Source of the DNA: Escherichia coli
GTDB taxonomy: Bacteria; Pseudomonadota; Gammaproteobacteria; Enterobacterales; Enterobacteriaceae
Assembly: GCF_003334335.1 (NCBI RefSeq)
Contig: NZ_QOWQ01000111.1
Reading direction: 5' to 3' (one strand)
Length of the DNA: 1,316 nucleotides
The notes beneath the pieces were generated by a model. That model saw only the letters and a program-made list of their open reading frames with translations, was not told the DNA's origin and made no database searches. Position numbers and translations under genes: made by a program. This document shows positions 1 to 1,316 of this stretch, one piece after another (within the stretch, counting starts at the first letter, position 1; the number at the start of each line of letters is the position of its first letter).

Positions 1-26
1 GAACAGGTCGAAGTAATACCCGCACG

Positions 27-305
27 TTACCTCCAGATGCGTTGCTGGAATGTGCGGGACGGACGCGGTGGGCGTTCAGAGTAAGGAAGCCTGACGGAGA
101 TTATCCAGTGACGATAATCGAGGCTGAGGGTTTTCCTAAACTCATACCCACGTCTGCGGTAGTTCTGAATCAGCCATTCGGCCTGTTCTTCAGTGCATGG
201 GGCGTGCTGGAACCAGTCAGATTTGAATGCATGAGAACGCCGCCCGTGCCTGCTGGCAAAGACGGCTGAATTATCAGAATTGTATAATTTGGTATCGTGC
301 GCCAT
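27..305 (-). CDS. Hypothetical protein, 92 aa from the first ATG (MAHDTKLYNSDNSAVFASRHGRRSHAFKSDW...RIWR); function unknown
   Basis: Longest ORF in the region. The ORF track starts it at TTG 386, but that codon lies inside the hok terminator, so ATG 305..303 is preferred. SD is weak (GAGA) and no family was recognised. Confidence 0.4.
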   Translation of the reverse strand: MAHDTKLYNSDNSAVFASRHGRRSHAFKSDWFQHAPCTEEQAEWLIQNYRRRGYEFRKTLSLDYRHWIISVRLPYSERPPRPSRTFQQRIWR

Positions 306-377
306 CGGTTGTCTCTGCTGGCGCAGCAGGTGCCAGTTGTTCAGGCTGGCGTGCGAATTGTAAACCAGAATGCCAGG

Positions 378-404
378 AAAAAACAAAACCCGCCGAAGCG
401 GGTT
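378..404 (-). terminator. Rho-independent terminator of the hok transcript
   Basis: Minus-strand reading AACCCGC-UUCG-GCGGGUU (404..387), a GC-rich stem with a UUCG tetraloop, followed by UUGUUUUUU (386..378). No T-run follows on the plus strand, so it is unidirectional for the minus strand. Confidence 0.7.
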
Positions 405-407
405 AAG

Positions 408-416
408 TGCGGGTGC
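408..416 (-). promoter_or_regulatory. 3'-UTR block (fbi-like) complementary to the 5' end of the predicted hok mRNA
   Basis: 9-nt perfect complementarity with 792..800, located immediately 5' of the terminator hairpin in the transcript. Consistent with the fold-back-inhibition pairing described for hok mRNAs. Confidence 0.4.
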
Positions 417-472
417 GTTGAGGATGCCTGACTCATCAGAGGTGGCGAGGGATTTCTCCCCCGCCAGGTCTC

Positions 473-628
473 TTACTCCTCAGGTTCGTAAGCTGTGAAG
501 ACAGTGACCTCCGTCTGGCCGGTTCGGATTCGTACCTCGCAGAGGTCTTTCCTCGTTACCAGTGCCGTCACAATGACGGTAATACAGATGACGATCAGGG
601 CGACTAACATCGCCTTTTGCTGCTTCAT
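473..628 (-). CDS. hok: Hok/Gef-family type I toxin, 51 aa (MKQQKAMLVALIVICITVIVTALVTRKDLCEVRIRTGQTEVTVFTAYEPEE)
   Basis: Manual reverse-complement translation from ATG at 628..626 to TAA at 475..473. SD AAGGAG (643..638) lies 9 nt upstream of the ATG. The protein has the Hok-family hallmarks: ~50 aa, N-terminal hydrophobic helix, conserved LCE motif and C-terminal AYE motif. From memory it is closest to the chromosomal E. coli HokD(RelF)/HokC(Gef) subfamily, differing at a few positions. Confidence 0.9.
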   Translation of the reverse strand: MKQQKAMLVALIVICITVIVTALVTRKDLCEVRIRTGQTEVTVFTAYEPEE

Positions 629-685
629 AGCCTGCTTCTCCTTGCCTTTCGGCGTGTAAGAGGCTAACCTACATGTGACTAGCAT
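473..685 (-). CDS. mok: mok-like regulatory reading frame (70 aa), an in-frame N-terminal extension sharing the hok stop codon
   Basis: ORF-track 70-aa frame starting at ATG 685..683, with SD-like GAGG about 8 nt upstream (697..694 on the plus coordinates). The 19-aa extension MLVTCRLASYTPKGKEKQA is translated across the hok SD. This matches, as I recall, the mok/hok arrangement of chromosomal loci such as mokC/hokC, which share a stop codon. Confidence 0.65.
   Translation of the reverse strand: MLVTCRLASYTPKGKEKQAMKQQKAMLVALIVICITVIVTALVTRKDLCEVRIRTGQTEVTVFTAYEPEE
642..670 (+). promoter_or_regulatory. Putative sok promoter (-35 TTGCCT 642..647, 17-bp spacer, -10 TAACCT 665..670)
   Basis: Hexamers read directly from the sequence with canonical 17-bp spacing. 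The promoter sits inside the mok coding region on the opposite strand, as expected for sok. Confidence 0.45.
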
Positions 686-747
686 GAAATTGGCCTCAGA
701 TTAATGTTAAGCGTCCTGCAAGACGCATAATGTTAACTGGGGCTTTT
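677..747 (+). ncRNA. sok: Putative Sok-like antisense RNA (~70 nt) complementary to the mok translation-initiation region
   Basis: Plus-strand promoter-like TTGCCT-N17-TAACCT (642..670) predicts a start near 675..678. The transcript would be antisense to the mok SD/ATG (683..697). It ends in a long imperfect hairpin (693..743) followed by TTTT (744..747). Size and position match the known Sok RNA layout. Ends are approximate. Confidence 0.55.
693..747 (+). terminator. Putative sok RNA terminator hairpin plus U-tract
   Basis: Imperfect inverted repeat 693..715 / 722..743 with core stem gcgtc/gacgc (711..715 / 722..726) and loop ctgcaa, followed by tttt at 744..747. Confidence 0.45.
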
Positions 748-750
748 CTC

Positions 751-785
751 TGTCTGCCTTACGGTGGCATGCCCGAGGCAGACAG
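751..785 (-). promoter_or_regulatory. Structured hok mRNA leader element: 9-bp inverted repeat (751..759 ctgtctgcc / 777..785 ggcagacag) around a 17-nt loop containing the palindrome ggcatgcc
   Basis: Inverted repeat seen directly. It lies in the predicted 5' leader of the hok transcript, where hok mRNAs carry regulatory stems (tac/ucb region). Confidence 0.5.
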
Positions 786-791
786 CCTCAA

Positions 792-800
792 GCACCCGCA
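792..800 (-). promoter_or_regulatory. 5' leader block (tac-like) perfectly complementary to 408..416
   Basis: Plus 792..800 gcacccgca is the exact reverse complement of plus 408..416 tgcgggtgc. At least 792..797 would be transcribed if +1 is near 797. Confidence 0.4.
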
Positions 801-803
801 GCA

Positions 804-831
804 ATTCTACTTAACTCTCGCTTTACCGCAA
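804..831 (-). promoter_or_regulatory. Putative hok/mok mRNA promoter (-35 TTGCGG 831..826, 16-bp spacer, -10 TAGAAT 809..804; predicted +1 near 797)
   Basis: Minus-strand hexamers read from the sequence; TAGAAT is a 5/6 match to TATAAT. The predicted start gives a ~170-nt leader before the hok ATG, in line with known hok mRNAs. The predicted 5' end reads GGGUGCUUGAGGCUGUCUGCC. Confidence 0.4.
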
Positions 832-843
832 ACCGTTTTTACC

Positions 844-865
844 CGATATGGGAATTCCCATATCG
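844..865. repeat. 22-bp perfect palindrome CGATATGGGAATTCCCATATCG centred on an EcoRI site
   Basis: Read directly from the sequence; it is its own reverse complement. It lies between the stop of the 34-aa ORF (874) and the predicted hok -35 (831), about -47 to -68 from the predicted +1. No T-run follows on either strand, so it is not an obvious terminator. Confidence 0.9.
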
Positions 866-873
866 TAATGAAT

Positions 874-978
874 TCAGTTCCCTAGTCGATCCATCAAAAA
901 CACAACCAGGCAGTAAACACCCACAACAGCAATAACAGCCAGCGCACCTTCCATTGCCAGTGAGATATCATCCGACAC
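874..978 (-). CDS. Candidate small hydrophobic protein, 34 aa with a GTG start (MSDDISLAMEGALAVIAVVGVYCLVVFLMDRLGN)
   Basis: Strong SD AAGGAGG (988..982) followed 4 nt later by GTG 978..976; stop TGA 876..874. One predicted transmembrane segment. An alternative ATG at 980 in another frame gives a 28-aa peptide but has a 2-nt spacer. Found by manual translation. Confidence 0.3.
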   Translation of the reverse strand: MSDDISLAMEGALAVIAVVGVYCLVVFLMDRLGN

Positions 979-1013
979 ATTCCCTCCTTTGGTGTTAATC
1001 CCGGCGAACGCTT

Positions 1014-1097
1014 TTACCCACACCGACAAATAACATATACTAAAAAAGCGATAGCCATAGCAACGCCTGTAATTGCAAATGCTTCAGGCCAGATCAT
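1014..1097 (-). CDS. Candidate small hydrophobic protein, 27 aa (MIWPEAFAITGVAMAIAFLVYVICRCG)
   Basis: Textbook RBS: AGGAGG (1110..1105), 7-nt spacer, ATG 1097..1095. The start codon overlaps the stop of the upstream ORF as ATGA, suggesting translational coupling. One predicted transmembrane segment. Below the ORF-track length threshold; found by manual translation. Confidence 0.35.
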   Translation of the reverse strand: MIWPEAFAITGVAMAIAFLVYVICRCG

Positions 1098-1276
1098 TGG
1101 CGCACCTCCTGCGGCGGTTCTGGTAACGGCATCCAGTCGGTTACATTGCGGCTCTGTGTTTCGAAAAATTCATCACCATTACGGACTACATCAAAAAACT
1201 CACCGTCTCGATATTGCGCATAAAGAACGAATGCGCCATCACATAAAATAATTACGTGCTGACCATCATCCGGCAT
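1094..1276 (-). CDS. Hypothetical protein, C-terminal 60 aa from the first Met; the frame stays open to the right window edge, so the gene may be 5'-truncated
   Basis: ORF-track frame with stop TGA at 1096..1094. Translation upstream of ATG 1276 remains open through 1315 (…PVTPDGWISCSER-MPDDGQ…). Contains a duplicated acidic motif, DGEFFDVV / NGDEFFET. No family recognised. Confidence 0.4.
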   Translation of the reverse strand: MPDDGQHVIILCDGAFVLYAQYRDGEFFDVVRNGDEFFETQSRNVTDWMPLPEPPQEVRQ

Positions 1277-1316
1277 TCGCTCACTACAGCTTATCCAACC
1301 ATCCGGAGTTACCGGA

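What the first reader, a model, noticed from the sequence alone, without database searches (positions are those of the whole stretch)
27..386. Downstream ORF: start-site ambiguity and an antisense overlapping ORF
The longest minus-strand frame is called from TTG 386, but that codon sits inside the hok terminator hairpin and U-tract, so a start at ATG 305 (92 aa) is more plausible. No convincing sigma70 promoter was found between terminator and ATG, so expression may depend on read-through or the ORF may be a remnant. A 75-aa plus-strand ORF (42..269) overlaps antisense but has only a TTG start. In E. coli K-12 an uncharacterised gene, rem, sits downstream of hokD in the Qin prophage, but I could not confirm similarity from memory.
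Basis: partly seen in the sequence, partly recalled or inferred. Interest (0 to 1): 0.3.

Follow-up and report, generated by a model that had tools for sequence, protein, structure and literature searches.

The report
Prophage gene with structured promoter-leader
The minus-strand ORF is a real, very common prophage gene of unknown function that starts at ATG 305; it is not Rem, the antisense ORF is an artefact, and the stretch between the hok terminator and the ATG is a conserved promoter plus two-hairpin leader that heads the operon ending in the late-gene antiterminator Q.

Summary

**The ORF.** ORF 27..305 (-) is a genuine 92-aa gene.
- All 65 unique homologues are intact, and pN/pS is 0.16 in the core.
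- ATG 305 is the only start shared by every genomic context.
- TTG 386 is the first base of the hok terminator U-tract.
- The protein is unrelated to Rem. In other phages rem and this gene lie side by side, and K-12 carries an intact, unannotated copy between rem and ydfU.
- Residues 27-92 are a widespread 66-aa phage family (phrog_1212, no Pfam, generic beta-alpha-beta-beta fold). Residues 1-26 look like the remnant of a deleted DUF1367 gene fused in frame.
- The plus-strand ORF 42..269 is the exact complementary frame. It has pN/pS above 2 and is interrupted in 25 of 65 homologues.

**The leader.** Bases 298-386 (-) are not empty.
- A -10 hexamer (TACAAT) sits a fixed 12 nt before a hairpin with an invariant CUGAACA loop and covarying stems.
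- A second hairpin holds the AUG in its stem.
- The module recurs across enterobacterial lambdoid phages and has no Rfam match.
- In Gifsy-1 it coincides with the published start site of the antQ operon.

Protein function and leader mechanism remain inferred.

The parts
27..305 (-). Protein-coding gene, 92 aa, ATG start, TAA stop at 29-27. PGAP product WP_032270698.1, 'hypothetical protein'.
   Evidence: Intact in 65 of 65 unique homologues. pN/pS is 0.24 overall, and variable sites by codon position are 26/28/65.
30..227 (-). Codons 27-92: the conserved core, equal to the whole 66-aa phage family (phrog_1212). Predicted beta-alpha-beta-beta fold with a basic C-terminal tail ...PRPSRTFQQRIWR.
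   Evidence: phrog_1212 E 3.9e-37 over residues 27-92. hhalign probability 99.8%, E 2e-30 against the 66-aa family. HMM search of 1.84 billion representatives. AlphaFold models. pN/pS 0.16 and 0.08.
228..305 (-). Codons 1-26: a weakly constrained, predicted-disordered N-terminal extension. Probably the remnant of a deleted DUF1367 gene (or of its short-uORF derivative) fused in frame to the 66-aa gene.
   Evidence: pLDDT below 50 for residues 1-21. pN/pS 0.62. The same leader and ATGGCGCA start head full DUF1367 genes, and also 26-41-aa uORFs that overlap the 66-aa gene by ATGA.
298..366 (-). Conserved promoter-proximal leader module: -10 hexamer, hairpin HP1, hairpin HP2, SD and AUG.
   Evidence: Covariance model R1 scores 73.7 bits, E 1.5e-18. 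No Rfam family matches.
357..362 (-). Candidate -10 hexamer TACAAT. It ends 12 nt before the CTGAAC loop motif, as in nearly all other lineages.
381..386 (-). Candidate -35 hexamer TTGTTT (3 of 6, 18-bp spacer), formed by the terminator U-tract. It contains the TTG that the mechanical ORF call used as a start codon.
   Evidence: Weak: the consensus scan does not report it.
332..350 (-). Hairpin HP1: stem GCCAG (350-346) / CUGGC (336-332), loop CCUGAACAA (345-337). The predicted transcription start is about G350.
   Evidence: Four stem pairs each have 13-15 sequences changed on both sides. Covariation score is 0.256 against 0.105 for shuffles (0 of 500) and at most 0.062 for slid controls. On the model-based alignment it is 0.353 against 0.137. 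Fold.
298..325 (-). Hairpin HP2: UGCGCCA (325-319) pairs with UGGCGCA (304-298). The UG of the AUG and codons 2-3 are in the stem. The loop (318-305) holds the SD-like AGAGA (316-312) and the A of the AUG (305). A competing local hairpin CUGCUG/CAGCAG (329-315) exists in this lineage.
   Evidence: The centroid fold shows HP1 plus HP2, -18.7 kcal/mol, z -2.33. K-12 has a double compensatory change, CGUGCCA/UGGCACG. Second-copy leaders use UGCGCAU/AUGCGCA.
377..404 (-). Intrinsic terminator of the hok/mok transcript: stem 404-387, U-tract 386-377.
1..25 (-). 5' end of the next gene, DUF968/YdfU-family HNH protein, GTG start at 25-23. Its SD GGAGG (34-30) lies in the last two sense codons (TGG AGG) of the 92-aa gene, with 1 nt between stop and start. 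This arrangement suggests translational coupling.
42..269 (+). Antisense 'shadow' ORF. Not a gene.
   Evidence: It is the exact reverse-complement frame, so stops would need the rare sense codons TTA, CTA or TCA. pN/pS is 1.3 overall and 2.3-3.9 over the core. Internal stops occur in 25 of 65 unique homologues. Its phrog_2734 hit shows only that annotators have called it before.

Best explanation
**Shown**
- The minus-strand ORF is a real gene translated from ATG 305 into a 92-aa protein.
- Its last 66 residues are a small phage protein family. In many enterobacterial lambdoid phages that family sits immediately before the RusA and/or DUF968 (YdfU-type HNH) genes, followed by an ORF in the antiterminator Q position that matched the Q-like DUF1133 reference in a minority of loci.
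- The 80 nt between the hok terminator and the ATG form a conserved module. It has a -10 hexamer, then 6 nt later a 5-bp hairpin with an invariant CUGAACA loop, then a second hairpin that carries the Shine-Dalgarno sequence in its loop and the AUG in its stem.
- The plus-strand ORF is a by-product of the complementary frame.

**Inferred**
- The first 26 residues are what is left of the upstream DUF1367 gene after a deletion joined its start to the 66-aa gene.
- The module is the promoter and 5' leader of the distal 'Q operon' (here orf92-ydfU-rusA-Q). The gene therefore does not depend only on read-through of the hok terminator.
- The start-codon hairpin limits translation of the first cistron. 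An untranslated first cistron exposes the transcript to Rho, which would keep Q silent in the lysogen.
- Translation then passes to ydfU through the GGAGG-TAA-C-GTG junction.
- The protein itself most likely acts with the adjacent junction-nuclease genes as a small basic nucleic-acid-binding or partner subunit.
For: **Gene and start site**
- PGAP calls CDS 27..305.
- 65 of 65 unique homologues are intact. pN/pS is 0.16 and 0.08 in the core and tail. Third-position variable sites number 65, against 26 and 28 at positions 1 and 2.
- The ATG and its SD region are shared by all five upstream contexts. The extension to TTG is closed by a stop in the rem and K-12 contexts.

**Family and synteny**
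- phrog_1212. 81 HMM hits, mostly about 66 aa, aligning to residues 27-91. hhalign probability 99.8%.
- The core gene is followed by DUF968 and/or RusA in nearly every lineage sampled, with a Q-type Pfam hit downstream in several distant loci. The Gifsy-1 order is DUF1367, 66-aa gene, NinG, ylcG-like, Q.

**Fusion origin**
- The same leader and ATGGCGCA start precede full DUF1367 genes (PF07105, E 2.5e-93).
- They also precede 26-41-aa uORFs ending in an ATGA overlap with the 66-aa gene.
- The N-terminus is predicted disordered and has pN/pS 0.62.

**Leader structure**
- Covariation counts, covariance-model hits and the fold.

**Promoter**
- The hexamer keeps A at position 2 and T at position 6, and ends 12 nt before the loop.
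- 33 of 33 contexts with weak hexamers carry TGn. CATAAT contexts carry TTGACC, TTGACT or TTGATT at 17-18 bp.
- The Gifsy-1 module has TTGACT-18-CATAAT. Its predicted start at L314 ~2998 is 1,606 nt upstream of antQ.

**Rho**
- In K-12, ydfU rises about log2 2.4 in nusG mutants (log2 2.8 in the rho mutant) while rem does not (about 0.5). The terminator upstream of ydfU is ranked among the strongest (PMC9160355).
Against: - The promoter in this window is weak on paper: -35 TTGTTT (3 of 6), 18-bp spacer, TACAAT, no TGn. The consensus scan does not report it.
- There are no transcript, 5'-end or protein data for this locus or for the K-12 copy. A Cappable-seq supplement search found nothing.
- The Gifsy-1 match rests on a rounded figure quoted second-hand.
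- HP2 varies little, so most of its support is sequence conservation plus a few compensatory cases.
- A competing CUGCUG/CAGCAG hairpin exists in this lineage.
- The leader also occurs in phages that lack the 66-aa gene (L208, L265, L197). Leader and protein are therefore not an obligate pair.
- The Rho link is an inference from K-12 array and qPCR data on a rem-containing arrangement.
Confidence: 0.7

Rival explanations
1. The gene starts at TTG 386 and encodes a 119-aa protein.
For: It is the longest open frame in this window. The extension is open in the hok-terminator context.
Against: - TTG 386 is the first base of the terminator U-tract.
- The extension is closed by an in-frame stop 9 codons upstream of the ATG in the rem context and in K-12.
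- The extra 27 codons overlap a conserved non-coding leader whose stems covary.
- All database proteins are 90-92 aa.
Confidence: 0.02
2. The ORF is a decaying remnant with no function of its own. It is carried along and expressed, if at all, only by read-through of the hok terminator from the early rightward promoter.
For: - The N-terminal 26 codons are weakly constrained (pN/pS 0.62) and look like debris from a deleted gene.
- MG1655 and Sakai RefSeq do not annotate the ORF.
- The region upstream of ydfU in K-12 is strongly Rho-terminated.
Against: - The core and tail are under clear purifying selection (0.16 and 0.08), with a high synonymous rate (pS 0.375).
- There are no frameshifts or stops in 65 unique variants.
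- The 66-aa family is conserved down to about 30% identity in other genera, with conserved synteny.
- A dedicated promoter is likely.
- Read-through from upstream may still add to expression.
Confidence: 0.07
3. The plus-strand ORF 42..269 is a real overlapping antisense gene.
For: It is open for 75 codons here and 137 codons in K-12. Its translation hits phrog_2734 at E 2.4e-28.
Against: - It is the exact complementary frame, which stays open whenever the sense gene avoids TTA, CTA and TCA.
- pN/pS is 2.3-3.9 across the core.
- It has internal stops in 25 of 65 homologues, and the stop position is not conserved.
- It has only a TTG or CTG start.
- The only plus-strand promoter-like match nearby (91-118) lies downstream of its start.
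Confidence: 0.03
4. The TAnnnT element plus HP1 is not a promoter. It is an RNA-level signal inside a read-through transcript: either an AU-rich RNase E site followed by a protective 5' hairpin, or a nut/put-like antitermination signal.
For: - HP1 has an invariant loop on a covarying stem, which is the hallmark of a recognised RNA hairpin.
- In several phages an upstream ORF runs into the element with no terminator before it.
- The window's -35 is poor.
Against: - The hexamer follows DNA-level sigma-70 logic. TGn accompanies weak hexamers in 33 of 33 contexts, and TTGAC-type -35 elements sit at 17-18 bp with CATAAT. An RNase E site would not need this.
- There is no boxA-like sequence, and the loop is not a closed GNRA-like pentaloop.
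- No N gene is annotated in the host prophage's early region.
- A start site is reported at the matching place in Gifsy-1.
- The two readings are not exclusive for HP1 itself.
Confidence: 0.2
5. The 92-aa protein is the K-12 Rem protein or a divergent Rem.
For: It occupies the position between hok and ydfU, as rem does in K-12. Some phage records label neighbouring genes 'rem' or 'toxin to Rem'.
Against: - BLASTP gives no alignment at E <= 100.
- rem and this ORF are separate adjacent genes in LC567818 and in K-12.
Confidence: 0.005

Closest known systems
phrog_1212 / the unnamed ~66-aa enterobacterial phage protein family (e.g. Gifsy-1 STM2620.1n)
   Same: Residues 27-92 align end to end (E 3.9e-37; hhalign 99.8%). 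The neighbourhood is the same: before RusA, DUF968 or NinG, and then Q.
   Different: The window protein carries 26 extra N-terminal residues and is translated from the start codon and leader that belong to DUF1367 in other phages. The family has no Pfam entry and no assigned function.
Rem (b1561) of the K-12 Qin prophage
   Same: It lies downstream of hokD and upstream of ydfU.
   Different: There is no sequence similarity. Rem is absent from this window. K-12 has both rem and an unannotated copy of this ORF.
antQ operon of Salmonella Gifsy-1 (SL2582-SL2579; Hershko-Shalev et al. 2016, PMC4825925, citing Kroger et al. 2013)
   Same: It has the same promoter-leader module (R1 61.4 bits, E 4e-17) in the same position, ahead of the genes leading to Q. 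The published start site, about 1,600 nt upstream of antQ, matches the predicted one at 1,606 nt.
   Different: In Gifsy-1 the first cistron is a full DUF1367 gene and the promoter is strong (TTGACT-18-CATAAT). Here DUF1367 is gone, the promoter is weak, and it abuts the hok terminator. The hairpins themselves are not described in that paper.
Phage Mu com/mom translational control (from my own knowledge of Wulczyn & Kahmann 1991 and Hattman 1991; not checked with the tools)
   Same: The layout is similar: a recognised hairpin sits immediately 5' of a second stem that encloses the start codon of the regulated gene.
   Different: No Com-like protein or sequence similarity was found. In HP2 the SD is in the loop rather than the stem. 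This is an analogy for how it might work, not a membership claim.
Lambda-type nut sites (boxA + boxB) and HK022 put RNAs
   Same: Each is a short hairpin with a conserved loop in an early lambdoid transcript, upstream of terminators that must be passed to reach Q.
   Different: There is no boxA. The loop is a 7-9-nt CUGAACA motif, not a closed GNRA-like pentaloop. The element sits directly on a translation start. No N gene is annotated in the host prophage.
Shadow ORFs on the complementary frame of real genes
   Same: The ORF 42..269 is in the exact reverse-complement register, and its substitutions fall on its own first codon position.
   Different: Nothing differs; it fits this category.

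Membership tests
Rem (K-12 b1561) | Detectable sequence similarity to Rem | tested here: not met
   BLASTP gives no alignment at E <= 100. Separate rem and orf92 genes coexist.
phrog_1212 / 66-aa phage family | Full-length profile match | tested here: met
   E 3.9e-37, profile positions 1-66 of 66 on residues 27-92. hhalign E 2e-30.
phrog_1212 / 66-aa phage family | Position immediately upstream of RusA/DUF968-type nuclease genes in the nin region, before Q | tested here: met
   DUF968 starts 1 nt after the stop, followed by RusA and DUF1133. The same holds in distant members.
Any Pfam / NCBIfam / PADLOC family | Profile match above threshold | tested here: not met
Protein-coding gene (sense frame) | Purifying selection and frame conservation across homologues | tested here: met
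   65 of 65 intact. pN/pS 0.24 overall and 0.16/0.08 in the core and tail.
Overlapping antisense gene | Purifying selection and frame conservation in the plus frame | tested here: not met
   pN/pS 1.3 (2.3-3.9 in the core). 25 of 65 interrupted.
Sigma-70 promoter | -10 hexamer with A at position 2 and T at position 6, at a fixed position | tested here: met
   TACAAT at 362-357. It ends 12 nt before CTGAAC, as in nearly all lineages.
Sigma-70 promoter | -35 hexamer at 16-18 bp, or TGn extended -10 | tested here: inconclusive
   The window has only TTGTTT at 18 bp (3 of 6) and no TGn. Other lineages clearly have one or the other: 33 of 33 with TGn, or TTGACC/TTGACT.
Sigma-70 promoter | Mapped primary 5' end | not testable with these tools
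   The only evidence is indirect. The Gifsy-1 antQ start site is quoted as 1,600 nt upstream of antQ, against 1,606 predicted. A K-12 Cappable-seq supplement search found nothing.
Structured cis-regulatory RNA | Base pairs maintained by compensatory changes | tested here: met
   HP1 has 4 pairs with 13-15 double changes each. Covariation is 0.256 against 0.105 (0 of 500) and at most 0.062 for slid controls. A4 gives 11 of 13 pairs compensatory, but that alignment is model-fitted.
Known Rfam family | Covariance-model hit over 298-366 | tested here: not met
   There is no hit over the leader in the window or in 7 canonical loci. The weak isrK hit (27 bits, below the gathering score of 50) covers only the hok 3' end and terminator, 383-464.
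Lambda-type nut site | boxA consensus 5' of the hairpin, GNRA-like closed pentaloop, and a cognate N protein | tested here: not met
   There is no boxA. The loop is 7-9 nt, and the U...A closing pair is not conserved. No N gene is annotated.
Translationally coupled gene pair (orf92 to ydfU) | Stop and start within a few nt, with the SD inside the upstream ORF | tested here: met
   GGAGG (34-30), TAA (29-27), C, GTG (25-23). This is conserved in all loci. Functional coupling was not tested.

The most novel reading that the evidence does not exclude
HP1, with its invariant CUGAACA loop on a freely covarying 5-bp stem, may be the operator for an unidentified trans-acting factor, either protein or RNA. 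Together with the AUG-sequestering HP2, it would gate translation of the first cistron. Through Rho-dependent polarity, that gate would decide whether transcription reaches the antiterminator Q. This would be an undescribed riboregulatory checkpoint for late-gene expression in lambdoid prophages that lack an annotated N. Its downstream ORF is present in about 83% of complete E. coli genomes, and the module was also found in prophages of Salmonella and other enterobacteria, including Stx-phage relatives.
Probability: 0.25. Interest if true: 0.75.

Novelty: new member of a known kind. Interest (0 to 1): 0.45.

Why it matters
**Annotation**
- The work settles a start codon and removes a false antisense gene.
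- It separates this gene from Rem.
- It flags an intact, conserved ORF missing from the MG1655 (NC_000913.3) and Sakai reference annotations.

**Biology**
- The stretch that looked like an empty gap after the hok terminator is a conserved promoter and structured leader. It heads the operon that ends in Q, the switch for lysis and, in Stx phages, for toxin genes.
- In K-12 the homologous spot coincides with one of the strongest Rho-dependent terminators.
- If the hairpins control first-cistron translation, they offer a concrete, testable explanation for two things: how these prophages keep Q silent, and how they release it without a lambda-type N/nut system.

**Evolution**
- The gene is also a clear example of a new N-terminus created by deleting the upstream gene while keeping its regulatory region.

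Tried and rejected
- **Profile searches.** Pfam on the 92-aa protein and on a 30-member alignment of the 66-aa family found nothing. NCBIfam gave only noise. PADLOC found nothing for orf92, DUF968 or a 66-aa member.
- **Rfam.** Searches of the window and of seven canonical leaders found no family over the leader.
- **isrK.** The weak isrK hit (27 bits) was followed up. Real isrK lies downstream of antQ in Gifsy-1. The window hit reflects only a terminator-like hairpin and was rejected.
- **Lambda-type nut reading of HP1.** Rejected: there is no boxA, and the loop is not a closed pentaloop.
- **The 66-aa protein as the factor that binds HP1.** Rejected as a general explanation, because the leader also occurs in phages without that gene.
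- **Locus retrieval.** The search for related loci with the diverse family alignment failed because no stretch was conserved enough.
- **K-12 start-site data.** The Cappable-seq supplement held no position near 1,644,63x. Two other papers were not held.
- **Literature.** A full-text search for the loop and stem sequences returned only unrelated primers.
- **The 'ydfU' start site in PMC9160355.** It maps about 1,200 nt upstream of their reverse primer, which is at the rem promoter region and not at the leader. It does not bear on the leader promoter.
Full report
**1. What the window is**

All genes read on the minus strand. The order of transcription is:
- a frameshifted DUF551 gene;
- a 34-aa ORF;
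- hok/mok with its sok antisense RNA (Rfam sok, 117.6 bits, 623-797);
- an intrinsic terminator;
- the ORF in question;
- the first 25 bases of a DUF968 (YdfU-family) gene.

An essentially identical stretch lies in a Qin/Rac-like lambdoid prophage of E. coli SW070917. There the downstream order is DUF968, RusA, then a DUF1133 Q-like protein. The upstream early region carries a DicA-like repressor, YdaS/YdaT, replication genes and dicB, and no N gene is annotated.

**2. Checking the observation**

- The longest minus frame is 27..386, from TTG, 119 aa.
- ATG 305 gives 92 aa.
- The plus strand has a 75-aa TTG ORF at 42..269.
- The terminator stem is 404-387 and the tail TTGTTTTTTC is 386-377. 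TTG 386 therefore opens the U-tract.
- The consensus scan reports no minus-strand promoter in the gap.

**3. Is it a gene, and where does it start?**

I collected homologous DNA from IMG/VR prophage contigs, K-12, Sakai and further phage loci, giving 65 unique 279-nt versions.
- All 65 keep the frame open with no indels.
- In the first 35-sequence set, variable sites fall 26/28/65 on codon positions 1/2/3.
- Nei-Gojobori pN/pS in the sense frame is 0.24. By region it is 0.62 for codons 1-26, 0.16 for codons 27-75 and 0.08 for codons 76-92.
- The ATG and the SD-like region before it are shared by all five upstream contexts: hok terminator, rem, and three others.
- In the rem context and in K-12 an in-frame stop lies 9 codons upstream, with no start codon between.
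- PGAP and all 160 protein clusters found use the ATG and give 90-92 aa.

ATG 305 is the start. The ORF is present at 8,527 places in 4,530 of 5,426 complete E. coli genomes.

**4. The antisense ORF**

ORF 42..269 is in the exact reverse-complement register of the sense codons. Stops in it would require the sense codons TTA, CTA or TCA. Three results argue against it being a gene:
- its pN/pS is 1.3 overall and 2.3-3.9 across the core;
- it has internal stops in 25 of 65 homologues;
- its end is not conserved.

Its hit to phrog_2734 shows only that the same shadow frame has been annotated in phage records. It is not a gene.

**5. It is not Rem**

- K-12 Rem (83 aa) gives no BLASTP alignment with the 92-aa protein, even at E <= 100.
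- In Stx2a phage LC567818 the order is hok(gef), rem, this ORF, ydfU.
- In K-12 MG1655 an intact 92-aa homologue lies at NC_000913.3 1,644,306-1,644,584 (-), in the 'gap' between ydfU and rem.
- That copy is not in the NC_000913.3 feature table, nor is the Sakai copy in NC_002695.2. PGAP-annotated K-12 genomes call it 'hypothetical protein'.

**6. What the protein is**

No Pfam, NCBIfam or PADLOC family matches.
- PHROGs gives phrog_1212 (unknown function). The whole 66-position profile aligns to residues 27-92.
- A profile search of 1.84 billion representatives finds 81 relatives. Most are about 66 aa and align to positions 27-91. hhalign against 30 of them gives 99.8% probability.
- AlphaFold predicts residues 1-21 as disordered. 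The core is beta-alpha-beta-beta with a basic C-terminal tail. The 66-aa family model has pLDDT 84.

Gene neighbourhood is the one consistent clue. Across lineages down to about 30% identity, the 66-aa gene is followed at once by RusA and/or a DUF968 HNH protein. A further ORF follows, and it is Q-like in a minority of the loci tested. In Gifsy-1 NinG takes that place, and the order is DUF1367, 66-aa gene, NinG, ylcG-like, Q.

DUF968/YdfU is classed as a His-Me finger nuclease and neighbours RusA and Q (PMC5714182). One paper also relates DUF968 to lambda Orf fused to HNH (PMC4118853).

My working inference, at low confidence, is a small basic partner or nucleic-acid-binding subunit of this junction-nuclease set.

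**7. Origin of the N-terminus**

In most phages the leader described below and the start ATGGCGCA (Met-Ala-Gln/His) belong to a ~198-aa DUF1367 gene (PF07105, E 2.5e-93). The 66-aa gene follows it with an overlapping stop and start.

In several lineages DUF1367 is reduced to a 26-41-aa uORF. That uORF still begins MAQ... and ends in an ATGA overlap with the 66-aa gene.

In the Escherichia lineage the remnant is in frame with the 66-aa gene, giving 92 aa. This fits the disorder and weak constraint of codons 1-26. I rate the fusion origin as likely, about 0.7. It is inferred from comparison, not reconstructed step by step.

**8. The leader**

The 80 nt between the terminator and the ATG are conserved at the DNA level across phages whose downstream proteins have diverged strongly. 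The parts in the window, on the minus strand, are:
- TACAAT at 362-357;
- HP1: stem 350-346/336-332 and loop CCUGAACAA;
- HP2: UGCGCCA 325-319 paired with UGGCGCA 304-298. Its loop holds the SD-like AGAGA and the A of the AUG, while the UG of the AUG and codons 2-3 lie in the stem.

The RNA fold from 350 gives exactly HP1 plus HP2 as the centroid (-18.7 kcal/mol, z -2.33).

A pattern scan of viral contigs and a covariance model found the module once per phage locus, always directly before the first gene of the cluster that leads to Q. The window scores 73.7 bits.

HP1 stems take at least a dozen different sequences, including GCCAG/CUGGC, CAGGG/CCCUG, GCUGG/CCAGC, AUAGG/CCUAU, AACGG/CCGUU, UAGGG/CCCUA and AAAAUGG/CCAUUUU. 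The loop core CUGAAC(A) is invariant.

Covariation counts:

| Alignment | Result |
|---|---|
| MAFFT, 39 unique leaders | Four HP1 pairs each have 13-15 sequences changed on both sides. Covariation is 0.256 against 0.105 in shuffles (0 of 500) and at most 0.062 when partners are slid. |
| Model-fitted | 0.353 against 0.137, with compensatory changes at 11 of 13 pairs. |

The model-fitted alignment leans toward the structure by construction, so its figures are upper-end estimates.

HP2 is mostly invariant, but two cases support it.
- K-12 shows a double compensatory change, CGUGCCA/UGGCACG.
- Weaker second copies of the module lie in front of unrelated small ORFs and use UGCGCAU.../...AUGCGCA (L092 2448-2516, L231 4813-4885).

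No Rfam family matches.

**9. Promoter evidence**

Across 87 distinct upstream contexts the hexamer ends 12 nt before CTGAAC in nearly all lineages, and it follows sigma-70 rules.
- Every context with a weaker hexamer (TATTAT, TACACT, TATATT, TATAGT, TATCAT, TAGACT; 33 of 33) has TGn.
- CATAAT contexts have TTGACC, TTGACT or TTGATT at 17-18 bp.
- TATAAT contexts often have TTGTAA at 18 bp.

The predicted start is the first base of HP1.

Gifsy-1 has TTGACT-18-CATAAT and the full leader (R1 61.4 bits, a sequence not used to build the model). Its predicted start is 1,606 nt upstream of antQ. [quoted passage not shown] 2013 (PMC4825925). This is indirect but independent support.

In the window the promoter is weak: TTGTTT(386-381)-18-TACAAT. 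The TTG that the ORF finder took as a start codon is more plausibly the 5' end of a -35 element.

**10. How it may work (inferred)**

A promoter directly after the hok terminator frees the downstream operon from read-through.
- HP2 puts the AUG in a stem, which should limit initiation on the first cistron.
- In K-12, ydfU is strongly derepressed in rho and nusG mutants and by bicyclomycin, while rem is not. The terminator upstream of ydfU is ranked among the strongest Rho-dependent ones (PMC9160355).
- That terminator must lie in the leader, orf92 or 5'-ydfU interval.

Poor translation of the first cistron, leading to Rho termination and so to no Q, is a coherent model for silence in the lysogen.

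The invariant HP1 loop suggests a specific partner that could relieve this block, but I could not identify one. The 66-aa protein is not a general candidate, because the leader occurs without it.

**11. Verdict**

The finding as written resolves into ordinary annotation points.
- The start codon is settled.
- The antisense ORF is dismissed.
- The Rem idea is refuted.
- The ORF is a real, common, uncharacterised prophage gene.

The added value is the promoter-leader module, which is conserved, structured, uncatalogued in Rfam, and placed at the entry to the Q operon.

Noticed in passing
L003 3307-3585 (-) = NC_000913.3 1,644,306-1,644,584; L002 3027-3305 (-) in Sakai NC_002695.2: An intact 92-aa homologue of the window ORF lies between ydfU and rem in K-12 MG1655, and a copy lies in Sakai Sp6. 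Neither is in the reference feature table. PGAP-annotated K-12 genomes such as NZ_CP032667.1 call it 'hypothetical protein'. The published 'Rho-dependent terminator upstream of ydfU' falls on this unannotated gene or its leader.
   Followed up: partly
L092 2448-2516; L261 7006-7074; L231 4813-4885: Weaker second copies of the promoter/HP1/HP2 module (35 and 27 bits) sit about 0.9-1.2 kb upstream of the main one. They lie in front of unrelated ORFs: a 7-aa ORF MRNYSKH, and a small hydrophobic protein MRIKKKSLFF.... Their HP2 arms are changed to pair with the different start region (UGCGCAU/AUGCGCA). This suggests a small regulon rather than a single site.
   Followed up: partly
window 337-345 (-) and all homologous leaders: The HP1 loop core CUGAACA on a 5-bp stem has the format of a tRNA anticodon arm: a 7-nt loop, U at loop position 2, and GAA (the Phe anticodon) in the middle. 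I did not test whether this is meaningful.
   Followed up: no
window 383-464 (-): There is a weak Rfam isrK match (27.1 bits, gathering score 50, E 0.0016) over the hok mRNA 3' end and terminator. Real isrK lies downstream of antQ in Gifsy-1, so this is probably only hairpin-plus-terminator resemblance.
   Followed up: yes
window 30-35 (-) and the equivalent codons in L086 and L092: The conserved C-terminal Trp-Arg codons (TGG AGG) double as the Shine-Dalgarno sequence of the next gene in several lineages. The extreme conservation of the protein's last residues is therefore under a double constraint.
   Followed up: partly
window 623-797 (-), 473-685 (-): A complete hok/mok/sok type I toxin-antitoxin locus is present: Rfam sok at 117.6 bits, HokD 51 aa at 473-628, and the mok frame to 685. 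It sits immediately upstream of the Q-operon promoter. The terminator U-tract supplies the candidate -35 of that promoter.
   Followed up: partly
window 874-978 (-), 1014-1097 (-), 1094-1316 (-): A 34-aa annotated hypothetical protein (WP_001278450.1) and a 27-aa hydrophobic ORF lie between a DUF551 gene and hok. In the closest genome the DUF551 gene is frameshifted with an internal stop. None was examined further.
   Followed up: no
L211, minus-strand coordinates: 4325-4645: In one phage the stop codon (TGA) of the upstream ORF lies inside the invariant HP1 loop, C-TGA-AC. In other phages the upstream ORF ends just before the stem. The upstream gene and the leader therefore overlap in different ways in different phages.
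   Followed up: no
L190 1638-1706, L193 1719-1785, L100/L102/L103 1552-1619: In some phages the first gene after the leader is neither DUF1367 nor a remnant. It is a 130-136-aa LexA_DNA_bind-type winged-helix protein, which overlaps the 66-aa gene. The leader is therefore kept while the first cistron is swapped.
   Followed up: partly

Follow-up and report, generated by a model that had tools for sequence, protein, structure and literature searches.

An apparently intact hok/mok/sok type I toxin-antitoxin cassette of the hokD/hokW lineage in a lambdoid prophage of Escherichia coli

Genes and regulatory elements at the locus

The window analyzed here is the whole stretch of 1,316 nucleotides taken from Escherichia coli (NCBI RefSeq assembly GCF_003334335.1, contig NZ_QOWQ01000111.1). 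A full unit for a hok mRNA was identified on its minus strand (378-832), with the Sok RNA located opposite on the plus strand. The prophage that carries the locus is a lambdoid one of E. coli (Qin/Sp6-like); within it, the locus occupies the nin region and has the same direction as the adjacent phage genes. The following features were assigned.

378-404, minus strand: intrinsic terminator of the hok mRNA (stem 387-404, then a U-tract)
380-797, minus strand: predicted full-length hok mRNA, about 418 nt (start at 797 from the RF01794 match, end from the terminator at 387-404)
411-423, minus strand: fbi (fold-back inhibitory element), CCUCAACGCACCC, partner of tac
443-466, minus strand: strong 3'-UTR hairpin in fold predictions (10 bp, GAAA loop)
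473-628, minus strand: hok toxin coding sequence, 51 aa (HOK_GEF, PHROG 251, RefSeq HokD)
473-685, minus strand: mok frame, 70 aa, taken from the list of open reading frames; in frame with hok and containing it
638-643, minus strand: hok ribosome-binding site AAGGAG, 9 nt before the ATG
642-670, plus strand: putative Sok promoter inside mok (-35 TTGCCT at 642-647, 17-nt spacer, -10 TAACCT at 665-670)
660-697, minus strand: Sok-target hairpin of the processed mRNA, from truncated-mRNA folds, in which the mok ribosome-binding site pairs with dcb (660-664)
677-747, plus strand: predicted Sok antisense RNA, 71 nt (coordinates carried over from the sokW misc_RNA annotated in phage 933W, to which it aligns without gaps)
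694-697, minus strand: mok Shine-Dalgarno sequence GAGG, read from the sequence, 8 nt before the mok ATG at 685
739-745, minus strand: ucb (upstream complementary box, anti-Shine-Dalgarno), AAGCCCC, almost invariant in relatives
750-785, minus strand: 5' stem-loop (tac-stem hairpin), helix 2, with a compensatory AU to GC pair in 16 of 62 relatives
786-797, minus strand: tac (translational activator element), GGGUGCUUGAGG, at the 5' end of the mRNA
804-832, minus strand: putative hok/mok mRNA promoter (-35 TTTGCG at 827-832, 17-nt spacer, -10 TAGAAT at 804-809)

The 51-aa peptide matched the Pfam family HOK_GEF (E = 3.5e-22, model positions 1-42 of 42) and PHROG 251, "MokW-like host killing" (E = 5.4e-32, positions 1-50 of 50), and the coding sequence is named HokD by RefSeq in 99.9%-identical genomes. 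Its exact amino acid sequence was found on at least 999 contigs. The peptide fell short of the curated cut-offs of the NCBIfam Hok models, among them NF007279, a subfamily model for Hok family toxins (46.8 bits vs. 73, E = 1.9e-12), which was treated as an issue of model scope, NF007279 being built around a different Hok subgroup. The mok frame starts inside the Sok-complementary region, upstream of hok, which it overlaps. Its exact 70-aa product was present on 270 public contigs. When 62 unique IMG/VR relatives were tallied, 56 had the mok ATG 57 nt 5' of that of hok. Since mok is in frame with hok, its translation would give an N-terminally extended Hok that may or may not be active.

The leader (window 797-623 on the minus strand) matched the Rfam family RF01794 (sok) over the whole model, positions 1-157 of 157, and scored 117.6 bits where the gathering score is 59 (E = 8e-28). 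Given this score, the Pfam and PHROG matches and the fold of the full-length mRNA (z = -6.65), a chance resemblance is discounted. The Rfam match runs along the hok-sense strand and stops at the hok AUG, and thus validates the leader DNA and not the Sok strand as such. Sub-threshold Rfam matches to isrK, rsmX and ceN48, as well as to sok on the plus strand, were taken as chance matches at the level of hairpins.

The hok mRNA start at 797 is 7 nt past the -10 hexamer, TAGAAT, which aligns with TATAAT in K-12 hokC and TATGAT in the R1-type locus; its spacing to the conserved GGGTGC/GGCGC 5' end is equal in both of these loci. Among relatives, the hok -10 region is kept and the sequence upstream of ~817 is not. 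The Sok promoter is near-invariant in relatives and homologous to TTGCGC-17-TATCCT of the R1-type locus. In the sokW "pro-less" mutant, primer YO-421 replaces an identical -10, and antitoxin activity was lost (PMC8621323). Neither promoter reached the threshold in a consensus promoter scan of the window, so that both assignments are based on homology and not on hexamer quality. The hok terminator (387-404, minus strand), followed by a T-run, was the sole terminator-like site found in the window.

The start assigned to Sok is consistent with the annotation of K-12 sokC. Sok was predicted to fold into a free 5' tail and a long hairpin (694-741), followed by CUUUUCU (-29.2 kcal/mol, z = -5.64). 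At the sequence level, it appears as a cis-encoded RNA with its own promoter and terminator that overlaps the mok initiation region.

No frameshift, stop codon or insertion sequence was found within the cassette, and where it departs from the family consensus, the change falls in a loop or is offset by a compensating one. A 22-bp palindrome at 843-864 was present in only 20 of 77 relatives, and therefore belongs to one variant of the upstream flank and not to the cassette. The neighboring DUF551 gene was considered as a pseudogene, but no stop codon occurs in 1094-1315, and this claim was not made.

The first-pass annotation had recognized here a type I hok/mok/sok module, apparently intact, canonical in arrangement and from a known family, and this description was borne out by the Rfam, Pfam and PHROG matches and by the presence of every part it had listed at or near the position proposed. 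These parts were a Hok coding sequence with a good Shine-Dalgarno sequence, an in-frame mok with a Shine-Dalgarno sequence of its own, an antisense promoter inside mok (recovered by homology, the scan having missed it), a Sok-like RNA of ~70 nt ending in a terminator, a structured leader, complementary 5' and 3' ends, and the hok terminator. Its expectation that the 51-aa product would resemble Hok/Gef proteins was also confirmed, and the Rfam search it had proposed gave the RF01794 match. The limits it had proposed (373-831) overlap the cassette but were corrected to ~378-832 for the functional unit and ~385-817 for the part conserved in the comparison of relatives.

Predicted folds of the hok mRNA

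The full-length mRNA had a minimum free energy of -175.8 kcal/mol (z = -6.65), and its minimum free energy and centroid folds both close the 5' and 3' ends. The ends are joined by the tac/fbi duplex (12 bp with one bulge, -21.5 kcal/mol), and ucb pairs with the mok ribosome-binding site region. In this modeled state the full-length mRNA is predicted to be closed and untranslatable. In the truncated folds, tac takes ucb as its partner instead of fbi, and the mok Shine-Dalgarno sequence takes dcb instead of ucb. The pairing is thus predicted to switch exactly as in plasmid R1, for which the scheme comprises tac/fbi, tac/ucb, the mok ribosome-binding site with ucb or dcb, and a metastable 5' hairpin (PMC9841398). 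A metastable hairpin would form in the nascent transcript between tac and a 5' arm at 773-785; fold prediction of the first 30 nt of the mRNA gave an 11-bp hairpin of -18.8 kcal/mol.

The Sok-target hairpin has the loop CUAGUCA (676-682), which includes a YUNR motif and is the complement of the initial nucleotides of Sok; across alleles, the hairpin is kept via compensatory changes. The 3'-UTR hairpin at 443-466 corresponds to helix 16 of the alignment, which is 92.7% paired with AU/GU/GC variation. By analogy with the 3' stem-loop of R1 (PMC9841398), this hairpin is likely to be the protective 3' end of the processed mRNA.

Across 62 relatives, pairing was kept in 99.6% of cells for tac/fbi and in 99.5% for tac/ucb. 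As these helices are almost invariant within the family, covariation counts say little, and distant loci were used instead; covariation support for the long-range helices therefore comes from a few such loci only (hokB, R1-type). Changes in tac are compensated in both K-12 hokB and the R1-type locus. In hokB the compensation is three-way, GGGUGCCUGAGA being matched with UCUCAUGGCACCC and AGGCCCC. In hokB, the counterpart of fbi follows the stop codon at a similar distance, and in the R1-type locus it is located further downstream. The structures tested in the slide control came from the window itself and were to that extent favored in it.

Relationship to known hok loci and distribution

The cassette was aligned without gaps to hokW-mokW-sokW of the Stx2 phages 933W and Sakai Sp5 (NC_000924.1; PMC8621323), the alignment running over 431 nt from the start of the mRNA as far as fbi, with 89.8% of the nucleotides identical. 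Common to both loci are the sequences of tac, ucb and fbi and the -35 and -10 hexamers of Sok; in each, Sok is 71 nt long, mok is in frame with a length of 70 aa, and Hok has 51 aa. Both lie in lambdoid prophages, co-oriented with their neighbors. In contrast, the C-terminus of Hok (...VTVFTAYEPEE in the window vs. ...VAVFVDYESEK in HokW), the Sok-recognition loop (CUAGUCA vs. CUGAACA), the terminator and the downstream flank are different. The positions in the phage also differ: the window locus lies in the nin region upstream of DUF968/RusA/Q, whereas that of 933W lies beside Ea22-like genes. With both allele and genomic position differing, the cassette is, as judged from sequence, a close paralogue or allele of hokW-sokW and not the same locus.

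The cassette groups with the orthologues of hokD (relF) from the cryptic prophage Qin of K-12. Nucleotide identity was 96.6% over 379-642, the only part shared, which comprises the hok ribosome-binding site, coding sequence, 3' UTR, fbi and terminator. The two Hok proteins have the same residue at 48 of 51 positions and differ at 3, and ydfU/DUF968 is the downstream neighbor of both genes, with rem lying between hokD and ydfU in K-12 but not in the window. In K-12, window positions 643-832 are replaced by relB-relE sequence, so that hokD has neither the hok nor the Sok promoter and is also without tac, ucb, the start of mok and the target of Sok. The statement of the first-pass annotation that K-12 hokD lacks mok and sok agrees with this, nothing upstream of ~642 being shared and relE-side sequence being present instead. 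By this comparison, the truncated K-12 hokD has its full-length form in the cassette. Origin of the K-12 relBE-hokD arrangement by simple deletion in a similar prophage was considered and rejected: in the 99.9%-identical prophage, relB/relE-family genes lie by the immunity region on the opposite strand, and a single deletion therefore fails to explain K-12.

In hok/sok (parB) of R1, which is a plasmid locus and not a prophage one, the elements follow the same order as in the cassette: promoter, tac, ucb, mok ribosome-binding site, Sok target, dcb with the Sok promoter, hok, fbi and terminator. The distance from the mRNA start to the hok ATG is 169 nt in the cassette and 168 nt in R1, and the two alternative folds were predicted alike, although sequence similarity is low beyond short motifs. 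The protein identity between HokW and R1 Hok is 44% (PMC8621323). The hairpin tip of Sok is ~16-20 nt longer in the cassette. Further, mok is in frame with hok in the cassette and in K-12 mokC but out of frame in R1, where mok starts at 117-118 and hok at 176 (PMC9841398), an offset of 58 nt that places them in different frames.

K-12 hokC/mokC/sokC (gef) has an identical tac (GGGTGCTTGAGG) and an in-frame mok of 69 aa, and its Sok starts 9 nt inside mok, as in the cassette. In contrast, SokC is 59 nt long and is without the extended hairpin tip, and hokC is chromosomal, outside a prophage, with IS186 located 20 nt past its stop codon. The remark in the first-pass annotation that several K-12 hok loci have been hit by insertion sequences is in accordance with hokA, hokC and hokE, all of which abut such elements.

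The hok leader was detected in 2,974 of 5,426 complete E. coli genomes (~55%), with up to 8 copies per genome. Annotation of the leader was absent under all 8 matches sampled from these genomes.

Among near-identical copies, the Sok-recognition loop at 671-690 was a hotspot of variation. These 20 nt do triple duty, as mok codons 1-4, as the part of the Sok-target hairpin that comprises its loop and upper stem, and as the 5' tail of Sok. Discrete alleles, roughly 8 of them common, in which the loop is altered and the hairpin kept are consistent with a diversifying "address label", by which each prophage copy of hok/sok would answer only its own Sok. This idea is tentative, at well under even odds. 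If true, co-resident prophages could not shield the cell from one another's toxin. Differing recognition alleles were found in 15 of 16 multi-copy genomes; random pairs are expected from allele frequencies to be identical only ~13% of the time, so that this comparison is powerless and no claim of allele avoidance is made.

Proposed mechanism and role in the prophage

We interpret window positions 378-832, with a probability of about 0.88 that covers the mechanism as well, as a type I toxin-antitoxin cassette (hok/mok/sok) that is intact, belongs to the hokD/hokW lineage and lies in a lambdoid prophage. It is a known and ordinary system, as the family, the mechanism and the 90%-identical prophage allele hokW-sokW have already been published.

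The sequence elements, their homology and the two alternative folds come from the present analysis, whereas the steps of transcription and processing, the cleavage by RNase III, the coupling of translation and the toxicity are proposed by analogy with R1 and hokW-sokW. The weak promoter at 804-832 would give a 418-nt mRNA from 797, whose nascent 5' end would be held in the metastable hairpin during synthesis. In the finished mRNA, tac (786-797) would be paired with fbi (411-423) and ucb (739-745) would cover the mok ribosome-binding site (694-697), and this closed form would engage neither ribosomes nor Sok. Slow 3' trimming would remove the terminator and fbi, allowing tac to pair with ucb and the mok ribosome-binding site with dcb (660-664), and the loop at 676-682, complementary to the Sok 5' end, would become exposed. 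The short-lived Sok (71 nt, 677-747, plus strand) would bind this loop, block mok translation and mark the duplex for RNase III. When the supply of Sok stops through loss of the element, shut-off of transcription or prophage induction, mok would be translated, and hok, being coupled to mok, would yield the 51-aa Hok, which would enter the inner membrane and kill or lyse the cell. In the prophage, the most likely role is the killing of cells that have lost it and/or faster lysis after induction, the latter by analogy with hokW-sokW: HokW is toxic and neutralized by sokW, and the pair speeds lysis and doubles the phage yield after induction (PMC8621323).

The cassette might instead have a complete structure and yet no physiological effect, as a selfish passenger or a relic that is transcribed but kept repressed and from which too little Hok is ever released to affect the host or the prophage. 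Both promoters are weak by consensus, the best-matching host prophage (in a 99.9%-identical genome) is decaying with several pseudogenes nearby, and other chromosomal hok loci have been reported to be silent: hokA, hokB and hokC, with their architecture intact, failed in post-segregational killing (10.1101/2025.08.07.668861), so that an intact architecture is no guarantee of activity. However, the phenotypes of the sister locus hokW-sokW are measurable from a single-copy prophage (PMC8621323), R1 hok kills even from a single copy in the chromosome when Sok is absent (PMC9841398), and 42 of 45 diverse Hok peptides were toxic, HokD among them (10.1101/2025.08.07.668861). Moreover, in hundreds of prophages every regulatory element shows strong conservation between diverging flanks, which argues for purifying selection on the entire switch. 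Silence is regarded as improbable. Abortive infection as the chief function, in which transcription shut-off by a lytic phage would starve the cell of Sok and free Hok, is also considered unlikely. High-copy R1 hok/sok lowers the plating efficiency and plaque size of T4, according to the account of Pecota and Wood (1996) given in PMC8621323, but this effect is modest and needs the high copy number; hok genes are four-fold enriched in prophages but not enriched near defence systems in the same census (10.1101/2025.08.07.668861). The window itself offers nothing that bears on this question.

A stronger candidate, put at somewhat less than even odds, is that the cassette is active but serves chiefly as a helper of lysis triggered by induction and not for addiction, with early-operon transcription that would read through the co-oriented cassette, collide with the Sok promoter and titrate Sok, so that Hok would be produced early after induction and hasten lysis. 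After mitomycin C treatment, sokW RNA vanishes and HokW appears in a RecA-dependent manner; in the absence of the module, lysis begins ~40 min later and the phage yield is halved (PMC8621323). The hok gene is co-oriented with the replication-to-Q gene block, and in related loci with the flanking ORFs in 82 of 107 cases upstream and 74 of 86 downstream; no terminator was found between the upstream genes and the hok promoter in the window scan. Such co-orientation is the default for phage genes, however, and discriminates little. In addition, hokW mRNA was no higher after induction (PMC8621323), the transcriptional-interference step is our own suggestion, and the host prophage may be defective, in which case a role in lysis would be moot.

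For the cassette read as an intact module of the hokD/hokW lineage, the value as a discovery is small, as RefSeq already names the coding sequence hokD. For annotation, it shows that the sampled genomes bear no annotation of mok, Sok or the regulatory elements, despite the presence of the leader in more than half of complete E. coli genomes. With respect to ancestry, it appears to represent the full-length ancestral form of the truncated K-12 hokD, with the K-12 breakpoint near window position 642. Finally, the near-identical prophage copies, which differ mainly in the Sok-recognition loop, may provide a natural allele series for antisense specificity and cross-talk.

Coding parts, leader and promoters

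The 51-aa product of the minus-strand hok frame was recognized by PHROG 251, "MokW-like host killing" (E=5.4e-32), as well as by Pfam. It is named HokD in RefSeq, and its exact sequence was found on at least 999 contigs. A ribosome-binding site (AAGGAG) lies 9 nt 5' of the hok ATG, and the mok frame has its own, so that the Hok toxin gene and the in-frame mok, each claimed in the first-pass annotation to carry a Shine-Dalgarno sequence, were both borne out, as was the claimed hok terminator. Neither the hok promoter nor the Sok promoter was above threshold in a consensus promoter scan of the window; both, including the antisense promoter claimed to lie inside mok, were placed by alignment with K-12 hokC, hokB and an R1-type plasmid locus. 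The features are as follows.

804-809, minus strand: hok promoter -10 (TAGAAT), by alignment, 7 bases upstream of the conserved GGGTGC 5' end at 797
685 (ATG), minus strand: mok frame of 70 aa running in frame into hok, with GAGG (694-697) preceding the ATG
677-747, plus strand: putative Sok RNA, coordinates transferred from the 933W sokW annotation
642-670, plus strand: Sok promoter TTGCCT-17-TAACCT, by alignment (R1 counterpart TTGCGC-17-TATCCT)
473-628, minus strand: hok CDS, 51-aa Hok/Gef peptide (Pfam HOK_GEF, E=3.5e-22, full model)
387-404, minus strand: terminator, the sole terminator-like site in the window

In the Rfam search that had been suggested for this locus, RF01794 matched end to end at 797-623 (-) and scored 117.6 bits (gathering score, 59). 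Although this family is named "sok", the match lies on the hok-sense strand, spans 175 nt and ends at the hok AUG, and the model has 157 positions; it therefore describes the hok mRNA leader and not a Sok RNA of ~60-70 nt, and the match validates the leader but does not by itself validate the antisense strand. The hok 3' UTR (383-464, -) also gave a sub-threshold match to isrK, an sRNA of the Salmonella Gifsy-1 prophage (27 bits; gathering score, 50; E=0.0016), which is probably a hairpin-level resemblance.

Within the hok frame, UACG at codon Tyr47 (487-490, -) was invariant in 62 of 62 relatives. TadA is reported to edit hokD mRNA (A-to-I) at the homologous Tyr codon, which is recoded to Cys (preprint 10.1101/2025.08.07.668861), and the same additional control may act on Tyr47 of this copy.

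Sok RNA and the predicted mRNA switch

In phage 933W, sokW is annotated as a misc_RNA of 71 nt, and the window aligned to this locus without gaps from the mRNA start to the 3' fold-back inhibitory element (fbi), which places Sok at 677-747 (+). K-12 sokC, annotated as beginning 9 nt inside mokC, yields the same Sok start. The "promoter-less" hokW-sokW mutant, which is without antitoxin activity, was made with primer YO-421 (PMC8621323), and this primer replaces exactly the TAACCT(A) sequence. In the predicted Sok fold (-29.2 kcal/mol, z=-5.64), a free 5' tail precedes a long hairpin, after which comes CUUUUCU; this agrees with the ~70-nt Sok-like RNA claimed from the sequence. The hairpin (694-741) carries an extra GC-clamped tip of ~16-20 nt at 711-726 (+), GCGTC-loop-GACGC, which is absent in sokC, sokB and R1 Sok. 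On the hok-sense strand, the six-base tip loop reads TTGCAG in the window and its reverse complement, CTGCAA, in most relatives; the difference could have arisen through inversion of a small hairpin or through two transitions.

The 418-nt mRNA (797 to 380) was predicted to be strongly structured (z=-6.65). For the full-length mRNA, the MFE and centroid folds alike pair the 5'-end element tac, GGGUGCUUGAGG (786-797), with fbi, CCUCAACGCACCC (411-423), and the upstream complementary box (ucb) AAGCCCC (739-745) masks the mok ribosome-binding site; the claimed structured leader and 5'/3' complementarity were thus recovered in the predictions. When the last ~45 nt were removed, the predicted partner of tac became ucb, and the mok ribosome-binding site paired with the downstream complementary box GCCUC (660-664). 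The predicted hairpin at 660-697 of the shortened mRNA exposes a seven-base loop, CUAGUCA, which contains a YUNR motif and is complementary to the first Sok bases. The first 30 nt folded alone into a stable hairpin, the predicted metastable structure expected of the nascent transcript. Element for element, the predicted switch matches the R1 scheme (summarised in PMC9841398).

Among 62 distinct relatives from viral contigs, the tac/fbi and tac/ucb pairings were formed in 99.5-99.6% of cases, and since they scarcely vary, this set provides little covariation evidence. Compensation of the tac pairings is visible between distant loci: in K-12 hokB, GGGUGCCUGAGA is matched by fbi UCUCAUGGCACCC and ucb AGGCCCC, and in an R1-type locus GGCGCUU is matched by AAGCGCC. 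In 16 sequences of the family, the 5' stem-loop shows GC in place of an AU pair.

Among otherwise highly conserved leaders, positions 671-690 varied at 0.7-0.85 bit per column, against at most 0.45 elsewhere. This hotspot (both strands) comprises the first four mok codons, the 5' tail of Sok and, in the Sok-target hairpin, the loop together with the upper part of the stem. Its 21 alleles in 120 viral-contig loci differ in loop sequence, with compensatory changes that keep the hairpin, and the allele of the window (loop CUAGUCA) is rare (1/120). Co-resident copies differed in 15 of 16 genomes, which is close to random expectation and not above chance.

Prophage setting and relation to K-12 hokD

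All sizeable genes of the window are on the minus strand, and a 99.9%-identical genome (L001) places it in a lambdoid prophage. There, replication genes (DnaT-like protein, P) are followed by several small genes, a DUF551 gene, a 34-aa ORF, hokD, a 92-aa ORF, DUF968, RusA, DUF1133 and lysis genes. The counterpart block in O157:H7 Sakai belongs to prophage Sp6 (95.9% identity), where the annotation of the 70-aa frame reads "regulatory protein MokC for HokC". This gene order and the Sp6 block identify the window as nin-region DNA of a lambda-like prophage. Neighbouring genes run in the same direction as the cassette, both in the window and in most relatives.

Immediately upstream of hok are two very small hydrophobic ORFs, one of 34 aa (874-978, -; RefSeq hypothetical) and one of 27 aa (1014-1097, -) whose start overlaps the DUF551 gene stop. 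Family profile searches including PHROG gave no informative match for either; the 92-aa ORF (27-305) belongs to PHROG 1212, a function-unknown family. A perfect 22-bp palindrome, CGATATGGGAATTCCCATATCG (843-864), lies 10 nt past the stop codon of the small ORF and shortly before the hok promoter, with no T-run after it. It was found in 20 of 77 relatives and is therefore part of one upstream flank variant, not of the cassette.

The K-12 Qin locus (L003) matched the window at 379-642 (96.6% identity) and 1-322 (84.8%). Because the former match covers them, the hok ribosome-binding site, CDS, 3' UTR, fbi and terminator are retained in K-12 hokD, whereas relE-side sequence stands in place of the Sok promoter, mok start, target, ucb, tac and hok promoter. 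The earlier statement that K-12 hokD lacks mok/sok was accordingly upheld, and the window locus is the full-length form of K-12 hokD. IS insertions at K-12 hok loci had also been claimed, and IS186 indeed abuts hokC and hokE, and IS150 abuts hokA. The L001 prophage has a relB/relE-family pair at 16525-17006, beside the immunity region and on the strand opposite to hokD, unlike K-12, in which relB-relE-hokD are contiguous and co-oriented. Between hokD and ydfU, K-12 Qin carries a rem-containing segment of ~420 bp (L003 2103-2524); at this place the window has just 56 bp (323-378), and it has the 92-aa ORF instead.

In K-12 hokD and two unrelated viral-contig loci (L021 and L085), the hok ribosome-binding site, CDS and 3' UTR are joined to different upstream DNA at the same breakpoint, ~16 nt 5' of the hok ATG and just upstream of the ribosome-binding site (window ~642-645; L003 ~2789-2791; L021 and L085 ~685). 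The shared position points to a site of repeated recombination or to a "leaderless" hok cassette that circulates separately.

Distribution and expected role

Of 5426 complete E. coli genomes, 597 contained at least 80% of the whole window and 2974 contained the mok/sok leader (629-820), of which a single genome has up to 8 copies. None of 8 sampled leader matches had an annotated feature beneath it, so mok and Sok are missed by RefSeq annotation there. Among phage records, 110 carried the cassette, some of them from Stx phages and P1-like phage-plasmids; of the latter, plasmid NZ_CP062839.1 (L010) and Punavirus P1 MH422554.1 (H114) carry it at 86-93% identity. It was also found in PP818812.1 (H96), a record whose label, Actinobacillus phage vB_Apl-pPE4, names a host in which an E. 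coli-type module would not be expected. Hok has been reported in almost 80% of Enterobacteriaceae genomes, with a four-fold prophage enrichment (preprint 10.1101/2025.08.07.668861).

The coding parts, RNA leader and predicted folds confirm the first-pass observation of a hok/mok/sok module of known family and support its reading as intact. Since the system is known and this copy is apparently intact, the novelty of the locus is low. The main rival explanation is an intact module that stays silent, a state reported for native hokA, hokB and hokC in the chromosome (preprint 10.1101/2025.08.07.668861). The expectation that the module would work as a standard hok/sok switch is based on published findings for hokW-sokW, to which it has 89.8% DNA identity. 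HokW is toxic and localised to the inner membrane, and sokW neutralises it with partial help from RNase III and Hfq (PMC8621323). After prophage induction, sokW RNA vanishes and HokW production is then RecA-dependent; deletion of hokW-sokW delayed growth arrest by ~40 minutes and halved phage release (PMC8621323).

No terminator preceding the cassette was found in a terminator scan of the window and, given the co-orientation with neighbouring genes, early-operon transcription running head-on into the Sok promoter might trigger the switch. By analogy with hokW-sokW, the module would be expected to serve in prophage addiction, in early lysis help, or in both.

Follow-up and report, generated by a model that had tools for sequence, protein, structure and literature searches.

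The minus strand of a 1,316-nt stretch of Escherichia coli DNA (hereafter the window) very probably carries the hok/mok/sok type I toxin-antitoxin locus of a lambdoid prophage, and two complementary 9-nt blocks, which a preliminary description made from the letters alone had placed at the two ends of the hok transcript, overlap the tac and fbi elements of this locus. The fold-back pairing of tac with fbi is a textbook regulatory feature of the hok/sok family. An fbi element has also been described previously for hokC, as stated in a passage of a paper that refers to the earlier work (PMC3562002, citing Pedersen and Gerdes 1999), so that the finding is correct but not new. Our results support the interpretation of the two blocks as a tac/fbi-like 5'-3' fold-back of the hok mRNA, on which every test that was run, i.e. 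locus identity, fold, conservation and switch, agrees; the mechanism itself was known before.

Identity and genomic context of the locus

A search of the window against Rfam matched minus-strand positions 797-623 to RF01794 ("sok", which covers the hok leader and the Sok region) with 117.6 bits at a gathering score of 59, and the match is complete over model positions 1-157, with model position 1 falling on G797. Two other matches in the same search, one to isrK (27 bits vs a gathering score of 50) and one to sok on the plus strand (18 bits), were taken as not significant. The ORF listing contains the hok toxin gene (473..628, minus strand; 51 aa, beginning MKQQKAML), which is nested in frame in the mok reading frame (473..685, minus strand; 70 codons), so that the two overlap and end at a common stop codon. 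The hok product, of a size typical of the small Hok/Gef membrane toxins (~50 aa), matches the Pfam family HOK_GEF (PF01848) across the full model with E = 1.3e-22; the Pfam assignment is thus clear, whereas the score against the NCBIfam Hok models (46.8 bits) is under their curated cut-off of 73. As every computationally testable defining feature of hok/sok was found, the window locus is an ordinary member of this family.

The closest characterised relative is hokW-sokW of the Stx2 phages 933W and Sakai Sp5, which shares the lambdoid-phage context and whose nature as a type I toxin-antitoxin system has been demonstrated by experiment (PMC8621323). The homologous place in phage 933W is annotated with mokW, hokW and sokW, mokW being the counterpart of the mok ORF of the window. 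The two loci are ~90% identical in DNA over 410 nt, their tac and fbi elements are identical, and the hok product of the window shows 86% protein identity to HokW of 933W; unlike the window, however, 933W diverges directly after GCACCCGCGCUUU and lacks the terminator hairpin found at 404-387 in the window. By analogy with the 86%-identical HokW and with sokW, the Hok protein of the window allele would be expected to be toxic and to be neutralised by Sok. An even better match than 933W is the Sakai prophage Sp6, with 96% identity to the window. The window is also 99.9% identical to an E. coli chromosome, in which it lies inside a lambdoid prophage with replication genes (P, DnaT-like) on one side and RusA/DUF1133 on the other, and the locus is found near-identical in hundreds of genomes. 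The hok gene of the window is named hokD by PGAP in E. coli genomes.

The wider family includes the chromosomal loci hokC (gef)/sokC, hokA, hokB and hokE of E. coli K-12, which share with the window a tac of the form GGGUGC(U/C)UGA(G/A)(G/A) and the position of fbi, and among which HokC is the toxin most similar to the window Hok. In contrast to the window locus, the K-12 copies are interrupted by IS186 or IS150. The same architecture is also seen in pnd of the R483-type IncI plasmids, with the tac GGGCGCUUGAGG and the fbi CCUCAUUGCGCCC at stop +50. The reference system hok/mok/sok (parB) of R1 is carried by a plasmid, unlike the window locus with its prophage setting, and its Hok is a distant one, sharing 44% identity with HokW (PMC8621323). 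The order of the elements is nevertheless alike in R1 and in the window, namely a 5'-end tac, a metastable hairpin, ucb, the mok Shine-Dalgarno sequence (SD), dcb and the overlapping mok and hok frames, followed by a 3'-UTR hairpin and by fbi just before the terminator hairpin, with the Sok antisense RNA across the mok start region.

Extent, strength and conservation of the tac/fbi helix

The exact complementarity noted before was recovered by a repeat search, in which the arms 408-416 (TGCGGGTGC) and 792-800 (GCACCCGCA) are 9 nt long, 100% complementary and 375 nt apart. In dinucleotide shuffles of the 1316-nt window, exact 9-mer inverted pairs occurred 3.6 times on average and at least once in 93% of the shuffles, and at least one such pair was present in 22% of the shuffles of the 423-nt transcript region. 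The 9-mer by itself is not above chance; it is the location of the pairing and its real extent that stand out. The tac element (786..797, minus strand; GGGUGCUUGAGG) would make up the first 12 nt at the 5' end of the hok mRNA, with position 1 of the Rfam model at 797, and its partner fbi (411..423, minus strand; CCUCAA-C-GCACCC) corresponds to mRNA nt 375-387. The predicted end-to-end helix consists of 12 pairs and one bulge, i.e. 797-792 with 411-416, the bulged C417, and 791-786 with 418-423. Six of the nine pairs originally proposed (792-797/411-416) thus lie within the conserved helix, and the other three (798-800/408-410) lie outside it, as they do outside the 797..378 transcript that the preliminary description itself had delimited.

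Folding of the 797..378 RNA, a check that had been suggested with the original observation, yielded a minimum free energy (MFE) of -175.8 kcal/mol (z = -6.6), and in the MFE fold the two ends are paired, with the 12 tac/fbi pairs closing the whole molecule at base-pair probabilities of 0.97-1.0. The duplex between the first 12 nt and the 30 nt before the terminator has an energy of -21.1 kcal/mol, whereas the shuffles give -8.9 +/- 2.6, with 0.03% of them reaching the observed value.

The homologous loci were collected in more than one way. A set of 80 viral loci at 94-100% protein identity proved too close for covariation of the core helix, and more distant subfamilies were therefore added. 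Further loci were gathered through a DNA anchor, neutral to tac and fbi, from the region of the mok start; this anchor returned 20 stretches, among which one (from Spirosoma) was a chance match and was ignored, and it did not match the window itself because of a 1-nt length difference. Loci cut by IS elements could not be used for both ends (L003, L008 and L089 at the 3' end; L091, L092 and L115 at the 5' end), and two others were dropped or incomplete: L114 has no leader, and L120, an IncF Hok/Gef locus, was dropped for having no ORF under the ORF rule used. Pairs were then counted in 99 loci, giving 32 distinct tac plus fbi rows of the tac type of the window. In these rows the core helix (797-792/411-416) is paired in 99.0% of the cells, the second half (791-786/418-423) in 97.4% and the extra pairs (798-800/408-410) in 63.5%, where the choice of the tac and fbi segments by motif homology favours the core helix. 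In the second half, the outermost G-C pair is replaced by A-U through a double change in three distinct rows (two Kluyvera-type and K-12 hokB), and the changes within the hokW-type helix mostly keep pairing, through C-to-U opposite G and several G-U wobbles. The near-invariance of the core within the close hokW-type group, on the other hand, is uninformative and could reflect shared descent; the covariation is drawn from few positions and from comparisons across subfamilies.

The test across the family used 15 loci, namely those of the hokW, hokC, hokB, hokE, hokA, R1 hok and pndA types and loci of Atlantibacter, Leclercia, Citrobacter, Pantoea, Pseudocitrobacter and another Enterobacteriaceae genome, in which the 5' ends were set independently by Rfam and the strongest pairing partner of the 12 nt at the 5' end was sought in the 150 nt past the stop codon. 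In every one of the 15 loci this partner was located at stop +48 to +59; the duplex energies range from -15 to -23 kcal/mol, and most of them lie in the extreme tail of the values from composition shuffles. The core is GGGUGC/GCACCC in hokW, hokC, hokB, hokA and others, GGGCGC/GCGCCC in the pndA type, and GGCGC/GCGCC in R1, Atlantibacter and Leclercia. The window thus differs from R1 in its core, as it does in the second half of the helix, which in the window is continuous with the single bulged C but in R1 has an internal mismatch; a register shift in Citrobacter braakii abolishes the bulge (GGGUGCUUUGGG / CCUCAAAGCACCC). When the 15 full-length hok mRNAs were given to RNAalifold with no hint, the end-to-end helix was again predicted, and its pair 4-427 is U-A in 11 mRNAs, C-G in four and broken in none. 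Core pair 4 of pnd, which is C-G where the window has U-A, is such a compensatory change, and it supports the helix. The covariation check across homologous loci, likewise suggested at the outset, therefore turned out positive, with compensatory changes present and the position of the partner site kept in 15/15 loci, and by these alignments the tac/fbi core appears to covary between hok subfamilies.

Transcript boundaries and the three additional pairs

The 3' boundary is marked by an intrinsic terminator (378..404, minus strand), which was found by a terminator scan and consists of a 7-bp hairpin at 404-387 followed by a U tract at 386-378; it is kept in most hokW-type loci and, as mentioned above, absent from 933W. 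At the 5' side, a -10 hexamer TAGAAT (804..809, minus strand) is proposed for the hok/mok promoter from sequence reading and homology, together with a weak -35-like TTGCGG (831-826, minus strand) from sequence reading. A consensus promoter scan of the window did not flag the hok promoter, because the -10 TAGAAT scores only 8/12, and the promoter call therefore rests on reading of the sequence and on homology. A -10-like hexamer precedes the GGG/GGC of tac by exactly 6 nt in every lineage examined. With the published numbering of R1, in which G4, C5 and T6 belong to GGCGCU, the first G of GGCGC becomes +1 (PMC9841398), and this G has the same spacing to the -10 hexamer as G797 of the window. 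From the conserved 6-nt gap and the R1 numbering we infer that the transcript starts at G797. In 73 distinct close loci the tac GGGTGCTTGAGG is almost invariant (three variant copies), and similarity is lost upstream of 797.

The preliminary description had placed its two blocks at the transcript start and immediately before the terminator. The 3' block stops 3 nt short of the terminator hairpin, but in the 5' block positions 798-800 lie upstream of the putative +1. The further argument that the 9-mer supports the transcript boundaries does not hold for the 5' boundary, which is set by the -10 spacing and homology instead; the 9-mer is no marker of it, as three of its nine pairs probably precede the start site.

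The extra triplet UGC (798..800, minus strand) is situated between the -10 hexamer and +1, and is probably non-transcribed. Its counterpart, the GCA following fbi (408..410, minus strand), forms the 3' half of the three extra pairs and is specific to the hokW-type lineage. A U/A-rich sequence takes its place after GCACCC in the hokC, hokB, hokA, pndA, Kluyvera, Pseudocitrobacter, Pantoea and Citrobacter lineages, and the fbi of hokE is likewise followed by a U/A-rich sequence and not by GCA; the extra 3 bp are therefore impossible in hokC, hokA, hokB and hokE. The alternative that the whole 9-mer is functional in the prophage lineage of the window, with a start 1-3 nt upstream of G797, a helix of 13-15 bp and a tighter lock, must be weighed here. 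UGC before tac and GCA after fbi co-occur in 56 of the 99 loci, inclusion of 798-800 takes the duplex from -21.1 to -27.3 kcal/mol, and hokE is also complementary at -1 and -2. Nevertheless, the distance from the -10 hexamer to GGG/GGC is exactly 6 nt in each lineage, with the R1 +1 at the same spacing, and the triplet at 798-800 varies (TGC, AGC, CGC, GGC, GCC, AAT, TTC and TGT) with no compensating change at 408-410. The extra helix is also paired far less often than the true helix (63.5% of the cells vs 97-99%). Furthermore, GC at -2/-1 is kept in hokC, Kluyvera and Pseudocitrobacter despite the U/A-rich sequence after fbi, and pairing is therefore no explanation of its conservation. On this evidence we regard a functional role of all nine pairs as quite unlikely. 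It is decidedly unlikely, more specifically, that transcription starts at 799/800, which would add up to three pairs (about -27 vs -21 kcal/mol) and make the hokW-type lock longer than that of other hok mRNAs. If this were true, the longer lock would delay activation and could tune the release of Hok to prophage induction. The residual novelty is small, and lies in a possible helix extension of 2-3 bp in the hokW-type lineage, with none in other lineages.

The predicted structural switch and its significance

In the model for R1, the tac/fbi pairing closes the full-length RNA while ucb sequesters the mok SD; 3' trimming takes off fbi, which leads to tac:ucb and mok SD:dcb pairing, and hence to translation and possible binding of Sok; and a metastable 5' hairpin stops premature translation during transcription (PMC9841398). 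The counterparts of these elements were located in the window by predicted folds. The partner of tac in the metastable hairpin lies at 769..779 (minus strand; mRNA nt 19-29), and in folds of the nascent RNA, when its first 28-50 nt are available, nt 3-13 pair with nt 19-29 at -17 to -22 kcal/mol; this hairpin is gone once 55-60 nt are available. Further downstream on the minus strand follow ucb, or anti-SD (737..745; AAGCCCCAG, mRNA nt 53-61), the mok SD region (692..699; CUGAGGCC, mRNA nt 99-106) and dcb (660..667; UUAGCCUC, mRNA nt 131-138). The full-length fold combines tac:fbi with pairing of ucb (nt 55-61) to the mok SD (nt 99-105). When fbi is deleted (RNA ending at 432) or forced unpaired, tac (nt 1-8) is predicted to pair with ucb (nt 53-59), and in the same folds the mok SD (nt 101-105) leaves ucb for dcb (nt 134-138), a pairing of dcb that is seen only in the truncated or fbi-blocked fold; blocking of fbi raises the MFE from -175.8 to -163.1 kcal/mol. 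Both ucb and dcb are conserved in the RNAalifold alignment of the 15 mRNAs. A hairpin in the 3' UTR (444..465, minus strand; GGCGGGGGAGAAAUCCCUCGCC) is present in the folds and conserved in the family alignment, and by analogy with R1 it would be expected to protect the 3' terminus of the truncated mRNA (PMC9841398).

The Sok antisense RNA can be placed on the plus strand at ~677..750 from the sokW annotation of 933W, its ends being approximate. It is complementary to mRNA nt ~48-121, a region that contains ucb as well as the SD and the AUG of mok. The plus strand at 676-760 folds as a long hairpin followed by the U tract UUUUCUCU, and a -10-like TAACCT for Sok can be read at 664-669 (plus strand). 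Taken as predicted folds, the window RNA shows the same structural switch as R1 and reproduces every one of its states.

By computation alone, the analysis shows what the locus is, which pairings are predicted, how these are conserved and covary, and which alternative folds are expected; to this, homology with R1 hok adds the probable G797 start, 3' processing, translational control and toxicity. If the window locus works like R1, tac would be occupied during synthesis by the short-lived 5' hairpin with nt 19-29. In the finished mRNA of ~415-420 nt, the tac:fbi helix (12 bp with one bulge, about -21 kcal/mol) would free ucb to sequester the mok SD, leaving both mok and hok untranslated and Sok unable to bind. 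Slow 3' exonucleolytic trimming would then take away the terminator and fbi and halt near the 465-444 hairpin, upon which tac:ucb and pairing of the mok SD region with dcb would render the RNA translatable and accessible to Sok, and the toxin would be synthesised only where Sok has decayed.

Alternatively, the main role of the same helix would be protection of the mRNA ends and a long life of the message, and not a block of translation. The pairing does bury both termini, and for R1 the closed full-length mRNA is reported to be strongly stabilised by the interaction (PMC9841398). Such protection is compatible with translational control and does not exclude it, but the predicted exchange of partners by ucb, which pairs with tac or with the mok SD depending on fbi, constitutes a translational switch whose elements ucb and dcb are conserved, and it is very unlikely that protection is the main function. 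That the 9-nt complementarity is a functionless chance repeat, or a decaying relic paired by descent only, is extremely unlikely: 9-mer pairs are indeed common in shuffled windows (93%), many hok loci have been knocked out by IS elements or mutation, and the core is invariant in close relatives, but the end-to-end duplex is far above null strength, it occupies an identical position in 15 diverged members of the family, and compensatory changes are present. In addition, the window has intact ORFs for hok and mok, an intact promoter and terminator, and intact ucb and dcb elements, and hundreds of genomes contain the locus in near-identical form. The preferred reading is thus that of a tac/fbi fold-back acting in translational control.

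To our knowledge, the mRNA ends and the 3' processing have never been mapped for any prophage hok. Smaller RNAs were seen in the hokW study, and their match to the truncated form of R1 was left undecided by the authors (PMC8621323). A modest practical use of the present analysis is that 411-423 and 786-797 may serve as targets for asking whether these smaller hokW RNAs on Northern blots are the R1-type activated form, and exact coordinates are now given for each element of the switch. The case also carries a caution, as a perfect k-mer complement spotted by eye may overlap a real helix and yet miss its boundaries. The value of the finding is mainly confirmatory: by prediction, a prophage-borne hok keeps the complete R1 RNA switch, including tac, fbi, ucb, dcb and the metastable hairpin.

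Sequences flanking the hok gene

On its 5' side, the hok gene of the window is preceded on the same (-) strand by short ORFs and a DUF551 fragment (874-1029, 1014-1097 and 1094-1276), none of which has a match in NCBIfam. The two short ORFs are hydrophobic and encode 27 aa and 51 aa, and a 34-aa hypothetical protein has been annotated by PGAP inside the longer one. The DUF551 fragment derives from a frameshifted gene. A perfect 22-bp palindrome, CGATATGGGAATTCCCATATCG, is located immediately upstream of the hok promoter region (844-865); of the 121 fetched loci, 22 contain an exact copy, which makes it a feature of one specific upstream flank rather than of the hok module.

The heptamer GTGCGGG occurs three times in the window, at 19-25 (-), 52-58 (+) and 407-413 (+), versus 0.17 copies expected, and none of 200 shuffled sequences contained three copies. 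This observation was made post hoc. Two of the three copies make up an inverted repeat that brackets the DUF968 gene start, and the remaining copy overlaps, at its 3' edge, fbi, the 3'-UTR partner of tac, the 5'-terminal 12 nt of the hok mRNA. In addition, the Rfam model of isrK, a Salmonella sRNA, matches the window at 383-464 (-) with 27.1 bits (E = 0.0016), which is below its gathering score of 50. This sub-threshold match spans the 3'-UTR hairpin of hok, fbi and the terminator, and the resemblance probably reflects a generic hairpin-plus-terminator likeness.

Tandem, interrupted and altered hok copies

Tandem hok loci lying ~500 nt apart were seen in Pseudocitrobacter and in an Enterobacteriaceae genome. 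Downstream of the leader match of E. coli hokE, ~350 nt past its end, lies a second hok-leader match (Rfam sok, 63.9 bits). The loci concerned are L096 (9438-10341), L100, L103 (3441-4388) and L117 (301-919).

IS elements have repeatedly cut between hok and its end elements: the 3' side is affected in loci L003, L089 and L008, and the 5' side in L091, L092 and L115. In both hokC (gef) and hokE of K-12, the 3' UTR is broken by IS186 in or just past the G/C-rich hairpin, upstream of the position that fbi occupies in intact loci; the disruption of the gef fbi by IS186 has been described previously (PMC3562002). A hok copy on an IncY plasmid has the same junction sequence as these two K-12 genes, and this junction is taken to be that of IS186 as well. 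On the 5' side, the leader is severed by IS150 or ISKpn8 in K-12 hokA and two plasmid hok loci.

Uncompensated changes in tac or fbi were observed in a few copies: L040 carries a U at the position equivalent to G796 as well as changes in fbi, and L086 has an uncompensated GCAGCC. In the Salmonella locus L007, the hok reading frame is degraded, and the fbi-like CCUCAAUGUACCC and the terminator are still kept. These three loci are likely to be decaying hok copies.

The 3' end of hokW in phage 933W

The hokW gene of the Stx2 phage 933W (L001), the closest characterised relative of the window hok, has kept tac and fbi as in the window. Both in this gene and in L035 the sequence departs from that of the window directly after GCACCCGCGCUUU, in the region homologous to window 378-410, and 933W hokW lacks the terminator hairpin that the window has. 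With such a divergence, the mRNA of the experimentally studied 933W hokW must, on sequence grounds, have a 3' end different from that of the window hok.

Follow-up and report, generated by a model that had tools for sequence, protein, structure and literature searches.

A predicted hok/mok/sok toxin–antitoxin module in the nin-like region of an Escherichia coli lambdoid prophage, apparently the intact counterpart of K-12 hokD

The stretch of Escherichia coli DNA analysed here (hereafter the window) comprises 1,316 bases, and its genomic context was read from near-identical records. On its minus strand lies a hok toxin gene of 51 codons and a stop (473..628), identified from the open reading frame list, Pfam and PHROG scans and pairwise comparison. 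A mok reading frame of 70 codons (473..685, minus strand), taken from the open reading frame list, runs in frame with hok to a common stop, and a putative Sok antisense RNA is placed by homology on the opposite strand. The remaining features also lie on the minus strand. Downstream of hok are a 92-codon prophage ORF (27..305; PHROG 1212), identified by a PHROG scan and from a near-identical genome, and the start of a DUF968/YdfU gene (25-1), assigned from a near-identical genome. Upstream, the open reading frame list and annotation give a 34-aa hydrophobic ORF with a strong Shine–Dalgarno (SD) sequence (978-874; WP_001278450.1), followed by an unannotated 27-aa hydrophobic ORF from the same list (1097-1014), whose ATG overlaps the stop of a DUF551 gene (ATGA); the C-terminal part of that DUF551 gene, identified from the list and scans, occupies position 1094 and above, within 874..1316.

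The translated product of 628-473, MKQQKAMLVALIVICITVIVTALVTRKDLCEVRIRTGQTEVTVFTAYEPEE, fits the form of the Hok family, with ~50 residues, a single N-terminal hydrophobic helix, a conserved cysteine after the helix and a charged C-terminal tail. Pfam HOK_GEF (PF01848) matched it over its full length (i-E 3.5e-22, model positions 1-42/42), and PHROG 251 ('MokW-like host killing') matched with E 5e-32. The hydrophobic segment spans approximately residues 5-25 with a Kyte–Doolittle maximum of 2.96 (19-residue window from residue 7), and Cys14 and Cys30 both align with HokC, HokD and HokW. When compared with reference Hok sequences taken as genes from annotated records, the toxin was nearest among K-12 proteins to HokD (48/51 identical, 94%) and then to HokC (42/51), as the initial annotation had proposed, followed at a distance by HokA and HokB (37% each) and HokE (35%). 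The changes relative to HokD (I9V, L16I and A42T) bear out its description of a few conservative transmembrane substitutions and one near the C-terminus. Identity was 49/51 with the copy in prophage Sp6 of E. coli Sakai, 44/51 (86%) with HokW of phage 933W, and ~43% with the R1-type Hok on an IncF plasmid. Both HokD and HokW, at 94% and 86% identity to the window protein, have been reported as toxic (10.1101/2025.08.07.668861; PMC8621323). NCBIfam models for the Hok subfamily (NF007279, score 46.8, curated cut-off 73) and the HokA equivalog (NF007290, score 37.6, curated cut-off 89) remained under their cut-offs and were therefore unusable for assigning a subfamily; despite these scores, PGAP names a protein identical to the window Hok as HokD.

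The codon for Tyr47 lies within a TACG motif (CUUACGAAC, 488-491, minus strand). TACG is the reported context of A-to-I editing by TadA, which turns a Tyr codon of hokB into Cys and does so, according to a 2026 preprint, in hokC, hokD and hokE as well (10.1101/2025.08.07.668861). Editing at Tyr47, if it occurs, would supply another cysteine able to pair with Cys30. A second TACG in the window gene spans codons 32-33, where editing would be synonymous.

The predicted full-length hok (mok-hok) mRNA would be ~415 nt long, running on the minus strand from G797 to the U-tract past the terminator (383..797), with its 5' end set by position 1 of the Rfam model RF01794 and by alignment to the leaders of hokC and hokW. 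Its putative SD sequences are GAGG for mok (697-694) and AGGAG for hok (642-638), and the Mok reading frame is collinear, codon for codon, with mokC and with MokW of 933W (61/70 identical). RF01794, although named 'sok', models the hok leader including the Sok target and not the Sok strand; it matched 797-623 on the hok-sense strand with 117.6 bits (gathering score 59, E 8e-28), compared with 118.3 at K-12 hokC, and K-12 hokA, hokB and hokE also scored above threshold. A scan of the K-12 hokD locus with this model gave no match. The R1-type plasmid leader did not reach the gathering score, and comparison of the window leader with that of R1 consequently rests on the literature (PMC9841398) and on folding. 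At the 3' end, a terminator scan (404-387) identified an intrinsic terminator, AACCCGC-UUCG-GCGGGUU followed by a U-tract (378..404, minus strand).

Upstream of the leader, a hok promoter was assigned on the minus strand (804..831), with a -35 of TTGCGG (831-826), a 16-nt spacer and a -10 of TAGAAT (809-804). On the plus strand, a Sok promoter (642..670) was assigned with a -35 of TTGCCT (642-647), a 17-nt spacer and a -10 of TAACCT (665-670). A consensus sigma-70 scan of the window called neither, so both assignments rest on homology: the hok hexamers are the same in the window, 933W hokW and Sakai Sp6, and the Sok hexamers match exactly those 5' of the annotated sokW of 933W, an RNA reportedly transcribed from a promoter of its own (PMC8621323). 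By consensus the hok hexamers are weak, and the Sok -10 matches at 3/6 positions. The putative Sok RNA itself (677..747, plus strand; 71 nt, with ends placed by homology) can be aligned over its whole length with the annotated 71-nt sokW and with K-12 sokC. Its 5' end would be a single-stranded tail of 15 nt that is complementary to the mok start region and covers the mok AUG; a long terminator hairpin follows, ending in UUUU, and the predicted folding energy is -27.6 kcal/mol.

Three further features of Sok were observed. Within its 5' recognition tail (677-695, plus strand), 7/19 positions differ from SokW and the remainder of the RNA is nearly identical; such divergent tails may insulate co-resident hok copies from cross-repression. 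On both strands at 700-735, an 18-nt insertion found in the prophage-type leader and Sok, and lacking in the hokC leader and sokC, lengthens the Sok terminator hairpin. Lastly, a 1x1 internal mismatch in the Sok hairpin is preserved as such across the window, Sp6 and 933W, although bases on either side have changed.

The hok mRNA of plasmid R1 has been described as switching from a closed to an open form (PMC9841398), and the predicted folds of the window transcript reproduce this switch as a thermodynamic prediction. Predicted folds located three elements on the minus strand: tac, the translational activator (GGGUGCUUGAGG, 786..797); ucb, the anti-SD box (AAAAGCCCC, 739..747), which agrees with the Rfam consensus structure; and fbi, the fold-back inhibitory element (CCUCAACGCACCC, 411..423). 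The full-length mRNA (797-383) has a minimum free energy of -175.5 kcal/mol (z = -8.1 relative to shuffled sequences), with its 5' and 3' ends paired. In that fold, tac (797-786) pairs with fbi (423-411) through 12 base pairs and one bulge, ucb (747-739) pairs with the mok SD (697-694), and the hok SD (642-638) pairs with 662-658. In the 3'-truncated fold, tac instead pairs with ucb (745-739), the mok SD shifts from ucb to dcb (663-660) and the hok SD becomes single-stranded. The tac/fbi duplex, at -21.5 kcal/mol, was stronger than that obtained with shuffled 3' UTRs (-15.3 ± 2.2 kcal/mol), of which 4/500 equalled it, and K-12 hokB retains the tac/fbi helix via compensatory changes at two positions.

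The same 3' region (383-464, minus strand), comprising the hok 3' UTR hairpin, fbi and the terminator, gave a sub-threshold match to the Rfam family isrK (RF01394; 27.1 bits, gathering score 50, E 0.0016). The idea that IsrK is a relic of a hok 3' end was considered and dropped, as a related 3' UTR in a Salmonella phage, where hok is decayed, yielded no isrK match (E up to 0.1); the resemblance is probably generic.

The chromosome of E. coli SW070917 carries a sequence 99.9% identical to the whole window, with an identical Hok (WP_052977210.1), and its hok locus lies on the strand of an early-right operon. On one side are replication genes and DUF1627/DUF977/DUF4406/Ea22/DUF551 genes; on the other are orf92, DUF968 (YdfU), RusA and DUF1133, with lysis, terminase, capsid and tail genes farther along, and the integrase and excisionase at the prophage end adjoin potC. 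This prophage shows decay: its DUF551 and portal genes are frameshifted, and an IS4 has inserted. The Sakai copy, 95.9% identical, lies in an annotated 'prophage Sp6; lambda-like phage'. The position, between replication genes and DUF968-RusA-Q, thus reads as a nin-like region by gene order, and the surroundings of both copies uphold the initial annotation in viewing the locus as stand-alone and possibly prophage-borne.

A plasmid or phage-plasmid hok/sok module serving classical plasmid post-segregational killing, which would draw on the 426 of 10,891 places of the hok locus that are on plasmids and on 441 plasmid records at 90-95% protein identity, is very improbable here: the best whole-window matches were chromosomal in 20/20 cases with the same DUF551/DUF968 neighbours, a full prophage structure surrounds the SW070917 copy, and the classical R1-type Hok is as distant as noted above.

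Among the neighbouring sequences, the 34-aa product differs from its Sp6 counterpart at the start codon alone (GTG versus ATG), and the 27-aa product differs at 3 residues. The exact protein of the 92-codon ORF was found on 155 contigs. K-12 Qin has an intact, 79% identical counterpart (L002:4310-4585, minus strand), flanked by rem and ydfU and unannotated in NC_000913.3. A perfect 22-bp palindrome, CGATATGGGAATTCCCATATCG, occupies window positions 844-865, between the stop of the 34-aa ORF and the hok -35 and close to both; Sakai Sp6 has it unchanged, and the 933W hokW locus does not have it. As it has no U-tract, it is not an obvious terminator, and it could be a protein-binding site.

Comparison with K-12 (MG1655, Qin cryptic prophage) places the window locus in relation to the textbook hokD (relF). 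Homology starts at window position 642, 14 nt before the hok ATG and exactly at the Sok -35, and spans the coding sequence, 3' UTR, fbi and terminator. K-12 hokD is near-identical to the window in its hok SD, coding sequence, 3' UTR with fbi, and terminator; in contrast, it is without the hok promoter, tac, ucb, mok start, Sok promoter and Sok RNA, with relE and relB there instead. The breakpoint, with the lack of an Rfam sok match in K-12, bears out the view of the initial annotation that this copy, unlike K-12 hokD, has its own mok frame, antisense RNA and promoters. Both loci have the same downstream neighbours, a 92-codon ORF and then ydfU/DUF968, and this common orf92 and ydfU identifies them as positional orthologues, although K-12 has a ~400 bp insertion carrying rem between the hok terminator and orf92 (L002:4586-5040) that is found neither in the window (306-382) nor in Sp6. 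Several phages in our collection carry hok together with rem.

Upstream of hok, tblastn of K-12 RelE and RelB detected no similarity in the window at E up to 10, and NCBIfam and PHROG scans assigned the upstream ORFs to DUF551-type or unknown phage families with nothing RelE-like among them, in agreement with the earlier statement that the upstream gene does not resemble RelE. The probability that the window holds a K-12-type hokD, lying third in a relBEF operon and expressed through relBE read-through without mok/sok, is therefore negligible: the PGAP name HokD and 94% identity to K-12 HokD would favour it, but the window is without RelB/RelE similarity and carries the mok frame, leader and Sok region that are missing from K-12.

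Integration of relBE in K-12 has been described as cutting an ancestral ORF of ~70 codons to 51 codons (PMC6379469). Judged by the aligned sequences, K-12 hokD appears to be this locus with all sequence 5' of the hok SD replaced by relBE, and the window represents the intact state; the K-12 relBE-hokD fusion is a derived exception, as already published (PMC6379469). The SW070917 prophage has a RelB/RelE-family pair of its own (L001:27525-28006, plus strand) beside the repressor gene, 7 kb from hok and on the opposite strand, and blastp of its RelE-family toxin against K-12 RelE, the one comparison made, detected no similarity. An origin of relBEF by a simple deletion fusing such a prophage pair to hok was rejected on the strength of this blastp comparison.

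Another close relative is the hokW/mokW/sokW module of 933W and Sakai Sp5, which aligns as a whole and continuously across window positions ~405-838. In the 933W record, hokW, mokW and a 71-nt sokW have been annotated since 1999. As in the window, Mok has 70 codons, the toxin 51 aa and Sok 71 nt with the extended hairpin, and tac and fbi are the same. Of the changes that separate HokW from the window Hok, four lie in the C-terminal tail, and the terminator hairpin of the window, retained in K-12 hokD and Sakai Sp6, is missing from 933W hokW. The genomic position also differs: the 933W module lies near attR, past the tail genes, on the minus strand (L009:32360-32870), and a search for hokW in the nin region of 933W, including tblastn, did not find it there, whereas the window copy occupies the nin region. 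The boundaries of the shared module fall shortly before the hok -35 and shortly after fbi. Comparison of the two positions suggests that hok behaves as a cassette of ~435 bp moved between sites in lambdoid phages.

In the Salmonella phage ZC-S1_prp (L010:2440-2900), a decayed hok without a start codon, with two in-frame deletions and with its leader lost, is recognisable by its 3' UTR upstream of Gifsy-2-like genes and Q, a nin-region position as in the window; the existing annotation puts a hypothetical protein over part of this remnant, on the wrong strand.

Two other systems share this architecture. The hokC (gef)/mokC/sokC locus has the same arrangement as the window and its leader aligns throughout, but it is chromosomal, beside nhaA and outside any prophage, with IS186 20 nt downstream of hokC in K-12. 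The hok/mok/sok (parB) system of R1 and IncF plasmids has the same gene layout and the same tac/fbi/ucb/dcb folding logic; it is plasmid-borne with a proven role in post-segregational killing, whereas the window copy is that of a prophage.

At least 80% of the hok locus (383-830) was present in 3,952 of the 5,426 complete E. coli genomes, with up to 10 copies per genome, and at least 80% of the whole window in 597 of the same 5,426; K-12-type records cover the 3' 58% of the hok locus and no more. Public contigs carrying the exact proteins number at least 999 for the 51-aa Hok and 270 for the 70-aa Mok. A 2026 preprint catalogued 44,248 Hok homologues and reported prophage enrichment, and the window peptide is unique sequence 786 in its supplementary alignment (10.1101/2025.08.07.668861). 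The window locus is an ordinary, already known element and the common intact form of the hok locus. The initial annotation had implied something unusual in a stand-alone copy, an impression not supported by the 3,952 of 5,426 genomes, among which this is the common state. The case that it named as refuting, identity to an already characterised Hok in the same genomic context, applies by half: an identical protein in the same context is public (WP_052977210.1, annotated HokD), and the experimentally characterised HokD and HokW differ from it by 3 and 7 residues.

The toxin, mok frame and leader matches are beyond coincidence. Taken together, we assign a probability of about 0.9 to the reading that window positions 378-831 constitute a complete hok/mok/sok type I toxin–antitoxin module of the HokD/HokC/HokW subgroup, located in the nin-like region of a lambdoid prophage and operating by the mechanism described for R1. 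By homology, we infer where the transcripts of this copy begin and end, that its promoters are active, that its Sok is unstable and that its Hok is toxic. By this mechanism, a weak promoter would yield a stable hok mRNA of ~415 nt that is locked closed by pairing of the 5' tac with the 3' fbi; in this state the mok SD would be masked by ucb and the hok SD by dcb. As the 3' end is slowly trimmed, fbi would be lost, allowing tac to pair with ucb and mok to be translated and, via coupling, hok. The unstable 71-nt Sok, made from its own promoter on the opposite strand, would base-pair with the opened mRNA around the mok start, leading to cleavage by RNase III. Once Sok synthesis stops, Hok would be made, and this 51-aa single-pass inner-membrane peptide would collapse the membrane potential.

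Structural integrity could also mask a functionally silent relic, passively carried and never releasing Hok. According to earlier work summarised in the 2026 preprint, chromosomal hokA, hokB and hokC gave no post-segregational killing or rifampicin activation (10.1101/2025.08.07.668861), so a full set of elements is no guarantee of activity; both the hok and Sok promoters are weak by consensus, and the best-matching SW070917 prophage is itself decayed, as described above. Nevertheless, all coding and RNA elements of the window locus are intact, and its promoter hexamers are the same as those of the functional hokW-sokW. Relative to Sakai Sp6 the module has changed more slowly than its neighbours, with divergence of 1.1% in the 3' UTR, 2.6% in the hok coding sequence and 4.1% in the leader, compared with 10.8% in orf92. 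Truly decayed copies look different, as in the ZC-S1 remnant with its deletions and missing start codon. We therefore consider a silent relic unlikely and favour the working type I module.

The role of the module in this prophage is less certain than its mechanism; the most likely, by analogy with its relatives, would be selfish stabilisation of the prophage and/or assistance to lysis on induction. The latter is modelled on Sp5 hokW-sokW, shown by Takada et al. (2021) to be a working type I toxin–antitoxin system (PMC8621323) in which Sok vanishes and HokW is made after mitomycin C in a RecA-dependent manner (PMC8621323), and which doubles phage release (PMC8621323). Stabilisation would act through the killing of cells that lose the prophage. 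Phage exclusion, as reported for R1 hok/sok against T4 (cited in PMC8621323), is a possible role.

A more speculative reading is that Hok acts not as an addiction module but as a programmed, induction-coupled membrane-damaging factor released via sense read-through, which we regard as improbable. In both known prophage positions, hok would be co-oriented with an N-antiterminated early operon, namely pR-nin-Q here and, in 933W, what would be the pL transcript once circularisation lets it cross att. Sense read-through driven by prophage induction could then occlude the convergent Sok promoter, and the resulting 5'-extended hok RNAs would be unable to form the tac-fbi lock. If true, this would explain the RecA-dependent loss of SokW, and the hok terminator would double as a nin-region terminator, putting Q under N control.

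For the complete type I module that we favour, the window locus cleanly illustrates that K-12 hokD (relF), the textbook form, is derived by truncation, and that automatic annotation also applies the name 'HokD' to intact loci regulated by mok/sok. Studies of the function of prophage-encoded Hok, whether in stabilisation, lysis timing or phage exclusion, should thus prefer intact copies over K-12 hokD.

What the first reader, a model, noticed from the sequence alone, without database searches (positions are those of the whole stretch)
844..875. 22-bp perfect palindrome with two EcoRI sites just upstream of the hok promoter
CGATATGGGAATTCCCATATCG (844..865) is a perfect dyad of a length typical of dimeric regulator operators, positioned about -47 to -68 from the predicted hok start. 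A second GAATTC lies 18 bp away (870..875). It could be a protein-binding site controlling hok or the upstream small ORFs, or an RNA hairpin at the 3' end of the upstream transcript (9-bp stem, AATT loop, no U-tract). I did not recognise it as a known operator; it is not a LexA or CRP consensus.
Basis: seen in the sequence. Interest (0 to 1): 0.4.

Follow-up and report, generated by a model that had tools for sequence, protein, structure and literature searches.

The report
Leftover hairpin of a deleted KilA-N gene
The perfect 22-bp palindrome upstream of hok is not a hok operator but the last ~37 bases of a deleted phage-defence-type (KilA-N/BstA-like) gene, and that fragment is the gene family's internal hairpin, which is conserved with compensatory base changes across bacterial phyla and which I could not find described.

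Summary
In detail: a perfect 22-bp palindrome lies at 844-865, 47-68 bp upstream of the hok mRNA start (797, minus strand), and a second GAATTC lies at 870-875. The window is native lambdoid-prophage DNA, not a construct.

The interpretation does not hold. 73% of 113 unselected hok/sok loci lack the palindrome. In related E. coli prophages an intact KilA-N gene with a BstA-like C-terminal domain lies divergently next to hok and carries the same 22-mer at codon ~58. The window is collinear with that arrangement but keeps only 844-880, which reads DMGIPIS**IQF against DMGIPISELIQS. The "second EcoRI site" is KilA-N's TTAATTC with one T-to-G change.

The palindrome is the internal hairpin of the KilA-N gene family. 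The exact 22-mer occurs in 37 species-representative genomes from at least six phyla, in two reading frames. In unselected KilA-N genes the stem covaries: 86% of cells are paired against 67% in shuffles, and 7 of 11 pairs show compensatory changes. Rfam and the paper library hold nothing on it, and it is not the published aba element of bstA.

Copies outside KilA-N genes decay, so the window copy is most likely an inert relic at a deletion junction. The function of the hairpin in its home gene is unknown.

The parts
844..865 (.). Perfect 22-bp palindrome. It corresponds to the internal hairpin of KilA-N genes: 9-bp stem plus AATT centre, read on the + strand as (C)GAT ATG GGA ATT CCC ATA TCG = DMGIPIS.
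   Evidence: existence, non-chance. (the identical 22-mer lies inside the intact KilA-N CDS of L439, L006 and L163). (the hairpin is conserved with covariation in unselected KilA-N genes).
866..880 (+). Decayed KilA-N coding tail, TAA TGA ATT CAG TTC (**IQF), against GAG TTA ATT CAA TCA (ELIQS) in the intact gene. It contains the second GAATTC (870-875).
   Evidence: frame comparison. (window 841-876 aligns to the KilA-N CDS at 88.9%). (the same 36-nt match falls on RefSeq-annotated KilA-N genes, E 2e-3 against 28 Gb). (sister hok loci still read DMGIPIS-G/R-L-I/T-Q-S-V-K).
841..844 (.). Left deletion junction at the base of the hairpin. The hok module ends here, CCCG microhomology is present, and 933W/606R7-type hok loci diverge from this point.
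   Evidence: alignment A1. (offset-56 loci carry 18 extra nt, CGGTGGTAATGTTCTCCC, between two CCCG repeats; removing them gives the window's junction).
623..797 (-). hok mRNA 5' region with the sok antisense target. The hok transcript starts at 797.
   Evidence: RF01794, 117.6 bits, full model 1-157.
473..685 (-). mok/hok reading frame. hok is annotated as hokD, 473-628, in the near-identical genome.
   Evidence: RefSeq annotation of L001.
804..832 (-). Inferred hok promoter: -10 TAGAAT (809-804) and -35-like TTTGCG (832-827) with a 17-nt spacer. It lies wholly inside the hok module, downstream of the palindrome.
   Evidence: Read from the sequence relative to +1 = 797. This is inference only; the consensus scan did not list it because the -35 is weak.
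387..404 (-). Intrinsic terminator of the hok transcript.
874..978 (-). 34-aa hydrophobic small ORF (RefSeq WP_001278450). Its stop codon (876-874) overlaps the second GAATTC, and the palindrome begins 8 nt after the stop on this strand. It lies in the 877-1053 stretch that replaces the KilA-N 3' part.
   Evidence: No PHROG match.
1054..1097 (.). Segment collinear with the region just beyond the stop codon of the intact KilA-N gene. It marks the far side of the lost gene.
   Evidence: 77-80% identity to L006 2959-3002, L439 2185-2228 and L163 1455-1513, in the same order and orientation.

Best explanation
Window 844-880 is a non-coding remnant of a KilA-N-domain gene with a BstA-like C-terminal domain. 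In related E. coli prophages that gene sits intact between the nin-region genes and hok/sok, transcribed divergently from hok. Compared with the intact arrangement, about 0.5 kb is missing on one side: the spacer, the gene's promoter and its first ~57 codons. About 0.65 kb of the gene's 3' part is missing on the other side and is replaced by 877-1053. What survives is the gene's internal hairpin plus five decayed codons. The left breakpoint lies at the base of the hairpin, at a CCCG microhomology. I infer that the palindrome has no dedicated role in hok regulation. It is still perfect because the deletion is recent, not because it is maintained here. Shown: homology, collinearity, absence from most hok loci, and decay of copies outside KilA-N genes. 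Inferred: absence of function in situ, and deletions stimulated by the hairpin.
For: - Intact arrangement: in L439 a Hok/Gef CDS (683-808, minus) lies next to a KilA-N CDS (1331-2104, plus) that contains the exact 22-mer at 1504. In L163 an Rfam sok hit (74-246, minus) lies next to KilA-N (601-939, plus).
- Collinearity of the window with L006: 385-809 matches hok/sok, 841-876 matches the KilA-N hairpin region at 88.9%, and 1054-1097 matches the region beyond the KilA-N stop.
- Frame: the window reads DMGIPIS**IQF where the intact gene reads DMGIPISELIQS. Intermediate hok loci keep ~15 KilA-N codons.
- Not part of hok: 83 of 113 unselected hok loci lack the palindrome, and 933W/606R7 diverge at 843/844.
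- Orphan copies drift. In the hok context 10 of 30 carry changes, mostly uncompensated, including a 1-nt deletion. In an AAA-ATPase linker the stem has decayed to ~5 pairs in most relatives.
- No KilA-N gene of this subfamily is found in Sakai Sp6 or in L001.
- The gene family is identified: Pfam KilA-N 1.4e-26, PHROG 6287 BstA 2.7e-89 and PADLOC BstA 3.2e-21.
- Many database homologues are truncated at the hairpin, start at it, or carry internal deletions from it. This fits the hairpin being a breakage hotspot.
Against: - The palindrome is still perfect in 20 of 30 hok-linked copies, and it travels with hok into a different upstream context (PPompW, next to paa/adfO). Weak selection for the orphan is therefore not excluded.
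- Hairpin-only copies occur in many unrelated contexts in diverse phyla. That is more than random relic formation would obviously predict.
- No expression or binding data exist for this locus.
- The similarity of the 15-nt tail alone is modest (11 of 19 identities after the palindrome). The case rests on collinearity and the intermediate forms.
Confidence: 0.8

Rival explanations
1. Functional orphan acting as DNA. The palindrome would be retained, or acquired, as a cis-acting DNA element recognised by KilA-N-domain proteins. It could, for example, act as a decoy or self-marker that protects this prophage's replicating DNA from KilA-N/BstA-type abortive-infection proteins, by analogy with the DNA-based aba element of bstA.
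For: - Complementarity in KilA-N genes is almost purely Watson-Crick with no strand bias (284 of 315 core cells; sense G.U 5 against A.C 10). That points to DNA rather than one RNA strand.
- The element is tied to the DNA-binding KilA-N module whatever the C-terminal domain.
- There is a precedent for a DNA-based immunity element inside a defence gene: aba (PMC8585504).
- The aba elements of BstA homologues other than BTP1 were not mapped.
- Hairpin-only copies sit in phage early genes (RecT, an AAA-ATPase, a 407-aa ORF I judged Rha-like by eye) and in intergenic DNA across phyla.
Against: - The mapped aba lies at the gene start, is not a palindrome, and depends on CCCGCC direct repeats.
- bstA(BTP1) has no hairpin at the homologous position.
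- The same 22-mer is shared by very different KilA-N proteins, which conflicts with the cognate specificity reported for aba.
- Orphan copies decay.
- Only 1 of 136 orphans has a KilA-N gene within the fetched flanks.
Confidence: 0.1
2. RNA hairpin serving the upstream transcript. On the minus strand the stem-loop begins 8 nt after the stop codon of the 34-aa ORF. It could act as a 3'-end stabiliser, a processing barrier, or an insulator that keeps nin-region read-through from extending the hok mRNA 5' end.
For: - The hairpin is stable on the minus-strand RNA: -14.5 kcal/mol, and 0 of 200 shuffles fold as well.
- It lies directly after a stop codon and just before the hok promoter.
- The hok-plus-palindrome unit is shared by prophages with different upstream genes.
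Against: - No U-tract follows it, and the terminator scan finds nothing there.
- 73% of hok loci do without it.
- Its presence is fully explained by descent from the opposite-strand gene.
- Uncompensated variants are tolerated.
Confidence: 0.07
3. Operator for a dimeric regulator controlling hok or the upstream small ORFs.
For: The dyad is perfect, 22 bp long and centred at -57.5 from the hok start.
Against: - It is absent from most hok loci.
- It lies outside the conserved hok module.
- In its home gene the arms change freely as long as they stay complementary (GGG/CCC to TCA/TGA, CGT/GCG, TCC/GGA and others), and the central 4 nt vary asymmetrically. That is hairpin behaviour, not recognition of a fixed half-site.
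Confidence: 0.03

Closest known systems
KilA-N domain genes (Pfam PF04383), here the E. coli prophage gene next to hok (RefSeq WP_000200358, 'KilA-N domain-containing protein')
   Same: Window 844-880 is homologous and collinear with codons ~58-69 of this gene. The 22-mer is identical.
   Different: The window holds only ~37 nt, with two in-frame stop codons and no promoter or start. It is a relic, not a gene.
BstA abortive-infection protein and its aba self-immunity element (Owen et al. 2021, PMC8585504)
   Same: The intact neighbour gene matches BstA models (PHROG 6287 at 2.7e-89; PADLOC BstA at 3.2e-21 over the C-terminal domain). In both cases a short nucleic-acid element lies inside a prophage defence-type gene.
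   Different: aba is 63 bp at the gene start, has CCCGCC direct repeats and is not a palindrome. bstA(BTP1) lacks the hairpin and is only 27% identical to the hok-adjacent protein. The hairpin also occurs in KilA-N genes with other C-terminal domains. No function has been shown for it.
hok/sok type I toxin-antitoxin loci (Rfam RF01794; hokW/sokW of phage 933W)
   Same: The window carries a complete hok/sok locus immediately beside the palindrome.
   Different: The palindrome lies outside the conserved module and is absent from 933W and most other hok loci.
Cis-acting DNA sites embedded in the coding sequence of a related gene (lambda ori iterons inside gene O; parS inside spo0J/parB), cited from my own knowledge
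   Same: In each case a nucleotide-level element is conserved inside a gene for a DNA-binding protein and constrains the encoded peptide.
   Different: Those sites are sequence-specific duplex sites with a known binder. Here the stem covaries, so structure rather than sequence is kept, and no binder is known.
Quasipalindrome or hairpin-associated mutagenesis and deletion (template switching; deletion endpoints at palindrome bases), cited from my own knowledge
   Same: Complementarity is Watson-Crick only and symmetric between strands. Deletion endpoints and truncated homologues cluster at the hairpin.
   Different: A purely mutational mechanism should keep orphan copies paired as well, but they decay.

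Membership tests
KilA-N domain gene (PF04383) | An open reading frame encoding the KilA-N domain | tested here: not met
   Only 12 codons remain, and two of them are stops (DMGIPIS**IQF). No KilA-N HMM hit is found in L001 or Sakai Sp6.
KilA-N domain gene (PF04383) | Sequence homology and conserved gene order with intact family members (relic status) | tested here: met
   Window 841-876 matches the KilA-N CDS at 88.9% and is collinear with hok on one side and with 1054-1097 on the other. Intermediate forms exist.
KilA-N internal hairpin (defined here) | A stem of at least 8-9 bp with a ~4-nt centre at the homologous position, supported by covariation | tested here: met
   On alignment A5, 86.2% of cells are paired against 67.0% in shuffles (0 of 500 reach the observed value), and 33-44% when the register is slid. 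7 of 11 pairs show double changes. 32 of 67 segments have a stem of at least 8 bp, against 1 of 67 in each control window. The window copy has the commonest stem sequence.
aba (anti-BstA) element | Position overlapping the bstA start (29 bp upstream plus the first 34 bp) | tested here: not met
   The palindrome lies at codon ~58 of the intact gene (against PMC8585504).
aba (anti-BstA) element | Terminal CCCGCC direct repeats, or sequence similarity to the 63-bp aba | tested here: not met
   The aba sequence quoted has no resemblance to 844-880. It matches only BTP1-like Salmonella phages.
aba (anti-BstA) element | Suppresses the cognate BstA when present on replicating DNA | not testable with these tools
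   This needs plaque or phagemid assays of the kind used by Owen et al.
hok/sok regulatory elements | Conserved across hok/sok loci and covered by the family model | tested here: not met
   The RF01794 match ends at 797. 83 of 113 hok loci lack the palindrome.
Intrinsic (Rho-independent) terminator | A GC-rich stem followed by a T/U-tract | tested here: not met
   The scan finds only the hok terminator at 387-404. The flanks of 844-865 have no T-run on either strand.
Operator for a dimeric repressor or activator | Sequence-conserved half-sites recognised by a cognate protein | tested here: inconclusive
   Stem sequences covary freely in the home gene, which argues against fixed half-sites.
Any Rfam family | A covariance-model match | tested here: not met
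   No family matches the hairpin at E up to 1, either in the window or in 16 KilA-N loci.

The most novel reading that the evidence does not exclude
The conserved palindrome inside canonical KilA-N genes is a functional DNA-level element: a hairpin or cruciform recognised by the KilA-N domain itself. It could serve as a self-marker, an immunity element or an autoregulatory site, in the way aba serves BstA. Hairpin-only copies in other phage genes and intergenic regions, including the one upstream of hok, would then be acquired or retained decoys that let a phage escape KilA-N-type abortive-infection proteins.
Probability: 0.2. Interest if true: 0.8.

Novelty: new member of a known kind. Interest (0 to 1): 0.5.

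Why it matters
For the window itself, the result removes a tempting but wrong annotation. There is no hok operator here, only the scar of a lost defence-type gene at a mosaic junction. The scar shows how lambdoid nin regions are remodelled, with breakpoints at a hairpin base.

The wider point is that canonical KilA-N genes carry a perfect palindrome with these properties:
- It is found in phages, plasmids and integrative elements from Proteobacteria, Cyanobacteria, Bacillota, Spirochaetes and Bacteroidota.
- It is kept complementary through many compensatory changes.
- It is read in two different frames.
- It dictates the local peptide (DMGIPIS, RYGNSHIA, RYSDVNIA, RYRDRDIG and others).

KilA-N is a widespread DNA-binding domain that, by my own recollection and Owen et al., is poorly characterised and has no known nucleic-acid target. 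BstA-type defence is already known to be switched off by a DNA element inside its own gene, through an unknown mechanism. A conserved DNA hairpin within the domain's coding sequence gives a concrete ligand to test.

Tried and rejected
- Cloning artefact: rejected. The window is in hundreds of complete genomes.
- An autonomous sequence-specific site, inferred from the exact 22-mer in unrelated flanks: largely explained away. Given the peptide DMGIPIS plus perfect pairing, all stem positions are locked and only loop positions 10 and 13 are free, and those are the ones that vary.
- My recollection that L006 was P1 kilA: not supported. The phage hits are E. coli siphophages, so I dropped the label.
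- Palindrome = aba: rejected on position and sequence.
- Co-occurrence of orphans with a KilA-N gene nearby: 1 of 136.
- Clean-insertion test on the L073 protein: only the protein itself was found. The same test on an AAA-ATPase family showed a graded, decaying series rather than a clean insertion.
- The search for related loci with the Bacteroidota alignment in viral contigs: no relatives. I replaced it with look-ups by protein and a metagenome scan.
- Strand assignment from wobble pairs: no bias.
- Literature: the sequence itself, and KilA-N with stem-loop or palindrome, gave nothing relevant. The one paper that mentions KilA-N mRNA structure concerns eukaryotic viruses only.
- Solved structures: only the remote Mbp1 APSES domain (E 0.001), where the G-I-P apex falls in an alignment gap.

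Full report
**1. The observation**

The 22-mer CGATATGGGAATTCCCATATCG lies at 844-865 and is a perfect palindrome (I17). It occurs once in the window and never in 200 shuffles. GAATTC occurs only at 852 and 870. Rfam's sok/hok model matches 623-797 on the minus strand at 117.6 bits, so the hok mRNA starts at 797 and the palindrome spans -47 to -68. It folds as a 9-bp stem with a 4-nt loop: -14.5 kcal/mol as RNA on either strand and -8.2 as DNA. No T-tract follows it, and the terminator scan reports only the hok terminator at 387-404.

**2. Where the window comes from**

The window is the nin region of a lambdoid prophage. It is 99.9% identical to E. coli SW070917, 95.9% identical to O157:H7 Sakai prophage Sp6, and 597 complete genomes carry at least 80% of it. 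It is not a construct. All annotated genes run on the minus strand, in this order: DUF551, small ORFs, hokD, a 92-aa ORF, DUF968/ydfU.

**3. The palindrome is not part of the hok module**

- Phage hits to the hok region end at 840-847.
- In the alignment of five loci, 933W and 606R7 diverge from the window at 843/844.
- PPompW has a different upstream gene (paa/adfO) and shares only 844 to about 881 beyond hok.
- In an unselected sample of 113 hok loci, found through a conserved hok 5' anchor, 83 have no palindrome. 25 have it at the window's position, of which 19 are exact. 5 have it 18 nt further out.

**4. What it is: a gene relic**

The exact 22-mer was found in at least 120 viral contigs, in a dozen unrelated flanking contexts. 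Wherever a long ORF spans it, the ORF reads DMGIPIS, and in most cases the ORF is a KilA-N domain protein...FxDELS-(S/R)DMGIPIS-ELIQSFKGG...QGTWVHP (Pfam KilA-N 1.4e-26).

The window reads DMGIPIS**IQF where the intact gene reads DMGIPISELIQS. hok loci of the offset-56 type still read DMGIPIS-G/R-L-I/T-Q-S-V-K before diverging.

The ancestral arrangement still exists. In E. coli EBJ003 a Hok/Gef gene and a KilA-N gene lie back to back, and the exact palindrome is at codon ~58 of the KilA-N gene. L163 and L006 show the same arrangement.

The window is collinear with L006:

| Window | L006 | Content |
|---|---|---|
| 385-809 | 1358-1762 | hok/sok |
| 841-876 | 2275-2310 (88.9%) | KilA-N hairpin region |
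| 1054-1097 | 2959-3002 | just beyond the KilA-N stop |

About 0.5 kb and 0.65 kb of the intact locus are therefore missing on the two sides of the hairpin. The window's left junction equals the offset-56 junction minus 18 nt lying between two CCCG repeats.

**5. Which gene was lost**

The intact gene matches PHROG 6287, "BstA abortive infection system", at 2.7e-89 over its full length. It matches the PADLOC BstA model over its C-terminal domain at 3.2e-21.

I tested the obvious idea that the palindrome is aba, the DNA element inside bstA that gives self-immunity. It is not.
- aba(BTP1) is a 63-bp stretch across the start codon, with CCCGCC direct repeats.
- The paper mentions no palindrome (PMC8585504).
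- bstA(BTP1) has a divergent N-terminal domain, is 27% identical to the hok-adjacent protein, and has no hairpin at the homologous position.
- For the other BstA homologues the authors moved whole loci, so their aba elements remain unmapped.

**6. The palindrome is a conserved hairpin of canonical KilA-N genes**

*Spread.* The exact 22-mer is present in 37 of about 100,000 species-representative genomes, where roughly 0.02 would be expected by chance in 298 Gb. These include Nostocales, Oscillatoria, Leptolyngbya, Azospirillum (71% GC), Pseudooceanicola, Nitrosospira, Herbinix, Brachyspira (33% GC), Saprospiraceae/Lewinella, Xenorhabdus and others. About 20 copies lie at the same position of KilA-N genes whose flanks have fully diverged. 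In the three Saprospiraceae/Lewinella (Bacteroidota) genes that carry it, it is read in another frame, as RYGNSHI.

*Unselected samples.* In 26 proteobacterial-type KilA-N genes the segment has 0-2 changes in 25 of them, while neighbouring codons vary synonymously. For the Bacteroidota-type subfamily I fetched DNA chosen by protein only and by peptide motifs outside the segment. The stem there changes sequence but stays paired. Examples:
- CGATACGGGAATTCCCGTATCG
- CGTTATGGGGATTCCCATAACG
- CGATATTCAGATCTGAATATCG
- CGATATTCCAAATGGAATATCG
- TTGAAAACCGATATCGTGATCGCGATATCGGTTTTCAA (17 bp)
- GTGTTCCCTCACATGTGAGGGAACAC

The encoded peptide changes to match: RYGNSRIA, RYGDSHNG, RYSDLNIA, RYSKWNIG, RYRDRDIG, SVPSHVREH.

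*Statistics.*
- 32 of 67 unique segments have at least 8 uninterrupted pairs, against 1 of 67 in each flanking control window.
- 22 segments beat all 200 peptide-preserving codon resamplings.
- Mean MFE is -14.6 against -7.0 kcal/mol.
- On a 35-sequence alignment whose register was fixed by the protein alignment, 86.2% of cells pair, against 67.0% in shuffles (0 of 500 reach the observed value) and 33-44% in slid registers.
- 69 cells are changed on both sides, against 27 expected (0 of 500).
- 7 of 11 pairs show compensatory types.

*Prior description.* Rfam has nothing. I found no paper describing it.

**7. What kind of constraint acts on the hairpin**

Core pairs are 90% Watson-Crick. Wobble pairs are rare and unbiased by strand: sense G.U 5, A.C 10. 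The central 4 nt vary asymmetrically (AATT, GATT, GATG, AAAT, AATC and others). This indicates intra-strand pairing, with complementarity kept on both strands. That favours a DNA-level explanation over a single-strand RNA structure.

Two readings remain:
- Selection for a DNA hairpin or cruciform, or for a structure used on both strands.
- Self-perpetuation of a quasipalindrome through arm-to-arm template switching. This is a known mutational mechanism, cited from my own knowledge.

Copies outside KilA-N genes are not kept paired. hok-linked copies show uncompensated changes and an indel. In an AAA-ATPase (PF13479) linker, the stem is confined to one subclade and has decayed to about 5 pairs in most members. 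This argues for selection specific to the KilA-N context, but it is not proof.

The identity of the 22-mer across phyla needs no sequence-specific reader. With DMGIPIS fixed and pairing required, T4-A19 and G7-C16 are locked third positions, and only loop positions 10 and 13 are free. Those are exactly the positions that vary.

**8. Consequences for the window**

The orphan has lost the gene's promoter, start, any start-proximal aba and the entire protein. No KilA-N gene of this subfamily is found in Sp6 or in the near-identical locus. The most economical reading is an inert relic that still forms a hairpin.

I cannot exclude two other readings. One is an incidental role as an RNA 3' structure for the 34-aa ORF transcript. 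The other is a residual DNA-level role if KilA-N proteins recognise the hairpin. Many database homologues end at the hairpin, start at it, or have deletions from it. Together with the microhomology junction, this suggests that the hairpin promotes the rearrangements that leave such relics. That last step is inference.

**9. Verdict**

| Item | Assessment |
|---|---|
| Observation | Confirmed |
| Operator interpretation | Not supported |
| Window feature | Ordinary: a gene scar |
| KilA-N internal palindrome | Appears undescribed, and is the interesting part |

Noticed in passing
L359-L438, L348-L358 (KilA-N genes from metagenomes); alignment A5: In canonical KilA-N genes the peptide at the hairpin alternates in step with the DNA. 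For example, ...HIA pairs with CGA and ...HNG pairs with CGT. The palindrome dictates the protein sequence, in two reading frames across subfamilies.
   Followed up: yes
P0072, P0086, P0099, P0116, P0089, P0092, P0105, P0110, P0114: Many KilA-N homologues in the protein database stop just after the hairpin, start at it, or carry internal deletions that begin there. One such case is on an 806-kb contig named by its source as Haliscomenobacter sp. The hairpin looks like a hotspot for gene breakage, or in some cases for assembly breaks.
   Followed up: partly
L133, L440-L452 (AAA-ATPase PF13479 phage genes); L060 (RecT tail); L076/L130 (2380-aa ORF, 71% GC Azospirillum); L132; L147: The same hairpin, read as DMGIPIS, sits in frame in linkers or tails of unrelated phage early proteins. 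In the AAA-ATPase family it is limited to one subclade and is decaying. How it got there is unexplained.
   Followed up: partly
L126 (Tolypothrix) 541-576; L143 and L144 (Xenorhabdus beddingii): In Tolypothrix the palindrome is extended to a perfect 36-mer (CCCGTAT-22mer-ATACGGG). Xenorhabdus beddingii carries two orphan copies on different contigs whose flanks are nearly reverse-complementary, which suggests a small repeated element.
   Followed up: no
L381/L382: A KilA-N gene has a tandem partial duplication at the hairpin (RYSDSRYGNSRNG). This is the kind of product expected from slippage at a palindrome.
   Followed up: no
L349, L351, L355, L358: Bacteroidota-type KilA-N genes lie directly downstream of a relaxase, a Rep3 replication protein, a phage integrase or a P22_AR_N antirepressor gene. 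They sit on several kinds of mobile element, not only on phages.
   Followed up: no
window 383-464 (minus): A weak Rfam match to isrK (27.1 bits against a gathering score of 50, E 0.0016) covers the hok 3' end and terminator. It is probably driven by the terminator hairpin.
   Followed up: no
window 27-305 (minus): A 92-aa ORF between hok and DUF968/ydfU, where other prophages have rem, matches phrog_1212 (unknown function, 3.9e-37).
   Followed up: partly
window 874-978 and 1014-1097 (minus): Two very small hydrophobic ORFs (34 and 27 aa) have no PHROG match. The first is annotated in RefSeq and lies in the stretch that replaced the KilA-N 3' part.
   Followed up: partly
window 1094-1316 (minus); L001 7094-7689: The DUF551 gene that runs off the window is annotated as frameshifted with an internal stop in the near-identical genome. 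Several neighbouring genes there are also pseudogenes, so this prophage region is decaying generally.
   Followed up: no
L439 / L006 flanks of the palindrome: In enterobacterial KilA-N genes an outer helix (GAATTA ... TAATTC) flanks the 22-mer across a small internal loop. The window's second GAATTC derives from the 3' strand of that outer helix.
   Followed up: no

Follow-up and report, generated by a model that had tools for sequence, protein, structure and literature searches.

Two small hydrophobic open reading frames (ORFs) lie side by side upstream of a hok gene in a contig of Escherichia coli, and the question that this locus raises is whether they are genes at all and whether they have any part in the action of the neighbouring toxin. 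hok/sok is a textbook type I toxin–antitoxin system, and Stx and lambdoid prophages shape the biology of EHEC. The original prediction, made from the letters of the DNA, considered the encoded peptides either as toxin-like or modulatory, as small proteins of a mobile element, or as chance frames in T-rich sequence. In the following the whole stretch of DNA that was analysed (1316 bases) is called the window, and the two reading frames are called orf27 (27 aa) and orf34 (34 aa). Judged by comparative sequence analysis, both are conserved genes of E. coli prophages for predicted one-helix membrane peptides. This bears out the mobile-element version of the prediction: phages and prophages carry both peptides, which are conserved, have a single predicted helix and are subject to purifying selection.

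Gene neighbourhood in lambdoid prophages

Lambdoid prophages in E. coli chromosomes match the window with 99.9% identity. Of 5426 complete E. coli genomes, 4985 contain parts of the window, as do 354 phage records, most of them from Stx-converting and other lambdoid phages. The window-type segment occurs in 674 of the 5426 genomes, often in multiple copies (1–5 per strain). Every gene of the window is carried by the minus strand (Table 1), and the order is the end of a DUF551 gene, orf27, orf34, hok/sok, a rem-like gene and a DUF968 (ydfU-like) gene. A matching order is seen in the closest annotated genome and in prophage Sp6 of O157 Sakai, where orf27 falls into an unannotated gap, orf34 is a 105-nt “hypothetical protein” (978..874) and hok/mok are of the hokD type. 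The DUF551 gene is annotated as DUF551 in a near-identical genome and bears a pseudogene flag there, upstream of the window. That hok follows downstream of both ORFs, as had been predicted, was corroborated: the window's hok matches the Hok_Gef domain (Pfam PF01848 or NCBIfam Hok models) and is accompanied by mok and the sok region. A perfect palindrome has its centre some 60 nt in front of the hok mRNA start; it is found in all cassettes of clade 1 (defined below) and once without orf34.

Table 1. Features of the window (coordinates refer to its first letter as position 1)
Feature	Coordinates	Strand	Remarks
DUF551-domain early gene, 3' end	1094..1316	-	translation ...GWISCSERMP...WMPLPEPPQEVRQ*; PHROG 60/924 matches
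orf27 Shine-Dalgarno AGGAGG	1105..1110	-	7 nt (TGCGCCA), then ATG; sequence reading
orf27, 27-aa predicted single-pass membrane peptide MIWPEAFAITGVAMAIAFLVYVICRCG	1014..1097	-	MxWP(E/D)AF...CRWG family
orf34 Shine-Dalgarno AAGGAGG	983..989	-	4 nt, then start codon; kept in all clade-1 alleles
orf34, 34-aa predicted single-pass membrane peptide, GTG start	874..978	-	WP_001278450.1 / ECs_5710 / XECs145
Perfect 22-bp palindrome CGATATGGGAA/TTCCCATATCG	844..865	no strand	between orf34 stop and hok -35
hok promoter	-35 TTGCGG 831..826, -10 TAGAAT 809..804	-	sequence reading; placed relative to the hok mRNA 5' end from the Rfam match
hok mRNA leader / sok antisense region	623..797	-	Rfam RF01794, 117.6 bits, E = 8e-28
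mok with nested hok, Hok-family type I toxin	mok 685..473, hok 628..473	-	
Intrinsic terminator of the hok transcript	387..404	-	sole terminator-like site downstream of orf27 and orf34
rem-like gene	305..27	-	

Start signals, hydrophobic stretches and annotation

Reading of the sequence verified the start signals that had been predicted for the two ORFs, namely AGGAGG-N7-ATG with an ATGA start/stop overlap for orf27 and AAGGAGG before a GTG start for the 34 codons of orf34, all at the positions expected. The ATGA of orf27 overlaps the stop of the DUF551 gene, and its ribosome-binding site sits within the last codons of that gene. One helix had been predicted for each product, and each peptide indeed contains a single hydrophobic stretch of 19 residues with Kyte–Doolittle means of 2.45 (orf27) and 2.72 (orf34). 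In a chance test with 2000 dinucleotide-preserving shuffles, ORFs were counted that combined a Shine-Dalgarno sequence, an ATG or GTG start, a length of 20–50 aa and a transmembrane stretch. The window contains two such ORFs versus 0.0005 per shuffle, i.e. only one of the 2000 shuffles had even a single one, and this result rejects the notion of chance frames in T-rich sequence.

Both ORFs had been called unannotated, which is largely correct for orf27 but wrong for orf34. The former is missing from every RefSeq or phage record inspected, and an exact look-up of the window's allele in a collection of 15 billion proteins retrieved no entry; other alleles were called by a few GenBank submitters as “hypothetical” or “bacteriophage protein”. 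With only 27 codons and an overlap with the gene before it, the family largely escapes annotation. orf34, by contrast, has a PGAP/RefSeq entry as the hypothetical protein WP_001278450.1, and in O157 Sakai it is listed as ECs_5710. Its exact sequence occurs on about 1000 contigs, and the Sakai Sp6 copy encodes an identical peptide except for its ATG start.

Searches in Pfam-A, NCBIfam and PADLOC gave no match for either peptide, and the best matches among the PHROGs are insignificant and belong to entries with no assigned function (phrog_38566 with E = 0.0035 and phrog_4612 with E = 0.019). The K-12 prophages Rac and Qin, the two that were covered, contain no homolog of orf27 or orf34. Relatives of the two short peptides were sought by tblastn, degenerate DNA patterns and exact look-ups.

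Published translation of orf34

As a hypothetical small protein that is translated, orf34 is already on record. It is the same gene as XECs145, which Huecker et al. (2017; PMC5597208) described as a novel small gene of E. coli O157:H7 Sakai; its sequence ends with ...NMSDDISLAMEGALAVIAVVGVYCLVVFLMDRLGN, and it was predicted there to be an inner-membrane protein with one helix. The values given for XECs145 in LB are an RNAseq RPKM of 79, a RIBOseq RPKM of 346, a ribosome coverage value of 4.35 and an ORF coverage of 0.99; those in BHI are 121, 150, 1.14 and 0.84, respectively, and those under cold and salt stress are 73, 1.1, 0.01 and 0.37. Ribosome profiling had been named as a check on the two start sites, and for the orf34 frame these published data support translation; they indicate that it occurs in cultures of the uninduced lysogen. 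Since strains carry 1–5 copies of the segment, the Ribo-seq reads of XECs145 may be multi-mapped. The same source assigned the reads to an N-terminally extended ORF of 54 aa with a rare start that overlaps the 3' end of orf27, whereas the conserved Shine-Dalgarno sequence and start codon give 34 aa here and 29–30 aa in the other clades. orf27 was excluded by the 30-aa cut-off of that study. A literature search for the peptide motif, ECs_5710, XECs145 and WP_001278450 yielded nothing relevant beyond PMC5597208.

The orf27 family

orf27 is a member of an unnamed family of phage micro-proteins, of which this is effectively the founding description. The family consensus comprises an N-terminal M-x-W-P-E/D-A-F, a helix of about 17 residues and a C-R-W-G end, with a total length of 23–30 aa. 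The window's allele departs from it in a single position by the unique replacement W26C. With blastn, DNA of 76% identity was detected behind DUF551 or Ea22-like genes of Stx phages and behind an unrelated gene of the P1-like Salmonella phage SJ46, and the peptide is preserved in those loci (e.g., MTWPDAFAIVGVAMSIALIVFAICRWG and MSWPEAFAIVGVAMAIAAIFIFWG). With tblastn, it was found in 92 phage records including 933W, VT1/VT2-Sakai, BP-4795 and the lytic Vequintavirinae phage Av-05, and additionally in 181 “plasmids”. Most of the latter are about 90–100 kb in size, of the non-mobilizable class and equipped with DUF551/eaa genes, properties because of which they fit P1-like phage-plasmids.

IMG/VR was scanned with a degenerate DNA pattern that fixes only the first eight codons (M-x-W-P-E/D-A-F-A/T). 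In phage and prophage loci 157 of the 160 matches turned out to be ORFs of 23–30 aa, 139 of them with exactly 27 aa, and the residues G11, Y21, C24, R25, W26 and G27 are nearly invariant, though they lie outside the pattern. Divergent members are located on contigs of 40–65% GC. As a negative control the same pattern was run against 100,044 species-representative genomes, where it gave 76 matches: 47 are ORFs longer than 40 aa, and most of the 29 ORFs of up to 40 aa are not hydrophobic, as chance would look. The latter scan returned mostly chance matches in GC-rich genomes. Exceptions came from an Escherichia species, from a contig that is probably a contaminant and from the alphaproteobacterium Nitratireductor aquimarinus, of which two contigs carry a 25-aa member beside RusA-like prophage genes. 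Two Bacteroidales contigs contain a 24-aa hydrophobic ORF that resembles orf27.

Purifying selection had been proposed as a further check, and it was detected in the frames of both ORFs. For orf27 the set comprises 58 DNA alleles that encode 33 peptides, and codons 9–27 show an omega of 0.33 in frame versus 0.74 and 2.4 in the other frames, values that are, as those for orf34 below, pairwise averages over related alleles and not phylogeny-aware. Damaged-looking alleles are that of POCJ13 (TGG>TAG at codon 3), one with a stop at codon 26 and that of O157 with an Asp inside the helix. Frameshifts and stops across homologous loci, which were considered as an argument against real genes, were rejected; what the loci contain are occasional nonsense alleles.

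More than ten unrelated upstream genes precede the members of this family. In nearly all loci the start/stop overlap is short (1 or 4 nt in most), and in most of them a GGAGG-like element is found in the last codons of the upstream gene. Downstream there is hok in a large share of the E. coli loci, and elsewhere xis/int or other genes. From the integrity of the family, the selection on it, the more than ten unrelated upstream genes and the loci without hok it is therefore concluded that orf27 is an autonomous small gene riding on early operons and not a component of hok. A specific partnership with DUF551 is ruled out by the heterogeneity of the upstream genes. An apparent DUF551-orf27 fusion proved to be a clustering artefact, as a 121-aa “DUF551” protein in the 90% cluster of orf27 lacks the peptide, and the DUF551 literature was found to make no mention of a downstream peptide.

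The orf34 family and its linkage to hok

A scan with the conserved C-terminus of orf34 (pattern YCL..[VFL]LM..L) gave 125 matches that form three clades, and 22 representatives of the family were found among 1.84 billion proteins. The peptides have 29–34 aa, one helix and a C-terminus of the type ...AV..IYCL..V.LM(D/E/N)(R/H)(L/F)xx behind a Shine-Dalgarno sequence and start codon, and the window's member fits this description. Clade 1 is represented by MSDDISLAMEGALAV... and clades 2 and 3 by ...LVLKCALAIAAVMAIYCLAVVLMDRLSD. Every clade retains AGGAGG and a start codon. The latter is usually ATG in clade 1, so that the GTG of the window is a derived change, and in clades 2 and 3 a conserved GTG follows five bases after AGGAGG and leads to 29 aa. 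ATG instead of GTG was again seen in Shigella pINV and in divergent members from the search of 1.84 billion proteins.

Within the clades omega is 0.22 (clade 1) and 0.12 (clades 2/3) versus 0.8–3.9 off frame, and third codon positions account for 10 of the 19 variable sites in clade 1 and for 18 of 34 in clades 2/3. Between the clades the N-terminal half shows an omega of about 0.8, a value from sequences too diverged to be informative.

In 121 of the 124 assessable matches a hok leader follows within 200 nt downstream of orf34, and in the three exceptions hok was lost just after its -10. The stop codon of orf34 lies 10–45 nt upstream of the hok -35 in every clade, the window included. No orf27 is found in 57 of the 121 hok-linked loci, where the upstream genes are many and different. 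Even a divergent 30-aa member is located 155 nt upstream of a HOK_GEF gene. On virulence plasmids of Shigella (pINV) an intact 29-aa ORF is found, some 290 nt in front of icsP, together with a hok leader that is truncated. Since 121 of the 124 end just upstream of the hok promoter whatever gene precedes them, orf34 travels as part of the hok/sok cassette. Neither this constant linkage nor the clade structure was found in the available part of PMC5597208.

Origin of the window arrangement

In 933W-type phages orf27 ends with ...TGGGGATAAAAACGGTTTGCGGG and directly abuts the hok promoter. The window type has some 175 bp more, comprising orf34 and the palindrome, which lie between two imperfect copies of the 933W-type junction sequence with direct-repeat cores at 1009–1019 and 834–844 and look like an insertion into this junction. 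The cassettes of clades 2/3 have a different junction, a different hok -35 (TTGGCG) and about 230 nt of conserved upstream sequence; for one of these loci a promoter scan reported TTGGCG-17-TAGAAT as the equivalent hok promoter. The window's own copy looks slightly decayed, with W26C in orf27, the GTG start of orf34 and a DUF551 pseudogene in the closest genome.

Proposed roles and alternative explanations

The best explanation of these observations, and in our view a highly probable one, is that orf27 and orf34 are two separate, genuine genes of lambdoid prophages for single-pass inner-membrane micro-proteins that are homologous neither to each other nor to Hok. orf27 is in this view a portable small gene at the tail of phage early operons, with a start that overlaps the preceding stop (as ATGA or TGATG) and a Shine-Dalgarno sequence inside the last codons of the preceding gene. 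Its peptide would be made upon expression of the early operon, either by translational coupling or from its own strong ribosome-binding site. Because of the charge distribution and the positive-inside rule, its acidic WPEAF end is expected to be periplasmic and its C-R-W-G end cytoplasmic. orf34 would have its own promoter, and because there is no terminator between orf34 and hok its transcript should read into hok and end at the hok terminator. Our best guess is that each peptide modulates a membrane component of the host or phage rather than killing the cell; in the case of orf34 this component may have to do with Hok or with the maintenance of the prophage. Modulation is judged likelier than toxicity because the orf34 frame is heavily translated in healthy cultures, the ribosome-binding sites are strong and no antisense RNA signal was seen. 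Only orf34 may have a modulatory link to hok, since this family is almost always joined to the hok promoter.

A more far-reaching proposal, to which we give little credence, makes orf34 a functional third protein of prophage hok/sok cassettes. It would then be a constitutive membrane peptide with a transcript reading into hok, tuning the action of Hok or the activation of hok mRNA as an immunity or helper peptide or by 5'-extended hok transcripts, and orf27 would stand for a phage micro-protein found throughout the proteobacteria whose invariant WPEAF end is directed at a conserved membrane machine of the host.

It is unlikely that one or both peptides are additional type I toxins or direct modulators of Hok (immunity or helper peptides) in a multi-peptide toxin system. 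This reading draws on the fact that both are small, hydrophobic, one-helix peptides adjoining hok, on the hok promoter that accompanies the orf34 family in 121 of 124 cases and also its divergent member, and on the 933W-type phages, in which orf27 takes the position directly upstream of the hok promoter. Yet neither peptide resembles a toxin family in Pfam, NCBIfam or PADLOC, and homology of the orf34 family to the Hok helix was rejected by hhalign with a profile probability of 0.6%, where some of the Hok sequences were approximate. The strong ribosome-binding sites of both ORFs speak against such a system as well, and no conserved antisense promoter was found. By Rfam the only sok region is that at 797..623, with none at orf27 or orf34. 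A promoter-like site antisense to orf27 at 1013–1041 (+) was judged to be due to chance, given that two sites were found versus 1.3 expected, and by reading it is not conserved in 933W-type alleles. Furthermore, growing Sakai cultures translate the orf34 frame well in comparison with other ORFs (PMC5597208), which is indirect evidence against strong toxicity and a poor fit to the role of a potent toxin. Many hok cassettes have no orf34, many orf27 genes have no hok nearby, and Shigella pINV retains the peptide ORF despite a truncated hok. The orf34 frame is heavily translated in healthy lysogen cultures, and the toxin-like reading of the original prediction found no support.

It is very improbable that DNA or RNA elements instead of peptides underlie the conservation, be it an upstream portion of the hok promoter, a structure in the transcript, or the terminator region and 3' end of the gene before. 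The position of orf34 next to the hok -35 with the palindrome in between would suit such elements, as would the ribosome-binding site of orf27 within upstream coding sequence, but the variable sites fall mostly in third codon positions and omega is low only in the proposed frames. Start codon, Shine-Dalgarno sequence, length and stop are kept across clades in which the DNA has diverged to 44–76%. The orf27 peptide is kept behind unrelated upstream genes, and ribosome footprints cover the frame of orf34 (PMC5597208).

We attach hardly any probability to a -1 frameshift by which orf27 would extend the DUF551 protein and supply it with a membrane anchor instead of being a gene of its own. The orf27 frame is open for about 18 codons upstream of the ATG in DUF551 contexts, and extended forms of 40–45 aa exist in some database entries; against this stand the conserved ATG, spacing and GGAGG element, a stop six codons upstream in the orf27 frame of the 933W context and the mutually unrelated upstream genes, and reading of the upstream gene's last codons revealed no slippery heptamer. 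That the ORFs arose by chance in T-rich sequence or are functionless relics in decay, for which the derived W26C and GTG start, the neighbouring DUF551 pseudogene of the closest genome and the occasional nonsense alleles could be cited, is barely credible in view of the shuffle test, the family-wide ORF integrity, the omega values, the presence in intact inducible and lytic phages and the translation data of PMC5597208.

Comparison with known systems and biological meaning

Together with Hok/Gef (PF01848; RF01794) the products of orf27 and orf34 share the features of small one-helix inner-membrane peptides (predicted in the case of orf27/orf34) from prophages or plasmids, and orf34 is physically located in hok cassettes. 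In contrast with Hok/Gef they show no sequence or profile similarity to that family, are shorter and lack both the conserved periplasmic domain of Hok and its Cys pattern. Additionally, they have strong ribosome-binding sites and no overlapping mok-like frame, and neither an antisense RNA nor a fold-back mRNA structure was identified for them.

AcrZ, MgtS, KdpF and CydX are chromosomal small inner-membrane proteins that modulate larger membrane proteins and have known partners. Compared with these, orf27 and orf34 are similar in having fewer than 50 aa, a single helix and short charged ends, in being conserved only among close relatives and in being usually missed by annotation, and they differ in being phage-borne, without a known partner and without known sequence similarity to these proteins.

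Phage “morons” are known from the lambdoid phage literature as autonomous promoter–gene–terminator insertions that are expressed from the prophage. orf34 with hok/sok resembles them as an apparent insertion between early genes with imperfect direct repeats at its flanks (in the window type), with its own terminator and with expression in lysogen cultures (PMC5597208), although the promoter of orf34 is a presumed one in this comparison. orf27 relies on the transcript of the upstream gene and is for this reason no moron.

Nothing is overturned by these results, which enlarge the known set of small membrane proteins from phages by two defined families. orf27 represents a conserved micro-protein family across very different phages that is still largely absent from annotation. 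With orf34 a translated peptide is nearly inseparable from the hok promoter, and this makes it an obvious candidate for an effect on Hok killing or on prophage maintenance.

A possible insertion between orf27 and hok

The segment with orf34 (the 34-aa membrane-peptide gene) and a perfect palindrome lies between imperfect direct repeats (see the table). Both repeats match the single copy found at the junction between orf27, which encodes a 27-aa membrane peptide, and the toxin gene hok in 933W-type phages, and this suggests, at the level of sequence, a 175-bp insertion.

Features of the window besides the two membrane-peptide genes and hok
Feature	Position	Strand	Remarks
Perfect 22-bp palindrome, CGATATGGGAA/TTCCCATATCG	844-865		between orf34 stop and hok -35
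Imperfect direct repeats	cores 834-844 and 1009-1019; about 826-844 and 1000-1019 when extended		on either side of the orf34 and palindrome segment
13-nt inverted repeat	1003-1015 and 1044-1056		85% complementary, 28-nt loop
isrK match (Rfam), sub-threshold	383-464	minus	hok 3' untranslated region and terminator
rem-like gene	27-305	minus	3' of hok; PHROG 1212, E = 4e-37

The palindrome is centred approximately 60 nt 5' of the hok mRNA start and could function as RNA hairpin or as protein-binding site; it is not a standard terminator because no T-run follows on its 3' side. Its observed variants are few, all of them C>T in the 3' arm, and in a minus-strand RNA these changes would retain G-U pairing. 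One locus possesses the palindrome without orf34. In the inverted repeat the middle of orf27 pairs with the sequence directly 3' of its own stop codon. The isrK match (27 bits against a gathering score of 50; E = 0.0016) is probably merely the terminator hairpin. The sole annotation of the rem-like gene is "hypothetical".

Alleles of the window

Compared with their relatives, the alleles of orf27 (1014-1097) and orf34 (874-978) present here are derived. In orf27 a cysteine replaces W26, a residue that hardly varies otherwise; the start codon of orf34 is GTG, against ATG in most of its relatives. Other orf27 alleles are also altered: that of O157 carries A17D, which places an aspartate within the helix, another shows TGG>TGA at codon 26, and in the Shigella phage POCJ13 (1524-1607) codon 3 is changed from TGG to TAG. 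At this site the POCJ13 record has two opposite-strand ORFs annotated instead (gp73, gp72 region). Antisense to orf27, one frame stays free of stop codons across all alleles (58/58), which probably explains opposite-strand ORF calls of this kind.

Occurrence of both families elsewhere

The Shigella virulence plasmid (124 plasmids; e.g., Shigella flexneri pCP301, 2501-2605) contains an intact and unannotated 29-aa ORF of the orf34 family with ATG start, followed 3' by a truncated and degenerate hok promoter and leader; this remnant is located about 290 nt 5' of icsP/sopA. Cassettes of orf34 clades 2 and 3 share in the alignment ~230 nt of conserved upstream sequence (L129, about 2640-2815). Within it lie a hairpin (TCCGCTTT...AAAGCGGA) and, below the scan threshold, a weak promoter-like TTGAAT-17-CATATT, possibly the peptide gene's own promoter.

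The orf27 family has a 25-aa member, MNWPEAFAAVGFAFAV.LMVWSV(R/K)R, at two loci of Nitratireductor aquimarinus (L249 and L250; e.g., L250 6587-6664), in an alphaproteobacterial prophage region with a RusA-like gene nearby. This family extends far outside Enterobacteriaceae.

Follow-up and report, generated by a model that had tools for sequence, protein, structure and literature searches.

What is encoded by a reading frame that runs off the edge of the DNA in which it is seen? The frame in question lies on the minus strand at the right end of a 1,316-nt stretch of Escherichia coli DNA (the window, meaning the whole stretch analysed), where the list of open reading frames (ORFs) gives a 60-aa ORF with an ATG start (1094..1276). 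A first-pass annotation had suspected that this call might be the end of a larger protein, had drawn attention to two FF motifs that it took for a duplication, and had recognised no protein family. We put at about nine in ten the probability that the frame is the 3' end of an accessory gene from the nin region of an E. coli lambdoid prophage, with a complete C-terminal DUF551 domain, and this estimate covers both the identity of the gene and its anatomy.

The frame is open up to the window edge. Its translation (1094..1315, minus strand) runs PVTPDGWISCSERMPDDGQ...PPQEVRQ before the stop, and the 73 codons that are open up to the edge read PVTPDGWISCSERMPDDGQHVIILCDGAFVLYAQYRDGEFFDVVRNGDEFFETQSRNVTDWMPLPEPPQEVRQ, again followed by the stop. 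It comprises the following elements:

1094..1316, minus strand: very probably the 3' end of a larger prophage gene, with the end of a linker and the complete C-terminal DUF551 domain (open frame, and its extension in matching genomes).
1109..1300, minus strand: Pfam DUF551 (PF04448) domain, residues 6-69 of the 73-aa translation (Pfam, AlphaFold2, AFDB50 matches).
1274..1276, minus strand: internal Met codon behind the mechanical 60-aa ORF call, not a real start (inside the DUF551 domain, after the invariant W7).
1094..1096, minus strand: stop codon TGA of the DUF551 gene.

The family that had gone unrecognised was supplied by a Pfam scan of the window translation, which returned DUF551 (PF04448) with E=1.1e-21 and 77.9 bits over positions 1-68 of the 68-position model. 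Because the match spans the full model and residues 6-69, the domain lies entirely within the window, which has very little of the rest of the gene. The family signature consists of an N-terminal W-I-x(5)-(L/M)-P and a C-terminal (H)-W-M-P-L-P-x-x-P, and both parts are present. Among 45 diverse DUF551 domains, W7, P15, W61 and P63 never vary, conservation reaches at least 90% for P65 and P68, and the window has all of these residues. DUF551 proteins also came top in a Foldseek search against AFDB50 (query-normalised TM-score up to 0.96), where the matches are named DUF551, DUF550 or EaA throughout (best 50 of the 53 with E<=0.001). Searches with NCBIfam and PADLOC models gave no matches, PHROGs gave matches only to families of unknown function (phrog_60, 924, 660 and others), and a PDB sequence search with the domain gave nothing meaningful (best E=0.053, an archaellin). 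The remark that the frame does not resemble RelE held: the Pfam scan gives DUF551 only, and the RelE/ParE toxin profiles (the hokD neighbour in the K-12 prophage Qin) were not matched in Pfam, NCBIfam or PADLOC. Public databases already list the exact proteins, under the name 'DUF551 domain-containing protein'.

The position of the domain bears directly on where the gene starts. A free-standing 60-aa gene that begins at the ATG at 1276 would account for the entry in the mechanical ORF list, and deposits of an identical protein of 60 aa come from 109 contigs. Its start, however, falls within the Pfam domain and would cost the 73-aa translation 13 residues at its N-terminal end, among them the family-invariant Trp (W7). 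The conserved domain sequence continues in frame upstream of the ATG, and the intact homologues are 195-302 aa long. The database entries are consistent with truncated calls, and in the same 90% cluster the label 'partial' is carried by most of the other members listed. We find a gene of this kind hardly credible; what the 60-aa call shows is the last part of a larger protein, cut by the window edge, as had been suspected.

The larger protein can be read in related prophages. Six E. coli chromosomes match the window at 99.8-99.9% identity, none of them exactly, and prophage Sp6 of O157:H7 Sakai matches it at 96%. The gene in Sp6 is ECs_1518, which encodes 195 aa (UniProt Q8X8A9), the last 73 of them identical to the window translation; this protein is found on at least 1000 contigs. 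An uninterrupted ORF of 302 aa, with an N-terminal region longer than and different from that of Sakai, was read in JE86-ST05, 99RCEF and UCPROB-002, and the figure of five among the six closest loci with 302 aa includes JE86-ST02 and UCPROB-001 on the basis of equal match statistics. The 302-aa protein has been called intact on 132 contigs as 'DUF551 domain-containing protein', and DUF551 is its sole Pfam domain (E=3.6e-20). RefSeq/PGAP splits this uninterrupted ORF into two 'partial' pseudogenes (L003:2594-3502, L006:2294-3202 and L007:2294-3202, minus strand), likely because the mosaic middle segment (PGGFTIEEAKELHEDLVRSH...) is absent from shorter reference proteins.

SW070917, where mismatches to the window are fewest (1/1316, against 2-3 in the other five loci), carries a decayed form of the Sakai-type gene. 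Compared with Sakai, its upstream part has two nonsense codons (CGA>TGA and CAG>TAG), a 1-nt deletion and a 33-bp tandem duplication, and RefSeq flags it 'frameshifted; internal stop'. The gene in the source genome of the window may likewise be a decaying pseudogene, whose tail would be unexpressed or made only as an N-terminally aberrant product of 127 aa or 60 aa, and truncated calls of these two lengths exist on 57 and 109 contigs. We consider this somewhat unlikely. The window is identical to none of the six loci, SW070917 included; five of the six have the uninterrupted 302-aa ORF (three of them read), which is also a called protein on the 132 contigs; and the domain-coding part is intact, with 1 difference from Sakai in 223 nt, a synonymous one, versus 53 in the remaining 1093 nt of the window (Fisher p=7e-4). 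An upstream stop or a non-coding remnant, which the first-pass annotation had named as the finding that would speak against a gene, is thus what is seen in SW070917 and not in the other five close relatives, with their intact ORF. The duplicated unit of SW070917 (L001:5320-5400) is a perfect repeat of CGTCAACCAATAATTTTCGGGAAATCTCGGAAA, giving STNNFREISET twice in a Ser/Thr/Asn-rich linker, and genes of the JE86 type also have two related copies of this linker unit.

The surroundings of the frame are those of a lambdoid prophage. All recognisable genes of the window are on the minus strand:

1014..1097, minus strand: unannotated 27-aa hydrophobic ORF, MIWPEAFAITGVAMAIAFLVYVICRCG (frame and length kept in Sakai Sp6, with 3 aa changes, and in AUSMDU00014361).
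874..978, minus strand: 34-aa predicted membrane ORF, RefSeq hypothetical WP_001278450.1 (GTG start here, ATG in Sakai; no PHROG match).
623..797, minus strand: sok antisense RNA (Rfam RF01794, 117.6 bits).
473..685, minus strand: hok-family toxin, overlapped by a 70-aa frame of the mok type (hokD CDS in RefSeq: window 473..628).
27..305, minus strand: 92-aa hypothetical protein between hokD and the DUF968 gene (RefSeq WP_032270698.1 / WP_024192040.1).

Read in the direction of transcription, matching genomes have replication genes, several small ORFs, the DUF551 gene, two tiny membrane ORFs, hokD/mok with the sok RNA, the 92-aa hypothetical protein, DUF968 (YdfU-like), RusA and Q. The locus is the nin-like delayed-early region of a lambdoid prophage, with the DUF551 gene upstream of hokD. 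The hok/sok part is matched in 4985 of 5426 E. coli genomes, and the stretch of the 92-aa hypothetical protein is where the window differs most from Sakai, positions 1-300 accounting for 31 of the 54 mismatches. The ATG of the 27-aa ORF, which has only a weak PHROG match (phrog_38566, E=0.0035), shares bases with the TGA that ends the DUF551 gene (ATGA, 1094..1097), and this suggests translational coupling. A promoter and terminator scan of 800..1316 found nothing above shuffle expectation, and the composition profile is unremarkable (GC 0.45-0.57).

The structure of the domain was predicted with AlphaFold2 on the alignment of the 45 diverse DUF551 domains. The model (pLDDT 92) has five strands, at residues 20-25, 29-36, 39-46, 49-55 and 58-63, and in it the domain is a five-stranded antiparallel beta-barrel of SH3/Tudor-like topology. 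The full-length model of the 195-aa protein (mean pLDDT 60.2) has helices at 6-98 (pLDDT 44-60), a linker at 99-125 (33-41) and the barrel (83-91), its low-confidence N-terminal region being readable only as helical with a disordered linker. As modelled, the DUF551 domain sits behind this helical region and a disordered linker rich in Ser, Thr and Asn. The structure prediction that had been proposed for the motif region places both FF motifs in the barrel, and they lie where the first-pass annotation had located them (around 1160..1208):

1184..1207, minus strand: motif 1, DGEFFDVV, the predicted beta2-beta3 turn (D37-G38) and the start of strand beta3 (residues 39-46) (AlphaFold2).
1157..1180, minus strand: motif 2, NGDEFFET, the predicted beta3-beta4 turn (G47-D48) and strand beta4 (residues 49-55) (AlphaFold2).

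Strand beta3 thus corresponds to EFFDVVRN and strand beta4 to EFFETQS. The two motifs occupy structurally equivalent sites, a turn and then the start of a strand, in consecutive hairpins, and they have G-x-EFF-acidic in common. They could be the trace of an ancient tandem duplication of a beta-hairpin unit (turn plus EFF strand), a history that we nevertheless judge highly improbable. The best internal self-alignment of the protein (RDG-EFFD with RNGDEFFE, BLOSUM62 score 20) is no better than chance, with 362 of 1000 composition-preserving shuffles scoring as high. The near-repeat reported in the DNA amounts to 10 of 12 nt (TGAGTTTTTTGA versus TGAATTTTTCGA) and is equalled in 247 of 300 shuffles, and a repeat search with a 6-nt seed found no direct repeat in 1094..1316. 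The same region holds one 10-nt inverted pair, which we regard as chance. The motifs also differ in their distribution among the 45 domains: G38 (87%) and F40 (80%) of motif 1 are conserved family-wide, whereas motif 2 is conserved at 33-64%, is confined to an EFFET subfamily and is missing in most other core types. Since motif 2 is bound to one subfamily and motif 1 is not, their resemblance arose within that subfamily or by convergence. The likeness can be explained by the predicted fold, in which each motif makes a tight turn and then enters the following strand of an antiparallel meander. On this model, the '(D/N)G(D)EFF' motifs are neighbouring turn and strand elements and not a gene-internal duplication, so that the motifs themselves stand and the claim of duplication does not.

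The right edge of the window coincides with the 5' one of two conserved junctions that bound the module:

1265..1316, minus strand: conserved 5' junction of the DUF551 module, encoding PVTPDGWISCSERMPDD, a mosaic recombination boundary (partial genome matches).
1094..1137, minus strand: conserved 3' junction of the DUF551 module, encoding D or H, then WMPLPEPPQEVRQ and the stop (DNA conserved in AUSMDU00014361).

The 223-nt module has some match in 2412 of 5426 E. coli genomes and at least 80% of it is matched in 595; 362 of the matching places are on plasmids. The partial matches that were sampled cover roughly 1265..1316, at 94-100% identity, in otherwise different genes, and homology between different N-terminal types resumes exactly at this junction. 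At the same locus in AUSMDU00014361 both junctions are kept around an unrelated domain core. In MNCRE44 the junction lies within a protein with a MazG-like dATP/dGTP pyrophosphohydrolase domain, where a DUF551 with a different core is fused to a fragment of that pyrophosphohydrolase. Junctions that flank unrelated DUF551 cores recur across the genome collection (L004:1501-1731, L005:1290-1781), including in Ea22-like proteins.

The same picture emerges at the level of the family. The domain is matched by 1854 cluster representatives (E<=0.001), and it ends at most 10 aa from the C-terminus in 139 of the 144 representatives with a full-length match, in proteins of 68-380 aa. The N-terminal 100 aa of the Sakai type (at least 90% identity) are joined to at least 12 unrelated cores, and the core of the window (at least 85% identity) to at least 19 different N-terminal types. 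DUF551 behaves as a cassette that passes among many different N-terminal partners. The low divergence of the domain DNA from Sakai is consistent with a recent exchange of the module. Mutagenesis of the DGR type was considered as a source of core diversity and rejected, as the cores are replaced wholesale, with indels, and not by site-specific substitutions; no reverse transcriptase annotation was found in the prophage stretches examined.

A bolder reading of these patterns, which we hold to be unlikely as it stands, is that the core of about 40 residues is a hypervariable specificity cassette. It would be swapped at the two DNA-conserved junctions of about 45 nt (PVTPDGWISCSERMP upstream, HWMPLPEPPQEV downstream), with the N-terminal region exchanged independently, to give 'effector x binder' proteins under diversifying selection. 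If this were so, the exchange of cores could track variable host targets or defence systems, and DUF551 genes would form a widespread and unrecognised polymorphic adaptor system of enterobacterial temperate phages.

Comparison with known systems leaves the window copy well within its family, from which it differs in nothing essential, its N-terminal partner lying beyond the window edge. ECs_1518 and YfdS of the K-12 prophage CPS-53 (PF04448 / IPR007539) match the HMM over its full length, as the window does, and agree with it in the W...P...W-P-x-P-x-x-P signature, in having the domain at the C-terminus and in belonging to a prophage early region; the core of YfdS differs from that of the window, and it resides in a different prophage. 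The core itself, both FF motifs included (DGEFFDVVRNGDEFFET), also forms the C-terminal domain of Ea22_V2 of the Stx2a-converting phages WGPS2 and 1447 (PMC10834534). The Ea22-like gp05 of the Stx2a phage WGPS2 has the window core at its end, with 94% nucleotide identity over all 223 nt. Phages with ea22_v2, WGPS2 among them, have been described in the same work, which calls DUF551 a 'portable domain' and points out acidic C-terminal domains (PMC10834534). The rest of these proteins differs. Ea22_V2 has an Ead/Ea22 N-terminal region and coiled-coil regions and is encoded in the exo-xis region, whereas the window gene is in a nin-like region and its relatives have an unrelated helical 'MTTITK...' N-terminus, the Ead_Ea22 signature being absent from the Pfam (DUF551 only) and NCBIfam (nothing) results for the 195-aa and 302-aa relatives. 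P22 EaA and the Eaa1-type proteins (DUF550 plus DUF551) have the C-terminal barrel in common with the window (query-normalised TM-score 0.73-0.80 against AlphaFold DB models), but their N-terminal domain is DUF550 and their DUF551 part is about 35-45% identical. Small barrels of the Tudor, PWWP, KOW and SH3-like types are alike only in fold, with 5-17% sequence identity and no relationship detectable from sequence.

The literature on DUF551, PF04448/IPR007539/phrog_60 and yfdS yielded no functional study of the domain. Passages in PMC4776307, in PMC3105296 as cited there and in PMC10834534 link deletion of yfdS (CPS-53) to H2O2 sensitivity, and state that YfdS or YfdT is needed, with YfdQ and YfdR, for multicopy suppression of the over-initiation of hda-185. 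In passages of PMC4776307 and PMC10834534, DnaA is described as bound by YfdR and not by YfdS. We propose, tentatively, that DUF551 is a non-catalytic binding or adaptor module, because it is a small barrel of SH3/Tudor-like topology with invariant Trp/Pro residues at its ends and an acidic core that varies, and because it keeps to the C-terminus behind a flexible linker and is promiscuous in its fusion partners. The invariant Trp and Pro residues of the two conserved ends would form a constant scaffold, and the variable acidic core would set the specificity for the partner. In early infection or lysogeny, the domain might then tether to a host or phage target whichever N-terminal module is fused to it, be this an Ea22-type coiled coil, a MazG-like dNTP pyrophosphohydrolase or the helical 'MTTITK...ACRAAML' region.

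The acidity of the domain allows for a different role. With 14 D/E and 5 K/R, a net charge of -9 and a pI of 4.1, it might be a DNA mimic or an anti-restriction or anti-defence decoy, whose hypervariable core would track variable host defence targets. Most relatives are acidic too, the gene is in an early position, the diversity of the cores between conserved junctions is extreme, and DUF551 is found fused to MazG-like dNTP pyrophosphohydrolase fragments. Still, some DUF551 cores are basic (pI 8.4), the PADLOC and NCBIfam searches gave no matches, and the literature covered above holds nothing in support, which makes a decoy improbable in our view. To our knowledge, the known DNA mimics are elongated, unlike a beta-barrel of 60 residues, and this too counts against such a role.

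The feature in the window is thus an ordinary and already catalogued fragment of a prophage gene that is very common in E. coli. Its sequence, its family and its exact core (the C-terminal domain of Ea22_V2) were all on record, and the value of the finding as a discovery is small. For annotation, it means that a gene of 195-302 aa lies behind the 'hypothetical protein' calls of 60 aa and 127 aa at this locus, which are artefacts of its truncation. The one mildly interesting feature is how DUF551 cores and N-terminal regions are reassorted in many combinations at the conserved junctions. This two-way shuffling is unusually clean and offers a possible handle on the binding partner of DUF551, and it could help to understand how accessory genes evolve in Stx and other lambdoid phages.
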